Assembly: GCA_963758295.1 (NCBI GenBank)
Contig: CAVWUU010000001.1
Span: 160,001 to 224,000 of the forward strand
From: Candidatus Eremiobacteria bacterium
GTDB taxonomy: Bacteria; Vulcanimicrobiota; Vulcanimicrobiia; Vulcanimicrobiales; Vulcanimicrobiaceae
Reading direction: 5' to 3'
DNA length: 64,000 nucleotides
Shown: positions 1-64,000 of the stretch, piece by piece
How positions within the stretch are numbered: the first letter of the stretch is position 1
Layout of the letters: every line of letters starts with the position of its first letter
The notes under the pieces: model-generated
The model's database searches: none
What the model was told of the DNA's origin: nothing
Seen by the model: the letters and a program-made list of their open reading frames with translations, nothing else
Made by a program: the position numbers and the translations under genes

Positions 1-959
1 CATTGAACCGTAACCGATCCCATCATGCCCTCGGCGCCATCATGGAAGAGGCAGTCGTATGCATACGTTCCGGCTTTCGTGAACGTCAAGCTGAAGCTCC
101 GCCCGGGCATCATCGGTCCGGAGTTCACCATCGTCGAACCGTCGTAACTGGTCGGTCCCGACGGCGGAGAGAACGGACTCATCGGCGGCAACTGTTGTCC
201 AGCGACGGGGAACGTCACGGTGTGCGGGAGATTGCTGTCCAAGTTCGTCCAGGTAACCGTCGTTCCGACCGCCACTTTCACGTCGGTGTCGTCGAGGGAG
301 GGTCCGGTGAGGAAACGCACGACGCTGGATGGTCCAAGCGGCGGTAAGCCGAGGCCGCTCGAGATGCCGGCCGCAATATGCGGCCCACCGGCGGTGTACG
401 GGAAGAGCCCTACGGCGCTAGTCGCGTTCGCAAGGTCCGCTTGCAGATTGGACTGTCCGGTAGCATCCAGCTGCGCTTGGGACTGCGGATAAGCAGTTCC
501 GGCAGGCTGAACGACAACCGTTCCCACCATTTCACCGTGGATGAGGCAGTAATACGTGTACGTCCCCGCCTTGGTGAACGTCAGGGTGTAGGTCTTGCCG
601 CCGGCGGCGAAGCCGGAGTTCGTATAAACCGTGCCGTCGTAACTGCTGCCGCCCGCGGGCTGCTGGTTCGACGGGTCGGACGGCGGCGGCGGTGACGCTT
701 GCGGGCCGAGAAAAGTGACCGTGTGCGGTTCGGCAGCCGGAAATTTCCACGTGACGGAATCGCCCGCGTCGATCGTGATGGACTTTGGATAGTATTCGAG
801 CCCCTGGAGCGCTTCGGTTTGGGTCGATCCGCCGGCTTGCACGTACCACATTTGCGCGGCGGGTTTGGAGCTGGGGGTAGGCGTTGGCGATACGGTACCG
901 CCGCCGCAGCCCGAAAGGGCCAGGCCGGCGACGGACGCGAGAATTAGCAGACGTTTCAT
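1..959 (-). CDS. Lipoprotein with two tandem cupredoxin (type-1 copper) domains; stop codon cut by window edge
   Basis: Hand translation from ATG at 959 (absent from ORF track): MKRLLILASVAGLALSG-C lipobox. Two repeats of PHTVTF...LTFTKAGTY with ligand loops CLIHGEM and CLFHDGAEGM. Frame is open to the edge, ending VTVQ then TG (likely TGA). Confidence 0.85.
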   Translation of the reverse strand, partial: MKRLLILASVAGLALSGCGGGTVSPTPTPSSKPAAQMWYVQAGGSTQTEALQGLEYYPKSITIDAGDSVTWKFPAAEPHTVTFLGPQASPPPPSDPSNQQPAGGSSYDGTVYTNSGFAAGGKTYTLTFTKAGTYTYYCLIHGEMVGTVVVQPAGTAYPQSQAQLDATGQSNLQADLANATSAVGLFPYTAGGPHIAAGISSGLGLPPLGPSSVVRFLTGPSLDDTDVKVAVGTTVTWTNLDSNLPHTVTFPVAGQQLPPMSPFSPPSGPTSYDGSTMVNSGPMMPGRSFSLTFTKAGTYAYDCLFHDGAEGMMGSVTVQ

Positions 960-995
960 GAGCTCATCGTGGCTCGTGAAGCGTCTAATTTGCGT

Positions 996-1361
996 CTAGA
1001 GCGAGACGGCCAGCTCGATCATTTCGAAGGGGAGCAAATCGGCGTTTTCGCGCACGAGCGAGCGCAAGCGCCGGCGTGGCAGCTCGGCGGCGATAGAAAC
1101 GCCCAGGTTGTCGGCCGCGTCGAGCGCATCGGCAAGCGCGGCCACGAGCAATCCCCAAGTGCCGCCGGTGAGGGCAGCGCAGTACGCGGCGCACAGCGTG
1201 CCGATGGCGCGCTCGGCGGCCTGCGGTGCCATTGCCGTATGTTGGAAGAGCGTGCGAACGTCAGCGATGAATCGTTGCAACGCCGCCAAGCGATCTGCAT
1301 CGAGGCCCGCACTTCGCGCGGTGATCTCGCCCCACACCGATGAATTCTTCTCCATACACAA
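996..1361 (-). CDS. Hypothetical alpha-helical protein
   Basis: 121-aa Ala/Leu-rich ORF filling the gap between two minus-strand genes. Start may be the ATG of MEKNSS. Confidence 0.55.
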   Translation of the reverse strand: MCMEKNSSVWGEITARSAGLDADRLAALQRFIADVRTLFQHTAMAPQAAERAIGTLCAAYCAALTGGTWGLLVAALADALDAADNLGVSIAAELPRRRLRSLVRENADLLPFEMIELAVSL

Positions 1362-1377
1362 GTTCTACCAAGCGATA

Positions 1378-1408
1378 CCTGACAGGTAGTGTCAGGATTG
1401 GCAATCCT
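1378..1408. promoter_or_regulatory. Two overlapping inverted repeats, candidate operators
   Basis: CCTGACA-ggtag-TGTCAGG (1378-1396) and AGGATTG-g-CAATCCT (1394-1408), upstream of the 996..1361 gene. Confidence 0.4.
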
Positions 1409-1410
1409 CC

Positions 1411-1449
1411 AAAAAGAAAAGCAGCGCCGCTCGTTTGGAGCGACGCTGC
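1411..1449 (-). terminator. Intrinsic terminator after aminotransferase
   Basis: Stem gcagcgccgctc/gagcgacgctgc followed on the minus strand by TTTTCTTTTT. Confidence 0.75.
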
Positions 1450-1473
1450 CGTTCAAACTGTGACTTCTTGAGA

Positions 1474-2670
1474 CTAGCCCTTGAACTTCGGCAGCGCTTT
1501 CCCGATTTGTTCCAGTGCGTAATCGATGTCCGCCAGCGATGCCGCGTACGAGAAGCGCAGATACCCTTTACCGGCCGGGCCGAAGGACGAGCCGCCGCCG
1601 CACGCGACACCGGCCTCTTCCAGCAGGAAGCTCGCGAGGGCCTTATCGTCGTGCGTGATCTCCATCACGTTGGGGAACGCGTAGAACGCACCCTCCGGAA
1701 GCGTACATTTCATACCGGGGATGTTGTTCAAACCGGCAACGAGGCGGTCGCGGCGCTGGCGAAAGATTTCGTTCATCTCGCGCACGGGTTTATCGTCACC
1801 CGTGAGCGCGGCGATGCCTGCTTTCTGGACGAACGTGGCAACGCAGCTAAACGTGTTGTTGTTGAAGAGCGTCACGATCTTGTTCAGCTCTTCGGGCATG
1901 ATCGCGTAGCCGAGGCGCCAGCCCGTCATCGCATACGCCTTCGAGAAGCCGTCGACAATGATCGTGCGGTCTTGCATTCCGGGCAGCGACGCAATCGAAA
2001 CGAACTCGGTGTCCAGGTAGAAGTTGCGGCTGTAGATTTCGTCTGCGATTACGAGGAAGTCGTGCTTTTGCGCGAGTTCCGCGATGCGCTCGAGATCTGA
2101 GCGAAGGAGCACGCCGCCTGTGGGATTGTGCGGCGAGTTGATGACGACCGCTTTGGTACGATCCGATACGCGGCCGGCCAATTCGTCGAGATCCATGCGC
2201 CAGTTGCGCTCTTCACGCAACGGGATGCGGATCACGTTCGCCTGCAAGTAGCTCGAGGCCGAACCGTAGGCGGGATACGCGGGATCGAAGTAGATGAAGT
2301 CGTCGCCCGGATTGAGGAGCGCGCTCAAGATGTTCCAGATCACCGGCTTCGCGCCCGGCGCGACGGTGACGTTGGCAGCCGTGTACGGCTTACGCATCTT
2401 GCGGAACGACGTAGCGTAATCAGCGATTACCTCGCGCAGCTCGATGATGCCGGCCGATGGCGTGTAATGCGTGTCGTGGCCCATGAGCGAGTCGATTGCC
2501 GCTCTCTTGATATGCTCGGGCGTATCGAAATCGGGTTCGCCGATCTCCATATGCACGACGCGACGTCCCGTCGCCTCGATTTCGCGTGCACGCGCAAGGA
2601 CTTGAAATGCGTTCTCTGCACCTAATCGCGACACGGCGTCGGCGATGCGATTGTCGTGGACTGCGAGCAT
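1474..2670 (-). CDS. PLP-dependent aminotransferase class I/II (aspartate aminotransferase-like)
   Basis: IGEPDF, NSPHNPTG, DEIY and GFSKAYAMTGWRLG (PLP lysine) motifs. Confidence 0.93.
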   Translation of the reverse strand: MLAVHDNRIADAVSRLGAENAFQVLARAREIEATGRRVVHMEIGEPDFDTPEHIKRAAIDSLMGHDTHYTPSAGIIELREVIADYATSFRKMRKPYTAANVTVAPGAKPVIWNILSALLNPGDDFIYFDPAYPAYGSASSYLQANVIRIPLREERNWRMDLDELAGRVSDRTKAVVINSPHNPTGGVLLRSDLERIAELAQKHDFLVIADEIYSRNFYLDTEFVSIASLPGMQDRTIIVDGFSKAYAMTGWRLGYAIMPEELNKIVTLFNNNTFSCVATFVQKAGIAALTGDDKPVREMNEIFRQRRDRLVAGLNNIPGMKCTLPEGAFYAFPNVMEITHDDKALASFLLEEAGVACGGGSSFGPAGKGYLRFSYAASLADIDYALEQIGKALPKFKG

Positions 2671-2759
2671 CTAGGGCTTCCTCTTCTTTATCGTTTACTT
2701 GATGACTTAACGGAGTTTGCTTATCAAGGGGGCGCCTCATCAGCGGCGAACTCGGCGGC

Positions 2760-5700
2760 ATGCGTACCCTGTCGGAAGTTTTCGCACCAGGATCACCGAC
2801 GCTGCCGGAGGGCCTCCGAACGCTCGTCGTTTCGCCCGACCGAGAGTTGGAACCTGGAATGACGGTGCGCGCATCATTCACGTTTCGCAATCAAGGCGGC
2901 GCTCCGGCATCCGGCGTGCGCGTGCGTTTCAACATACCCGATGGGCTCGTCTACCTCGTTGGGACGGGCCAGCTTGACGGCGCCGATCTCGACGACGAAC
3001 AGGGTAATTCGCCGTTGCTGGCTCGCGGCGGCGCGCAGATCGGCGACGTGGCGCCCGGCGAAGAACGTCGCATCGAAATCTCCTACAGCGTAGCGGGAGC
3101 AATCGAGAACGGCACAACGATCGAGCTGCAGGCGGCAGTCGCCTCGTTCGAACTTCCACCCGTCGGTTCGAATATCGTCCGCTTGATCGCCCGGAGCCGC
3201 CCGCAGTTGCAAAATGCCATCACTGGAATTGCGATTGAGGGCCGTCAGAACGCGGCGCCCGGCGCGGAAGCGCAGATCACTTTGCGTTTGCATAACGCCG
3301 GCGAATCGAGCGCCCACGACGTGGTCGTGGTGGCACCGATTCCCGAACACACGCGGTACGTTCTAAACTCGGCGCGTGTAAACGGCCGTGAGATCGAACG
3401 CGATCTCGGCGTCCCGTTCGACCGCGTATATGCACCGGTCGTCGCGCAAACGCTTGCGGCCAGCGCAAGCGCAACGTTGGTCTATCGGGTGCGGATCGAC
3501 AACCCGCTGCGAAACGGCACGCCGATCGTGGCACATGCGCAGATCGCTTCGCAAGAAACGCCCGCTTTCGCGCTCGAGGCCGCGTCGCTGAACGTCGAAT
3601 CAGCGCCCGACTTGAGCGACGAGCGCACGACCTTCACCATCGAGCCGTCGCACGACGTGCGTCCCGGAAGCCGCGTGTCGATGGTGTTTTCCGCGTATAA
3701 CGCCGGCTCGGCCGCCGCGGAAAACGTCACGGTGACCCTTGAGCTGCCCGATGCCCTAACGCCGGTGCGCGGTTCGGTGCAAGTCGATGGACGCCCGGTT
3801 CGCGAACGCAAAAAAGACCAGCTTTCCCTTGATTTGGGCCGTCTCGACGCAGACGAACGCGTTGAGCTGCGTTGCGAAGCGACGGTCGTTTCTCCGCTGG
3901 CCGATGCATCAGCATTGCCCGTATCGGCATTGCTTGTGTGGCAGCCGTCGGAAAATGACTCGCAGCGGCGCTTCGACCGCAGCATCGCTGTGCGCTCGGA
4001 ACCGGCGCTGCCCGTTCGCCGAAATACCATTTCACGCGCGCACGGCGAGATCGTGAAGCCGGGCGAAGAAGTGGAAGCGGCAATCGTCCTTTCGAACGAC
4101 GGCAGTGCCGCTGCTACGGACGTCGTCTTACACTTGCGTCCCGATCCCGGGCTCGAAGACGTGCGGCTTTTCGAGAAGAACGCTCGCATCACGCTCGATG
4201 CGGACGCCGCAGAAATCGGCTCGCTCGAGCCGTACTCGCAGCGGCGTTTCACGATGCGCGCCCGCGTGCGCGTTCCGTATGCCGATCGCAGCGAACTGCG
4301 GACCGGAGCGAGCGTGCACAGCCGCGAGCTGGGCGAGACGCCGCTGGGCGAAACGACATGGCGTGTGGATTCGCATCCGGCGTTTTCGACGCAGAGTTCG
4401 CACGTGCAGCTCGAAAGCGAAGAAGTGCTGCGACCGAATCAACTCGCCGACGTTGCCGTTCGCGTGGTGAATGCCGGCAGCGACGTCGCACACAACGTAC
4501 GCGTCCGTTTGTACGTATCCCCCGAAGCGCGCTTGGAAACGGTCGACGGTGCCACGCGAGAAAAATCGAAGCTCGTGTTCGGTGAGATCGCGCCCGGCGC
4601 GCGCGCCGAAGCGCGTCTGGGAGTGCGCCTTTTGCGCAGTCTTGCAAAAGAGTACCCGGTAACGATCGATGCCGTTCTAACGGCCGACGCGATGCTTCCG
4701 GTTCCGCTCGAACGTCTCACGATCGTGACGACTGCCGAGCCGGACTTCTCCGTTGGTACGTTGCGGAGCGAACCGGTCGAGGTCGCCGACGCCGGTGAAA
4801 CGATCGAGTGGACGTTGCACGTGCGCAACGGGGGCGACGGACCGGCGCGCCGCGTGCAGATCGCCGTTGCGCAGCCGGAATCGCTCATTTACGTGCCCAA
4901 CTCTACGACCGTTAACGACGTCCCCATTCGCGACACCGGCGCGTTGACGCCGCTCGCGAGCGACCGCGGAATCGTTTTGAACGACGTCGATCCCAGCGTT
5001 GAGGCGACCATTCGGTGGCGCGACGTGATTCACAACGGCCTTGGTGCCGGCGAAGCGATCTCCCGCACCGCGCGCGTCTCGTACGACGGCGATCGCGAAG
5101 ACGCACTCGTTTCAAATGAATTAAAAGTTCGCGCGACGCCCGTTTTCGCCAACGCGATTCCGGGTTTACCGTTCGGGCTCGACGGCATGATCGGCCCGTC
5201 GCTTGGCGGACAACGCGCATTGACCGAAGACCGGTTTTTGGAATTGCCGCCCGCGACGCCGGTGAACGGCGAAGGTGCAGTCCATCGCGAGTGGTTGCAG
5301 CAGCAAGATTTGCCGGTGCTCGAATCGGCGAGTAATGGCCGGCACGATACCGTTTCGCTTCACGACGAAGCGATTGTTGAAGGCGCGCTCGTCCACGAAG
5401 GAGCGGGCGTTGCGATTTCCTTCACGAGCGAGCGGCTCACGCGCACGTTGCGGTACTTGGAGGAAGCGCGCTTTAACGGGTTGATCACGCATCTCTTTGC
5501 GATCCGGGCATTCTTTCCGGAGACGCTCGGCGACACGCATGCGGGGTCGGTTACCGCGATCCGCGAAATGCTGCGCGACGAGTTCGACCGGCTCTTCATT
5601 AAACTGCGCTTGCCGAACTACGTCATCGCCGCTCGCGATATTGAAACGCCGTCGCTGCGAGCGACCGTGGAACGCTTCGTTCACGACGCTTCAACGGCGC

Positions 5701-6017
5701 GCGGGATCCCTGCGGATGTTCCGGGCGCCGCGGTGATCTTGCGCGGCACACTCGATGCCGGCGGGTTTGGCGAAATAGCCGATACGCTTTCCGAGGCGGA
5801 GCTAGCGTCGGCGCTGCCGTGGACGCTGCTCGCCCGTGCCTTGCCCGATGCGACGCCGCAGCTGGCGCATTATCGGAAGATGCTCGTCGATCGATTGGAC
5901 GGCCTCGTGGATGCGGAGTCCGCTGAGTTCGTGGATTCGCTGCAGCGCCGGCGCGATACCGCGCTCGACGCGGCGTTGGACGTCCTTCGCACGTCGCTCT
6001 ATGCAAACGCCAGGTAA
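2760..6017 (+). CDS. Large protein with six DUF11-like Ig repeats and a helical C-terminal domain (paralog A)
   Basis: Six ~110-135-aa units with the pattern [PA]G..V....V.N.G...A..V.V....P, then a linker and a ~200-aa helical domain. No signal peptide. Confidence 0.85.
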   Translation: MRTLSEVFAPGSPTLPEGLRTLVVSPDRELEPGMTVRASFTFRNQGGAPASGVRVRFNIPDGLVYLVGTGQLDGADLDDEQGNSPLLARGGAQIGDVAPGEERRIEISYSVAGAIENGTTIELQAAVASFELPPVGSNIVRLIARSRPQLQNAITGIAIEGRQNAAPGAEAQITLRLHNAGESSAHDVVVVAPIPEHTRYVLNSARVNGREIERDLGVPFDRVYAPVVAQTLAASASATLVYRVRIDNPLRNGTPIVAHAQIASQETPAFALEAASLNVESAPDLSDERTTFTIEPSHDVRPGSRVSMVFSAYNAGSAAAENVTVTLELPDALTPVRGSVQVDGRPVRERKKDQLSLDLGRLDADERVELRCEATVVSPLADASALPVSALLVWQPSENDSQRRFDRSIAVRSEPALPVRRNTISRAHGEIVKPGEEVEAAIVLSNDGSAAATDVVLHLRPDPGLEDVRLFEKNARITLDADAAEIGSLEPYSQRRFTMRARVRVPYADRSELRTGASVHSRELGETPLGETTWRVDSHPAFSTQSSHVQLESEEVLRPNQLADVAVRVVNAGSDVAHNVRVRLYVSPEARLETVDGATREKSKLVFGEIAPGARAEARLGVRLLRSLAKEYPVTIDAVLTADAMLPVPLERLTIVTTAEPDFSVGTLRSEPVEVADAGETIEWTLHVRNGGDGPARRVQIAVAQPESLIYVPNSTTVNDVPIRDTGALTPLASDRGIVLNDVDPSVEATIRWRDVIHNGLGAGEAISRTARVSYDGDREDALVSNELKVRATPVFANAIPGLPFGLDGMIGPSLGGQRALTEDRFLELPPATPVNGEGAVHREWLQQQDLPVLESASNGRHDTVSLHDEAIVEGALVHEGAGVAISFTSERLTRTLRYLEEARFNGLITHLFAIRAFFPETLGDTHAGSVTAIREMLRDEFDRLFIKLRLPNYVIAARDIETPSLRATVERFVHDASTARGIPADVPGAAVILRGTLDAGGFGEIADTLSEAELASALPWTLLARALPDATPQLAHYRKMLVDRLDGLVDAESAEFVDSLQRRRDTALDAALDVLRTSLYANAR

Positions 6018-6023
6018 CGCCTC

Positions 6024-6431
6024 TTGAACACAATCGTTATCATCCTGGTCGTGATCTTGCTCGCCGGTATCGCGGTAGGCGCGTATGCGTTCTTAGCGCC
6101 GCGCCGTGCCGAGCGCGACGACGAAGGCGCCAAAGGGACGCGCGAGCCCGCGCAGGCGGCGACCGGCTGGAGCGGTGAGACGGAAAACGAATTTGCGGGC
6201 CTATCGGAAGCCGCGCGTTGCGATCTCGTGTTCGCCGTTGCGACCTTGGAAGACGAACGTTCGCAGCAACTGCTCGTGCACGCGCTCGACGATCCCGCCG
6301 AAGCCGTCGCCCTTGCCGCGGCCCACGCGCTCGTTTCAAGCGGCCGCAGCAGCATCGTTGAATCGTTTCTCGCGCGTTCGCCCGGGCCTCGCGCCGAGCG
6401 CATCAGCGATACACTCGCGCTTCTTGACTGA
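6024..6431 (+). CDS. N-terminally membrane-anchored HEAT/PBS-like repeat protein (partner A)
   Basis: One TM helix then RRAER. HEAT-like segment LLVHALDDPAEAVALAAAHAL. Starts 6 bp after paralog A. Confidence 0.75.
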   Translation: MNTIVIILVVILLAGIAVGAYAFLAPRRAERDDEGAKGTREPAQAATGWSGETENEFAGLSEAARCDLVFAVATLEDERSQQLLVHALDDPAEAVALAAAHALVSSGRSSIVESFLARSPGPRAERISDTLALLD

Positions 6432-6484
6432 TTACAAACAGCGGGTCCCTAGGTTGCGCCTGGTCGGAGAGGGAAAGTAGCGGC

Positions 6485-9400
6485 GTGGCTTCCTCGCTGA
6501 CCGGCATTTTTGCCCCGGGCTCTCCCGCTTTGCCGGAGACCCTTCGGACATTGATTCTGGAACCGGCGCGCAGCGTTGCGCCCGGTGATAACATTCGAGT
6601 CAGCTTTTCGTTTTCGAATCTCGGCGGTGCGCCGGCGACGGGCGTGCGCGTGCGCTTCGCGCAACCGCAAGGCGTCGTCCACGTTGGCGATGCCGACGTC
6701 GTGGACGACACTGCGCTCGCTGAGGGTTCCTTTGCGGATGCGAGCGGTGCGGCCATCGGCGATTTGGAACCCAACGCGCAGCGCCGCCTCACGTGTACGT
6801 TCCGCGTCAACGATACGATCGAAGACGCCACGGAGCTGCAGTTTCAAGCCGCGCTCGCAACCGATCAGACGCCGCTTGTCGGCTCGAACGTGGCCCACGT
6901 CGTCGTTCGCAGCCGCCCCGAACTCCAGGGCAGCGGAACGCTCGCAACGATTTCGTCGCCGTCGGTCCCGAAGCCGGGCGATGCCATCACGGTTCGCGCG
7001 ACTATTGTCAACTCGGGCTCGTCGAGCGCGCACGACGTAACTCTCGTCTTGCCGGCGCCGGAAAACACCAGTTACGTATCGCGCAGCGCGCGCATCGACG
7101 GGCGCGTCGTCAAGAGCTCCAGCGGCGAGCCGTTCGATTACGATAGCGCGACAATCATCAGCGAACGCTTGATGCCGGGCCAAGCCGTGCTCGTCGAGTA
7201 TCAAGCGACGATCGATTCACCGCTGGCCGACGGCACGCGGATCAAAGCATCGGGAACCGTCGGCTCGCGTGAACTTTCGGAATTCGCTATTTCATCGGCG
7301 GAGGTCGTCGTCACTTCGCCCGTCGACTTCGAAGGCGAAGAGAGCGGTTTGACGATTCTGTCGGACGACGTCGTAACGCCGGGGATGCGCGTCCCGATGG
7401 TCCTGCGCGCGATGAACACCGGGACCGGCATTGCGCAACGGCTGCAGTTTTCGTTCGATCTTCCCCAAGGATTGATTTACGCTCCAGGATCCGCGCACGT
7501 CGACGGCCAGCCCGTGAGCGACGACTCTATCCCGGGCCTGGTTTTCTCACTCGGCTCGCTCGCGGCGGGACGTATGGTCGAAGCCGGTATCGCGGCGACG
7601 GTCGCGGTTCCCGCAAGCGGCGGCGCGACAGCGCTCCCCGTGCAGGGCACGCTGCGTTGGCGAAACGGTGAGCGGCGTTTCACGCGGCGCCTTTCCGTGC
7701 GTGTTGCACCGCGGTTCAGCCGCGCCCGCAATTTCGTCGAAGCGGATCGCGGCGTCGCGCAAGCGCGCGACGAAGTGAAGTTCACGGTTCACGTTTATAA
7801 CGACGGTACCGCGCCCGAACAAGACGTGCGTTTGCGTTTGATTCCGGGTTTGCACCTCGGCGATTTGCGCATCGGGGAAGACTCCGAGGAATCCCAGGCG
7901 TACGATCAACCGCTCGCGCTCGGCCTTGTGGAACCGCACAACCAGCGAACGTTCACCGTTTACGCGCGCGTCGGCTCCCGTGTGCCGGATCGTTCGAACG
8001 TTGCGCTCGGCGTCATTCTGGAACACGCCGAAGGCGCCGTCGATCTGGGAACGGCTACGGTCGTCGTGCGCTCGCGGCCGGCCATCGAAAGCGTCGTCTG
8101 GGAACTCGCGTCGCACGAACCGCTCCGGCCCAATCGCACTATCGACGTGATCGTTCGCGTCGCGAACGGAGGCACGGACGTTCTGCGCGACGCGCGCCTT
8201 TCGCTGACCCTTCCTCCGGAACTTGCAGTGGAACGCGCCGTCGACGCGCAGCGAGATCGTGAAGGCGTAGCGTTCCAAGACGTTCCCGCCGAATCAACGC
8301 ATGAAGCGCGCATGACGTTACGGCTGCTTCGCGCCGTTGCGAGCACTCGCGTGCTTACGGTCGATGCGTGGCTGCACGGCAAAGGCATCAGCCCCGTTCA
8401 GCTCTCACCGCTCGAAGTGCCGGCATACGCGGAACCGCAATTCGCACAAAGCTCGCAAGTCTTGGCGATTCCAGCCGAACACGTGAACGCCGGTGAGCGG
8501 CTGTTCTATGAAATTCGCTTGCGCAACGACGGCGACGGCCCGGCAGAGCGTTTGGTGATACGCGTCGTGCCGACGAATTTAGCGGTATACGTGCCGGCAT
8601 CGACCACGCTCAACGGCATGCCGGTGAACGACGATTCGGGCGTTTCACAGTTGTGGTCGCAACGCGGACTCGTCCTAGCCGATGTCAATCCGAATGTCGA
8701 ACTGCGCATCCGCTGGGAAACGATCGTAATGTCGCCGCTCGCGGCCGATACGCCGATCGATACGCGAGCCGTCTTCGAGTGGGATCAAGGCAAGACCCTC
8801 GCGCTGACCGCACCCACGGTTCGCGTTCAAGCGCAGCCTTCGCTCAGCGAATCGGCCGAAGGAACGCCCATTTCGATTGCGCGCGTCTTTTCCGCCGAGG
8901 GGCCCGTGTACGAAGCGGCGCCGCTGCCGCCCGAACCCGAACCGGTTCCCGAACCGCCGCAGCCGCCGGTGGAAGCCGCTCCGCCGCGCATGATTGCCGA
9001 GGTTATAGCGGCTGAAACGGTCGAGTTTCCCTCGGTGCTTCCGATGATCGGTGCTCCCGAACCGCCGCAAGCGGCGCAGGCCGTGCCCGTTCTCTACGCC
9101 GATTTCTCGCCGGACCGTCTCGACAACACGATTCGCATGATCGAACGCAGCAATGTCGGCGGACTTGTGCAGCATCTTTTTGCAATGCGCATGCTGCTGT
9201 TCCCCGAACATGCGATCAATGCGTCGCCGCAGCTCAGCGGGTCGTTTGCGAACGCTAACCGGCTCTTACGCGCGCCGCTGGAAAAATTGTTCGTCCGTCT
9301 AGGTACGCCGCGCTTGCAAGTCAGCGGCAAGGACATCGAAGATCGTGAAAGCCGCGACGGGCTGCGCAACCTGATCGACGATCTGTCACTTGCGCCGACG

Positions 9401-9748
9401 GCTTCGCCGCAGCCGCCCCCGCCGGGCGTCATTCGAATCGAAGGCGCGGTCGAACTTGACGTCGTGCAGTCGCTCGCGCTCTCGCTCGAATCGTTACCGC
9501 TCGGTGCCGTGGCGCCTTGGCTCATCAACGCGCAATTGCTCGGCACTTCAATTGTCTACGATCGAACGAAATCCGAAACGCTCGAAGCGTATCGGAGCGA
9601 GCTTTTGAACGTCTTTACGGTGCTGGCGGAATTACCGATCATGGAGTTTCACCGCGTGCTCACGACGAGCGTAAATCGCACGCTCGATGAGTCGCTCGCC
9701 GCGGTGCTCGAAGCACTGCGCGGCGCCGCGCACATTGCTGTCGAGTAA
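6485..9748 (+). CDS. Large protein with six DUF11-like Ig repeats, Pro-rich linker and helical C-terminal domain (paralog B)
   Basis: Colinear with 2760..6017: FAPGSPALPETLRTL vs FAPGSPTLPEGLRTL, and GGLVQHLFAMR vs NGLITHLFAIR. No signal peptide. Confidence 0.85.
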   Translation: MASSLTGIFAPGSPALPETLRTLILEPARSVAPGDNIRVSFSFSNLGGAPATGVRVRFAQPQGVVHVGDADVVDDTALAEGSFADASGAAIGDLEPNAQRRLTCTFRVNDTIEDATELQFQAALATDQTPLVGSNVAHVVVRSRPELQGSGTLATISSPSVPKPGDAITVRATIVNSGSSSAHDVTLVLPAPENTSYVSRSARIDGRVVKSSSGEPFDYDSATIISERLMPGQAVLVEYQATIDSPLADGTRIKASGTVGSRELSEFAISSAEVVVTSPVDFEGEESGLTILSDDVVTPGMRVPMVLRAMNTGTGIAQRLQFSFDLPQGLIYAPGSAHVDGQPVSDDSIPGLVFSLGSLAAGRMVEAGIAATVAVPASGGATALPVQGTLRWRNGERRFTRRLSVRVAPRFSRARNFVEADRGVAQARDEVKFTVHVYNDGTAPEQDVRLRLIPGLHLGDLRIGEDSEESQAYDQPLALGLVEPHNQRTFTVYARVGSRVPDRSNVALGVILEHAEGAVDLGTATVVVRSRPAIESVVWELASHEPLRPNRTIDVIVRVANGGTDVLRDARLSLTLPPELAVERAVDAQRDREGVAFQDVPAESTHEARMTLRLLRAVASTRVLTVDAWLHGKGISPVQLSPLEVPAYAEPQFAQSSQVLAIPAEHVNAGERLFYEIRLRNDGDGPAERLVIRVVPTNLAVYVPASTTLNGMPVNDDSGVSQLWSQRGLVLADVNPNVELRIRWETIVMSPLAADTPIDTRAVFEWDQGKTLALTAPTVRVQAQPSLSESAEGTPISIARVFSAEGPVYEAAPLPPEPEPVPEPPQPPVEAAPPRMIAEVIAAETVEFPSVLPMIGAPEPPQAAQAVPVLYADFSPDRLDNTIRMIERSNVGGLVQHLFAMRMLLFPEHAINASPQLSGSFANANRLLRAPLEKLFVRLGTPRLQVSGKDIEDRESRDGLRNLIDDLSLAPTASPQPPPPGVIRIEGAVELDVVQSLALSLESLPLGAVAPWLINAQLLGTSIVYDRTKSETLEAYRSELLNVFTVLAELPIMEFHRVLTTSVNRTLDESLAAVLEALRGAAHIAVE

Positions 9749-10061
9749 TCCCGCACTCGGAATTTTCGCCGCACTTTTTCTGCTCGGCGCGTTATTCTTT
9801 GCCGCCGGCACCTGGCTTGCTCGCCGCGAAAGAGTCGCGCCCGTTTCCTTGCCGGTGGCGCCGATCACCTGGACGCAGGCCGTTGCCAATAGCGACGAAA
9901 CTTTCGCGCCTCAATTGCGTCTGGATATGATCGAACGCCTCGCCATGGTCGGGCAAGAGTGGTGTGTCGAGGTGCTGCAGCGCGCGCGTATCGAAGAAAC
10001 CGATCCCGCGATCGCCGACGCGATCGAACGCGCTCTCATCGTGATCGGCGCGCGCCGTTAG
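9735..10061 (+). CDS. N-terminally membrane-anchored HEAT-like protein (partner B)
   Basis: TTG at 9735 overlaps the paralog B stop. TM helix then RRER. RLDMIERLA...EVLQRA...DPAIADAIERAL parallels partner A. Confidence 0.7.
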   Translation: MLSSNPALGIFAALFLLGALFFAAGTWLARRERVAPVSLPVAPITWTQAVANSDETFAPQLRLDMIERLAMVGQEWCVEVLQRARIEETDPAIADAIERALIVIGARR

Positions 10062-11932
10062 TACGTGAAGTCCGGACTCTTCTTGAAGTATTTAACGAGA
10101 ATGTCACGCGCGATCGGCGCCGCAACGCTCGCGCCGTAGCCGCCGCTTCGATCCACGAACACCGCCATCGCGAGCTTCGGATGATCGGACGGCGCCCAAG
10201 CGACGAACCACGTCGTGTTTGCGCCCGATCCGTTCTCGCCGGTTTCAGCCGTTCCGGTCTTTCCGGAGAACGCCAACCCTTTGATCTTCAACCCATACGC
10301 CGTGCCGCCCGGATCGGTGACCTTGGCCATGCCTTCGCGCACGTATTTCAGCGCGTCTTCGGTAACCGGAACCTGGCGAATGATTTCGGGCGAGAACGAC
10401 TTGATCAGCTCGCCGCTTGGCGAGCGAATTTCGCGAACTACTTGCGGCTTATAGAGCGTGCCGCCATTGATGACGGCCGATGCAATGTTGGTGATTTGCA
10501 ATGGAGTTGCTTGCATTGCGCCTTGGCCGATTCCGAGCATGCACACTTCGCTCGGCTCCATGGGCACGTGGAACACTTTCATTTCCCATTCCGGCGTCGG
10601 CCAATTGCCGCTGATTTCACCGGGAAGATCGATGCCGGACTTCTTGCCCAAACCGTAGAGCAAGGCGTATTTTTGCAGGCGCTCGCGTCCAAGGCGCCAC
10701 GCCATTTGATAGAAGTACCCATCAGAAGAAGCGGCAAGCGCCGGGACGAACGTCGTGCGGCCCAATCCGCCCGAGGCGATGTCTCGCGCAATGTAGCCGC
10801 CGCAATTCCACGCGCCGCTGTCATAGACGACTTCGTCCGGCTTCACGACGCCTGCGCTGAGGGCGCCGGAGCCCGTCACCATCTTGAACGTAGAGCCGGT
10901 CGGCGTCGCGGCGCCGATCGCATTGTTGTATAGCGGATCGACGGGATCGAGAAGATACTTCGCGACCATCTTGTAGTTGTCGTCGGCGAAATCGTTCGGA
11001 TCGAACTCCGGGTAACTCGACATGGCGAGAATACCACCGGTCCACGGATCCTCTACGACCACCGCGCCCGAGAGTTTCCGTCCGTGCGCCCATTTTTGGA
11101 TGCCGTCTGCCAGCGCTTGATCGACGATCTGCTGCAAACGCAAATCGATATTGGTGACGACCTTGTCACCGGGAACCGCGGCTTTTGACGGCAGCTTGAT
11201 GCCGGGGACGACGGAGCCGGTGGCATCAACGACAACGCGTTGGCCGCCGGGCTCGCCACGCAAATATTTATCGTAAACGTACTCGAGCCCGTCTTTCCCG
11301 ATAACGTCGTTCGGCGAATACCCCTCGTGCTTTAGACGGTTGTATTCGTCCTCGGTGATCTGTCCGACGTAGCCGAAGACGTGCGCGCCCATGCCCTTGA
11401 ACGGATAATCGCGAATCGGTTGCACTTCGAGATCGACCCCGGGCAGGTCGGGCAACACTTCCGAAAGCCGCGCGACCGTTGCAACGGGCAGCCCTTCGTC
11501 AAGCACGACGGGTCCATAGGGCTCGTAGACCTGGACTTGATCGAAGTCGTCGTAGTTCACGCCGCGGTGGTGGAGCAGTTTCTTCCAAAGCGCTGCTTCC
11601 TTAACGTTCAACGTCTTTGCGAGCGTGCGCATTTCGCCGTTGACGTCGGTCACTTCGGATGGAATAAGGCCGACAACGAACGAGGGACGGCTGCGCACCA
11701 TCACTTTGCCGTATCGATCGAAAATAATGCCGCGCGGCGCCGCGACGCGGATCAAACGAACCTGGTTGGCTTGCGCTTGCGTCCGGTACATCTCGCCCTG
11801 GGCGATTTGCACTTGCACGAGCCGCACCACGATGGCGATGACGACCAGCGCGATGAATGTTGCGAAGCCGGCAACGCGCCATGGAGACTTCTGCCACGAT
11901 ATCCGAGGAAAGCGGCGGCGTTCGGTAATCAT
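10058..11932 (-). CDS. mrdA: Penicillin-binding protein 2
   Basis: TM anchor, APRGIIFDRYG, GKDGLE, STFK (SxxK), SSD (SxN-like) and KTG motifs. Lies downstream of mreCD. Confidence 0.93.
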   Translation of the reverse strand: MITERRRFPRISWQKSPWRVAGFATFIALVVIAIVVRLVQVQIAQGEMYRTQAQANQVRLIRVAAPRGIIFDRYGKVMVRSRPSFVVGLIPSEVTDVNGEMRTLAKTLNVKEAALWKKLLHHRGVNYDDFDQVQVYEPYGPVVLDEGLPVATVARLSEVLPDLPGVDLEVQPIRDYPFKGMGAHVFGYVGQITEDEYNRLKHEGYSPNDVIGKDGLEYVYDKYLRGEPGGQRVVVDATGSVVPGIKLPSKAAVPGDKVVTNIDLRLQQIVDQALADGIQKWAHGRKLSGAVVVEDPWTGGILAMSSYPEFDPNDFADDNYKMVAKYLLDPVDPLYNNAIGAATPTGSTFKMVTGSGALSAGVVKPDEVVYDSGAWNCGGYIARDIASGGLGRTTFVPALAASSDGYFYQMAWRLGRERLQKYALLYGLGKKSGIDLPGEISGNWPTPEWEMKVFHVPMEPSEVCMLGIGQGAMQATPLQITNIASAVINGGTLYKPQVVREIRSPSGELIKSFSPEIIRQVPVTEDALKYVREGMAKVTDPGGTAYGLKIKGLAFSGKTGTAETGENGSGANTTWFVAWAPSDHPKLAMAVFVDRSGGYGASVAAPIARDILVKYFKKSPDFTY

Positions 11933-11935
11933 GAC

Positions 11936-12238
11936 CTAACGATGCTCGAACCGGCGAATGACCAGCACCAACGCGAGGGCGAACACGGATATGGCCGCGC
12001 CCTCCATCAGCATTTCATAGGCACGCGCGCGACGGTGCAGCACCGGTGCAGAATCGCCGGCGGTCCGAATTTGATTTTCGCGCGCCGCCGTCTGGTACGT
12101 GTTGCCCTGTGCGAGCTGCACTTGCGCCAGCCGGAAGACTATCGCAAGAATCACGGCCGCAATCAACGTCGCAAACGCAACGATGCGCACGCGAGATTTG
12201 TGCCATGAGACGCGCGGAAAACGGCGCCGTTCGATCAT
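11936..12238 (-). CDS. Chimeric two-TM mini-protein: PBP2 N-terminus fused to MreD C-terminus
   Basis: Residues 1-58 match the MrdA N-terminus. The end EMLMEGAAISVFALALVLVIRRFEHR matches the MreD end EALIEAALNAAIMIVVMLFVRRLEHR. Confidence 0.7.
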   Translation of the reverse strand: MIERRRFPRVSWHKSRVRIVAFATLIAAVILAIVFRLAQVQLAQGNTYQTAARENQIRTAGDSAPVLHRRARAYEMLMEGAAISVFALALVLVIRRFEHR

Positions 12239-12239
12239 G

Positions 12240-12764
12240 TTATCGATGCTCGAGCCGGCGGACGAAAAGCATTACGACAATCATGATAGCTGCGTTTAGC
12301 GCCGCTTCGATGAGCGCTTCATGAAAATGGAGTCTTGCAAGGCCGCTCGGATACCCTTCCAGCGCCATGACGATCCAGAACAACAGCGATCGCAGCAGCG
12401 AAGCAATCGCCGTAATCAACGAAACGAGGGGAATGGAATCGGCAAAGAAGCCGCGCGAGAGTGTACCGGCGATAATCGCGACGAGCGTCGTGGAAATCGT
12501 CCATGCGCCCCCCGTTAACGTCGCGAGAATATCTTCGCATATGCCTGCGGCAAGTCCGTAAATTGCGGCGCGCCGTGTATTCACCCGAATCGCGTACCAC
12601 ACGACGGCAACTAGCACCAAGCTCGGTTCGGCGCCGCGAACGTTGGCGTAGTGCATCACCGTTACTTGCGCAAGCAGCGCAACGGCAAGCCAGCCGGCGG
12701 CGGTTATCCACGACGGTCCGGAAAACGGAGCTTCGTGAGCGACCTTACTTCGGGACGACGACAA
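12240..12764 (-). CDS. mreD: Rod shape-determining protein MreD
   Basis: Multi-TM 174 aa, PSLVLVAVVWYA and GLAAGICEDI, positioned between mreC and mrdA. Confidence 0.88.
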   Translation of the reverse strand: MSSSRSKVAHEAPFSGPSWITAAGWLAVALLAQVTVMHYANVRGAEPSLVLVAVVWYAIRVNTRRAAIYGLAAGICEDILATLTGGAWTISTTLVAIIAGTLSRGFFADSIPLVSLITAIASLLRSLLFWIVMALEGYPSGLARLHFHEALIEAALNAAIMIVVMLFVRRLEHR

Positions 12765-13506
12765 CGCGATCGAGAGTGCCGAGATTGACGGCGGGTTTCA
12801 ACACGGCGGTTTGATAGAGCGTCGCGTCGCCGCGTTCGATTCGCACCACGCGTCCGATCGGCACGCCTGCATGGAACGAATGACCTTCGCCGGTAACCAC
12901 GACGTCGTTTAGCTTGACCGGCGCGTCTTGCGGTAAAAATTCGACGCGCACGCTTGTGAGGTTGCCGCGCGCGATGCCCCAATACCGGCCGCGTTGCGTT
13001 ACCGCGGGAAGCCGGCTCGTGTAGTCGGTGATCAAGACGATCTTGCTCGAGAACGGCGCGACCGATTCGACACGTCCGACAATGCCTCCGGCGCCGACCA
13101 CGCCGTCGTCCTTATGGACGCCGGCATTGCTTCCGCGATCGATCGTCACCGAACGCGTCGCATTCTCCGGCGGGAAGCCGATGACGCGCGCTTCGATGGC
13201 ATGCGGATAGAGATTGACGATAGGTTGAACGGAAACTTCGGCAGCGTACTCGGCCGCGAGTTCGTGCAAGCGTTGGTTCTCGAGTTTCAATGCGGTGTTC
13301 TCCGACCGCAAGGAACCATTGTCGCGTTCGAGCTGCGGCAACTGGACGATGGCCGCTGCTCCCCCGCGCACGCCGCCGGCAATTGCGGAAGTGGCCATTT
13401 CGACAAACGAAACGAGGGAAGTACCGACGGTTTCGAGCGGGCTGATTTGTCCCGAACGCTCAGCATTAATCTGCACGAGCGCGAGCAGCGCCGCTACGAT
13501 GATCAC
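12745..13506 (-). CDS. mreC: Rod shape-determining protein MreC (true start may be upstream at 13551)
   Basis: TM helix, coiled coil (LRSENTALKLENQRL), TIDRGSNAGV, VVTGEG...PIGRV. Confidence 0.9.
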   Translation of the reverse strand: MIIVAALLALVQINAERSGQISPLETVGTSLVSFVEMATSAIAGGVRGGAAAIVQLPQLERDNGSLRSENTALKLENQRLHELAAEYAAEVSVQPIVNLYPHAIEARVIGFPPENATRSVTIDRGSNAGVHKDDGVVGAGGIVGRVESVAPFSSKIVLITDYTSRLPAVTQRGRYWGIARGNLTSVRVEFLPQDAPVKLNDVVVTGEGHSFHAGVPIGRVVRIERGDATLYQTAVLKPAVNLGTLDRVVVVPK

Positions 13507-13572
13507 CGTTATGAGCGCGAAGAGTCTGCGCTCGTCTCGATACGTAAAGATGTTGGCCCTCGGAATAAATCC

Positions 13573-14181
13573 TTAGCTTATGGCTTGCTGTTTCGTTACG
13601 GGGAGCGTGAATCCCAACCTGCGAAGCGCCCGAACGAACCGTGCGAGCGGGAACCCCATGACCGTGTAAAAATCGCCGTCGATGGCTTCGACCAGCGACG
13701 CCGCGCGGCCCTGAATCCCGTACGCACCTGCTTTATCCATCGGCTCGCCGGTGGCAACATATTCGTCAATTTCACTTGCCGTCAAGGAATAGAATCTCAC
13801 TCGCGTGGTGACCGACTCTTCGATCGCCCGCTCGGCTCCCGCGGGCAGAAGCGCGAACGCCGTATGCACAAGATGCTCGCGACCGGACAAGCATTGAAGC
13901 ATGCGCACGGCTTCTGCATGGTCCTTCGGTTTGCCGAGCGCAACCCCATCGACGTCGACGACGGTATCGGCCGCAACGATGAGTTCCTGGTTGCCCACTT
14001 GCGCCGCTACGTCCCGCACTTTCTCCAGCGCGTGCCGCGTCGCTAAGTCCAGGGGCGTTGCCGCCGGATCTTCCGGTTCGTCGTAGCGGCTCGGTTGCAC
14101 CGCTACTTCAAGTCCCAGCGATTGCAGTAGTTCAAGTCTTCTCGGGGATGCGCTTGCCAGAACCAGGCGCTCCAAAATCAT
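13573..14181 (-). CDS. maf: Maf family nucleoside triphosphate pyrophosphatase
   Basis: LVLASASPRRLELL, AADTVV, GKP, DKAGAYGIQG. Confidence 0.93.
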   Translation of the reverse strand: MILERLVLASASPRRLELLQSLGLEVAVQPSRYDEPEDPAATPLDLATRHALEKVRDVAAQVGNQELIVAADTVVDVDGVALGKPKDHAEAVRMLQCLSGREHLVHTAFALLPAGAERAIEESVTTRVRFYSLTASEIDEYVATGEPMDKAGAYGIQGRAASLVEAIDGDFYTVMGFPLARFVRALRRLGFTLPVTKQQAIS

Positions 14182-14239
14182 GCGTGGTCTCCATGGAACC
14201 AGCACGAACGTGACCCGAACAGCTGGCCGGCGATAACCG

Positions 14240-14386
14240 CTAAAAACCTTCCCCGACCGGCAATACCCGCCTGCACGTCGCCGACAGCGACCTTATGACG
14301 ATAGGCGAGGCGCTTTCAAGCGGCTCGTATTCGGGCGTGTCGGCATGGCCGTTCGGATGAACGACCATGACAGTGGCACCGTGCAT
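14240..14386 (-). CDS. Putative 48-aa small protein
   Basis: AGGAGG 5 nt before ATG. Translation MHGATVMVVHPNGHADTPEYEPLESASPIVIRSLSATCRRVLPVGEGF. Confidence 0.35.
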   Translation of the reverse strand: MHGATVMVVHPNGHADTPEYEPLESASPIVIRSLSATCRRVLPVGEGF

Positions 14387-14470
14387 CGTGTCCTCCTAGG
14401 CGCCTATCTTCATCGCCGTGGTGCGCGAGAGCTATAGGCCTATTCGTATTCGCCCTAACGCAATAGCGCG

Positions 14471-15712
14471 CTAGCCGTTTATGACGACGGTGTATCCGCC
14501 GACTGTCTGGCCGCCTTGGCTCGCAGAAACGCGATATACCTGAGCCTGTCCGGCCGCCGGCGGAGCATCCGTCGTCGTAAACGCAACTTGTTGATCGTCG
14601 CCATTGACGTTTTGGGCCTGCGCTCCCGGTGCAGCTTTTTGTGCACCGCCGACTGGAGACGGCGGCGAAAGCAATGGCGCACCGGTAGGTGCCGCCGGCG
14701 CAGGAAACCCGCCTCGCGTTCCCGTTTGCAGCTGCAACCACGGCATCGCGGAGGGCTGCGTGCGTTCCACTTGCACCGTGGCCGGCGCGCCGAAAAGCGG
14801 TCCGACCTTTAACAGCAAGAGCGGTGCGGTTGCGGCTTCGGCTGCCGTCATGACGTGAATGTTGCGCTGAGCGATGTGCCGGTTGAGCGAGGCATCCCAC
14901 TCCGGAGTCGACAACGCATCGGAACACACGTCCCACGCGCGAACGATGAGGCATTCATGGCCGCCGTTCTCATACTTTGCTTCCCACGCTTCGGGACACT
15001 TCACGACCTTGTGTGAATTGGAACTGTAACGCGAGCCGAGAGCCGTGGTCGCCTGTCCGATCAAATGTGCGCCTCCGCCGTTGATTCCCAGCGACGGATC
15101 GATCCAGTAGAATTCGACGATGACGGCGTTGGCCGCCGATTTGCCGAAGTTCCAAATGTGTGCGTACACGGTATTCGGAGCATTCGCCAGCGCCGTTTGC
15201 CCGAGTTCCTTCGGCACGTCGGGTGCATCTTGGGGCAACACCCCGGCGAGCAGATAAATGTCCGGACTTTCCCAAAATGGCCCGCTGACCGGTCTCGTGC
15301 CGGTATCACCCGGATTCGCACGCATAAAAAGAAACGGCAGATACAGGTCTTTGCGCGGGCCGGGCCATGTTCCAATCGGATGCTTCCCTTGAACGTCACC
15401 AGGCGTTATGGGTGTGCCGCCGAGATCTCCGCGACTTGTACCAACCGTTTTTCCCGGCCGTCCAGACGGCGCGCCGGAGCCGCCACCACCAGCGCCCGGG
15501 GTGCCGCCACTACCGCCGCCGTGCTCGTGCTCCGTACATTCTTCGCAATCGTCGCGTTCGTGGCGCTCGTTGTGCGGTGGCCGGTAACGCACCGTGACTT
15601 CAAGCTCGGCGCCTTCGATGTGGACGACGTGATGTTCATCATGTTCGTGATGTTCGTGAGCTGCGGCATGGTTGTGGTGTTCGTGCTTTTTACGATCGCG
15701 ATCATCGGACAC
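14471..15712 (-). CDS. Hypothetical protein: His-rich/CxxC N-terminus, Gly linker, beta-rich C-terminal domain
   Basis: GTG start overlaps the upstream stop. HEHHNHAAAHEHHEHDEHH, CEEC, PFWESPDIY, VYAHIWNFG, GHECLIVR. Confidence 0.75.
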   Translation of the reverse strand: MSDDRDRKKHEHHNHAAAHEHHEHDEHHVVHIEGAELEVTVRYRPPHNERHERDDCEECTEHEHGGGSGGTPGAGGGGSGAPSGRPGKTVGTSRGDLGGTPITPGDVQGKHPIGTWPGPRKDLYLPFLFMRANPGDTGTRPVSGPFWESPDIYLLAGVLPQDAPDVPKELGQTALANAPNTVYAHIWNFGKSAANAVIVEFYWIDPSLGINGGGAHLIGQATTALGSRYSSNSHKVVKCPEAWEAKYENGGHECLIVRAWDVCSDALSTPEWDASLNRHIAQRNIHVMTAAEAATAPLLLLKVGPLFGAPATVQVERTQPSAMPWLQLQTGTRGGFPAPAAPTGAPLLSPPSPVGGAQKAAPGAQAQNVNGDDQQVAFTTTDAPPAAGQAQVYRVSASQGGQTVGGYTVVING

Positions 15713-18401
15713 GGCGCTTCCCCTTTGTGGAAACCTTGGCAACGGGCCGGCTAGGCACGGAGAGGGTTCGTTGCGCTACTCGCGGCTGCGGAGCGGCCGG
15801 AATGCGTGGCTTATCAACGTAGAGCAGACGCATCGGGGCATTTGGGCTTGAAAGCCAGCCAACGGCGGTTTGCGGCCATACTTGCGGCGGCCGAAACGCA
15901 AATCCCAAATCTTCTTCGGTCGTCGCTTGTATCGTGCGCGCCCAATCCCACGTCAAATATCCGAACGCACGATCCGAATCGAGATTGAACTGCGTCGCGT
16001 AAGCGCGGTCGTTCAGCACTCTTCCGATCAAATATGCCGTGAACGGGATCGGGTCGCCAAGCGGGCTGTCCGCGGTCTGCGGATTGATATTCGCCATATT
16101 GAGGCGATCGGTTTCCATAGGCGACGACGAGAGCTCGTACGCGCTTCGCGTGCGCGGATTCGCCGTCGGGTTCGTTCTGAAAAAGACGGCATCCGGAGTC
16201 GAGCCTTTCGGGAACGGACCGGGAACGACTGGCGGGCTGATGCGTGGGGCCCAGGTATCCTCGTCATCGACATTTACTTGATAGACCTGCTGTTCGGTAC
16301 GGTTTATCCCGTAGACGGGGGGCTTGGGCTCTGAACCGTCGGCAGCGAGCAGCGGTGTAATTTCGGGGTACGACCACGGACGTTTATAATCGCGCGTGTC
16401 GACACTATACGGCGGCATTTTCCCGGGTTGCGGTGTTTTGTTGGCGCTGTCGTAGAGCACCGCTTGATAGTACGGATAGGATGCGCCGCCGATGTCATGA
16501 GTTGGCGGCGGCACCGTGCGATCGAGATTTCCAAACGGATCGACGGCGTCGCCGAGAGCCTGCAAAAATGCATCGTCGACCGTTTTTCCGAGCGTCACGA
16601 GGGACTCGTCGATTTCGTTCGGCAGCATCAGCTCGCCGTCTGAATACTGCAGTTCGCCGTGCGGAACCACGAAACCAAGATGTGCGAGAATCTCGTGTGT
16701 TTTCGAGACGATGTCCCACACGAGCATCGATAATTCGTAGAGGGCCAGCCGGATTGGATAGCTGCCCGGACTGGCAAGCATCTTTATAAGATCACCGGCC
16801 AGCTTCAACGCAGCGTCGGCTTCTTTGTTGATCCAGTCATAAAGCGATTTCAGTGCATCGCATACGTCTTCAACGGGATCGGCGCTCGACGGTCCGCTGA
16901 AATCCGGCGGTGAGAGCAGATTTGTGACGTCGGAGCTCGGCGGAAAGATGACGACGTCCGGTGCGCGCGGCTTGGCCAGACTCCACGACGACACGTAGCT
17001 AAGACTGTAGAACGTGAGCATGAAGCGATAAAACGTTTGCACTTGCCACGGCAGCGGAAAGCCTTCGGGCACACCGATTGTGCTCGGCGGGGCAATGTCG
17101 TTGAGCAGTGTCGCAAAGGGCTGATCGAGGGCGTGTCCCGTTACCAGCTGAACGATCTGGGTCAAAAGACCGGCGTCGATCGTCTGCTGAAACGAATCAC
17201 CTTGATACACGCGGGGATGCGTGTAGGGCCGCCGTCCCGATTCGTCTTCCTTCGGCGTTTCATCGCCATAGGTGGCCTTCAGTGCTTCGACGATCGCTTC
17301 GGCCATCCACATCGGCATGTCGCCGTCGACGGTCTTCAGCATTGTCGAGGCGGCCGCCGGATCATCGGGGAGCGTGTCCGGGCGCTGATCGCCGTGCGGA
17401 TTATCGGAGGTCATCTGCACGCAGTACGCGATCACACCGTTGACGAGATCGGGATACGTGTCGGTAGCGCCCCAGGGGTCCTGCGGAATCGTTCCGCCGG
17501 CCGCGCTGTGACGATAATTCCATGCGTCGATGTGATTTTCGATCAAGTGATGGCGCTGCGGGTGATTGCGGAACGGTCCGCCGCACTGCTCGTTCACAAA
17601 TGAATGGCCGACCGTATCGAGTCCAACATGGGTCATCCATCCCAGGGCGAACGCCAGCATCTGCTCGAAATTATCGTTGCTCGTTGCCCGCAACGCTTCG
17701 GCCTGTGCGATCAGGTTCGTAACGATCGTCGTCGTGCGCCGGTAATGAAGTACGTCACCCCACAGAAACGACTGCTCATCCCAACCTTTGGATACGCACG
17801 TGTCGAATGCAGCGAAGATATCCGTGAACGTAAGCAATTCCAATTCACCGATGTTCACGATCGCATTTTTTAGTTGCGTGATGCCGTCGGCAAACGCGCT
17901 CACCACACCGCCCGTCAAATCATCGAGCGCGGAGTCCGCGGCGTCCACAAAGGGGCCAATGGTGCTAGCCCACACGCCGAGAAAGTCTTTCCAGATCTTT
18001 TCCAGCTCTAGCAAGAATCGCACAAGCGCGCCAAGCGTCGAGTTCACTTCATCTAAGATCAGCAGCATCGGCTCCCAATCTTGCTCTTCATTTGTTTTGT
18101 AGAAGTAGTACACCGCAAGTGCGAGCATGATGTTGTCGCTCGGCGGCACAACAGTGCCAAGCACTTTCGATGCGTAGTCCTGGGAAAAATAAAAGAGATC
18201 GGGCCCGATCGCTCCGATAGCAGTAAATTTTTCCCAGCGCTGCATGATCGTGCCGCAATATTGCGGCCCGTATGTGCCGATAGTGCCGGCGAATGCCGGA
18301 TTACCCTGTGCTGCAGGTCCGGTCCAATCAGGAACGTTACCGGCAGCGAGAAAATCCGCAACTCGTCGCGCCGTATAGATATGCGTAAAATGTGCAGGCA
18401 T
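15702..18401 (-). CDS. Large zinc-dependent phospholipase C / P1-nuclease-fold protein
   Basis: N-terminal MPAHFTH, GAIGPDLFYF, DVLHY, LGWMTHVGLDTVGHSFVN and HHLIENHID give the Zn-ligand pattern. About 600 aa of unknown C-terminus. Confidence 0.75.
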   Translation of the reverse strand: MPAHFTHIYTARRVADFLAAGNVPDWTGPAAQGNPAFAGTIGTYGPQYCGTIMQRWEKFTAIGAIGPDLFYFSQDYASKVLGTVVPPSDNIMLALAVYYFYKTNEEQDWEPMLLILDEVNSTLGALVRFLLELEKIWKDFLGVWASTIGPFVDAADSALDDLTGGVVSAFADGITQLKNAIVNIGELELLTFTDIFAAFDTCVSKGWDEQSFLWGDVLHYRRTTTIVTNLIAQAEALRATSNDNFEQMLAFALGWMTHVGLDTVGHSFVNEQCGGPFRNHPQRHHLIENHIDAWNYRHSAAGGTIPQDPWGATDTYPDLVNGVIAYCVQMTSDNPHGDQRPDTLPDDPAAASTMLKTVDGDMPMWMAEAIVEALKATYGDETPKEDESGRRPYTHPRVYQGDSFQQTIDAGLLTQIVQLVTGHALDQPFATLLNDIAPPSTIGVPEGFPLPWQVQTFYRFMLTFYSLSYVSSWSLAKPRAPDVVIFPPSSDVTNLLSPPDFSGPSSADPVEDVCDALKSLYDWINKEADAALKLAGDLIKMLASPGSYPIRLALYELSMLVWDIVSKTHEILAHLGFVVPHGELQYSDGELMLPNEIDESLVTLGKTVDDAFLQALGDAVDPFGNLDRTVPPPTHDIGGASYPYYQAVLYDSANKTPQPGKMPPYSVDTRDYKRPWSYPEITPLLAADGSEPKPPVYGINRTEQQVYQVNVDDEDTWAPRISPPVVPGPFPKGSTPDAVFFRTNPTANPRTRSAYELSSSPMETDRLNMANINPQTADSPLGDPIPFTAYLIGRVLNDRAYATQFNLDSDRAFGYLTWDWARTIQATTEEDLGFAFRPPQVWPQTAVGWLSSPNAPMRLLYVDKPRIPAAPQPRVAQRTLSVPSRPVAKVSTKGKRRVR

Positions 18402-18575
18402 GTGAGCCTCCGGGCGAACGCTTTTACAGCATAGCGTGTTTACCGCGAGAAAGCTGACACGTTGGCCCGAAAGGGCCTATCTGCAAGCAGCACGAGTGAG
18501 CTTGCGCCCGTTCCGATTTAGAATTCTTTGATCGGCCTCAAGAAAACCGGAACTGCGCGAGTTTGTCTGAGGGCG

Positions 18576-18986
18576 TCACTGGTATATATGCTCGCCCAAC
18601 TGCACGTAGCCGCCGTCGTGGCGGCCGCGCGGGTCATGATGCGTCCAGTGGATCACGCCGCCCTCAGGCTCGTATTCATATTCGCCTTTAACGACGGCAT
18701 TTTCACCGGCGCGCATCGGGACCGGCCCCGTAAGATCGACGTTCGTTTCCACGCGAACCAGCAAATCGCAGCCGCCGGCAAGGCGTAACAGAAAGCCTTC
18801 GTGATTTCCGCTTGGGCCTCTGCGCGTTCCCAGCACGTCGGCGATCGTGCCGGAAGCTACGACTTCCGCCCGCGATTGCTGCGCGCCGTAAATGCGGCAG
18901 ACGTTGGCGTTGTCCGGCGGCTGTTTCGCGGCCGAACAGCCGGCGAGCATCGCCGCGGCAATGAGAGGGACGAGCGCTCTATGCAT
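18576..18986 (-). CDS. DUF3465-like lipoprotein
   Basis: Lipobox LAGC. GEYEYEPEGGVIHWTHHDPRGRHDGG C-terminal signature. Confidence 0.78.
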   Translation of the reverse strand: MHRALVPLIAAAMLAGCSAAKQPPDNANVCRIYGAQQSRAEVVASGTIADVLGTRRGPSGNHEGFLLRLAGGCDLLVRVETNVDLTGPVPMRAGENAVVKGEYEYEPEGGVIHWTHHDPRGRHDGGYVQLGEHIYQ

Positions 18987-19587
18987 GCGCCGTCCCGTAC
19001 AGCTTCTGAGCCACGATATACTGCCAGACCGGCTCGGGCACCAGGTAGCGCACGCTGCGCTCTTGTGCGAGGAGCGTTCGAACCATCGTGGCGGACTCGG
19101 GAAGCTCCGGCATGTTGAGCGTCGCAATGCGTTCGCGCAAATGTTTGGGAATCGCATCGAGAATGCGCTGCAGAGCGTCGGAACGGACGCCGGGACGCGG
19201 CGCAATCACGAAGCGTTCGAGGTTTTCGAGGACCTGGTCGAAGCGCTGCCACGTCGTGTTCGCGAGCGAATCGGCGCCGATGATGAACGTGAATTTCGCA
19301 TCGGGATACTTCGCGTGCAAACCCGGGAGCAAGTCGGCGGTGTAGCCCGTCGCGTCCGGGCGCAGATCGGTGTCGTCGAGTTTGAAGCGCGGATTGCTCG
19401 CGATGGCGCCGAGGACCATGGCGCACCGGTGGTCCGCACTAGCTTGCGCCTGCGCGCGATGCTGCTGGTTGTTGGTGGGAACGAAGAGCACGCGGTCGAG
19501 GTTTTCGAGTAAGCGCGCTTGTTCGGCTACGAAGAGATGCCCGTTGTGGATCGGGTCGAACGTTCCGCCGAAGATACCAAGTCTCAT
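18979..19587 (-). CDS. nadD: Nicotinate-nucleotide adenylyltransferase
   Basis: GIFGGTFDPIHNGH, FIIGADS, SATMVR. Confidence 0.94.
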   Translation of the reverse strand: MRLGIFGGTFDPIHNGHLFVAEQARLLENLDRVLFVPTNNQQHRAQAQASADHRCAMVLGAIASNPRFKLDDTDLRPDATGYTADLLPGLHAKYPDAKFTFIIGADSLANTTWQRFDQVLENLERFVIAPRPGVRSDALQRILDAIPKHLRERIATLNMPELPESATMVRTLLAQERSVRYLVPEPVWQYIVAQKLYGTAHA

Positions 19588-20849
19588 GAGTACGTGAATT
19601 CGTACTGCCCGATCCTAACGGTATCCCCTTCGGCTGCGCCGAGCTCGCGGAGTTTTTTCTCGACGCCCATCTTTGCAAGCACGCGTTCGAAACGTGCAAG
19701 GGCCTCGTCGGAATCGAAATTCGTCATCGCCGCAAGACGTTCGACACGGTCGCCCGAAATCACAAAAGTGCCGTCGCGCTGGCGTTCGATCGCGAAGGCG
19801 TTATGCGGAACCAGTTCGATGTGCGCGGGCGGCGGCGTAACGATTTCCGGCATGGGTGCCTGTTCGATCGTTTGCCACAGCGCGTACACGAGGTCGCGCA
19901 CGCCATCGTTGGTTGCGGAACTTATGCCGCGCGCGTCGGGAAACTCTTGTTGCAACTCGCGCAAGCGCTCTTGTGCATCCGGCAGATCGAGCTTGCTCAC
20001 CACGAGCAGCGTCGGCTTTTCGACAAGTTTCGCGTTCCAGGCGGCGAGTTCACGTTCGATCGTCGCTTTGTCGGCAAGCATTTCGTCCAGCGGTTTGGCG
20101 CCGTCGAGTAAATGCACTAGCGCTCGCGTACGCTCGACGTGTTTCAAAAATTGATCGCCGAGGCCCGCGCCTTCGTGCGCGCCTTCGATAAGGCCCGGAA
20201 CGTCGACCATGAAGAACGAGTTTTCATCTGAAACGCGCACCACGCCGAGTTGCGGCTCGATCGTCGTGAACGGATAGTCCGCGATCTTCGGGCGCGCCGC
20301 GGAAACGACGGAGAGCAGCGTCGATTTGCCGGCGTTCGGAACGCCGATAATTCCGGCATCCGCGAGCAATCGGAGTTCGAGACGCAGCGACGCCTTTTCG
20401 CCGGGCTCGCCGTTGTACGCGATACGCGGCGCTTGACGGGTGCTCGTGGCAAAATGCTGGTTGCCCAAGCCCCCGCGGCCCCCTTTAGCGACTTGCACGC
20501 GATCGCCCGCGTGAGCGAGGTCGGCGAGAAACGCTTCGTTCTTGCCTTCGGGCGTGCGATAAACGATCGTGCCGACGGGCACGAAGATCGTCAGGTCTTC
20601 ACCACTCCGGCCCGATTTGTTTGAAGTGCCGCCCGCATTCCCGGCCTCGGCGCTGAACGCGCGCTTGTAGCGGAATTCGACGAGCGTCGAAAGGTCGCTG
20701 GTGGCCTCCATAAAGATGGTGCCGCCGTGCCCGCCGTCGCCGCCGGCCGGCCCGCCCTTGGGAACGTATTTCTCACGACGCCATGCGACAATGCCGTCGC
20801 CGCCGTTGCCGGCCGCCACCGTGACCGTTGCTTCATCGATAAATTTCAT
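19584..20849 (-). CDS. obgE: GTPase ObgE/CgtA with C-terminal OCT domain
   Basis: RREKYVPKGGPAGGDGG, GVPNAGKST, DYPFTT, DVPGLIEGA. Confidence 0.96.
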   Translation of the reverse strand: MKFIDEATVTVAAGNGGDGIVAWRREKYVPKGGPAGGDGGHGGTIFMEATSDLSTLVEFRYKRAFSAEAGNAGGTSNKSGRSGEDLTIFVPVGTIVYRTPEGKNEAFLADLAHAGDRVQVAKGGRGGLGNQHFATSTRQAPRIAYNGEPGEKASLRLELRLLADAGIIGVPNAGKSTLLSVVSAARPKIADYPFTTIEPQLGVVRVSDENSFFMVDVPGLIEGAHEGAGLGDQFLKHVERTRALVHLLDGAKPLDEMLADKATIERELAAWNAKLVEKPTLLVVSKLDLPDAQERLRELQQEFPDARGISSATNDGVRDLVYALWQTIEQAPMPEIVTPPPAHIELVPHNAFAIERQRDGTFVISGDRVERLAAMTNFDSDEALARFERVLAKMGVEKKLRELGAAEGDTVRIGQYEFTYS

Positions 20850-20856
20850 GGCGTAG

Positions 20857-20883
20857 AAAAGGAAAAAGGCCCCTTTGGGGCCC
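20857..20883 (-). terminator. Intrinsic terminator between rpmA and obgE
   Basis: Minus strand GGCCCC-AAA-GGGGCC followed by TTTTTCCTTTT. Confidence 0.7.
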
Positions 20884-20907
20884 TCTCCCGTTATCCTTCG
20901 TGACGAA

Positions 20908-21192
20908 CTAAGCGGCGGTCAACGGGCGAATGTTGATTTGCTGCTTGTTGCGGCGGGCGCTGAACTCGACCGTGCCTTCGACCAACGCAAAGAGCGTGTG
21001 GTCTTTGCCCATACCGACGTTCTCACCGGGGTAGAACTTGGTGCCGCGTTGGCGAACCAGAATGTTGCCCGCGAGCACGCGCTCACCGCCGTAACGCTTG
21101 ACGCCGAGGCGTTGAGCGTTGGAGTCGCGGCCGTTACGGGTTGAACCGGCGCCCTTCTTGGACGCGAACAGTTGCAGATCGAACTGGAACAT
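20908..21192 (-). CDS. rpmA: 50S ribosomal protein L27 with N-terminal extension
   Basis: [32 protein letters not shown] and [10 protein letters not shown]. Confidence 0.96.
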
Positions 21193-21201
21193 AGCCGCGT
21201 G

Positions 21202-21230
21202 AGTATAGCAAAGGCCTCCGGCCCACGCAA
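21202..21230 (-). promoter_or_regulatory. Sigma70-type promoter for rpmA
   Basis: TTGCGT-17 nt-TATACT with TG extension, 9 nt before the ATG. Confidence 0.6.
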
Positions 21231-21241
21231 GGCCTTCGCCG

Positions 21242-21682
21242 TCAGCTGTGGACGGGGTGCGGAATGGCTCCCGGACCCGCTCCCTGCGGCACTCGGCGGC
21301 TGGGCGAAAGGTTCGGCGGAAGCCCTGGATGCCGATGCGTGGGCACGACATCGGAGACGTTGCCCGAGCCGTGCCGCCGACGATGCCCGCCGCTGGACCC
21401 GCATGGATTACCGCGGCGGGACCGCTGATTCGAGCCGAAATTGAAGCCGTACGGGGTTGGATTTTGATTGAGGTTGACGCCCCCCGAGCGGCGGCCGCCG
21501 GCGTTCGTACACGGATAGCCGACGTAATCGATGGTCACGGCAGGCGGGTCGACGCTTCGCGCGGGACGGGGCGAGGGACCCGAAGTCAAAGTCCAAAAGG
21601 TCTGCTCGGCTTGGGCGGGCGCCACGAGAGCCGCCAGCAGCAGAACGGTTAGTACCCCGAGGACCGGGCGAAGATGCCTCAT
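21242..21682 (-). CDS. Hypothetical secreted Pro/Gly-rich protein
   Basis: Signal peptide [25 protein letters not shown]. The C-terminal frame is uncertain. Confidence 0.55.
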
Positions 21683-21740
21683 GCCTTCAAGTTTACCACC
21701 GAAAGGGGCAAAACTTCGCCCGCCGTAACAGGGTGGAGTT

Positions 21741-22985
21741 TTGGATAAGAGACGTGTAGCAATCACCGGCCTTGGTGCCGTTACGCCCCTTGGGAACTCG
21801 GTAGGCGAATTCTGGCGGCGCCTGGCGGCCGGCGAGTCGGGCATTGGACCCATCACGGCATTCGACGCAAGCGATTTCACGACGCGGTTCGCAGGCGAGG
21901 TCAAAGACTTCGATCCCGACGCGCTGGTTGGTAAGAAGGAAGCGCGCCGCATGGACCGCTTCTCCCAGTTCGCGCTTGTCGCGGCGCGGGAAGCGATCGA
22001 AGATGCGAACTTCCCAACCGATCAAGCCTTCAAAGACCGGGTCGGCGGCGTGATCGGCACGGGAATCGGCGGCATCCTGACCTTTTGGAACGAGTCGAAC
22101 AAAGCCGCGCAAAACGGCACCTGGGCGAAAACATCGCCGTTCTTCATTCCAATGCTGATGGCCAATGCCGCACCGGCGCACGTTTCGATGGCTTACGGCT
22201 TCCGCGGCCCCTTCTTTGCGACGGCTAGTGCATGCGCAAGCGCCAACGATGCAATCGTCACCGCGTATAACACGGTCGCGTACGGTGATGCGATTGCCAT
22301 GATCACGGGCGGAACCGAAGCCTGCATCTCGCCGCTCGCGGTCGGCGGATTCTGCTCCATGAAAGCGATGTCGACGCGTAACGACGATCCGGCGAAGGCG
22401 AGCCGCCCGTTCGATAAAGAACGCGACGGATTCGTGTTGGGCGAAGGTTGCGGCATCCTGGTGTTCGAGGAATACGAGCATGCCAAAGCGCGCGGCGCAA
22501 AAATCTATGCCGAAGTATTGGGTTACGGCCAGTCGGCGGACGCGTATAACATCGTCGCACCCGATCCGGAAAGCAGCGGCGTCATCCTTGCGCTGCAGCG
22601 GGCGCTCGAGTCGACGAAAATTGCGCCCGGCGACGTGCAGTATATCAACGCCCACGGAACGTCGACGCCGCTCGGCGATACGGCGGAATCCCAGGCGATT
22701 CAAACCGTGTTCGGCAACGACACGAAAGTCGCGGTGAGTTCCACGAAATCGATGCACGGCCATACCCTCGGTGCCGCCGGCGGATTGGAAGGCGTTGCTA
22801 CCGTTCTATCGGTTGCCAACGACCTGCTGCCACCGACGATCAACTACGAAGTGCCGGATCCCGATTGCACCCTCGATTACGTTCCGAACGTTGCCCGCAA
22901 AGCAACGGTCGACGTGGCGTTTTCGAACTCGTTCGGGTTCGGCGGCCACAACAGTGTTATCGTGTTCGGAAAAGCGCGAAGCTAA
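21741..22985 (+). CDS. fabF: Beta-ketoacyl-ACP synthase II
   Basis: RVAITGLG, SACA, INAHGTST, KSMHGH, SNSFGFGGHN. Confidence 0.95.
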   Translation: MDKRRVAITGLGAVTPLGNSVGEFWRRLAAGESGIGPITAFDASDFTTRFAGEVKDFDPDALVGKKEARRMDRFSQFALVAAREAIEDANFPTDQAFKDRVGGVIGTGIGGILTFWNESNKAAQNGTWAKTSPFFIPMLMANAAPAHVSMAYGFRGPFFATASACASANDAIVTAYNTVAYGDAIAMITGGTEACISPLAVGGFCSMKAMSTRNDDPAKASRPFDKERDGFVLGEGCGILVFEEYEHAKARGAKIYAEVLGYGQSADAYNIVAPDPESSGVILALQRALESTKIAPGDVQYINAHGTSTPLGDTAESQAIQTVFGNDTKVAVSSTKSMHGHTLGAAGGLEGVATVLSVANDLLPPTINYEVPDPDCTLDYVPNVARKATVDVAFSNSFGFGGHNSVIVFGKARS

Positions 22986-22989
22986 AGCC

Positions 22990-23703
22990 ATGAGCGGGGA
23001 AGCGCACCGGCGGCGCCTTCGCGCGCTGCTTAATGGTGCGAGCGTTCGCGTTGCGGGCGATCTCGAGATCCTCGAGCAGGCCTTCGTGCACGAAAGCTTT
23101 GCGAAGGAACAGGGTGGCCAGTCCAACGAGCGCATGGAGTTTCTCGGCGACTCGGTGCTGGGCGCCATCACTGCGCACTGGCTGTTCCAGCATTTTGCGG
23201 ACGAGCCCGAAGGCCGGTTAACGGTACGCAAAGCGGCGATCGTCAACGACGCACAGCTCGCGCAAAGCGCCCGCCGGCTCGGGTTTTCGGAGTTGGTCAA
23301 GCTCGGCGCCGGAATGCGCAATGCGGGCGGCTCCGACAACACGTCGATTCTCGCCGACGCGTTCGAAGCGTTCGTCGCAGCTCTCTTTCTGCGTTACGGC
23401 ATGGAAAAAGCGCGCGCATTCGTCGTAACGCAGCACATCGAGCGCCTCGACCACGCACCGGACGCATTGCTCGACGCGAAGACGCGCCTGCAGCATTACA
23501 CGCAGGAACACCTTTTCGTCACGCCCACGTACCGGGAGAACAGCGAGGGCACGCCACAGGCGCCGCGTTTCCGTTCTACGGTATTAGTTAACGAAAAGAC
23601 GTTGGGAACCGGGACGGGTTCCTCGAAGAAGGCAGCACAACAGGCCGCCGCCGAGGCGGCCTTAGCATCGCTCGAAGGTGAGCGCAGCGAAGGGACCACG
23701 TGA
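22990..23703 (+). CDS. rnc: Ribonuclease III
   Basis: [19 protein letters not shown] and a dsRBD ([12 protein letters not shown]). Confidence 0.94.
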
Positions 23704-26700
23704 AACTCAAGAAGATCAAAGCTTTCGGCTTTAAGACTTTTGCCGAACCGACTACGCTCGATTTTTCGGGTGGTATCACCGCGATCGTCGGGCCGAACGG
23801 TTCGGGCAAATCGAATATGGTCGATGCCTTTCGCTGGGTGCTGGGCGAGACGTCCAGCAAAAGCTTGCGCTCGGGCAAATTAGAAGACGTTATTTTCGCC
23901 GGCAACGATAAACGTAAGCCGCTCGGTCTCGCGGAAGTCTCCATGACTTTCGACAATGCCGATCGCAAACTCGCGACGGACTACAGCGAAGTCGAGATCA
24001 CGCGCCGCACGTACCGCGCCGGCGAAAGTGAGTACTTCATCAACCGCAACCAGGTTCGTTTGCGCGACATCGTCGAGCTGCTTGATGGGCACCGGGCTTG
24101 GGCCGGGCTCGTACTCGATCGTCTCCCAGGGACAGATCGACTCGATCCTTACGAGCAAACCCACCGAACGCCGCGCCCTCTTCGAAGAAACGGCCGGCAT
24201 CAACAAGTTCCTGGCGCGCAAGAACGAGTCGATGCGCCGCCTGGAGCAAACCGAGCAAAACGCGATCCGCATCAACGATTTGATCGCGGAGCTCGAGCGC
24301 CGCATTCCCGAGCTGGAAACGCAAGTGCGCCGGGCCAAGCGGTATCGCAAGGTGAGCGCCCGCGTTCGCGATCTCGAGATTCTGTCGTACATGCGCGCGA
24401 GCGAGTCGCGCCGTATGGAGCGCGAAACGCTGCGCGCGGAACTCGAGAAGAACGAAGAGCTGCGCACGGGCGCGTCCGCGAAAGCGGCACAGCTCGGTGC
24501 CAACCTTGCGGAACTGCGCACGCGCGCCTACCAGCAAGAACTGCAGTTGGAAGAGCTGCGCTCGGAAACGCAAGGGAAGCGGGCCGAATTAGCGCGCCTC
24601 GAAGCGGACTACGCCGCTGCGCTCGCGCGCCGCGAAACGCTCGAACGGCAGTCGACGCAGACCTCCGAAGACGCGGCGCGGGTCGAAGCCGAACGCGAAG
24701 AGCTCGCCGCAACGATCGCGTCGCTCGAAGAGCAGCTGGCGCCCCTCGCCGGCGAACTCGAAGGCGCGCGCGAGAAAGAACTTGCGGCGCAGACGGCGCT
24801 TGCGCAAGCGCGCAAACAGCTCGACGAGATCTTCACGCAATTGCGCGAAGTTGAATCGTCGGCCGCGGAACTTGCCGCCCGGAAAGCCGAGCGCCGCGTT
24901 CAGGGCGAAAACCTGCGCGCCGAAGCCGAACGTCTCGACCAAGAAGCGCACGCCGCGCGCGAGCGCGTCGCCCAAGCGGAAATCGCTACCGGAACCGCAA
25001 CGCAGAATTATGCCCAGCGCGAATCGCAGTTGGCGTCGCTAGAAGAACAGCAGATGGAAGCGCGTACGCGTGCCGAGCAGGCCGAACGCGCCGTTACGCA
25101 AGCGCAGGAAGATTTGGCCCGCGCCGTTCGTCAGCATCGCGAACATACCGGCGAAGTAAAAGCCGCCGAATCGCGCCTGCATACGATCGAAGAACTCGAA
25201 GCATCTCTCGAAGGGCACGTACCCGGCACGAGGGCGGTCGTGGAAGCGGTGCAGCGCGGCGAACTGCGTGGCATCGAAGGCATCGTTTCTAACCTCATCA
25301 CCACCGACGAACGGTATGCCCGCGCCATGGACGTTGCCTTCGGCGCGCGCCTTTCGAACATCGTCACTTCGCGCTCGGAAGACGCCGAACGCGCGATCGA
25401 ATTTTTGAACCGCAGCGAACAGGGTCGCGCGACGTTCTTACCGCTCGACACGCTCGCGAACCGCGAAGCGCGTCAAATGACGGCCGAATTGCATCGCACG
25501 CACGGCGTGATTGGTTACGCGCACTCGCTCATCCGCACCGAGCCGAAGTACGAGGGCGTCGTTCGGTTCCTCGTCGGCAACGTGCTCGTAGTCGATACGT
25601 TGCAGACCGGCATTCATCTCGTGCGCGAGCGGGGGTTCCGCGATACGATTGTTACGCTTACGGGCGAGCAGATCGCCGGCGGCGGAGCAATCACGGGCGG
25701 ACGCTTCCGTCGCGAGAAATCGATCCTTTCGCGTCGCGTGCAAGCTGAAACGCTGCGCGAAGCGCTGGCTGAAATGCGCGCGAACCTCGATCGCTTCGAG
25801 CGCGAGGCGCAGCAGGCAACGCAACGCTCGGAGCAGGCGACGTCCGAGCGCAGCGCCGCACGCGATGCGCTAGCGAAACTCGAGCTTCAAATGGCCGAAG
25901 TTCGCACGGAAATGGCCGCGGTTTCGGCTGAGCTCGAACGCATGCAAGGCGTAATGCTAACCGCCCACGCGCAAGTCGAAGAGCTCGCGGCGCGCGCGGT
26001 CGAGGCTCGCGAGCGCGAACACACGCTCGAAGGCGACGAACCCGACCAGGTTCACAGTCAAGAAGAACGCCGGCGTCTCGAAGCGGAGCTCGCAAAGGCG
26101 CGCGAAGAAATCGCGCACGCTGAGGCATCACAGGCAGAAGTCGCGCGCCGCGCGGCGGATCTGCGCGAACGGACGGCTGCGCTTACGGCGCAACGCGACG
26201 CTGCTACCGGCCGTCTCGGCATGCTGGATCAAAACAGCGAACGCGCGCAACACGCGCGCGAGCAGATGCTTGCGGAGATCGGGCGGCTCGTGGAGCAGAC
26301 ACGAACGGCTCACGCGCATATCGAAGGCTTGCGCGCGGGCGTGAGCGATCTCGATGCGAAACTCGACGTCGCCCGCCGCCAACGCGAAGCGATGGCCAAC
26401 GATCAGCTCGAGATCGAATCGTCGCTTCGCAGCGCCGAGAACGACGAACGCGAAGCGGCGGCAGGCGGCGAACGCCACCGTACGCGTCTTGCGGAAATCG
26501 AAGCCGAGCTTGGCATGCTGGTTTCGCAGTTCGCGCAGAATCCCGCTACCGACGAAGAACTGCGCGACGTCGAAGAACGGTACAAAGAAGAGTCGGACCA
26601 GGTAGCCGACGAGTTGCCGCGTCTGCGTGAAGAACTCGCGCGTCTCTCGGCTAACGTCAACCTCAATGCCGAATCGGAGCGTGAAGAACTCGGCGAACGC

Positions 26701-27267
26701 GAGACGTTCTTGCGCACGCAGCTCGAGGACCTCGCGAAAGCGCGCGAAACACTGCTGGAGTCGATCCGCGAAATCGAAGCGCAGAGCCAAGCGCAGTTCA
26801 ATGAAGTCTTCAATCAAGTCTCGGAAGCGTTTTCCGAGATGTACACCAAGCTGTTCCCGGGCGGACAGGCCAAGATGTGGCAGACGAATCCGGAGAATCT
26901 GTCGGAGACGGGCATCGAGCTTTCGGTGCAGCCGCCGGGCAAACGGCTTATGCCGCTTACGGCGCTTTCGGGCGGCGAACGCGCGATGACGGCGGCGGCG
27001 CTGATCTTTGCGCTCATCAAGGTGAAGCCGTCGCCGTTCTACCTGCTCGACGAAGTAGATGCGGCGCTCGACGACATGAACGTCGAACGTTTCTCGAACC
27101 TGGTGCGCGAGATGGCGGCCGAATACCAGATGATCATCGTCACGCACAACAAGAAGACGATGGAGCTGGCCGACCGCATGTACGGCGTAACCATGCGCGA
27201 ACCCGGTGTGAGCTCGGTAATAGCGGCCGCGCTTACCGAACGCGAACCGGAGCTCGCCCTTGCCTGA
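23700..27267 (+). CDS. smc: Chromosome partition protein Smc (one extra base near 24082 splits the frame)
   Basis: Walker [10 protein letters not shown] in 23700..24854. [13 protein letters not shown], hinge [14 protein letters not shown] and [10 protein letters not shown] lie in the 23956..27267 frame. Confidence 0.93.
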
Positions 27268-28834
27268 CACGACGAAGCCGGCCGCGCTCTTCTCGCTTTC
27301 CGATAAGACGGGCGCAGTCCAGCTCGCGCGCGCGTTGCACGATAGCGGCACGGTGATTTACGCCACCGGCGGAACGAAACGGCATCTCGAAGAGAACGGC
27401 ATAGCCGCCTTTGACGTGGGCGACATGACGGGATTCCCGCCGCTCTTCGACGGACGCGTGAAGACGCTGCATCCGAAGGTCTTCGGGGCGATTCTCTACG
27501 ATCGCAGCAACCCCGACCACAGCGCGCAGGCCGAGAAATACGCCATCGCGCCAATCACCACGGTGGTTGTGAACCTCTATCCCTTTGAGGCAACCGTGGC
27601 GCACGAGGGCACGACGCTTACCGAAGCCATCGAGCAAATCGACATCGGCGGCGTTTCGCTGCTGCGCGCGTCGGCAAAGAATTTTGCGCACGTTTCCGTG
27701 CTGACGCATCCTTCGCAGTATGCGGAATTTCTCGCGGCCTTCACTGCGGGCGAAATCCCGACCGCGTTGCGCCGAAAGTATGCCGTTGCCGCGTTCGAGC
27801 GTACTGCCGAGTACGATGCCGCGATTTCTCACTATCTCACGACGGAAGGCCGCGTGCTTCCGAGCGATCTGCCCGGCGCGCTGACGTTGACGCTTCCGCT
27901 CAAGCAGCGTTTGCGCTATGGAACGAACCCGCAGAATCGCGCGGCGTTCTACTTGGACCGCGCGGACCGTCTGCCGGAGCAATTGCACGGAAAGGCGCTT
28001 TCGTACAACAACTTGCTCGATCTCGACGGAACGCTGCGCATGCTTTCGCGCGCGCCGCTCGGTGCCGACTTCGGCAGCGAACACGAGCGCTTCATTCGCG
28101 CGGCTGTCGTGAAACACACGGTTCCGTGCGGAGTCGCTCAACGCTCGACGGTCGGAAAAGCGGTCGCCGACGCGCTCCAAGCCGACCCGGTCTCGGCGTT
28201 CGGCGGTATCGTGGCCACCGACGGCCGTATCGATCTCGAAAGTGCGGAGTCGCTGGCCAAATTTTTCCTGGAAATCGTCGCCGCACCCGACTTCGACGAA
28301 GACGCGCTCGCGCTTCTGCGCAAAAAGAAAAACCTGCGCGTGATGCGATTCGTGCAATCGCTGCCCGACGAGCTCGCGAAAGAATTGCGTGTGCGCAGTG
28401 CGCTCGGCGGCGTGCTCGCCGAAGATGACGGCCCGGATTCGCCTGCCGAAGAATGGCGCGTTGTCTCGAAGCGCCGGCCGACCTCGCAAGAATGGCACGA
28501 TCTGGCGTTTGCATGGGACGTCGTACGGCACGTGAAGTCGAACGGTATCGTCATCGCCAAAGGGGGAACGACTCGCGGCATCTGCGCCGGCCAAACCAAT
28601 CGCGTAAGCGCGGTGCAAATTGCGGCGCATCGAGCGGGGGAGGAAGCGCGCGGCGCCGCATGCGCAAGCGACGGATTCTTCCCGTTTGCGGACGGCCTTG
28701 AAGCGGCTGCTGCCGGCGGCTGCAGCGCCGTCATCGCGCCCGGCGGTTCGGTTCGCGATGAGGAAGTTATTGCTGCAGCCGATCGACTCGGCGTCTCGCT
28801 CGTATTCTCGAATTACCGCTACTTTTTGCACTAG
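27260..28834 (+). CDS. purH: Bifunctional AICAR transformylase/IMP cyclohydrolase
   Basis: SDKTG, GRVKTLHP, IDIGG, LRYGTNP, SDGFFPF, PGGSVRD. Confidence 0.96.
   Translation: MPDTTKPAALFSLSDKTGAVQLARALHDSGTVIYATGGTKRHLEENGIAAFDVGDMTGFPPLFDGRVKTLHPKVFGAILYDRSNPDHSAQAEKYAIAPITTVVVNLYPFEATVAHEGTTLTEAIEQIDIGGVSLLRASAKNFAHVSVLTHPSQYAEFLAAFTAGEIPTALRRKYAVAAFERTAEYDAAISHYLTTEGRVLPSDLPGALTLTLPLKQRLRYGTNPQNRAAFYLDRADRLPEQLHGKALSYNNLLDLDGTLRMLSRAPLGADFGSEHERFIRAAVVKHTVPCGVAQRSTVGKAVADALQADPVSAFGGIVATDGRIDLESAESLAKFFLEIVAAPDFDEDALALLRKKKNLRVMRFVQSLPDELAKELRVRSALGGVLAEDDGPDSPAEEWRVVSKRRPTSQEWHDLAFAWDVVRHVKSNGIVIAKGGTTRGICAGQTNRVSAVQIAAHRAGEEARGAACASDGFFPFADGLEAAAAGGCSAVIAPGGSVRDEEVIAAADRLGVSLVFSNYRYFLH
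28710..28834 (+). repeat. Direct repeat A, copy 1 (purH 3' end)
   Basis: Matches 30191..30315. Confidence 0.85.
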
Positions 28835-28907
28835 GAAAACGCAACGAGAGCCGCCGCTCTCAGAATTTCGTCAGCGAATTATCAGTTCGTCCGTATCATA
28901 ATGGTGA

Positions 28908-30188
28908 GTGCGAAAACGGCGGCCGGAATGGCGATGGGCCGCGGCGCTCGGCGTCGCGCTGTTTCTTTTGTGTGGTGTGCGGTCATTTGCCGAGGAACGG
29001 CCGGGCGAATGGACGCAGTTCCGGCAGAACCCTCGCAATAACGCGGTTGTCGCGAGCGATCTGCGGGCGAAGTGGCGGATAGAAACCGGTTTCTCGTTTT
29101 CGTCAAGTCCGAGCGTATCGGGAACAACGCTTTTCATTGGCAACAACGGCGGCGAGCTTTACGCGGTCGACCTGCGCAACGGCAACGTGCGTTGGCAAAA
29201 ACGTGTGTCGGCGCCTTTGATGTCGAATCCGATTCTCTGGAAAAACCTCGTCATCGTCGGCGAGGGAAACCAGAACTCGTTCAATGGCGACGACGTCCAT
29301 CCGGTCATCGTGGGCAACGGTGAGAACGCGCTCATCGCGTATGACGCAAAGACCGGTGAAGAACGCTGGCAGCTGCCGCTGCATGGCAGCGGAATGCCGA
29401 CCGCCGCGATCGTTCACGGCATGCTTTTGCATCACGACGGCTCCGGCGAATTCATCGCAGCCGATCCCGCAACCGGTCAAGTCACGTACCGGCGCGATCT
29501 CAAAAGCGTCGCCTCCATGAGCGCGATCCTTCCCATCGGCAACGGCACCGTCGTGACAAACGGCATGCAGCCCACCGCCGTGCAAGCGCTCGACGTGCGC
29601 ACCGGCAATCCGGTCTGGTCATACGCTTTCGACGCGTCGGCGTCGGGTGTCGGCGATTGTCCGGCAGCGGCGGGAAACGGCTACATCGTTTGCGATTACG
29701 TCTCCGCCACGCACGGTGCAGCGCTGCACGTCGGCGACGACGCAGTCGAGCACGCGTATGCTTTGAGCGCAACATCCGGCACGCTGTTATGGGACACAAA
29801 ATTCGATGATGCCGGCACGCTGCCGCAAGGAAACGAATCGGCGATTCCGCTCGTGAGCGGCGGTACGGCGTTTATCGGCAGCGCCGTCGCGCCGGCGATG
29901 AACGCCATCAACACGGCGACCGGGAAAGTCCTGTGGCACCTGGTCGTTCGCGGTCCGGTCAAAGACGGACCGGTTGAAAAGAACGGTGCGATTTACTTCG
30001 GCGATTTAGGCGGCTACTTGTGGGCCGTCGATGCCGCTACCGGCAACGCCATCGGCAGAAAGAACGTCGGCGTACCATTCAACGTCGGATCTCCCGTCAT
30101 CGTCGGAAACACCCTTGTGATCGGCAGCCAAACGGGGGCGCTCATCGCCCTGCCGCTCGATGAAGTGCGCCGGTCGCAGGATGGGTAA
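28908..30188 (+). CDS. Secreted PQQ-like/BamB-like beta-propeller repeat protein
   Basis: Signal peptide, WTQFRQN, and repeated A.D..TG...W blades. Confidence 0.85.
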
Positions 30189-30189
30189 A
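30151..30189 (+). repeat. Direct repeat B, copy 1 (beta-propeller gene 3' end)
   Basis: tgccgctcgatgaagtgcgccggtcgcaggatgggtaaa, one mismatch to 31556..31594. Confidence 0.9.
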
Positions 30190-30190
30190 C

Positions 30191-30315
30191 CCGAAGCCGG
30201 CTGCACGGCCGTCATCGCACCCGGCGGATCGGTTCGAGACGGAGAAGTCATCGCGGCTGCCGATCGCCTTGGCGTCTCGCTCGTATTCTCGAACTACCGA
30301 TATTTCCTACACTAA
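30191..30315 (+). pseudogene. Duplicated purH 3' fragment (repeat A, copy 2)
   Basis: Encodes [40 protein letters not shown] with no start codon. Confidence 0.88.
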
Positions 30316-30353
30316 GAGTGTTCTGCAGGGCACGGGCATAATGCTGTGACCCT

Positions 30354-30791
30354 TTAAGCGTACACCTTGTGGCTTGCGATCGAACTGTATTGGCCGACAA
30401 TAAGTTGCGTTTCGATCAGTTCTTTATTCTCGCCGGTTAGCAGTGTCAATGCGTACTTACCGGGCCGCGAAAAGACTACATTCTCTAAATCAACACCGTG
30501 AATAAAAAAATCCCCATCCGGCAGTATCGGCGGACAATGCAAACGCTGATCGTCCGTTTCAGGACACGAAACAAGCAAATCGATGCTCGTCGCGCCTTCG
30601 ACTTCCGCCCACGTAGACGCCAAGTACAATGACGTACGGTCAGAGCGCTTGCTGCTATGAGGCGGGAACGCCGATGTTCCTAAATCGCGAAGGCGGCTTG
30701 GAAATCTTGTCAGCCGGAGTCGTTCGACAACACCTAGCCAGTCGGCCGAAGTCTCGTTGACAACAACTTTTTGGCAAATGGCGAACCGCAT
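30354..30791 (-). CDS. Hypothetical beta-sandwich protein (DUF6941-like pattern)
   Basis: MRFAICQKV...FP...VVFSRPGKYALTL. Starts 4 bp after the upstream gene's stop. Region is AT-richer. Confidence 0.55.
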   Translation of the reverse strand: MRFAICQKVVVNETSADWLGVVERLRLTRFPSRLRDLGTSAFPPHSSKRSDRTSLYLASTWAEVEGATSIDLLVSCPETDDQRLHCPPILPDGDFFIHGVDLENVVFSRPGKYALTLLTGENKELIETQLIVGQYSSIASHKVYA

Positions 30792-30795
30792 AGCT

Positions 30796-31080
30796 TCACA
30801 GGGCGATCCGCCGCTTAGGGAGGTCTTCGCCCTTAATCGCGGCAACCGCAAAAATGACCGTTCCGACTACGAGCGCCACATTCCCAACGGACAGAAATCT
30901 GGAATCGCGCATTGCGACCGTTGCCAGGACGCTGGCTGTTATCCCGAAAAGCCAAACTATGTACGATGCTTTAACCAGCAAAGACGTTGGTGGAATGGAT
31001 CTCCAGCCCCTGAAGAGCAGAAGCGAGATACAAAGCTGAGCAGCCATCATCGCAAAGTGGCTGGAGTCCAAATGGACCAT
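30796..31080 (-). CDS. Hypothetical three-TM membrane protein
   Basis: GAGG SD before ATG 31080, and three hydrophobic segments. Confidence 0.55.
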   Translation of the reverse strand: MVHLDSSHFAMMAAQLCISLLLFRGWRSIPPTSLLVKASYIVWLFGITASVLATVAMRDSRFLSVGNVALVVGTVIFAVAAIKGEDLPKRRIAL

Positions 31081-31555
31081 TGTTACCTCGGGCAACTGAG
31101 AAAAATAGCTAGTGCCTGATCTGGTTGCGCGAGTTATCGCTGAAGTCTTGCGGTGTCGCTCCAGGAATATACATTACGTCTCCTTAGTTCTTAGGTGCGT
31201 CCATGCAACGGGATTAAACTCTTCGAGTTTCCACATCCCCGCAATGGCTTATCGCTTCCAAGAATTAGTTTGCAATAGCCGGGTCTTGAGACAAAGTACC
31301 TGATACTACCGCTACCCGGAAAGATTCTTTGACGTATTGCGTCCGAGCTCACGTGAAAAGTGGCCGGCGATTATGGATCGCTGCGCCATGAGCGTCATGG
31401 CGTTCATGCTGAGTCTGTGTGAGCGAAGCTCGTTCGCGGAAGAGCCTCGGCTCAATGAACGTGCGGCACCATCAGGAGCCGTATGGCGAGCCAATTGAAA
31501 ATGCTTGATCGCGCGATCTCGCACTCGGCATTCCGTGAGCCCACTGTCACGGGAA

Positions 31556-31594
31556 TGCCGCTCGATGAGGTGCGCCGGTCGCAGGATGGGTAAA
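31556..31594 (+). repeat. Direct repeat B, copy 2
   Basis: tgccgctcgatgaggtgcgccggtcgcaggatgggtaaa. Confidence 0.9.
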
Positions 31595-31602
31595 TCCCTA
31601 GT

Positions 31603-32004
31603 ATGCCGAGCTTCTTGCATACGTCTATTTTCGTTAACGACATGAATGAATCGATCGGATTCTATCGCGACAAATTAGGATTGAAACTCCTGGACGGCCC
31701 ATTCCACTATCCCGGAAATGCCGACATGGCGTTCGTCGGCAACGATTGGAATTCGTATATCGAGCTGGTGTACGACTTGGAAGAGCACCCGCCGTACGAG
31801 CTGGGAAACCGGTACGAACATCTAGCCCTCGTTTCGGACGGCGATCTCAAAGAGTACGTTGATGAATTGAAACGCAAAGGCGTAAAGATTCTCAAGGACG
31901 TCTACAAGTCGCCCGGCGGAACGCGCGCGATCGCCTTCATCGAAGATCCCAACGGCATCCCGGTTGAATTGCTGGAGCCGCGAAAAGCGAAGTCGCTCGC
32001 TTAG
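31603..32004 (+). CDS. VOC/glyoxalase family protein (lactoylglutathione lyase-like)
   Basis: FLHTSIFV, FYRDKLG, IELVY, YEHLAL, FIEDPNGIPVEL. Confidence 0.88.
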   Translation: MPSFLHTSIFVNDMNESIGFYRDKLGLKLLDGPFHYPGNADMAFVGNDWNSYIELVYDLEEHPPYELGNRYEHLALVSDGDLKEYVDELKRKGVKILKDVYKSPGGTRAIAFIEDPNGIPVELLEPRKAKSLA

Positions 32005-32270
32005 TGCGGCGCCCCGCGCCGCTCGTTAACGATGATGTATGCAAGGATCGTTGCGGAAACGAGCGTCAGCCACAAGTTCGTAAGCGCGACCGGGATGGAA
32101 TGGATCGCGAAGGCGTAGGGCACGTAGAGCAACGAGCCAAGCGCAATCAACCCATAAGTCCACTTTGAGAGATCCGCCGTGTCCCGCGTACGGACGACTT
32201 TCAGCAGTTGCGGAATCTGCGTGACGGCGACGATCAGCGTCGCCGCGTAGCCAAGAAGCTCGATGCCCAT
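32001..32270 (-). CDS. SemiSWEET/PQ-loop transporter
   Basis: IPQLLKVVRTRDTADLS, three TM helices, 89 aa. Confidence 0.82.
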   Translation of the reverse strand: MGIELLGYAATLIVAVTQIPQLLKVVRTRDTADLSKWTYGLIALGSLLYVPYAFAIHSIPVALTNLWLTLVSATILAYIIVNERRGAPH

Positions 32271-32353
32271 CGACCGCTTTTTCCCGCCCGGCAAGCGACC
32301 TATATCGCAGGGCTCTAGGATTCGCCTCCGGCCTTTAGAACCAGGCTCAGGCC

Positions 32354-33625
32354 ATGCCGTCCAAGATAACCGCGCCGCGCGGCACGCAAGACATTCTGCC
32401 GCCGCAGTCGGCACAGTGGCACGCGCTCGAAACTCGCATTCACGAGCTTGCGCGCCGCTCCGGCTATAGCGAAATCCGAACGCCGACTTTCGAGTCGACG
32501 GATCTCTTCGTGCGCGGCGTCGGCGAGACGACCGACATCGTCGAAAAAGAAATGTACACGTTCGTCGACAAAGGCGATCGCAGCATGACGCTGCGCCCGG
32601 AGTGGACGGCGCCGGTCGTACGTGCCGCGTTGGAACACAACCTCTTCACGCAAGGACCTCAGCGGCTGTATTACATCGGGCCGATCTACCGCTACGAGCG
32701 GCCGCAAAAAGGCCGCTACCGGCAAGCGCATCAGTTCGGCGTGGAATGCACCGGATATCAAGGTCCCGAAGCCGATTTGGAAGTGATTGCGCTCGCGTGG
32801 GAACTGGTGCGGAGCTGCCACATCAACGACGCCGTGCTGAATGTCAATTCCATCGGCGACGACGTTTGCCGTCCGCGCTATCGTGAGGCTTTGCTCGAGC
32901 ACTTCCGGCCGCATCTTGCCGAGCTTTCGGAGGATTCGCAACGCCGCCTGGAACGCAATCCGTTGCGTTTGCTCGACAGTAAAGATGAAAAGGACCGGCG
33001 GTTCGTCGAGACCGCGCCGACGTTTGAATCGGTGCTGTGCGACGATTGCCGCGCCCACTTTGAAACGTTGAAAGCCTACCTCGACGCGGTCGGCATCCCG
33101 TACGTCGTAAACTCGCGGATCGTGCGCGGCTTGGATTATTACACCCGCACGGTTTTCGAGATCGTATCGAGCGCGCTCGGCGCGCAGTCGACCGTTTGCG
33201 GCGGCGGGCGGTACGACGGCCTCGTGCGATCGCTCGGCGGTCCCGACGTGCCGGCGGTCGGCTTCGCTCTGGGGATCGAACGGTTCTTGATGATGCTCGA
33301 AGCCCTTAGTACAGAGCCGGCCGGGGCTCGCAGCGGCGTGCAGGCGATCGCATTGGGTGCGCAGGCACGCGCCGTTTTGGTTCCGCTGGTGGCCCGCTGG
33401 CGCCGCGAGCTTCGTCAGCCGGTCTTCATGGATTTCGAGGAACGCAAGGTTCCGGCGCAATTCAAGATTGCCGACCGGAACGGCGCCCGTTACGCGGCGA
33501 TCCTCGGTTCGAACGAAATTGCAGCGGGCGAGCTGATCTTACGCGATTTGGAAACGCGCACCGAACGCCGCCTGGCGCTCGAGGGAGCAGACCTTGCGGC
33601 TGAGCTTGGCGAAGGCAACGCATAA
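32354..33625 (+). CDS. hisS: Histidine--tRNA ligase
   Basis: PRGTQD, LRPEWT, YERPQKGRYR, RGLDYY, GGGRYDGL. Confidence 0.96.
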   Translation: MPSKITAPRGTQDILPPQSAQWHALETRIHELARRSGYSEIRTPTFESTDLFVRGVGETTDIVEKEMYTFVDKGDRSMTLRPEWTAPVVRAALEHNLFTQGPQRLYYIGPIYRYERPQKGRYRQAHQFGVECTGYQGPEADLEVIALAWELVRSCHINDAVLNVNSIGDDVCRPRYREALLEHFRPHLAELSEDSQRRLERNPLRLLDSKDEKDRRFVETAPTFESVLCDDCRAHFETLKAYLDAVGIPYVVNSRIVRGLDYYTRTVFEIVSSALGAQSTVCGGGRYDGLVRSLGGPDVPAVGFALGIERFLMMLEALSTEPAGARSGVQAIALGAQARAVLVPLVARWRRELRQPVFMDFEERKVPAQFKIADRNGARYAAILGSNEIAAGELILRDLETRTERRLALEGADLAAELGEGNA

Positions 33626-33627
33626 AC

Positions 33628-34089
33628 ATGGCACACGAAGAAGAACACGAGACGATCTCGTCGCTGCTCGAAATCATGCACGAGCACGATCTCGACCGGA
33701 TCAAAGTCAAAATGGGCGATGCGGTGTACGAGCTGGTACGTCGCGAAGCGGGCGCTCAGCTCGTCGCGCCGATGCATGCGGTCACGCAGGCTGCCTCTAC
33801 GGCAGCGGCAGCGGCCGCACCGGAACCCGGGGCCGCTGCCTTGCCCGCAAATGCCAAACGTATCACCGCTCCGCTCACGGGCGTTTTCTATCGCTCGTCG
33901 TCGCCCGATGCCGAGCCGTTCGTGAGCGCTGGTTCACGCGTCGAGAACGGCGATGTGCTGTGCATCTTGGAAGCGATGAAACTTTTCAACGAAATCCAAA
34001 GCGACTACAGCGGCACGATCTTGCGCATTTTTCCTGAAAACGGGGAACTCGTCTCCCAAGGCGAGGATCTCTTCTGGGTTCAACCGTGA
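33628..34089 (+). CDS. accB: Biotin carboxyl carrier protein
   Basis: Ala-rich linker, APLTGVFYR, EAMKLFNEI. Confidence 0.92.
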   Translation: MAHEEEHETISSLLEIMHEHDLDRIKVKMGDAVYELVRREAGAQLVAPMHAVTQAASTAAAAAAPEPGAAALPANAKRITAPLTGVFYRSSSPDAEPFVSAGSRVENGDVLCILEAMKLFNEIQSDYSGTILRIFPENGELVSQGEDLFWVQP

Positions 34090-34679
34090 TCGACGTCAAA
34101 GGCAAGCGCGGCTTCGCGGAGTTGATCGCCGAGCGGCGGAATCTTCTCGATGCGCCGCACTATCAGACGCAGGTGGAAGCCATCGCCGATGCGCTCGTCG
34201 AGGCGTTGCGCGCGAACAAAAAGGTGCTTTGGTGCGGAAATGGCGGAAGCGCCGCCGAGGCGCAGCATATGGCCGCGGAGCTTTCCGGCCGGTTCTTACG
34301 CGAACGCCCGGGCCTTTATAGCGAAGCGCTTTCCGTAAATACCTCGACCCTCACCTGCGTGGGCAACGATTACGGCTATGACTACATCTTCTCGCGTCAA
34401 GTCGAAGCGTTTGCCCAGCCGGGCGACGTCCTTATCGGCATGACGACGAGCGGCACGTCGAAGAACGTGGTGCTCGCGCTGGAAGCCGCAAAGAAAAAGG
34501 GCGCGATTACCGTGGCCTTCACCGGCAACGGGGGCGGAACAGTCGCGGAAATTTCCGATCTCGTCCTGATGGGACCGGACGGCTATGCGGCCATCGTTCA
34601 AGAGGTGCATCAGGTCATGGCGCACATCGTCTGCGACCTGGTCGAACAGCGCCTCATATTCGAGGACGGCATCGCGTGA
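34086..34679 (+). CDS. gmhA: D-sedoheptulose 7-phosphate isomerase
   Basis: CGNGGSAAEAQH, NDYGY, TTSGTS, QEVH. Confidence 0.92.
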   Translation: MIDVKGKRGFAELIAERRNLLDAPHYQTQVEAIADALVEALRANKKVLWCGNGGSAAEAQHMAAELSGRFLRERPGLYSEALSVNTSTLTCVGNDYGYDYIFSRQVEAFAQPGDVLIGMTTSGTSKNVVLALEAAKKKGAITVAFTGNGGGTVAEISDLVLMGPDGYAAIVQEVHQVMAHIVCDLVEQRLIFEDGIA

Positions 34680-35662
34680 GCGCACCGGTCCTAATGGCAA
34701 ACGACGCGCGGACGCTGTTCGAGCGCATGCGCGGCCGCCGCATTCTCGTCGTCGGCGATCTGATGATCGACGAATGGATTTGGGGAAGCGTCAGCCGCAT
34801 TTCGCCCGAGGCGCCGGTTCCGGTGGTCGCGGTGACGGATCATTCGTTTACGCTCGGCGGCGCGGGAAACGTTGCCAACAATCTTCGCGCGCTCGATGCC
34901 GAGGTGGATTTCGTGGGCACGATCGGTGACGATGCGTTCGCCGCCGACGTGCGCCGCATGCTGCAGGCCGAAAACGTGGGCCATACCGGCGTTTTCGCGG
35001 TCGGCGACCGGCCGACGACGCGCAAGACGCGCATCGTTGCACACAACCAGCAAGTCGTGCGTGCCGATTGGGAATCGAGTAAAGCCTTACGCAACGGCGA
35101 CCGCGAGCGCATCGTTGCCTACGTACGCGACCGCGCGGCCCAATGCGACGCCGTTATTTTAAGCGACTACGCCAAAGGACTGCTTTCGCGCGATATCGTC
35201 GAGGCTGCCTCGGCTTGCGCCCTCGTACTGGCCGATCCGAAGCCGCAAAACATCGACTTATTCTCGGGCGTAACGTGTCTCGCGCCGAACGTGCACGAGG
35301 CGAGCGCCGCCAGCGGCATTCAAATCGTTGACAACGACTCGTTGCGTCGCGCCGGTGCGCGTTTGCTCGAGCGGTTGCAGTGCCGCTACATCGTCATTAC
35401 TCGCGGCGAACACGGCATGTCGCTCTTTGGACGCGACGGCGAACGCTTCGACATTCCGTCGGTTGCGCGCAAGGTGTTCGACGTTTCCGGTGCAGGCGAT
35501 ACGGTTATCGCCGTGCTTTCGCTGGCGCTTGCGGCCGGCGCATCGGTCGAGCGCGCAATGCAGCTTGCCAATTTCGCAGCCGGAGCAGTCGTCGAAAAGC
35601 TCGGAACGGCAACGGCATCGGCGGAAGAAATCTTGTCCCTGGTCGAGCATGGACACGCCTAA
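34676..35662 (+). CDS. rfaE1: D-glycero-D-manno-heptose 7-phosphate kinase (HldE kinase half)
   Basis: GDLMID, RISPEAPVPV, SDYAKG, DVSGAGDT. Confidence 0.9.
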   Translation: MSAPVLMANDARTLFERMRGRRILVVGDLMIDEWIWGSVSRISPEAPVPVVAVTDHSFTLGGAGNVANNLRALDAEVDFVGTIGDDAFAADVRRMLQAENVGHTGVFAVGDRPTTRKTRIVAHNQQVVRADWESSKALRNGDRERIVAYVRDRAAQCDAVILSDYAKGLLSRDIVEAASACALVLADPKPQNIDLFSGVTCLAPNVHEASAASGIQIVDNDSLRRAGARLLERLQCRYIVITRGEHGMSLFGRDGERFDIPSVARKVFDVSGAGDTVIAVLSLALAAGASVERAMQLANFAAGAVVEKLGTATASAEEILSLVEHGHA

Positions 35663-36146
35663 GTTCTTCGGCAATATATTCCAGGCCGAGGCCGCGGTCG
35701 AGTGGCGCGAAGCACAGGGCGCCGAAGGCCATCGCGTAGTCTTTACCAACGGCTGTTTCGACGTAATGCATGCGGGACACGCCGGCTATCTCGCGTGGGC
35801 GCGATCGCAGGGAGACGTGCTGATCGTGGGCCTGAACTCCGACGCTTCCGTGCGCCAACTCAAAGGCGAACGCCGTCCTCTCGTTCCGTTCGAAGATCGC
35901 GCGACGCTGCTTGCGGCGCTGCGAAGCGTCGACGCCGTCGTCGGATTTTCAGAACGCACGCCGGAGTCGATCATCGACCGCATCAAGCCCGACGTTTTCG
36001 TAAAGAGCGCGCAGTACCGCGAAGACGAGCTTCCCGAACGGACCGTCGTGCGCAAACACGGTGGTGAAATTCTGCTGGCTCCGCATCTCGCAGGCCATAG
36101 CACGACCGACATCATCGCGGAGATCATCTCCCGCTACGGGGCATAA
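35649..36146 (+). CDS. rfaE2: D-glycero-D-manno-heptose 1-phosphate adenylyltransferase (HldE second half)
   Basis: VFTNGCFDVMHAGH, GLNSDASVRQLKG, STTDII. Confidence 0.9.
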   Translation: MDTPKFFGNIFQAEAAVEWREAQGAEGHRVVFTNGCFDVMHAGHAGYLAWARSQGDVLIVGLNSDASVRQLKGERRPLVPFEDRATLLAALRSVDAVVGFSERTPESIIDRIKPDVFVKSAQYREDELPERTVVRKHGGEILLAPHLAGHSTTDIIAEIISRYGA

Positions 36147-36149
36147 GCC

Positions 36150-37367
36150 GTGCGAATCGCGCTGACGGCAAACGGACCGGGCGAAGTCGCCGGGTGGGTA
36201 CGGCCGCTGGTTCGCCGCCTCTACGAACGCGCGCCCGATACCGACATCTATTTATTTCTCGTTCCCGACGATTACGCGACCGGTCACGAGGCCGAAATGG
36301 CGCGCCGGCTTTTTCCGAGCGCCCATGTTTTTGATCCTAAAGCCTATGTTCGCGTTGCGCTCGGGCGAAGCGCGGAGAACTTGCCGCAAAACGTGGACGT
36401 AGTCCAGTATCTGGGCGGCGATTTGATGCATGCCATGCGGCTGCACGGCCGTTTCGGCGGCGCCGCCTCGACGTACAAATTCTCCAAGCAGTCGTACTCG
36501 CCGAAGTGGCAACGGGCGTTCGCCGTTGACTGGAAAAGCGTCGAACAACTGCGCGGTTGGAAAGTTCCCGAAGAGCGCATCATAACGGTCGGCAACCTCG
36601 CGATCGATGGAGCGTTACTTGAAGCGCAAGCGCCGCTCGAAGAAGGCGCGCCTCAGGACGGCATTTTGGTGATGCCCGGTTCGCGCACGTACGAAGTGGA
36701 GCACATGATCCCGTTTTTCTTCACGGCCGCGTTGCGCATCGTGCAAGAACGCCCCGGCACACCCATTGCTTTTGGGATTTCGCCATTTACGCCGCTGCGC
36801 GACGTACGAAAGGCTGTCGAACGCGGCGGCGATTCGCGCGTGTTCGCGCAACGTGGCCGATTGGTCGAGGAGAACGGGCGCGCCTGGCTCGTTTCGCTCG
36901 ACGGCAGCGCGCGATTTCCCGTGTTGCACAATGCGCTTGCCGCGGCGACACGCGCGCGATTGGTGCTCACTCTGCCGGGAACGAAGTGCATCGAACTGGC
37001 GATTCTGGGCGTCCCGATGGTTGCCATTACGCCGTTGAACGCTCCGGAGAAGATCGCGTTCAACGGGCCGCTGACCTATCTCGATCGCATTCCGTTTGTC
37101 GGCGTGCCGTTGAAGCGCAACGTCGCGGTGGCGGTCTCCAAACGCTTCAAGTACCACACGCAGCCGAACATCGATGCCGGCGCCATGGTTATCGAAGAAC
37201 TCCACGGAACGCTCACGCCCGGGCGCGTTGCGCGCGTCGCATTAGAGCGCTTCGACGATGCGGATTGGCTTGCGCTGTCTAAGAAGCGGCTGGCCTCGCT
37301 GTACGAAAGTCACGTGGGGGCGGCAGACCGCATGGCCGAATCGCTTCTCGAACTCGGCGGTTCATAG
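36150..37367 (+). CDS. LpxB-like GT-B protein (lipid A disaccharide synthase-related)
   Basis: ANGPGEVAGW, VGNL, MPGSR..EV, GTKCIELAILGVPMV, in an LPS gene context. Confidence 0.65.
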   Translation: MRIALTANGPGEVAGWVRPLVRRLYERAPDTDIYLFLVPDDYATGHEAEMARRLFPSAHVFDPKAYVRVALGRSAENLPQNVDVVQYLGGDLMHAMRLHGRFGGAASTYKFSKQSYSPKWQRAFAVDWKSVEQLRGWKVPEERIITVGNLAIDGALLEAQAPLEEGAPQDGILVMPGSRTYEVEHMIPFFFTAALRIVQERPGTPIAFGISPFTPLRDVRKAVERGGDSRVFAQRGRLVEENGRAWLVSLDGSARFPVLHNALAAATRARLVLTLPGTKCIELAILGVPMVAITPLNAPEKIAFNGPLTYLDRIPFVGVPLKRNVAVAVSKRFKYHTQPNIDAGAMVIEELHGTLTPGRVARVALERFDDADWLALSKKRLASLYESHVGAADRMAESLLELGGS

Positions 37368-37372
37368 AAGAT

Positions 37373-38248
37373 ATGCGAATCTCGATCGTGATTGCGACCA
37401 AAGACCGGCAACGGTACCTCGAGCGCGCGCTTGCATCGCTCGAGGCGCAGGCCGGCGCGCCGTCGTTCGAGGTTATCGTCGTCGACAACGGATCCGGCGA
37501 CGACACCAAAGGCGTTACCGAACGGCAAGCCGCTCGAGGTGCCTTTCCGGTAAACTACGTCTTGGAGCCCGAGCCAAATCGCGGCAAGGCCCGCAATCGC
37601 GGCGTAGCGACCGCCTCGGGATATCTCGTGTTGTTCTGCGACGACGACGTGCAATTGCCGCCGGGCTTTCTTGCGGCGCATGAGGCGGCGCACTCTACTT
37701 CCAACTTGGTCGTGAACGGGCCGATTTTGAACGTCGAATCGTATGACGACCAGCCCAAACCGGTCGCCGGGAACTATTCCCGTGCGTTTCTATGCACGTG
37801 CAACGTGTCGGTCCCCAAACACGCCCTCGACGCAGTCGGCGCGTTCGACGAATCCTTCGATCTCTACGGATGGGAAGACACCGAGCTCGGCGTCCGTTTG
37901 CGCGAGCACGGCATGCGGTGGAAATTTGCGTGGGACGCGTATTTGTGGCACATCAAGCCGCCGACGGAAAACACGCTCGAACTTGAAACGCGGAAAGCGC
38001 TCGAAAAAGCGCGCATGGCGCGCCATTTCCTCGAGAAGCAGCCGTCGCCGCGGGCTCGTATGGCGACGGGTGCACACGGCATGAACTTGTTGCGTGGGCG
38101 TTATTTGCTGCCTGATTCGCTGCTCGCCGTTTACGCCGGAATTGCCACTGCTGAAAAGGCACCGGCGGCGCTACGCGCGCTTGCGCGCGCACAATTTCTC
38201 GACGGCATGTATACGCGCGAGTTAATCCGCGTGCTCGACGAAAAATGA
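37373..38248 (+). CDS. Glycosyltransferase family 2
   Basis: ISIVIAT, VDNGSGD, FCDDD, YGWED. Confidence 0.9.
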   Translation: MRISIVIATKDRQRYLERALASLEAQAGAPSFEVIVVDNGSGDDTKGVTERQAARGAFPVNYVLEPEPNRGKARNRGVATASGYLVLFCDDDVQLPPGFLAAHEAAHSTSNLVVNGPILNVESYDDQPKPVAGNYSRAFLCTCNVSVPKHALDAVGAFDESFDLYGWEDTELGVRLREHGMRWKFAWDAYLWHIKPPTENTLELETRKALEKARMARHFLEKQPSPRARMATGAHGMNLLRGRYLLPDSLLAVYAGIATAEKAPAALRALARAQFLDGMYTRELIRVLDEK

Positions 38249-39285
38249 CCGGCGGCGCACGGGCGCTCTTGTATTGCGCGGGCGGCGGGATCGGCGATTC
38301 GCTCGTTGCCTCGGTCGTGGCTCGTGCGTTGCACGAACGCTACGAGCACGTGGACGCGCTGACGTTGCCCGGCCACCGCGCAACGCTCGAACGCGTCCCT
38401 GACCTCAGCGAAGTGCTCGTCGACAATGGCGGAGATGCGGACGCGCTGGCTGCGCATCTGCGCAAGCGGCGATACGATGCCTGCGTTGTCACCTGGGCCA
38501 CGTCGCGCACCGCGCGGGTCGCGCAGCTTGCGGGCATTCCGCTGCGCGTGGGTCAAGCGGGGCGGCTCTATTCATTCCGCTTCACCAATCGCGTCCTGGT
38601 GCGAAGCGAACGGGGCGACGTAACGTCGCATTGGAGCGACATTCTGCTCGACTATGCGCGTGCGATCGGATGCGACACGGCCGACCGCGGGCCGCAGTTC
38701 GTTCCCACGCCGCACGATGAAGACGAAGCGAACGCGTTGCTTCGCGAGCTTCGAATTGCACCGGCAAACTTCACGATTCTGCATCCGACCAACGCGATCG
38801 CGCCAAAGCGCGGCATTTGGCCGCTCGCCGGGTGGGCGAAACTTGCGCGCGCCATGCAGGAACGCTTCCGCAGTTCCGTGTTGCTCACCGGATCGAAGGA
38901 CGACGAACAGATCAATGCCGGCATTCTTCGTGAAGCAGGCGTGGACGGCGTCATCGACATTGCGGGGAAAACGGGCATCGGGGCTTTCGGCGCGCTTGCG
39001 AAGCAGGCTCGCGTGTTCGCCGGAATCACGACCGGTTCCATGCACGTGGCCGCTGCAGCGGGCGCACCGACCGTAGGCATTTTCCCGTATCAAACGGACT
39101 TTCCGGAACGTTGGGCTCCAATTGGTACGCGTACCGCAGTCGTCCGCGCCTCGTATCCGTGCCACCCGGGCGATACGAAGGAAACCTGTCCCGACTATGC
39201 CTGTATAGCTAACCTTGACGTTCCCCGCGTGCTGGCGGCGGCAGAGTCGTTGTTGACGCCCGCATCGAGCGGCGCCGGTTTGTAG
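38245..39285 (+). CDS. Glycosyltransferase family 9 (heptosyltransferase-like)
   Basis: GIGD, TGSMHVAAAAGAPTVGIF, RWAP. Confidence 0.88.
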   Translation: MTGGARALLYCAGGGIGDSLVASVVARALHERYEHVDALTLPGHRATLERVPDLSEVLVDNGGDADALAAHLRKRRYDACVVTWATSRTARVAQLAGIPLRVGQAGRLYSFRFTNRVLVRSERGDVTSHWSDILLDYARAIGCDTADRGPQFVPTPHDEDEANALLRELRIAPANFTILHPTNAIAPKRGIWPLAGWAKLARAMQERFRSSVLLTGSKDDEQINAGILREAGVDGVIDIAGKTGIGAFGALAKQARVFAGITTGSMHVAAAAGAPTVGIFPYQTDFPERWAPIGTRTAVVRASYPCHPGDTKETCPDYACIANLDVPRVLAAAESLLTPASSGAGL

Positions 39286-39296
39286 GAGAAGCTCCT

Positions 39297-40190
39297 TTGC
39301 GCGCAACCATTCAGCTTTGCACGTACAATCGCTCGCATCTGCTCGAACGCGTGCTCGATGCCTGCTTCGAACAAACCGTCGCATCGAGCGAATACGAAGT
39401 CGTGCTCGTCAACGACGGTTCGACCGACGACACGGCCGCCGTCATCGAAAGAGCGCTGCAGCGCGCAACCTGCAAGTTCACGGTCGTGAATCAACCGAAC
39501 TCCGGTCTCGCCAAGGGCCGTAACGTCGGGATCGCGCGCGCGACCGGCGAACGCATGATCTTCATCGATGACGACGTGCTGCCGCTCCCGAACTTCGTCG
39601 AGCAGCACTTGCGCTCGCATTTGAATCACCCGAAGGCGGTCGTGCGCGGCGGCGCCATCAACGTTGAATCGTTCGATGAACTTCCGCCACCGGTGTGGAG
39701 CATCCGTCACTACAGCGGCAATTACTTCTGGACGACGAACGTGTCCGTTCCGCTTGTAACGATTCGTGCCGTCGGCGGATTCAACGAGTCGTTTTCCGAG
39801 TATGGCTGGGAAGACATCGACGTCGGGCTGCGCTTGCGCTTCGGCGGCGTTAAAGCGGTCTTCAATTCGAAAGCGCTCGTCTACCATTGGAAGCCGCGGC
39901 CGCGCAGCGGAAACGTCGAGAAGATGGTTCGTCAGGCGCGCGCGCAGGCGCGAACGGCCGTTCAGCTCGCGAAGATTCATCCGCACTGGCGGACGTATCT
40001 TGCGACCGGCATCAATCCGGTGCAACGGCGCCTGCACGCATGGATGCACTCGGTGAGGCCGGCAGAGAAAGGCCGCGCTTCGCTGGGCGACCTCTGCGTT
40101 GACCGCCCGCTGACGAACAAAGAGCTGCGCGCGGCACAGCGCCTGGCGAGCGAGGCATACTTCGACGAACTCGAGCACTCGCTGCGCTAG
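39297..40190 (+). CDS. Glycosyltransferase family 2
   Basis: CTYNR, VNDGSTD, FIDDD, YGWED. Confidence 0.9.
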   Translation: MRATIQLCTYNRSHLLERVLDACFEQTVASSEYEVVLVNDGSTDDTAAVIERALQRATCKFTVVNQPNSGLAKGRNVGIARATGERMIFIDDDVLPLPNFVEQHLRSHLNHPKAVVRGGAINVESFDELPPPVWSIRHYSGNYFWTTNVSVPLVTIRAVGGFNESFSEYGWEDIDVGLRLRFGGVKAVFNSKALVYHWKPRPRSGNVEKMVRQARAQARTAVQLAKIHPHWRTYLATGINPVQRRLHAWMHSVRPAEKGRASLGDLCVDRPLTNKELRAAQRLASEAYFDELEHSLR

Positions 40191-41168
40191 ATGCGGATTC
40201 TTCTTTCGCGAACGGATCGAATCGGCGATCTGATTCTGTCCACGCCCGCGATTGCCACGGTTCGAGCTTCCTTTCCCAAAGCGCACATCACGATGGTTAC
40301 GAGCCCGTACAATCGGATCGTCATGGAGCGTAACACCGACGTTGACGAACTAATCGACCTCCCGCGTGAAGTCAAGCCCGAAACGTTCGGCGCGGCCTTC
40401 CGTAACTTCGATCTCGCCGTTGCGCTTGCACCGCGCTCGCAAGACCTCCGCATCGTCGGCGCAACCAAGGCGAAAGTTCGCGTGGGCTACACGTACGTCA
40501 GGCGATGGATTGCACGGCTTACCGCGCGTTTGTACGTAAACCGCGTGATGGTATCGCCGGCAGATCCGGATTTGTGCGAACGATATCCCGATCGAATCGT
40601 GCCGCACGAGGTGGATCAGCTGCTTCAGCTGGTGGCGCTTGGCGGAGCGCACGATCGAATCGATCGATTGCGGATCGACATCACGCCGGCGGACCGCGAG
40701 GCGCTCGACGGATTGCCGGTGTCGCCGCTCCTCGTGCACTTGGGGCTGCGCTGGTTTACCACGGGCAGCACCCTCGCGAGTACGCTTGAGTTGATGCAGA
40801 GACTGCAGGCGCTCGGCTTGCCGCTTGTCGTGAGTTGCGCGACCGAATGCGAGGAGCACGCTCCGGCATTTGAAAATGCGGGTTTGTCGGTCGTTCGCGG
40901 CCTTCCGTTTCACCAATGGGCCGCGCTGTTCGAACGCGCGCGCTGTGTCGTGACGGTCGATACCGGTGCGACTCATGTCGCAAGCGCAATGCGCAGGCCC
41001 ACCGTGGTCGCCTTCGAACATCGGTACTTCCGGTTGAACTCGCAGGAATGGGCGCCCTATCACGTGCCAAGCGTGCTTGTTCGCAAACCGGCCGGCGCCG
41101 GCGAATCATCACTCGCGGAGTTTCGCGACTCGATCGTCAACGGTGTCACCGATTTAATCGATGCCTGA
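40191..41168 (+). CDS. Glycosyltransferase family 9 (heptosyltransferase-like)
   Basis: RTDRIGDLILSTP, DTGATHVASA, WAP. Confidence 0.88.
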   Translation: MRILLSRTDRIGDLILSTPAIATVRASFPKAHITMVTSPYNRIVMERNTDVDELIDLPREVKPETFGAAFRNFDLAVALAPRSQDLRIVGATKAKVRVGYTYVRRWIARLTARLYVNRVMVSPADPDLCERYPDRIVPHEVDQLLQLVALGGAHDRIDRLRIDITPADREALDGLPVSPLLVHLGLRWFTTGSTLASTLELMQRLQALGLPLVVSCATECEEHAPAFENAGLSVVRGLPFHQWAALFERARCVVTVDTGATHVASAMRRPTVVAFEHRYFRLNSQEWAPYHVPSVLVRKPAGAGESSLAEFRDSIVNGVTDLIDA

Positions 41169-42057
41169 TATTTCCGTAGTCATCCCGACCTATAACCGGT
41201 TGGACACGCTCGCTCATGTCGTTCCGACGCTGCTCGCGCAAGATTTGGCGGCGGACCGGTACGAGCTGCTCGTATGCGATTCAAATTCGACCGACGGCAC
41301 GCGTGAATATCTCGCCGGCGTGCATGCGGAACATCCGAACGTTCGCCATTTGCCCGGCTCGTACACCGGTCGCGCGATGGCACGCAACGCCGGAATTGCC
41401 AGGGCTCAGGGCGACGTCGTGCTTTTTAACGACTCGGACATCCTAGCGTCGCCGGACCTGCTTTCGCGCCATCTGCAGCATCACGAAGCGGAACAAAAGG
41501 TCGCGGTCGTCGGACTCGAGGTGCAAGTCAAAGACCTCGAGGACTATGCGTACAAACGGGATCATGCGGATGCGCGCGGTTTTCTCCACAAACCCACGCG
41601 CAAAGAGCTGCCCTGGCTGTATTTTCTCACCGGCAACGCGTCGGTGCGGCGCGACGATCTGCTTCGCGTGGGTTCGTTCGACGAAAGCTTCACCGGGTAT
41701 GGGCACGAGGACTTGGAGCTGGGTTACCGGTTGGAAAAAGCCGGCATCCGGATTCTTTACGAGCCCAACGCGGTGAACTATCACTGCCAAGACGTGCCGC
41801 ACGACGATCAAAAAGAAAAAATGAAACTTGCCGGACGTTCGACCGTCCGGTTCTATCGCAAACATCCGGACTTTGCGGTGAAGTTGAATCTCGGCATGAC
41901 GCCGTTGTCGCTCGGGCTGCACGGCGCGCTCACGCGTATGCCGGCGCTTCTGGGATACTTCGATGCTCGTGCGAAAGATTCGAAATTTGCGCGCGATCTC
42001 GTGCAACAGTACTACTACGTTTCCGGAATCAAACAAGCATTGGACGGCAAGGAATGA
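41161..42057 (+). CDS. Glycosyltransferase family 2
   Basis: ISVVIPTYNR, FNDSD, YGHEDLELG. Confidence 0.9.
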   Translation: MPDISVVIPTYNRLDTLAHVVPTLLAQDLAADRYELLVCDSNSTDGTREYLAGVHAEHPNVRHLPGSYTGRAMARNAGIARAQGDVVLFNDSDILASPDLLSRHLQHHEAEQKVAVVGLEVQVKDLEDYAYKRDHADARGFLHKPTRKELPWLYFLTGNASVRRDDLLRVGSFDESFTGYGHEDLELGYRLEKAGIRILYEPNAVNYHCQDVPHDDQKEKMKLAGRSTVRFYRKHPDFAVKLNLGMTPLSLGLHGALTRMPALLGYFDARAKDSKFARDLVQQYYYVSGIKQALDGKE

Positions 42058-43829
42058 CTAGCGTAACGAAACGGGTTTCATGCGGCGGACTGCGTGGAAA
42101 TGATGCGGGCGAAACGGCCGAGTTGATGGGCTGGGTGAACCGCCGGCGCGACCACGGCGGACTGATTTTCGTCGATCTGCGCGATCGTGACGGTGTCACG
42201 CAAATCGTCTTCGACCCGCAGCATCCGAGTTTCAAAGACGCCGAGCATCTGCGCCATGAAGACGTGTTGCGCGTGCGCGGTTCCGTGCGCCGCCGTCCGG
42301 AGGGCACGGAAAATCCCAAGCTCGCCACCGGTGAGATCGAAGTCGGCATCGATTTTCTTGAAATCTTGAATCGCTCGCAGGTTCCGCCGTTTCAAGTAAA
42401 CAGCGACGAGCCGGTTGACGAAAATCTGCGGCTGGAATACCGCTACCTCGATCTTCGCCGCCCGCGCATGCAACGCAATATTCGATTGCGACACAAGGCC
42501 ATCAAAGCCATGCGCGATTTCTTCGACGATCGCGGCTTTATCGAAATCGAAACGCCCATGCTCATCAAGAGCACGCCGGAAGGCGCGCGCGATTATCTCG
42601 TGCCGTCGCGCCTGCATGCGGGAACGTTCTACGCGTTGCCGCAGTCGCCGCAGCTGCTGAAGCAAATTTCGATGATCGCCGGGTTCGGCCGTTACATGCA
42701 AATCGCGCGCTGCATGCGCGACGAAGATTTGCGCGCCGATCGTCAACCCGAATTCACCCAAGTCGACGTCGAGCTATCGTTCTGCACGCAAGAAGAGGTG
42801 CTGGAAACGATGGAGTCGGCGATCCGGTACGTTTGGAAGAGCGTTCTCGACGTCGATCTTGCGCCGTTCCCGCGTTTGAAGCACGAAGAAGCGCTCGTGA
42901 AATACGGGGTCGACAAGCCGGACCTGCGCTTCGGGCTGGAACTTCAGGAAGTAAACGGCGTCTTTGCCGGGACCGATTTCGTCGTCTTCAAGTCGGTGAT
43001 CGAAAGCGGCGGCGCGATCGTCGCTCTGCGCTATCCCGGCGGCGCCTCCTTGTCGCGGCGTGATTTCGATGCGCTCACCGAAGACGCGAAGCAATTCGGC
43101 GGCAAGGGCATGGTGTGGGTCGCGCTGGGCGCGGACGGCGTTAAATCGTCGGCACAGAAGTTCATCGGCGAAGACCATATTGCGAAACTTCGTGCCGCGA
43201 CCGGTTCGGAAACCGGCGATGCGATGCTGCTCTTTGCCGACGCGCGCTCCGTATCGCTTCCGGTTGCCGGCAAAATGCGCAACCTCGTCGGCGAACGCTG
43301 CGGCTTGCGCGATCCGAACGCATTCGCATTTTGCTGGGTGCTCGACTTTCCGTATCTGGAAATTGACGAAGAAACAGGCAAACCCGCACCGGCGCACCAT
43401 CCGTTCACGTCGCCGGGCGAAGATCAGTGGGAGCTCATCGATACGGATCCGCTCAAGATGCGCGCGCAGCATTACGACATGGTCCTCAACGGCTTCGAAC
43501 TAGGCTCGGGCTCTATCCGCATTCACAAGCCGGACCAACAGCGCAAAATTTTCGAAATGCTCGGCATGACGCCCGAGCAGATCGAAGAGCGGTTCGGCTT
43601 CTTCGTTCGTGCCCTCGACTACGGCGCGCCGCCGCACGGCGGCATGGCGCTCGGCGTCGACCGCATAGTGATGCTGATGGCCGGCGAGGAAAACATCCGC
43701 GAAGTGATCGCTTATCCGAAGAACCAGGTCGGCCGCGACCTGATGATGGACGCGCCCACGACGGTGCCGGAGCCCCTCTTGCGGGATCTTTACCTGCGGA
43801 GCACGGCCCCGGAGGCGAACGGCCGATAA
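42054..43829 (+). CDS. aspS: Aspartate--tRNA ligase, probably non-discriminating (Asp/Asn)
   Basis: RRRDHGG, STPEGARDY, RDEDLRADRQPEFTQ, GAPPHGG. Confidence 0.96.
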   Translation: MTSVTKRVSCGGLRGNDAGETAELMGWVNRRRDHGGLIFVDLRDRDGVTQIVFDPQHPSFKDAEHLRHEDVLRVRGSVRRRPEGTENPKLATGEIEVGIDFLEILNRSQVPPFQVNSDEPVDENLRLEYRYLDLRRPRMQRNIRLRHKAIKAMRDFFDDRGFIEIETPMLIKSTPEGARDYLVPSRLHAGTFYALPQSPQLLKQISMIAGFGRYMQIARCMRDEDLRADRQPEFTQVDVELSFCTQEEVLETMESAIRYVWKSVLDVDLAPFPRLKHEEALVKYGVDKPDLRFGLELQEVNGVFAGTDFVVFKSVIESGGAIVALRYPGGASLSRRDFDALTEDAKQFGGKGMVWVALGADGVKSSAQKFIGEDHIAKLRAATGSETGDAMLLFADARSVSLPVAGKMRNLVGERCGLRDPNAFAFCWVLDFPYLEIDEETGKPAPAHHPFTSPGEDQWELIDTDPLKMRAQHYDMVLNGFELGSGSIRIHKPDQQRKIFEMLGMTPEQIEERFGFFVRALDYGAPPHGGMALGVDRIVMLMAGEENIREVIAYPKNQVGRDLMMDAPTTVPEPLLRDLYLRSTAPEANGR

Positions 43830-43836
43830 CGGAAGC

Positions 43837-44211
43837 GTGGGAGTTCGACTCGTGTTTTCTCGCGCGCTGATGGTCCTGGTCGCCGGCGCCAGCCTGCTTG
43901 CCGCCGGGCGACCGGCGGCTGCCGCGACGCTCGGTCCGGCGTGCACGGACTTCGTTCAAAAGGGCGACGGCGTTGCCATTCACGTGTTTTTCGCGAAAAA
44001 CGGCGCCGTTCAACGGTACGACGTGCTATCGGCGCACGGCAATCCGGAATCGGAAAATCAACTGCGGCTCGCCCTCGAGCGGACGTATGGACCGGCCGGT
44101 GTGAATGCGCCTCCGGTGCAGATCGTTTCGTTCAAGCGGGCGAAATCAGGCGGCCTGATGATTCCGGATAAGGCGGTCGACTCGTGCGGACGCACTTCTT
44201 CGTTCCTGTAG
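43837..44211 (+). CDS. Secreted hypothetical protein with TonB-C-like segment
   Basis: Signal peptide and two Cys (PAC, DSCGR). Confidence 0.6.
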   Translation: MGVRLVFSRALMVLVAGASLLAAGRPAAAATLGPACTDFVQKGDGVAIHVFFAKNGAVQRYDVLSAHGNPESENQLRLALERTYGPAGVNAPPVQIVSFKRAKSGGLMIPDKAVDSCGRTSSFL

Positions 44212-44561
44212 TTCTCTTATCGCTCGCGGCGTGCGGCGCTCAGAAGTCCGGCACCGCGCAATCCGCCGCGTCGGCATCGCCGGCTCCGCTTCAGGCATGT
44301 GAAACGCGAGAACTGACGCTCGACAACGTCGACCTGATGCTGCAGGCGAATATCGATGGAACGCCCGCTTCGATTACGATCGTGCGTGCACCGGACCGCG
44401 ACGCGCAAGATAAAGCGGTCGAAGAAGCGCGCAAATTGTTTGGTGTAGCGCGTCCGGATACGCGGACGATGACGCATCAAAGCAAATGGGGCATCGTAGA
44501 AATTACAGACCCGTGCGGACGGCCTGTTACGGCGCCTTCAGCAACGCCTTCGCCCGCGTAA
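44184..44561 (+). CDS. Hypothetical lipoprotein resembling the upstream gene
   Basis: Lipobox LAAC, then QAC...DPCGR. Confidence 0.6.
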   Translation: MRTHFFVPVVLLSLAACGAQKSGTAQSAASASPAPLQACETRELTLDNVDLMLQANIDGTPASITIVRAPDRDAQDKAVEEARKLFGVARPDTRTMTHQSKWGIVEITDPCGRPVTAPSATPSPA

Positions 44562-45222
44562 AGATCGCATCGAACATCGCCACGGTCAACAGGCCCGTGT
44601 TGGTATTCTGCCGGCTCGGGTGGTACGTGCCGATCAACGTCACCGTCCGTTCGCCTTTTTGCGCTTTGAATTCGGCAGCGTGACCAAAGACCGGTTTCCG
44701 GTCGAAGGCGAAGCCACGCTGAGCCAGCACGCTAGCAATCGCATCGAAGCCGATCCTTCCCAAACCGATCGCTACTTCGAGTTGCGGCATTGCCTCGAAT
44801 TCTTCGAGCAAATACGGTGCGCAATTTCGCAACTGCTGCGGGGTCGGCTTATTCTGCGGCGGGGCACAACGTCCGGCGGCCGTGATCATACAATCATTCA
44901 ACCGCATCCCATCATCGCGATCGCGTGCATTGGGTTGCGACGCAAAACCGGCGCGATAGAGCGCGGGATACAGGAAGTCGCCCGAGGCATCACCGGTGAA
45001 CGAGCGTCCGGTGCGATTGCTCCCGTGTGCACCCGGCGCAAGGCCGACGAGCAGCACGCGTGCATTAGGATCTCCGAATGCCGGAACCGGCTTTCCCCAA
45101 TAGGCTTCTTGCGCGTAGGCGCGCCGCTTTTCACGCGCAACGGTCGCACAATACTCACGCAACTCGGGGCAGCGTTTGCACGCGATCACCGCTCGCTCGA
45201 TACTCTTCAACGATTTCGGCAT
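44527..45222 (-). CDS. Uracil-DNA glycosylase family 5 (Fe-S, UdgB type)
   Basis: CKRCPEL, GLAPGAHGSNRTGRSFTGD, HPSRQN. Confidence 0.9.
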   Translation of the reverse strand: MPKSLKSIERAVIACKRCPELREYCATVAREKRRAYAQEAYWGKPVPAFGDPNARVLLVGLAPGAHGSNRTGRSFTGDASGDFLYPALYRAGFASQPNARDRDDGMRLNDCMITAAGRCAPPQNKPTPQQLRNCAPYLLEEFEAMPQLEVAIGLGRIGFDAIASVLAQRGFAFDRKPVFGHAAEFKAQKGERTVTLIGTYHPSRQNTNTGLLTVAMFDAIFTRAKALLKAP

Positions 45223-45223
45223 G

Positions 45224-46117
45224 CTATAGATCGATTTGCGCTTCGGACATGAAGGTGATGAACTGTTGCGCCGACGGGCCGTACGAGGCGCGACGCATTA
45301 CCAGTGACATGCGGCGTACGACCGGATGGGGTGCAAGCGACATCAGCGCGACGTTCGGCCCCGGCGTATTGCCGAGCGTTCGCGGAAAAAGCGCGATACC
45401 CAGCCGTTCGGCAACCAGCGATCGTACCGTTAGGGAATCGGCGCTTTCAAAGGCGACACGCGGCTGGAACCCGGCGCGTTGCGCAAGCGCGAACAGTCGC
45501 TGCGTCATCGTGGATCCGGGACGAAAAATCACGAACGGCTCCTCGCGCAGTTCCTCCATGCGTACCGACGAACGGGACGCGAGTGGATGCGACGCGGCTA
45601 CGGCGATGGCAAGTTCGTCTTCGTAAAGCGGAACGTTCTCGAACTCGACGCGGCCGGGGGCCGATGCGTCGCCGAGATCGCCGACGAACACGTCGATGGC
45701 GCCGTCGCGCAGCCCGGAAAGCAAATCGTCGGCCATGCCCTCGCGCAGCGCGACTTCGATGCCGGGATGAAGCGCGTGAAAGCGACCCAGCAGCTTCGGA
45801 AGCGTATATTCCGCGAACGACTGATAGGCGCCGACGACTACGCGGCCACGGAGGCCGCCTGCATAGGCGGTCATCTCTTCGGCGGTTGCCTCAACCTCGG
45901 AGAGGATGCGTTCCGCGCGCGCTACGAACGTGCGCCCGGCGTCGGTGAGAGCGACCCTCCGGTTCGTCCGCTCGAAGAGCCGCACGCCGAGCTCGGACTC
46001 AAGCGCCGCGACCTGCTGGGAAAGAGCCGGCTGGGCGACCGTGAGTGCCTCGGCCGCCTTCGTGAAACTCAGGCGCTTGGCGATGGCGACGGCATAACGA
46101 AGGTGGCGCAACTCCAT
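45224..46117 (-). CDS. LysR family transcriptional regulator
   Basis: MELRHLRY, SFTKAAEAL, QPALSQQ, LFER. Divergent from an MFS gene. Confidence 0.93.
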   Translation of the reverse strand: MELRHLRYAVAIAKRLSFTKAAEALTVAQPALSQQVAALESELGVRLFERTNRRVALTDAGRTFVARAERILSEVEATAEEMTAYAGGLRGRVVVGAYQSFAEYTLPKLLGRFHALHPGIEVALREGMADDLLSGLRDGAIDVFVGDLGDASAPGRVEFENVPLYEDELAIAVAASHPLASRSSVRMEELREEPFVIFRPGSTMTQRLFALAQRAGFQPRVAFESADSLTVRSLVAERLGIALFPRTLGNTPGPNVALMSLAPHPVVRRMSLVMRRASYGPSAQQFITFMSEAQIDL

Positions 46118-46192
46118 AGATGCATTTATCTTATCAAATCGAGCGGAATAATCTATTAGACTTATGCATGTTGCCATGCGAAGATAAAACCC

Positions 46193-47404
46193 ATGGCCGT
46201 AGCAACCACTTCTGCCCCCGCTTCGCTTGCGGAGGGGGCCGACCGACGCGGGATCACGCTTCTCACCGTGGCTCACCTCATGAACGACGCGAATCAGAGC
46301 GCGCTCCCGGCCATCATTCCATGGCTCGTCGCCCATCGGGGGCTATCTTTGGCGGTGGCCGCCACGCTCGTGCTGGCTATGAACCTCTCGTCATCGATCG
46401 TCCAGCCGCTCTTTGGCCATATGTCCGACCGGCGATCGCTCGCATGGGTCATCCCGACGTCCTTACTGGTGGCAACTTTTGGCACCGCACTCATCGGCCT
46501 GGCATCGTCGCTTCCCATGATGCTGGCCGGCGCTCTTGTCTCGGGGATCGGCGTTGCGGCCTTCCATCCGGAAGGGTCGCGGTTCTCCAATTACTTCGCA
46601 GGGCCCAAGCGCGCGTCGGGCATGAGCTGGTTTACCTTGGGCGGCTACCTCGGCTTTGCCATGGGACCGATCGCCGTTACGCCGCTGATTCTGGCCTTCG
46701 GGTTGCACGGCACAGCCCTGCTATTGATCCCGGCGATCGCGGTTTTCGCCCTCGTTTGGCGCGAACTGCCGCGGTTCGAGGAAGCGCGGCGCGTGGCGCA
46801 TCGCGCGCACCGCGAACGTGCCGGCGACGACGATTGGCGTGGATTTTCCGTGCTTACCGGCGTCGTGGCGCTGCGTTCGATGACGTTTCTCGCCGCGGTG
46901 ACGTTCACGCCGATTTTCGCTATCCGCGTCGCGCATGTGGATGCAACGCTTGCCTCGATGGCTCTTGCCGCCCTCCTGTTCGGAGGCGCGTTCGGCACGG
47001 TCTTCGGCGGACGAATCGCCGATCGCATCGACCGGCGTTACGTTGTGTCCATTTCGCTTGTCCTCACGACGCTTTTCGCGGTTGCCGTCGCCGCAGCGGG
47101 CTCGCACGCTCCTTATTACGGATTGATCGTTGCGCTTGCGGTCTGCCTCGGAATTTCGCTCGGTCTTTCGGCCGGCGTCATCGTCGTCATCGGTCAGGAG
47201 TATCTTCCGAAGCGGATCGGCGTTGCGTCGGGCGTTACGCTCGGGCTTGCGGTCACGATCGGCGGTCTCGCCGCGCCTTTCTTCGGCTGGATCGGCGACC
47301 GCTACGGTCTCGTTACCGTGTTCTTTATGATCGCGTTTTTTGCGGTGCTTTCGATGGCAGGCTCCCTTGTAATGCCCAAGCCGAAGGCGCTCGCGAAAGC
47401 GTAA
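46193..47404 (+). CDS. MFS transporter, Fsr (fosmidomycin resistance)-like
   Basis: HLMND, SSIVQPLFG, AAFHPEG, multiple TM helices. Confidence 0.88.
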   Translation: MAVATTSAPASLAEGADRRGITLLTVAHLMNDANQSALPAIIPWLVAHRGLSLAVAATLVLAMNLSSSIVQPLFGHMSDRRSLAWVIPTSLLVATFGTALIGLASSLPMMLAGALVSGIGVAAFHPEGSRFSNYFAGPKRASGMSWFTLGGYLGFAMGPIAVTPLILAFGLHGTALLLIPAIAVFALVWRELPRFEEARRVAHRAHRERAGDDDWRGFSVLTGVVALRSMTFLAAVTFTPIFAIRVAHVDATLASMALAALLFGGAFGTVFGGRIADRIDRRYVVSISLVLTTLFAVAVAAAGSHAPYYGLIVALAVCLGISLGLSAGVIVVIGQEYLPKRIGVASGVTLGLAVTIGGLAAPFFGWIGDRYGLVTVFFMIAFFAVLSMAGSLVMPKPKALAKA

Positions 47405-47435
47405 CTCCGGCTGACCAACGTCCGTTGTAAAAGCG

Positions 47436-47963
47436 TCACGTCAGGCCGGGGAAGTCCAGAGCGGCGAGCGCGCCATAAGTAGCAATTCCGACGGCGGTAG
47501 CGAGGTTGATGCTACGCACGCTGTCCTGACGCATGGGAATACGCAACGCTCGGTCAGGATTTTCCGACACCAGCGCCGACGGTAAGCCTTTCGTTTCTTT
47601 CCCGAAGACCAACATGTCGCCCCACGAAAACGACGCCTTCGGGTACGTGCGCGTCGCGTGCGTCGAGAAATACCAGCGATTGAACGATGCGGTCGTCTCC
47701 AGAAAGGCCTCGAGCGACGAGTGCATCACCACGCCCAAAGCGTGCCAGTAATCGAGACCTGCTCGTTTCAACTCACGATCGTCGATGCGAAAGCCAAGCG
47801 GCTCGACGAGGTGCAGAGCGCATCCGGTCGCCGCGCACAATCGCGCGACGTTGCCGGTGTTCGGCGGAATTTCCGGCTCGACAAGCACGATATGCAGCGG
47901 CGCGTCGCGCATCTCATCGAGCGCGCGAACGCGTTCGTGCGGTTGTGCGGACGGCGAGGTCAT
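47436..47963 (-). CDS. trmL: tRNA (cytidine/uridine-34-2'-O)-methyltransferase
   Basis: PEIPPNTGN, LKRAGLDYW, FGKETKGLP, RSINL. Confidence 0.92.
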   Translation of the reverse strand: MTSPSAQPHERVRALDEMRDAPLHIVLVEPEIPPNTGNVARLCAATGCALHLVEPLGFRIDDRELKRAGLDYWHALGVVMHSSLEAFLETTASFNRWYFSTHATRTYPKASFSWGDMLVFGKETKGLPSALVSENPDRALRIPMRQDSVRSINLATAVGIATYGALAALDFPGLT

Positions 47964-48823
47964 ACGGGGCTAGCCAGAACGTCGGCATAATCTACGCCAT
48001 TCGGCGCGATGACGTAGGCAAGACCGTCGTTGCGCTGCCACAGCGCTTCAATTGCTTGTCGCCGATACACCACCCGTACTGCGGGTGCCGCAGGATCGTT
48101 GATCGCGCAGTCGCCGCTCGCCGTGAACCCGCACAACACGGCCAGATGCCCGTCCGAGCGTTCGAGCGGCGCGCCGGGAAGTTCCCCTTTGCCCCACGAG
48201 TACGAGAGCACGACCGGAATATTGCGCTCGATCAACCGCTGCGCGTGATCGAGATTTTGCAAGAATGCCACCGTGGCGCGCAGCCCTAAGCTTCCGCTGT
48301 GCGCAACGTTAAAGGCCCAATTTCCCGTGCCGTTATAGGCGGCGTCCATGACCGCTCGTGCGGTATCTTCTACGTTTTCGCTGATGCCGTGATAGGCATT
48401 TACCATCGAGAGGCTCGTCGGACTGCACCAGCCGCGTTCTTTGTCCACGATGTACTGCGAGCGCGCGGGCACGTCCAGAATGATTGCATCGCGTGCGTAC
48501 GGCAGCGACGGCTGTTTGCGCACCGGCGTCGCGAACGAAACGAGGTTGAAGTCGACGCCGTCCGCCTGCACTTCAACACCGTCAAAAGGCTGATCGCTGC
48601 GGATCAAGTCCACCTCGACTTTGACGCGGTCGCGATCGCTCTCCGCGCTGAAAGACTTGCGCCCGTGCGGATGCCACTCGGCGTAGTCATACCAGGTGCT
48701 CGACGGTGCATGCGCGCGCAGCAAGCGAAAGCGAATTCGTCCTTGCGGCTCGTAGGTGTTCCAGCTTATGACACCCATGCGCGCGGGTTCGAAGTAAAGC
48801 TGCGCAGACTCGCGGACGTTCAC
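47960..48823 (-). CDS. Peptidase C39-like protein
   Basis: VPARSQ, WCSPTS (Cys), GHLAVLCGF (His), NDP. Confidence 0.8.
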   Translation of the reverse strand: MNVRESAQLYFEPARMGVISWNTYEPQGRIRFRLLRAHAPSSTWYDYAEWHPHGRKSFSAESDRDRVKVEVDLIRSDQPFDGVEVQADGVDFNLVSFATPVRKQPSLPYARDAIILDVPARSQYIVDKERGWCSPTSLSMVNAYHGISENVEDTARAVMDAAYNGTGNWAFNVAHSGSLGLRATVAFLQNLDHAQRLIERNIPVVLSYSWGKGELPGAPLERSDGHLAVLCGFTASGDCAINDPAAPAVRVVYRRQAIEALWQRNDGLAYVIAPNGVDYADVLASPV

Positions 48824-48840
48824 CGCTTGCGCGTAGCTAG

Positions 48841-50451
48841 TTAAATCTGCCACTCCCATGCGTTCCACGTGTCGGCCAAGAATGCCGCCGGTTTGAACCC
48901 TTTCATGTCGGTGTTGACCCCGTAATACGAGGTTTCCCAATAGAAGAAAACGGCGGGAACGACCTCGCGCAAACGCGCTTCTTCCCGCTGGTAGAGCGCC
49001 TTGCGCTCGCTTTGATCGAATGTCGCCGACGCAGCGGCGCTCGTTTGGTCCACAATCGGATCGCGGAGCCACGACGTATTCGAGCCGTTCGGGGGAATGA
49101 ACGCCGAGTTCCAGCTTCCGGCATTGTCGGGATCCGGGCCGTTGGTATCGATCGACCACTCGAGATCGTACTTGCCGGTGTAAAGCGGCCCGTTCTGCGC
49201 GAACATCAGACTCGAGGGATAGTTGTGAATCGTCACGTCGAATCCCAGCGTCTTGAGCATCGACTGCATCACGACTTCGGACTGTTCGTTGCTCTTTGCG
49301 CTGTTCGTAGCCGAAAGACTCACGTGCATCGCAAGCGCACCCTTGTGCAAAACGCCGTCCGCACCCCTATGCCAGCCGGCTTGCGCAAGTAAAGCCTGTG
49401 CTCGCTGGGGATCGTAACGGTACGCCTCCAGTTTCGGAGCAGCCCAAGATTCCGGATACACGTCGGAAACGGCGAGTTGATTGTATCCGTGGTAAACGCT
49501 GTCGTTGATCCGCTTCCAATCGATCCCGAAGGCAATCGCCCGGCGAACGCGGGCATCGCTGAGTTGCGGGCGGCTCGTGTTGATGCCCAAATGGCGCCAA
49601 TTCGCGACCGTGCGATGCAACACGTTAATGCCGGAAATGTTTCCTAAGCGAGCAACGGCGTTGGAGTCGACGGCCGGATAGACGTCGATTTCGTGCGTCT
49701 GCAGCTGGTTGAACAACGTGTTCGTATCCGGTACGATTTTCCAAATGAGTTGTTTGAGTTTCGGCGCTCCCCGGAAGTAGTATGGGTTCGGTTCAAAAAC
49801 GAGCGAAGCTCCGCGCGACCACGATTTCAGGACGTATGGACCGCTGGAGATGGGCGCGCTGTTGAACTCCGCGGTGTTTAAGTCCCGAACGTTCGCTAAA
49901 ACGTGCGCCGGCAGCGGCGGATAAGCTGCGCCGCCCATCGTCAGGACGCCCATTGCCGCGACGCTTGGTTTCTTCAAACGAATGACCAGCGTGTACGGGT
50001 CGGGAGCTTTCGCCGACGCTATATCGTCCCACCCATAGCGCGTTTTCGTATTATTGTGCGGATCGCGTACGGCATTGTACGTGAAGAGCCAGTCTTTCGC
50101 CGTTACCGCAGCGCCGTCGGACCATCGAGCGTTCTTACGAAGATGAAGCGTAATCGTGCGCTGATCGCGGCTTATGCCACCGTTTTGGAGCGTCGGCACG
50201 GCGGTTGCGAGATCCGGGATATAATTTCCGTCGGCATCGAAGCGCAGCAGAAAAGAAAAAAGCAGCGCGCTCACTTCATCGGTGGCGGCGTTGTGCCCAA
50301 ACATTAGATTCAAACTATCGGGTTCTTGCTGTTCACCAAGACGCAGCACGCCGGGTGTGGTCCAGGGATTATGTCCGTTTGCACCGCCGCCGGTTTTCGT
50401 GCACGCTGCAAGCATCAGCGCTGCGAGAGCGGCAGCCCACCGTTTCGTCAC
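48841..50451 (-). CDS. Peptide ABC transporter substrate-binding lipoprotein (family 5)
   Basis: Lipobox LAAC, PDLA, WSDG, SGPYVL, VRRAIAFGID. Confidence 0.9.
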   Translation of the reverse strand: MTKRWAAALAALMLAACTKTGGGANGHNPWTTPGVLRLGEQQEPDSLNLMFGHNAATDEVSALLFSFLLRFDADGNYIPDLATAVPTLQNGGISRDQRTITLHLRKNARWSDGAAVTAKDWLFTYNAVRDPHNNTKTRYGWDDIASAKAPDPYTLVIRLKKPSVAAMGVLTMGGAAYPPLPAHVLANVRDLNTAEFNSAPISSGPYVLKSWSRGASLVFEPNPYYFRGAPKLKQLIWKIVPDTNTLFNQLQTHEIDVYPAVDSNAVARLGNISGINVLHRTVANWRHLGINTSRPQLSDARVRRAIAFGIDWKRINDSVYHGYNQLAVSDVYPESWAAPKLEAYRYDPQRAQALLAQAGWHRGADGVLHKGALAMHVSLSATNSAKSNEQSEVVMQSMLKTLGFDVTIHNYPSSLMFAQNGPLYTGKYDLEWSIDTNGPDPDNAGSWNSAFIPPNGSNTSWLRDPIVDQTSAAASATFDQSERKALYQREEARLREVVPAVFFYWETSYYGVNTDMKGFKPAAFLADTWNAWEWQI

Positions 50452-51503
50452 GCGCGCAGCGGCTCGGTACGGCGTATTTTGGGTGCGATCGCGGCGTATA
50501 GCCCGTGCGGGCCGCTCCGAACGACGTCGTCCACCGGCAGCTGCGTCTCGACTTTAGCGCGTTCGATTTCCGCCGTCGCCTGCTCCGCGGAAAGCGTACG
50601 GGTATTGAGTGCAATGCCTACCACACGCGCCGGCTTGACGGTTGCGAGCAAGGCTTCGTGAATGCGAATCAACTCGCGGTACCGGAGCGCCGGCGTTTGA
50701 AAGCCGGACACACTCTCAAGCAATGGGTCGCAAACAAGAATAAGCGCATCCGGTGCGCTTCCGTACATCAAGGACAGCGTGACGGGTGCGTATGCCGGAT
50801 GGTTGATGCTGCCTTGTCCTTCGACCACGATTAACCCGGGCTTCGATTCGGCCGCATGCAGCACGAGCTGCTCCGTTGCACCCGGCGCGAAGTCCGCAAT
50901 CACACGATCGATCGAAATGCCCCACCCGGCAATCATGATGCCGGTTTGTCCCGTTGGGACGAACGCCGCGCGGGTTCCGGCTTCTTCGGCCGCACGAACG
51001 AGTTCGAGTGCGACCGTCATCTTGCCGACGGCGCAATCGTTGCCGACCATCAAAAGCGTCGGTGCTTCAACGTCGTACACGGCTCCGGAAAAGAGCGGTA
51101 TCGCGGGAGGTTTGCGCACGTCCCAGATCCGGCGCCGCTCTTTTGCGCGATCGCCTGAAATTCGCGGATCCTCGCCGAGCATGTCGTGCAAGCCGTTCAC
51201 GAGTTCCAAGCCGCTTTCGAGTCCGCGTCGGACTTCGGCTCGCCAGCTTTCCGGCAGCGCTCCGCCTTGCGGCGCCGTTCCTATCAGCAGCGACGTCGGT
51301 TCGTATTGCATGGCGTCGCCGACGTTCGCAACGATCGGCGCATCGCTCTTTAGATGAGGCAAGACCTCGCGCACGCTGCGTCCCGCGCACTCGGGATCGA
51401 CCACCGCAACGGTTTCGTCGTTTCCATAGGCGATCACGCCGTGCGCCGTTTTCGCATCATCGGCGAAATGTTGCGGTGCGAGAATGGCATACCGCCGTTT
51501 CAC
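50448..51503 (-). CDS. DUF1611 protein (DgcN-like D-glutamate N-acetyltransferase)
   Basis: AKTAHG, NGLH, GNDCAVGKM, TGQTGI, VEGQGS. Confidence 0.85.
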   Translation of the reverse strand: MKRRYAILAPQHFADDAKTAHGVIAYGNDETVAVVDPECAGRSVREVLPHLKSDAPIVANVGDAMQYEPTSLLIGTAPQGGALPESWRAEVRRGLESGLELVNGLHDMLGEDPRISGDRAKERRRIWDVRKPPAIPLFSGAVYDVEAPTLLMVGNDCAVGKMTVALELVRAAEEAGTRAAFVPTGQTGIMIAGWGISIDRVIADFAPGATEQLVLHAAESKPGLIVVEGQGSINHPAYAPVTLSLMYGSAPDALILVCDPLLESVSGFQTPALRYRELIRIHEALLATVKPARVVGIALNTRTLSAEQATAEIERAKVETQLPVDDVVRSGPHGLYAAIAPKIRRTEPLRA

Positions 51504-52516
51504 GCCGGAACGCGCTCCGTTACGCCGAGGCCCGGCGCGTTGGGAAGCACCAGTTTGCCGTTATCATACGTGACGCCCGCGAAAGGATCGTCGTTGATCA
51601 GGAACGGTCCGTCTATATCCGCCCAATCGACAAGCGGCGAGATGTGCGCTGCGGCGGTTGCAGCGAGCGAACTCTCGACCATGCAGCCCAGCATCACTTT
51701 CATGCCGAGCGCGCGTGCCGTGTGAATCATCGCTAGCGCACCCCGGATGCCGCCGCATTTCGCGAGCTTTACGTTGATGCCGTCCACGCAGCCGTAGAGC
51801 CTCGGCAGGTCGTTTGCGTCGAGCGAATCTTCGTCCGTTACGATCGGAATCGGCGACCCTTCGCGGACGGCGCGCAAGCCGTCGGGCGAGCCGGCCGCAA
51901 TGGGTTGTTCGCAGAATTCGATTTCGAAGCGGCCGAGTTCGCGCAAGATCGCGACCGCGCTCTCGACGGTCCAGCCTTCATTCGCGTCGATTCGAATCGT
52001 GCCGGTGTAGCGTTCGCGAATCGAGGCGATCGTTTCGATTTGTTCTTCCGGCGTGCCAAGCCCCAACTTCACTTTTAGGACCGGATGATCGCCGATTTCG
52101 GCCAGCTTGCGTAACGTCGTTTCGGGATCGGCTATACCGACGGTAAAAGAAGTAACCGGCGTCTCGCGCGGATCGAGTCCGAGCAATGCGTACAGCGGCT
52201 TCCCGAGGTCTTTGCCGATGAGGTCGTGCAGCGCGAGGTCGAATCCGGCGCGCGCTGCGGGCGGGATCTCCGGATCAAGCAGTTCTTCGAGGAAGTACGG
52301 ATCGCCGGCCCGCGGGCGGTACCCCTTGAAAAAAGCCGCAATCGATTCGGCCGACTCGCTGTAGCGTTCGACCGGCGCCGCTTCACCGATGCCTTCGAGT
52401 TCACCGCTTCGCACGCGAACGAGCGCCGTTCGCGCGACGCGCTCTTCACCGCGCGCAATCTTGAACGGATGTTTGAGCGGAAGGTCCAGCGGCGAAACGG
52501 TAAGCGTCAAGCCCAT
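51500..52516 (-). CDS. Dipeptide epimerase / DgcA-like racemase (enolase superfamily)
   Basis: KVKLG, DANEGW, EQP, DED, NVKLAKCGG, GCMVES, DIDG. Confidence 0.88.
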   Translation of the reverse strand: MGLTLTVSPLDLPLKHPFKIARGEERVARTALVRVRSGELEGIGEAAPVERYSESAESIAAFFKGYRPRAGDPYFLEELLDPEIPPAARAGFDLALHDLIGKDLGKPLYALLGLDPRETPVTSFTVGIADPETTLRKLAEIGDHPVLKVKLGLGTPEEQIETIASIRERYTGTIRIDANEGWTVESAVAILRELGRFEIEFCEQPIAAGSPDGLRAVREGSPIPIVTDEDSLDANDLPRLYGCVDGINVKLAKCGGIRGALAMIHTARALGMKVMLGCMVESSLAATAAAHISPLVDWADIDGPFLINDDPFAGVTYDNGKLVLPNAPGLGVTERVPA

Positions 52517-52565
52517 CTTCGGCGGAGTTATCTTTTCCGCCACTGCTATCCTCGAAAGTGCGTGA

Positions 52566-54062
52566 ATGGACGTCGAGTACAACCGTTCCATTGTGTGGCT
52601 GCGCCGCGACCTGCGGCTGCGCGATAACGTCGCGCTTGCCGAGGCGGCCAAGCGTTCCCGCGAACTCTGCGTTGCGTTCACTTTGGATCCGGTGCTGTTG
52701 AAGAGCCAGCGAATCGGCGCGCCTATCGTTCAGGCATTTTTCGATGCGCTCGAGGAGCTGCGCCGTTCATTGCGCGAGCGCGGCAGCGATCTCGCTTTGC
52801 TACAGGGTGATTTCGGCGACCAACTTCTGGGACTCGCGCAGCGCACCGGTGCGCAAGCCGTTTTCTTCAACGAAGACTACGACCCGTCGGCCATCGCGCG
52901 CGACGCGAGAGTTTCGGCGGCGCTCCAAGGCGCAGGCATCGCCGTCCACGCGTCGCTCGATCATGTCTATTACGGCGAACACGAGTTGCGCAACGAACAA
53001 GGCGAACCGTACAAAATCTTTACCCCTTATCGGAACCGCTGGCGGCGAAAACAGGCAGAAGCACCGCGGCCGCCCGTTGATTCCGAGACCATGCTGGAAG
53101 AAAGACTGCTCTCAAGTGACGAGCTAGGCCGGACGCTCGATGTGCCGGCGCCCGGGGCATTCGATAGAGCGGCCTCCGACGAGTATCCGCCATGCCGCGA
53201 AAACCTCGGATTGGAATTGCTCGAAGATTTCCTTGCGCCGGGCGGCGCCGGCGAACGGTATGTCGAGCGGCGGGATGCACCGGCGCTGGACGGAACGTCG
53301 CACCTGTCAGTTCAGCTGCGTGCCGGCACGATCGGCATTCGAACGTGCTTCGCGCAGGCATTTGAGGCATCGCTGCGCCCCGGCGGCGCTCAAATCGAAA
53401 AGTGGATCGACGAGTTGATCTGGCGAGAATTCTATCAATCGGTACTCAAAGCGTTTCCATACGTCGACGGGGCGCCGTATGTCACCGCCGCCGCTAATAT
53501 TCCCTGGCGAAACGATCGCCCGGAATTCGCCCGCTGGTGCCGCGGAGAAACGGGCTACCCGATCGTGGATGCTGCCATGACGCAGCTCAATCGCACGGGA
53601 TGGATGCATAATCGACTACGCATGCTCGTTGCGTCGTTCCTCACGAAGCATTTGCTAATCGATTGGCGCTGGGGCGAACGGTACTTCGAACAGCATCTGG
53701 CCGACGCGGATCTCGCGCAAAATAACGGCGGCTGGCAATGGGCCGCGTCGACCGGTATGGATTCCGCGCCGTACTTTCGCGTGTTCAATCCGGTACTGCA
53801 AAGTAAGAAATTCGACCCGAACGGCAGCTTCATTCGTTCGATGATGCCGGCATTTGCAAAGGTCCCCGACCGCTACATCCATTCGCCCTGGCTACTGCCG
53901 CCATTGCTACAGGCGGAATACCGCTGCATCGTCGGTGACGACTATCCGGCTCCGATCGTCGAGCACGCTTACGCACGTGCTCGCGCCCTCGATGCCTATG
54001 GATCCGTGCTCGGAAAGAAGCCGCCGCTTTCAGTGGCCCATTCTCGTGGGCGCGCTAATTAG
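52566..54062 (+). CDS. phrB: Deoxyribodipyrimidine photolyase (class I CPD type)
   Basis: WLRRDLRLRDN, TGYPIVDAAM, WMHNRLRM, NNGGWQW. Confidence 0.92.
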   Translation: MDVEYNRSIVWLRRDLRLRDNVALAEAAKRSRELCVAFTLDPVLLKSQRIGAPIVQAFFDALEELRRSLRERGSDLALLQGDFGDQLLGLAQRTGAQAVFFNEDYDPSAIARDARVSAALQGAGIAVHASLDHVYYGEHELRNEQGEPYKIFTPYRNRWRRKQAEAPRPPVDSETMLEERLLSSDELGRTLDVPAPGAFDRAASDEYPPCRENLGLELLEDFLAPGGAGERYVERRDAPALDGTSHLSVQLRAGTIGIRTCFAQAFEASLRPGGAQIEKWIDELIWREFYQSVLKAFPYVDGAPYVTAAANIPWRNDRPEFARWCRGETGYPIVDAAMTQLNRTGWMHNRLRMLVASFLTKHLLIDWRWGERYFEQHLADADLAQNNGGWQWAASTGMDSAPYFRVFNPVLQSKKFDPNGSFIRSMMPAFAKVPDRYIHSPWLLPPLLQAEYRCIVGDDYPAPIVEHAYARARALDAYGSVLGKKPPLSVAHSRGRAN

Positions 54063-54121
54063 CGTCCCAGGGTCGGCTTTATTCTCTGGCGGCTTTCGAA
54101 ACGCAGAAATCGTTCAGCGCG

Positions 54122-54143
54122 ATGAGGCAGTGCTTCGCCTCAT
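54122..54143. terminator. Hairpin between convergent genes
   Basis: atgaggc...gcctcat inverted repeat without a clear U tract. Confidence 0.35.
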
Positions 54144-54164
54144 GAAGGATCGTAAAAAACGCCT

Positions 54165-54647
54165 TTATCGGGCGGTCGGTGAAGCGACGCGATACGTCGT
54201 TCCGGAGTGATCGTAGCGTTGAGCTTCGCCGAGAAAGCGCGCGGCGTGCGCTTCACTTCCGCGGATAACGCGCCGCTCTTCGGCATTGTCGTATTCCGGA
54301 TCGAAGGTATTGCGCAAACGCTGTCCGGTATTGCCATTTTCAACCGCGTGATCGACTTCATGCCCAAGGCCGAGTGCCGGAGATTGCCGGCCGCCTCCGG
54401 TGGTGCGCAGAGCGCTGTAAGGATCCCATGCGATCGTGTTCGTGTTAGGATCGTAGTGATCGTCATTGCGATGGTTGATCGTCAACGCATAATGGCGATG
54501 CGAGCGTTCCAGCTTGTCGAACAACCGCCGCTCCTGTGCATCGCGGCTAAGATAGGCCTTCGCGGTTTCGTAGGCCGATTCGGCAGTTTTCGGCACGTCG
54601 AGCGTACACTTTAGACTTGATTCGCGCGTAATCGCTCTCGCAAACAT
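54165..54647 (-). CDS. Small HExxH zinc metallopeptidase (M91-like)
   Basis: SPALGLGHEVDHA followed by EERRVI. Confidence 0.65.
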   Translation of the reverse strand: MFARAITRESSLKCTLDVPKTAESAYETAKAYLSRDAQERRLFDKLERSHRHYALTINHRNDDHYDPNTNTIAWDPYSALRTTGGGRQSPALGLGHEVDHAVENGNTGQRLRNTFDPEYDNAEERRVIRGSEAHAARFLGEAQRYDHSGTTYRVASPTAR

Positions 54648-54745
54648 AGCGAGCGTGCCATCACGCGAACAACACGCAACGTCAAGAGTAACAGAACGAA
54701 AAACGCGCGCCTGTCAAGACTTGACGCCGATGGTACGGTAATAAC

Positions 54746-54932
54746 GCTCGACTGCGTTTAGCGCGCACCACGCATAGGTGCCGAACCGACTTGGTATACA
54801 TCGGGAGCATCAGCTCCGGATACGACGGCAGAGCTTGGGTTTCGTACCTGCCTTGCCTGCGCCCGGGCCGCACCCACCTGCGAGAACGCAGGTTCAGTTA
54901 CCTCGCGTGGCAGACGCTACGTGCGGTCGAGT
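54746..54932 (+). ncRNA. ssrS: 6S RNA
   Basis: About 187-nt rod. 5' ctcgactgcg...agcg...ccacgc..aggt pairs with 3' acct..gcgtgg...cgct..gcggtcgag. Motifs GGGAGC and GCACCCACCTGC..GCAGGTTCA resemble Bacillus-type 6S. Confidence 0.82.
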
Positions 54933-55627
54933 TCGAATCTAGCAAGCGCGATGCGCCACAGGCGTGTCGCGCTTCGCACTTGTGCCGGTTCAGCGGCACC
55001 ATCAAGAATCAGTGGCCCACGAAAGCTCCCAAAGCGTTCGAGGAATGCCTCAGCCGTCGGTTCGTCTGCGGCGATCGGCGCGTACAGGGCGACGGCCTTG
55101 GGCTCAAGCGCTCCAATGTCTTCCGCCATGCCGTTCGGATCCAATGCATAGCGCAGCCATGCCGAGTCCGCTTCCTTGCTTACGCGCTTACAATCCAGCA
55201 CCGAACCGGCGAACGTCCCGGCCGCATTGCGAAGTCCGAGGGTTACGTTCGCCTTCTTGGCGATCCCGGTCGCATGGTTGAGCCGATCGAGCTGCCGGGT
55301 CCACGGAATCGCGGTCTCCGCCGCCGTTTTGGACAGCAGCAGCGGCGCCCCGAGCGCAACGGCTTGCGCCAGCCGGCGCTCGATAACGTCGTCCTCCGCA
55401 CTGAGAAATGCATCGTCGGCAAGTGCGGCAATAGCAATACCGCGATCCGCCGCCATCTTCTTTACTTGCGCGAGGTAGTCATCGTCGGTCCGCGGAAAAT
55501 GGCGCACGTCCAAGACGACGCTATCGCACGAGAACTCGTTCGCGCAGAAATCGAGAAATTCGAGTTGCGTAAGTTCGCCGGAATCAAGAGCCTGCGAACA
55601 GGTGCCGCTTGTGCACGCCAGCTTCAT
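54917..55627 (-). CDS. Sugar-phosphate isomerase/epimerase-like TIM barrel protein
   Basis: HFPRTDDDYLAQVKK, AVALGAP, VTLGLRN, ALDP. Usual metal ligands appear degenerate. Confidence 0.7.
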   Translation of the reverse strand: MKLACTSGTCSQALDSGELTQLEFLDFCANEFSCDSVVLDVRHFPRTDDDYLAQVKKMAADRGIAIAALADDAFLSAEDDVIERRLAQAVALGAPLLLSKTAAETAIPWTRQLDRLNHATGIAKKANVTLGLRNAAGTFAGSVLDCKRVSKEADSAWLRYALDPNGMAEDIGALEPKAVALYAPIAADEPTAEAFLERFGSFRGPLILDGAAEPAQVRSATRLWRIALARFELDRT

Positions 55628-55668
55628 TCGGCGTGCGACCTTCGACCGCTACAGGGAGAGCCCTTCGC

Positions 55669-56181
55669 ATGAAGATCGCGCTCGGCGCAGATCACGCCGG
55701 CTTTGAGTACAAGAATCGCATCGCTCAAACATTGCGCGAGAGCGGCCATCACATCATCGATTATGGTACGTGCGACGCAACGCCGGTCGATTATCCCCAG
55801 TATGGCTATGCCGTCGGAGAGGCGGTTGCAAGCGGTCAGGCCGATCGCGGCATCGTGGTCTGCGGTTCGAGCATTGGGATTTCCATCGCGGCCAACAAAG
55901 TGCCGGGCGTGCGTTGCGCCATCGTGACGGAGCCGCTCAGCGCCGAACTTTCGCGCCGTCACAACGACGCCAACGTCATGGCCCTCTCGGAACGCCTCAC
56001 CGGCTGGGAGATGATCGAGCGCCTCGTGCAAGTATTTATGGAAACGCCGTTCGACGGCGGGCGCCACGCGCATCGGGTGGAGCAGCTCTTCGAGTTTGGC
56101 GACGAACAGCGTGAAAGAACGCTAAAGGCCATCGAAGCGCAAGCCGTAACCGGCGCGGAAACGCCGAAGAATCTGCTGTAA
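55669..56181 (+). CDS. rpiB: Ribose 5-phosphate isomerase B
   Basis: GADHAG, DYP, CGS, AANKVPG, HNDANV, GGRH. Confidence 0.93.
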
Positions 56182-56204
56182 TCGATTTAGGGAATAGGAA
56201 AGCC

Positions 56205-57454
56205 ATGGACATTCTGACGCCGAGCACGATCGAAGCTCAAGATCCCGCCATTTACGCTGCCATCAAAGACGAAGAGCGCCGTCAGCAAGAGAATCTCGAG
56301 CTCATCGCGTCGGAGAACTATGCCAGCCGCGCGGTGCGCGAAGCGATGGCGAGCGTGCTTACGAACAAGTACGCCGAGGGGTATCCGGGGAAGCGCTATT
56401 ACGGCGGCTGCGAGTACGTCGACGTGGCGGAAAACATTGCCATCGATCGGTTGAAGAGACTCTTCGGCGCCGCAGCACGCGAACGTGCAGCCTCATGCGG
56501 GCGCCCAGGCTAATATGGCGGTCTTCATGGCGCAACTGCAGCCCGGCGACACGGTGCTTGGAATGTCGCTCGCGCACGGCGGTCACCTCACGCATGGAAC
56601 GAAAGTGAGCTTCAGCGGAAAACTGTACAACGCGATTGCCTATAGCGTTCGCAAGGACACCGAGTTGATCGATTTCGATGAAGTTCGCGCGCTTGCACGC
56701 GAGCACAAGCCGAAGATGATCATCGCCGGCGCAAGCGCGTATCCGCGCACGATGGAGTACGATCAGTTTCGCGAAATCGCCGACGAGATCGGCGCAACGC
56801 TGCTCGTGGATATGGCGCACGTCGCGGGGCTCGTCGCAGTTGGCTTGCATCCGTCGCCCGTGCCTCTTGCAGACTTTGTCACTTCGACGACGCACAAAAC
56901 GCTGCGCGGTCCGCGAGGCGGCATCATCCTGTGCAAAGAGCAATTCGCCCAGCCGATCGACAAGAGCGTCTTTCCGGGCATCCAGGGCGGTCCGCTGATG
57001 CACACGATTGCGGCGAAGGCGGTCGCTTTCGGCGAAGCGCTGCAACCGTCGTTCAGGACCTATCAACAGAACGTCATCGACAACGCAAAGGCGATGGCGG
57101 AGCAATTCGTAAGCGGCGGACTGCGTTTGGTGGCCGGCGGCACCGACACGCACCTGATGCTTGTCGACGTTTCAGTCAAGGGCCTCACCGGCAAAGCCGT
57201 CGAGAAATATCTGGATGAAATCGGCATCACGGTCAACAAGAACGCGATCCCGTTCGACCAGCAGAAGCCGATGGTGACGAGCGGCATTCGCATCGGCACG
57301 CCGGCAATCACGTCACGCGGTCTTGGTACGGACGAATGTCGCGAAGTCGCCCGCATCATCGTTGACGCGCTACCCGATATCGAAGCGCGCGCCAACGTGG
57401 AAAAACTGCGCTCGCGCGTCCACGAGCTTACTTCGCAGCTTCGACGTCCCCTAA
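56205..57454 (+). CDS. glyA: Serine hydroxymethyltransferase (apparent extra bases near 56472 and 57437)
   Basis: LIASEN and [15 protein letters not shown] in the first frame. [17 protein letters not shown] and GIRIGTP in the second. The corrected end is TSRFDVP*. Confidence 0.93.
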
Positions 57455-57467
57455 CGGCGTATATCGG

Positions 57468-58958
57468 TCATGCCTCTCGAAGCGACTCTTCCCGAATGCC
57501 CGTGAAGCTGACTACGGCGCCGAACACGCAGAGCCCGCAGCATATATAAGCGACGGCTTCAAAACCGGTGTCGAAGGCGTCGAAAGAGGCGCGTTGCAAA
57601 CGAGCGTCGGAAAAACGCGCGCCGCCTAAGCGATCGCTTTGAGCCGCCGCGGCCGAGCGTTGCCCCTTCGACGCGTGCATCGCGTCGAGACCATGGCTCA
57701 TTCGCATTTCGTACGTCACGAACAGCACCGCGGTAAATGCCGCGACGGCGATGAGTCCCGCAATGCGCGAAACGGCGCTGTTGATACCCGACGCGATGCC
57801 GACGCTGCGCGGATCTGCGGCATTGATAACCGCCGTCGTCAACGGCGCGACGGTGATGCCCATCCCAATGCCCACGCCCATGATCCCCGGGAAGAAACTC
57901 GTGAAATACGAGCCGTGACGATCGAAAAGTCCGAGCAGGGCAAAACCTGCGGCGACGATGCACGGACCTGCGGTGAGAACAAGCCGCGTCCCGTACCTTC
58001 TTGCAAGCCCAGTGCCCACACGCGCAAGCGCTATCAAGCCAAGGGCCATTGGCAGTGTGGCCAATGCCGTTTGTATAGCATTGTAGCCGTGGACCTGAAT
58101 GAGCGCGAACGGCAACTCGTAAAAAACGCCGGAAAGCGAAGCGTACACGGCGAGCGTCATAAGATTGAGCGCGCCGAATGTCCGCGACCCGAAGAGTCGC
58201 GGCGGAACGAGCGGAGCGCTTGAGCGCAGTTCGTGAATCACGAACCATGCGATTAGAACGACCCCCGCGATTGTCGTAACGGAAACCTGCGGTTCATACC
58301 AGCGGTGCTGGCCCGACGCAATTAACGCATAGGTAAGCGCACCCAGACCGAGCGTAACGATAGCCGCACCGGTGTAATCCAACGGCTTCGCTTCGTCGTC
58401 TTTGGTTTCATCGATGTGACGCGCGCAGACGTACATCACCACAACGGCAAGCGGAATGTTGATCCAAAAGACGGAGCGCCATCCGAGCGAATCAATAAGC
58501 AAACCGCCGATCATCGGTCCGATGGTCGACGTCAGCGCGCCGAATGCCGACCATGCCGCAATCGCTCGGCCGCGCGCTTCGCCGCTGAAATGCGAGCCGA
58601 GAATGGCCAAGCTCGCCGGCGCAACGAGCATGCCGCCAATGCCTTGAAGTACGCGAAAGGCAAGCATCGCCGGGAGCGACCACGCGAACGCGCACCCGAT
58701 GCTTCCGGCCGCGAAGGTGATCGTGCCGGCAGCAAACATCTTGCGCCGCCCATAGCGGTCGGCGAGACCGCCTCCGAGCAGCATCAACGCGCCCAGTACC
58801 AAGGTGTAAAGTTCGACGATCCAGGCAACCCCTGCGGCGCTCGCATGGAATTCGCGTTGGATGGAGGGCAATGCAAGATTGACCACCATACCGTCGATGA
58901 AGACCATGCTCGAAGCCACGATCGTCGCAAGGAGCACCCAAGCGCCACGTCCGCGCAT
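57468..58958 (-). CDS. MFS transporter, DHA2 (14-TM) type
   Basis: [32 protein letters not shown]. Confidence 0.9.
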
Positions 58959-59027
58959 CACCACCTCGTTCTTGCCGAGCGTACGGCGCAGGTCGCCGGG
59001 GGACCCGCTCGAAAACCGAGTGACAAT

Positions 59028-59696
59028 ATGCCCGCACCTGGGAACCTGCACGTCGTCGACCATCCGGCCGTCGCGGATCGCCTTGCGCGTTTACGCGATC
59101 GCGAGACGCCCACGCCGGTTTTCCGTACGCTCATAGAGGAGCTGGGAGCATTTCTGGCTTACGAGGCGACTCGCTCACTTCCGTTGCGTGATGAATTGGT
59201 CACGACGCCCCTCATCGAAACCACGGCAAAACGCATCGCCACGCGGCCCGTGGCTGCGCCCGTGCTGCGCGCGGGACTCGGACTGCTTCCCGGCTTTCTC
59301 AGCGTGATCGACGACGCGGTCGTTGCGCACTTGGGATTCTATCGCGACCCCGAATCGTTACGTCCGATTCCGTACTATGCAAACGTTCCGCCGGAACTCG
59401 GCGACCGCCACGTCTTTGTGTTGGACCCGATGCTCGCCACCGGTTATTCGGGCGTCGCGGCTCTCGATGCGCTAGTAGAACGCGGCGCGCGCAAGTTGAC
59501 GTTCGTTTGCGTGATTGCGGCGCCTGAAGGCGTACAGACGCTCCATGCGGCGCATCCCGACGTTCGCATCATCACCGCATCGCTCGATGCGGGATTGAAC
59601 GGCCATGCTTACATTCTGCCGGGCCTCGGCGACGCCGGAGACCGGATGTTCGGCAGTCTCACGTCGGTGCCGGCCGCCGTTCGTTCGAAGGCCTAA
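59028..59696 (+). CDS. upp: Uracil phosphoribosyltransferase
   Basis: VLRAGLG, LDPMLATG, YILPGLGDAGDRMFG. Confidence 0.95.
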   Translation: MPAPGNLHVVDHPAVADRLARLRDRETPTPVFRTLIEELGAFLAYEATRSLPLRDELVTTPLIETTAKRIATRPVAAPVLRAGLGLLPGFLSVIDDAVVAHLGFYRDPESLRPIPYYANVPPELGDRHVFVLDPMLATGYSGVAALDALVERGARKLTFVCVIAAPEGVQTLHAAHPDVRIITASLDAGLNGHAYILPGLGDAGDRMFGSLTSVPAAVRSKA

Positions 59697-59698
59697 TC

Positions 59699-60136
59699 AT
59701 GCGCCCCGGTTGGGACGAATACTTCATGCAAATCGCGCATACGGTTGCGACGCGCGCCACGTGCCCGCGCGCCTCGGTTGGTGCCGTCTTGGTACGCCAA
59801 CACCGCATTTTGACGACCGGGTATAACGGCGCGCCGCGCGGCGTGGGTCATTGCACCGAAGTAGGGTGCACGATCGTCGACGGACATTGCGTGCGCGCGA
59901 CGCACGCGGAGGCCAACGCCATCGTCCAAGGCGCATTGCATGGCATCGAGCTTCAAGGCGCTACCGCATATTGCACGCATCAGCCGTGCGTCGGCTGCTC
60001 GAAGCTGCTCATCAGCGCGGGCGTCGTGAAAATCGTCTACGACCTTGCTTATCCCGATCCGATCGCAACCGAATTATTAGCCGAAGCCGGCGTCGCGCTC
60101 GTGCAGTTTGCGCACCTCGAAGGATCGCGTCTGTGA
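59699..60136 (+). CDS. dCMP deaminase family protein (ComEB-like)
   Basis: WDEYFM, TGYNG, HAEANA, PCVGC. Confidence 0.92.
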   Translation: MRPGWDEYFMQIAHTVATRATCPRASVGAVLVRQHRILTTGYNGAPRGVGHCTEVGCTIVDGHCVRATHAEANAIVQGALHGIELQGATAYCTHQPCVGCSKLLISAGVVKIVYDLAYPDPIATELLAEAGVALVQFAHLEGSRL

Positions 60137-61206
60137 GCGCCGGCTTTCTGTACCTCGCGGCCTTTGCGCTTGCCGCGATCGTAACCGCGCTCGGGACGCC
60201 GCTTGTCATCCGGCTCGCGACGCATTTGGAAATTATCGACGCCACGCACGAAGAGCGTCGCGTGCACGAAATTCCAACGCCGCGCATCGGCGGACTCGCA
60301 GTATTCTTCGGTTTCGCATTTGCGCTCTTCGCCGTGCTCGGCTTTGCGCTGTCGTCGCCGTACTCGCTCTTTCCGTCGGTAGCGCACCTGGGCATCCATC
60401 AAAAGATCGAAGCGATGAGCGATCAGTTCGACGCAATCCATCAGCTCGTCGGCTTACTCTTCGGCAGCATGTTGATTCTCGGTGTCGGCGCATGGGACGA
60501 TATCATGCAGCTGCGCCCGCGAAACAAGATGCTCGCGCAGATCATCGTCGCGTTGATCTCGATGCTCTACGGGTTCATAATTCCCGGCGTTACCAATCCG
60601 TTCGACCACAATCCGGCGACGAACTGGATCGACTTTCCGTACTGGGTCTCGGTGCCTCTAACGTTGCTCTGGTACGTCGGCATGATGAACGCGATCAATT
60701 TCATCGACGGTCTCGACGGGCTTCTTGCCGGCTTTGCGGCGATCTCGAGCATCTTTCTCTTCGCTATCTCGATCGTTCACCTGAGCCCGGTCGTGGCTCT
60801 CGTCGTGGTAGCGCTTGCGGGCGCCGCGCTCGGATTTCTTCCTTATAACTTCAATCCGGCGAAAATCTTTCTCGGCGACGCAGGCTCCCTGTTTATCGGC
60901 TACGTCTTCGCAACCGTTTCAATCATCGGCGCGAGCAAAACCGCGATTGCAATCAGCATCGTCGTTCCGGTCGTTGTGTTGGCATTGCCGATCTTGGACA
61001 CGGCGGCGGCCATCGTGCGGCGCGCAAGCGCCGGAAAGAAAATTACGGAAGCCGATCGCGGTCACTTCCATCATCAACTGATCTTCCGCTTCGGACTGAA
61101 CGTGCGTCAGGCGGTGCTTTTGATCTATGCCGTGTGTTTTCTCCTGGGCATTGTTGCCCTTGCTCTCTCGGGCGGCTTCACGCACGTTTTTAAGCACACG
61201 CTATGA
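60133..61206 (+). CDS. wecA: Undecaprenyl-phosphate GlcNAc-1-phosphate transferase (WecA/TagO)
   Basis: PRIGGLA, WDD, NAINFIDGLDGL, PAKIFLGDAGS, DRGHFHH. Confidence 0.9.
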   Translation: MSAGFLYLAAFALAAIVTALGTPLVIRLATHLEIIDATHEERRVHEIPTPRIGGLAVFFGFAFALFAVLGFALSSPYSLFPSVAHLGIHQKIEAMSDQFDAIHQLVGLLFGSMLILGVGAWDDIMQLRPRNKMLAQIIVALISMLYGFIIPGVTNPFDHNPATNWIDFPYWVSVPLTLLWYVGMMNAINFIDGLDGLLAGFAAISSIFLFAISIVHLSPVVALVVVALAGAALGFLPYNFNPAKIFLGDAGSLFIGYVFATVSIIGASKTAIAISIVVPVVVLALPILDTAAAIVRRASAGKKITEADRGHFHHQLIFRFGLNVRQAVLLIYAVCFLLGIVALALSGGFTHVFKHTL

Positions 61207-62366
61207 CAACTATGAAGAAACTTTTGCGAGTAATGACGGTGTTCGGCACGCGGCCGGACACGATTAAAATGGCGCCGGTCGTTCATGCGCTCGACGCGCA
61301 TCCGGAGATCGAATCGATCGTGTGCGTTACGGCGCAGCACCGGCAGATGCTCGACGATTTGCTCGAGCTCTTCGCGATTACGCCGCAATACGACCTCGAC
61401 ATCATGACCCCGGACCAGACGCTGACGCAAATTACGACCCGCGTCCTCAACGGCATGGAGCCGGTACTCAAAGAAGCCAAGCCCGACGTGGTTCTCGTGC
61501 ATGGCGATACCACCACGAGTTCCTCTGCGTCACTTGCGGCGTTCTACCAGCAGATACCGGTGGGACACGTCGAAGCCGGTTTGCGCACCAGCGATCCTTG
61601 GCTTCCGTATCCGGAAGAAATGAACCGGCGCATCACGGGAACGATCGCTTCGTATCATTTCTCGCCCACGACGCTTGCGCGCGAGCATCTGCTGCGCGAA
61701 AACGTGAACGCCGAAGACATCATCGTTACCGGCAACACCGTCATCGATGCGTTCCTCGACACGGCGCACCGTGCGAATCTGCCCGCGCCGCCTCGCTGGA
61801 ACGAAATCGATCCGCTTCGCCCGCTGATCCTCGTCACCGCGCATCGCCGGGAAAACCACCCGCACATGCGCGAGATGTGCGAAGCCATGCGCGAGATCAC
61901 GCGGTTAGCGGAACGTCCGCAAATTTACTGGCCGGTACACCCGTCGCCTCACGTTAGGCCGGTCGCCTACGATGTTCTCGGCAACACCGAAGGCGCGATT
62001 CTCGTCGATCCGATCGACTACGCGCACATGGTTGCCGCCGTTAAAGCCTCGACGTTCGTGCTAACCGATTCCGGCGGACTTCAAGAAGAAGCGCCGTGCC
62101 TCGGAAAACCCGTGCTTGTCATGCGCGAGGAAACCGAACGTCCCGAGGGACTGGAAGCGGGCACGCTGGAGCTTGTGGGCCACGAGCGTGCAGCGATCGT
62201 CTCGGCGGCGCACCGTTTGCTCGGCGATGAAATCGAATACGCTCGGATGGCGCGCTCGGTGAATCCCTACGGCGACGGCCACGCGTCGTCGCGCATCGTC
62301 GCCTGGCTGCTCGCCCGCTTGCACGAGGGAGGCTATCCGGAGCCTTTCGGCCTCGTCGGATCGTGA
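61203..62366 (+). CDS. wecB: UDP-N-acetylglucosamine 2-epimerase
   Basis: FGTRP, HGDTTT, HVEAGLR, TDSGGLQEE, NPYGDG. Confidence 0.95.
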   Translation: MTTMKKLLRVMTVFGTRPDTIKMAPVVHALDAHPEIESIVCVTAQHRQMLDDLLELFAITPQYDLDIMTPDQTLTQITTRVLNGMEPVLKEAKPDVVLVHGDTTTSSSASLAAFYQQIPVGHVEAGLRTSDPWLPYPEEMNRRITGTIASYHFSPTTLAREHLLRENVNAEDIIVTGNTVIDAFLDTAHRANLPAPPRWNEIDPLRPLILVTAHRRENHPHMREMCEAMREITRLAERPQIYWPVHPSPHVRPVAYDVLGNTEGAILVDPIDYAHMVAAVKASTFVLTDSGGLQEEAPCLGKPVLVMREETERPEGLEAGTLELVGHERAAIVSAAHRLLGDEIEYARMARSVNPYGDGHASSRIVAWLLARLHEGGYPEPFGLVGS

Positions 62367-62545
62367 ACTCAGCCGCTCCTCTGATCGCCGCCGGCGGCAC
62401 GTTCGCCGGCAGTGCCCTAGCCGGACTGCTGATCGGCATCCTGATCGCCCAGCGAACCGGCTCGCAGCTTTGGGTCTTCACCGGATTGCTCGTGGGTCTC
62501 GGCCTCGGCGCTTACTCCGCCGTCCGCCTTTTGATGCGCTCCTAA
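62363..62545 (+). CDS. AtpZ/AtpI-type small two-TM protein
   Basis: 60 aa with two TM helices, at the head of the atp operon. Confidence 0.7.
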   Translation: MNSAAPLIAAGGTFAGSALAGLLIGILIAQRTGSQLWVFTGLLVGLGLGAYSAVRLLMRS

Positions 62546-63067
62546 ATGGGCGAAAAAGGGGACTCCCGCGAACCGGCGGGCGCGCAGTCCGGACGGGATG
62601 CGTTTGGACGAAGTGCCGGTTCAAACGAAGGGGTACCCGACGCGCAGAGCGGGTCGGGGTGGGAGGATACGGCTCCGCCCCAGCGTACCTACAGCGACGC
62701 CGAAGCGGCCGCCGATCTTGCGAGGTACTATCGCCTCAAGCGTTCGGTCTCGTTTCAGACCCTGATCGTCGTTGCGATCGTAGCGCTCCTTGGCGTCCAC
62801 TGGCTGCCGGTTCCGGCGCTCGCTCTGGCCGCCGGCGGTGTATGCGGCGTGTTGAACGCCTTGGTTACGATGCGTTCCGGCGAGCGGCTTGTCGAAAGCC
62901 GCAAAGTCGGAGGCTTCGTCTTAAGTAGTTTCCTTCGAATCGCAGTCTTCGGTATAGTCCCGGTGGCATTTGCCGCCATTGGACCCTGGTGGTCGATGGG
63001 TTGGTATTTCGCCGCATTCTTTCTCCCCATCGTGCTTTATGGAATAGAACTTCAAAAAGCGCGGTAG
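62546..63067 (+). CDS. atpI: ATP synthase protein I
   Basis: Four TM helices directly before atpB, with a hydrophilic N-terminal extension. Confidence 0.7.
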   Translation: MGEKGDSREPAGAQSGRDAFGRSAGSNEGVPDAQSGSGWEDTAPPQRTYSDAEAAADLARYYRLKRSVSFQTLIVVAIVALLGVHWLPVPALALAAGGVCGVLNALVTMRSGERLVESRKVGGFVLSSFLRIAVFGIVPVAFAAIGPWWSMGWYFAAFFLPIVLYGIELQKAR

Positions 63068-63102
63068 GAGTATGTGGGCCGGAGAGGGCCTTTTTTTAGA
63101 AT

Positions 63103-63834
63103 ATGCACGAGCAAATCGGCGAGCATTTCCTGTGGAATCTGCCGTTCATCGGAACGGTCCACGCGGATACCATCATGACGACATGGGTCGTGATGGTCGT
63201 TTCGTTGATTTTCTTCGCGTGGATCGGTGCGAGTTACCGTTCGGCTTACGTAACTAAGCGTCAAACGGTCATCGAAGCTACCGTTAATTACATCAGCGAT
63301 CTCGCGCTCAGCACCCTCGGCGAAAAAGGCGAACCGTTCGTTCCGTTCTTTATCGCGCTCTTCGTCTTCATCTTTTTGCTGAACCAGTTCGGTATGTTCC
63401 CGTTCAAGGTGCTGGGCCTGCCCTTCGGCGGCTCTCCGACGGCGGACTTGAATACGACGGTACCGCTCGCGCTCATCGTCTTCTTCTTGACGTGGATCGC
63501 CGGCATTCGCCAGAACGGTCTCAAGCAGTTCTTGCACGTGACGAAGCCGATGTGGGCGCTCACGCCGATCAACATCCTGGAAGAGCTGGCGCGTCCTGCG
63601 ACGCTTGCCGCCCGTTTGTTCTTCAACATCTTCGTTGGTGAACTGCTGTTCATCATCATCGCCTCGATCGTGACGGCGCACGTGAAGGTGGGCAGCTTCG
63701 ATCTGTCGCTCGCGGTGACGGTCGTCCCGTTCTTAGTTCAGTTTTTCAACTTCTTCGTTGGAACAATCCAAGCGTTCGTATTCACGCTGCTCGCGATCGT
63801 TTATCTATCGCTCGCGACGGCGGAAGACCACTAA
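63103..63834 (+). CDS. atpB: ATP synthase F0 subunit a
   Basis: SPTADLN and INILEELARPATLAARLFFNI. Confidence 0.95.
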   Translation: MHEQIGEHFLWNLPFIGTVHADTIMTTWVVMVVSLIFFAWIGASYRSAYVTKRQTVIEATVNYISDLALSTLGEKGEPFVPFFIALFVFIFLLNQFGMFPFKVLGLPFGGSPTADLNTTVPLALIVFFLTWIAGIRQNGLKQFLHVTKPMWALTPINILEELARPATLAARLFFNIFVGELLFIIIASIVTAHVKVGSFDLSLAVTVVPFLVQFFNFFVGTIQAFVFTLLAIVYLSLATAEDH

Positions 63835-63854
63835 AGTCTAGAAAGGTACTCGAG

Positions 63855-64000
63855 TTGACTTCTGAAGCATTGGTTGCAGGCCTTACGATCTTGGCCTTCG
63901 GCCTCATCATTGCCGGCGTTGCGTTCGGCTCCGCCATCGGCGACGGCATCGTTGCCAGCAAAGCGGTTGAAGCGATTGCGCGTCAGCCGGAAGCCCGCCC
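63855..64000 (+). CDS. atpE: ATP synthase F0 subunit c (runs off window)
   Basis: Hand translation from TTG after GAAAGG: MTSEALVAGLTILAFGLIIAGVAFGSAIGDGIVASKAVEAIARQPEARP. Confidence 0.92.
   Translation, partial: MTSEALVAGLTILAFGLIIAGVAFGSAIGDGIVASKAVEAIARQPEAR

Follow-up and report, generated by a model that had tools for sequence, protein, structure and literature searches.

The 64,000-nucleotide stretch of DNA analyzed here (the window) carries four co-directional genes on its + strand, in the order A-a-B-b, and raises the question of what two giant proteins built from adhesin-type immunoglobulin-like (Ig) repeats do beside two small proteins with a single transmembrane (TM) segment. The original prediction placed all four at the inner face of the membrane; its set of four open reading frames was confirmed, with the start of b moved downstream.

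Architecture of the two gene pairs

Gene A (2760..6017, + strand) encodes 1085 aa, comprising an N-terminal motif, six DUF11/CnaA-type Ig domains, a linker and a C-terminal domain (CTD). Gene B (6485..9748, +; 1087 aa from a GTG start) is a colinear paralog, 37% identical over 809 columns (E 3e-151), and the six Ig-like repeats, linker and shared CTD that had been proposed for both are confirmed by the alignment, by Pfam and by an AlphaFold model of A. In this model (mean pLDDT 82, from an alignment of 56 rows), aa ~21-793 fold into six beta sandwiches, 795-879 are disordered and 880-1085 form an alpha/beta CTD. The first 19 residues of A (2760..2816, +) have low pLDDT when modeled alone and are its most conserved segment, with a mean column identity of 0.81 over 19 diverse rows; on this column conservation they form a candidate binding motif. 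The tandem Ig sandwiches (aa 20-793; 2817..5138, +) have a CnaA-like fold, match DUF11 (PF01345) with E 1e-32 and 113 bits in A and 2e-25 and 90 bits in B (curated cut-off 24.6), and align in the model with the CnaA-type pilin domains of BcpA and EbpB (Z 11.6, rmsd 2.7-3.0 over 121-124 residues). The first-strand Lys of the Lys-Asp-Asn isopeptide triad is not conserved, occurring in at most 5 of the 56 rows in any column of any repeat. The linker (aa 795-879; 5142..5396, +) is of low pLDDT, and its part from aa 836 to 879 is poorly conserved (0.25).

The family-defining CTD of A (aa 880-1085; 5397..6014, +) consists of two strands and about ten helices, and its 205 aa are modeled at pLDDT 94. 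Its profile matched no PDB sequence and no recurring Pfam family; against solved folds the best Z was 5.4, with TssK (3.9) and IglD (4.3) both within background, and a search of the ESM Atlas with both CTD types returned no usable match. These missing matches do not prove that the CTD is a new fold. The CTDs of A and B are 27% identical over 206 columns (E 1e-19), and that of B falls in a separate clade with support 97 in a tree made by a quick method, drawn midpoint and unrooted, so that the direction of Ig loss is not readable from it. The two-gene unit is thereby present in two old copies, A-a and B-b.

Gene a (6024..6431, +; 135 aa, TTG start) encodes an N-terminal TM segment followed by basic residues, a linker, a Trp motif and HEAT-like helices, and gene b (9735..10061, +; about 108 aa) encodes a TM segment, a linker, a Trp motif and one HEAT-like pair. 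The start of b is most likely the TTG at 9735 (108 aa), which overlaps the stop of B and at which homologs begin, rather than the ATG at 9687. Each protein has a single N-terminal TM (hydropathy 2.94 in a and 2.33 in b). For the HEAT-like pair attributed to both, two of the five long-form partners examined (L023, L028) pass the Pfam cut-off; a itself falls below it (HEAT_2, PF13646: E 5.5e-4, 20.6 bits against a curated 27.7), and b alone matched no Pfam family.

Upstream, a class I/II aminotransferase gene (aspAT; 1474..2670, - strand) is divergent from A and is the most constant neighbor of the unit; no sigma-70 promoter-like site was found in 2600-2800. Downstream, mreC-mreD-mrdA (10058..13506, -; named in the original prediction and by sequence inspection) converges on b. 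A morphogenetic role had been suggested from this neighborhood and is not supported: the mre genes are on the opposite strand, the unit is cleanly lost in some genomes (in three of 97% completeness, 76-140 bp separate mrdA from aspAT, with no unit between), and its paralogs are located at unrelated sites. Co-transcription or a functional tie with mreCD-mrdA was rejected, the association being positional only.

Cellular location and pairing

No signal peptide, adhesion domain or sorting domain was found in A or B by hydropathy, inspection of the upstream frame or Pfam. The highest 19-residue hydropathy is 1.55 in A and 1.39 in B, and in-frame stops lie 19-20 codons upstream of their starts with no hydrophobic stretch in between; the earlier claim that both lack a signal peptide and TM segment agrees with these hydropathy and pattern tests, by which export signals were assessed. 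Among 103 representatives of at least 300 aa, four carried a signal flag, namely one fusion, two Ig-less short records and P0207, in which no signal was seen on inspection. P0204 (310 aa) has a sequence resembling a signal peptide followed by a CTD, which speaks against a cytoplasmic reading. The composition of A is rich in Arg and Glu, and just 3.4% of the signal-bearing proteins in the genome have a lower score, although the same classifier also scored the periplasmic MreC as cytoplasmic (0.31). Cys counts scatter (of 103 Cys-containing homologs, 60 have an even and 43 an odd number), and no Cys is conserved. On these computations, A and B are predicted to be cytoplasmic. For a and b, the predicted cytoplasmic C-terminus gains support across the family: 34 of 37 partners carry more K/R on the C-terminal side of the TM than on the N-terminal side, the segment N-terminal to the TM measures 0-17 aa, and three partners (L035, L064, L080) have no TM and only an amphipathic N-terminus. 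The lack of a conserved Cys or isopeptide Lys is consistent with a cytoplasmic location.

A TM-bearing open reading frame follows 37 of the 42 CTD matches. Of the other five, one lies at a contig end, two are long-read loci with frameshifts, one has an amphipathic partner that lacks a TM and one is a fusion; the expected co-conservation of large and small genes holds across homologs. All six genomes of genus g16 encode an in-frame TM-HEAT-CTD fusion with a B-type CTD, and in one of them (G101) mrdA lies directly 3' of it. This fusion suggests tethering of the giant by its partner. Judged from sequence, a and b likely tether A and B to the inner membrane face, with the partner likely binding the CTD. 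An apparent CTD-TM-HEAT fusion (P0124), which would place its two domains on either side of the membrane, is a single case with obvious frameshifts in some segments and was dismissed as an indel artefact. No longer fusion of the Ig-less-type (D-type) partner was present among 8000 candidates, which is weak evidence. The a-type HMM included one spurious antisense open reading frame, and matches on antisense frames of mrdA were disregarded.

Homologs contain from 0 to 6 Ig domains, and no evidence emerged for the lattice or coat-like assembly envisaged earlier. As far as sequence comparison goes, the conserved core of the family is the CTD with TM-HEAT, not the Ig rod. A and B resemble DUF11/CLIPPER adhesin stalks (PF01345, TIGR01451) in their tandem CnaA-like Ig repeats above the Pfam cut-off. 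They differ in their Arg/Glu-rich composition, in the export, adhesion, sorting and isopeptide features that were not found in them, and in carrying an unrelated CTD at the C-terminus; a TM-HEAT gene always accompanies them, and one subfamily lacks the repeats. The isopeptide triad is, according to the available text of 10.1101/2025.04.25.650565, not universal among DUF11/CLIPPER domains.

Ig-less relatives in type IV pilus operons

An Ig-less CTD homolog (D-type) occurs in 16 genomes from 13 genera, in none of which a giant was detected. Profile-profile comparison links its CTD to that of the giants (probability 97.3%, E 2e-11, 203 columns) and its HEAT partner to the a/b family (95.2%, E 3e-8), and the Ig-less CTD clusters with the CTD of one six-Ig giant (support 99). 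In all 13 readable loci, the gene directly upstream of the Ig-less CTD gene encodes a secretin; in 12 of 12, a HEAT gene and a second PilT-family ATPase lie downstream, with the full order pilB-T-C-A-D-M-N-O-P-Q-CTD-HEAT-pilT2 in six. Only in this subfamily are the genes co-directional and tightly spaced inside a pil operon, with start/stop overlaps in G063. The DNA 3' of pilQ is variable in other genomes, and the arrangement may be a single event inherited by 13 genera. Elsewhere, a degenerate Ig giant with a TM gene overlaps the pilQ stop (G162; CTD match weak, E 0.009), and in G151 a giant lies downstream of secretin-GGDEF-HD, all on the same strand.

The second ATPase best matches TIGR01420, and its operon also encodes a canonical PilT, as in the two-motor PilT/PilU type IVa systems (PMC6821130). 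It differs in its place, distal in the operon after CTD and HEAT, and its Walker A or Asp box is altered in 4 of 9 loci (L059, L074, L075, L076); the available text of PMC6821130 describes no comparable accessory pair. The host genome of the window has a pilus operon (contig C4), with A-a-B-b elsewhere (contig C1) and not near pilus genes, and no second PilT was found in this genome.

The gene family, carried by a family of soil bacteria, is restricted to a single order of the Vulcanimicrobiota (Eremiobacterota). Counting related and incomplete genomes, the unit is present in 164 of 175 pilQ-positive and 63 of 121 pilQ-negative family genomes (164/11/63/58); losses of the unit are frequent in genomes without pilQ and rare in those with it. 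This co-occurrence is asymmetric, not strict, and the genomes are kin rather than independent, so that a P value drawn from these counts does not amount to a test. Among the 11 pilQ-positive genomes without the unit, G018 and G045 (97-99% complete) are negative by profile too. Genus g4 has pilQ in 0 of 80 genomes, the unit in 35 and the control aspAT in 75; these 35 keep A-a though no pilQ ortholog was found, and none of 32 g4 genomes, 20 of them unit-positive, yielded PilM. Strict dependence of the unit on pili is ruled out by such unit-positive, pilQ-negative genomes. Flagellin was above the cut-off in 0 of 40 genomes and gives no contrast.

Proposed role and alternatives

A role in pilus positioning or motor control is proposed because the rod-less relatives sit in type IV pilus operons. 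We consider, with a probability of roughly 0.45, that A-a and B-b form a cytoplasmic, membrane-tethered adaptor positioning or regulating type IV pilus machinery; for the window's own A and B, this role is extrapolated from their homologs. The anchor would be N-out/C-in and the giant cytoplasmic, the HEAT domain would bind the CTD, and the Ig string would act as an optional spacer moving the N-terminal motif from the membrane toward a further partner, with a six-Ig rod reaching ~25 nm if extended (our own estimate, at ~4 nm per domain). The client may be the pilus motor or the site of pilus assembly, and the unit would then act much like the FimV/HubP landmarks, which in P. aeruginosa have a link to type IV pili (PMC12918733). 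With these, a and b share one TM, a variable low-complexity cytoplasmic linker and a C-terminal helical-repeat domain, an analogy only, in which the topology is taken from charge bias. Unlike them, a and b have no periplasmic LysM or Ig part, are HEAT-like rather than FimV/TPR (no LysM or FimV/TPR Pfam match was found in a, b or five longer homologs) and have a dedicated large partner. Rather doubtful is the further idea of a new class of cytoplasmic pilus organiser, in which the HEAT anchor and the unmatched-fold domain hold a PilT-family motor at the membrane and the Ig rod is a ruler or tether in most lineages, possibly acting head-to-tail via the N-terminal motif.

The alternative that survives best, although we regard it as unlikely, is a general cytoplasmic scaffold of the inner membrane, either a hub at the pole or division site or a coat of intracytoplasmic membranes, which one clade later recruited to its pilus operon, with A and B here unrelated to pili. 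It amounts to the original prediction minus the mre link. The localisation evidence is the same as for the adaptor, the unit is retained in 63 pilQ-negative genomes, and the aspAT site is old and common to two families. With the full model as query, Foldseek ranks tandem-Ig proteins of the ciliary central apparatus (7som, 9ijj, 7sqc) highest; these are intracellular Ig strings as proposed for A, matched at TM-scores of only 0.1-0.16 and 10-12% identity, so that the likeness is one of repeated Ig folds and homology is not implied. A cultured relative also has vesicular intracytoplasmic membranes (PMC9758169). However, the variable number of Ig domains fits a spacer better than a lattice, and both the pattern of unit loss relative to pilQ and three separate placements adjoining secretin genes argue for a pilus link.

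Quite improbable is a membrane-bound second-messenger hub, at which c-di-GMP or cAMP enzymes would dock with indirect effects on pili. A shorter paralog class adjoins a GGDEF gene in seven loci (L025, L027, L029, L031, L100, L101, L103), L025 also has a CRP-like gene and L029 an HD gene, and HubP/FimV recruit such enzymes (PMC9061725, PMC12918733); but most of these neighbors are transcribed divergently, neither A/B nor the Ig-less type has neighbors of this kind, and no nucleotide-binding motif or fold was found in the CTD. Least probable is signal-peptide-independent export of A and B, which would then serve as surface rods or DUF11 fibrillar adhesins, while a and b would chaperone their export or anchor them: DUF11 usually forms fibrillar adhesin stalks (10.1101/2025.04.25.650565), the closest single-domain folds are Gram-positive pilins, secretin genes adjoin some homologs and P0204 has its signal-like start, but the missing first-strand Lys, the composition, the scattered Cys counts, the dispensable Ig part and the g16 fusion, which puts the CTD behind a C-in anchor, all stand against it.

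The two-gene unit is undescribed so far, and our literature search found no account of DUF11 in Eremiobacter, of immunoglobulin-like proteins in Eremiobacterota, of cytoplasmic DUF11 proteins without a signal peptide, or of a HEAT-repeat cytoplasmic landmark for type IV pili or PilT. Its reach is limited to a single order, in part of which it is dispensable. If the adaptor reading is true, bacteria would be using adhesin-type Ig repeats within the cell, and the unit would be a new type IV pilus accessory module in a phylum with a phototactic cultured member that produces type IV pili (PMC9758169). The pilus-operon context gives this orphan pair a candidate client, the second PilT-family ATPase, and a candidate phenotype in piliation, retraction and phototaxis.

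The CTD and its predicted membrane-anchored partner

The four forward-strand ORFs of the original prediction are present as described: two giants with six Ig-like domains, A (2760-6017, 1085 aa) and B (6485-9748, 1087 aa), each followed by a small TM-HEAT partner, a (6024-6431) and b (9735-10061), the latter probably starting at TTG 9735, which matches homolog starts. The paralogy of A and B was borne out by 37% identity over 809 columns, and their C-terminal domains (CTDs) share 27% identity over 206 columns; no further CTD copies were found in the window's genome. In the predicted structure of A (56 sequences), six Ig domains span aa 21-793 and a compact CTD spans 880-1085, with the segment between them (795-879) disordered; how these parts are placed relative to one another is undefined, because the pTM is 0.36. 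Conservation in the homolog alignment peaks over the first 19 residues of A, which settles its start. The CTD itself was predicted with pLDDT 93.8 and pTM 0.90; Foldseek with this model returned no match at E 0.001, and its top structural score among 48,161 chains was Z 5.4. Conserved CTD residues (HLxxxR..P, E/D..R and YR) suggest a candidate binding surface, and the domain appears to lack a recognisable catalytic set.

Large and small genes are co-conserved, as had been proposed, with a TM ORF directly after 37 of 42 CTD hits; the other five are accounted for by frameshifts, the end of a contig, a partner lacking the TM, and a fusion. In genus g16, a is joined in frame to a B-type CTD in all six genomes examined (nine in the sample), and in G101 of this genus mrdA comes directly after the fusion, so that b has been lost. 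Such a fusion would be expected of a small protein whose role is to keep the CTD membrane-bound. The partner at L080:1545-2897 has an amphipathic start and a predicted coiled-coil linker of ~250 aa, rich in Ala, Glu and Arg, before its HEAT part.

An Ig-less type in pilus operons

When five genomes lacking a hit to A's CTD were searched with a profile, a distant CTD came up within a type IV pilus operon of G063. With this query, 17 of 401 genomes matched, 16 of them (13 genera) through an Ig-less protein and the last, G268, through a six-Ig giant; none was positive for A's CTD. Profile-profile comparison relates the Ig-less and giant types through both the CTD (probability 97.3%, E 2e-11, 203 columns) and the partner (probability 95.2%, E 3e-8), and gene order is identical. 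Among the 15 genomes in which locus context was read, a secretin gene lies immediately upstream of the CTD gene at 13/13 loci whose sequence extends upstream, and 12/12 loci reaching far enough downstream continue with a HEAT gene and a second PilT-family ATPase gene (pilT2). Six loci hold the complete order pilB-pilT-pilC-pilin-pilD-pilM-N-O-P-Q-CTD-HEAT-pilT2, where pilB, pilT, pilM and pilQ are named by best NCBIfam hits below cut-off and the rest by order and sequence. The Walker A or Asp box of pilT2 is altered in 4 of 9 loci (L059, L073-L079, L082), and its product is possibly a regulatory or inactive motor; PilU is described as a second retraction ATPase dependent on PilT (PMC6821130). 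The Ig-less protein at L061:1420-2490 and its homologs open with two ~45-aa repeats (aa 1-95), which have no Pfam hit and whose pattern, judged by eye, recalls strands one and two of A's Ig1. The alignment of a PilB-like ATPase (L073:2979-4139; C4:378942-380258 in the window's genome) to PilB/GspE models starts at model position 110-180, so the protein, like ComGA, apparently has no N-terminal domain.

We favor, at roughly 45%, a reading in which the pair acts on the pilus motor. The TM-HEAT protein would keep the CTD fixed to the cytoplasmic face of the inner membrane and the complex would position or tune the motor, with the Ig string as an optional spacer displaying the conserved N-terminal motif. 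This mode resembles the FimV/HubP landmark as described in PMC12918733, but with a dedicated client, and the unit is not a FimV/HubP member, having neither LysM nor FimV domain. The cultured relative V. alpinum is reported to be diderm and phototactic, with type IV pili (PMC9758169). In the window's family, the unit occurs in 164 of 175 pilQ-positive vs 63 of 121 pilQ-negative genomes (164/11/28/13 without genus g4); g4 has pilQ in 0/80, the unit in 35/80 and the control aminotransferase gene aspAT in 75/80. This pattern fits an accessory shed after pilus loss, and is largely that of one genus.

Genomic surroundings and cellular location

G162 carries a degenerate Ig giant and a TM gene overlapping the stop of pilQ, and in G151 a second secretin, GGDEF and HD genes and then a giant share one strand; thirteen other pilQ loci, that of the window's genome included, hold no CTD/HEAT unit genes. 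We consider an inner-membrane scaffold independent of pili rather unlikely. A morphogenetic role had been raised as possible from convergence on mreC-mreD-mrdA. The unit is flanked by aspAT and mrdA and is encoded on the strand opposite to theirs; where it is missing, in three g4 genomes of 97% completeness, 76-140 bp separate the mrdA and aspAT matches. In the sister family the giant adjoins aspAT but not mrdA, and paralogs of the unit occupy other sites. This link is positional. A second-messenger hub is improbable.

Several neighboring features were also recorded. Deeper genera (L023, L032, L098, L104, L105) carry an mreB-like gene between mreC and maf; the window has none there (12745-13573), the best genome match being C1:231517. 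On the reverse strand, two ORFs (423 aa, 899 aa) that separate maf from nadD (14471-18401) and were not found in 11 related loci look like an insertion, a 100-aa ORF (11936-12238) starting like the mrdA N-terminus and ending like mreD is an apparent partial local duplication, and 3-959 encodes a candidate two-domain cupredoxin lipoprotein with a lipobox-like start.

The absence of an export signal was upheld: A, B and 120 close homologs lack a hydrophobic N-terminus, and in-frame stops lie close above the starts of A and B. Cys in the homologs is neither conserved nor paired. The CLIPPER isopeptide Lys is absent from all six repeats, and some DUF11 domains are described without it (10.1101/2025.04.25.650565). 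A composition classifier (trained on own gene calls from the window's genome with heuristic labels, 88 as signal-bearing and 564 as cytoplasmic; cross-validated AUC 0.88) scored A 0.20 and B 0.26, and is weak because periplasmic MreC also scored low (0.31). Partner TMs have a mean of 0.2 K/R before and 2.5 after, with an excess after the TM in 34 of 37, in keeping with the predicted cytoplasmic C-terminus; three partners have an amphipathic start instead of a TM, which would fit the cytoplasmic face. One 310-aa record, P0204, looks like a signal peptide plus CTD and counts against this location. Whatever the client, the pair is probably cytoplasmic and membrane-tethered. That A and B are exported adhesins is highly improbable, even with repeats that exceed the DUF11 cut-off, an Ig domain of the A model that aligns with CnaA-type pilin domains (Z 11.6), and P0204.

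Phylogenetic reach

Named relatives of A/B are Vulcanimicrobiota/Eremiobacterota MAGs. A's CTD occurs in 216 of 401 genomes of the phylum: 210/296 in the window's family, 5/5 in the sister family of the same order, and 0/99 from 19 other families. As many as ten genomes flagged as unpublished (G213, G233, G238, G246, G248, G264, G328, G344, G359, G370) enter the tallies of CTD, pilQ, unit and aspAT; the remaining claims are independent of them. A CTD profile of 33 rows retrieved 275 clusters at 50% identity; Ig count ranges from 0 to 6 in the 103 listed proteins of at least 300 aa, many of them fragments. Several genera hold A and B orthologs in tandem and others A-a alone at the same site; in a quick tree, B-type CTDs form a clade (support 97; A-type 82). 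Genus g28 has a shortened, fast-evolving giant and reduced partner at the aspAT-mrdA site (L032:7108-8595, L104:6759-8420), possibly decaying. A literature search found no paper on the CTD/TM-HEAT family, and no known family pairs this CTD with a TM-HEAT protein and, optionally, an Ig rod lacking an export signal. The unit is real, conserved and testable, and its reach is one order.
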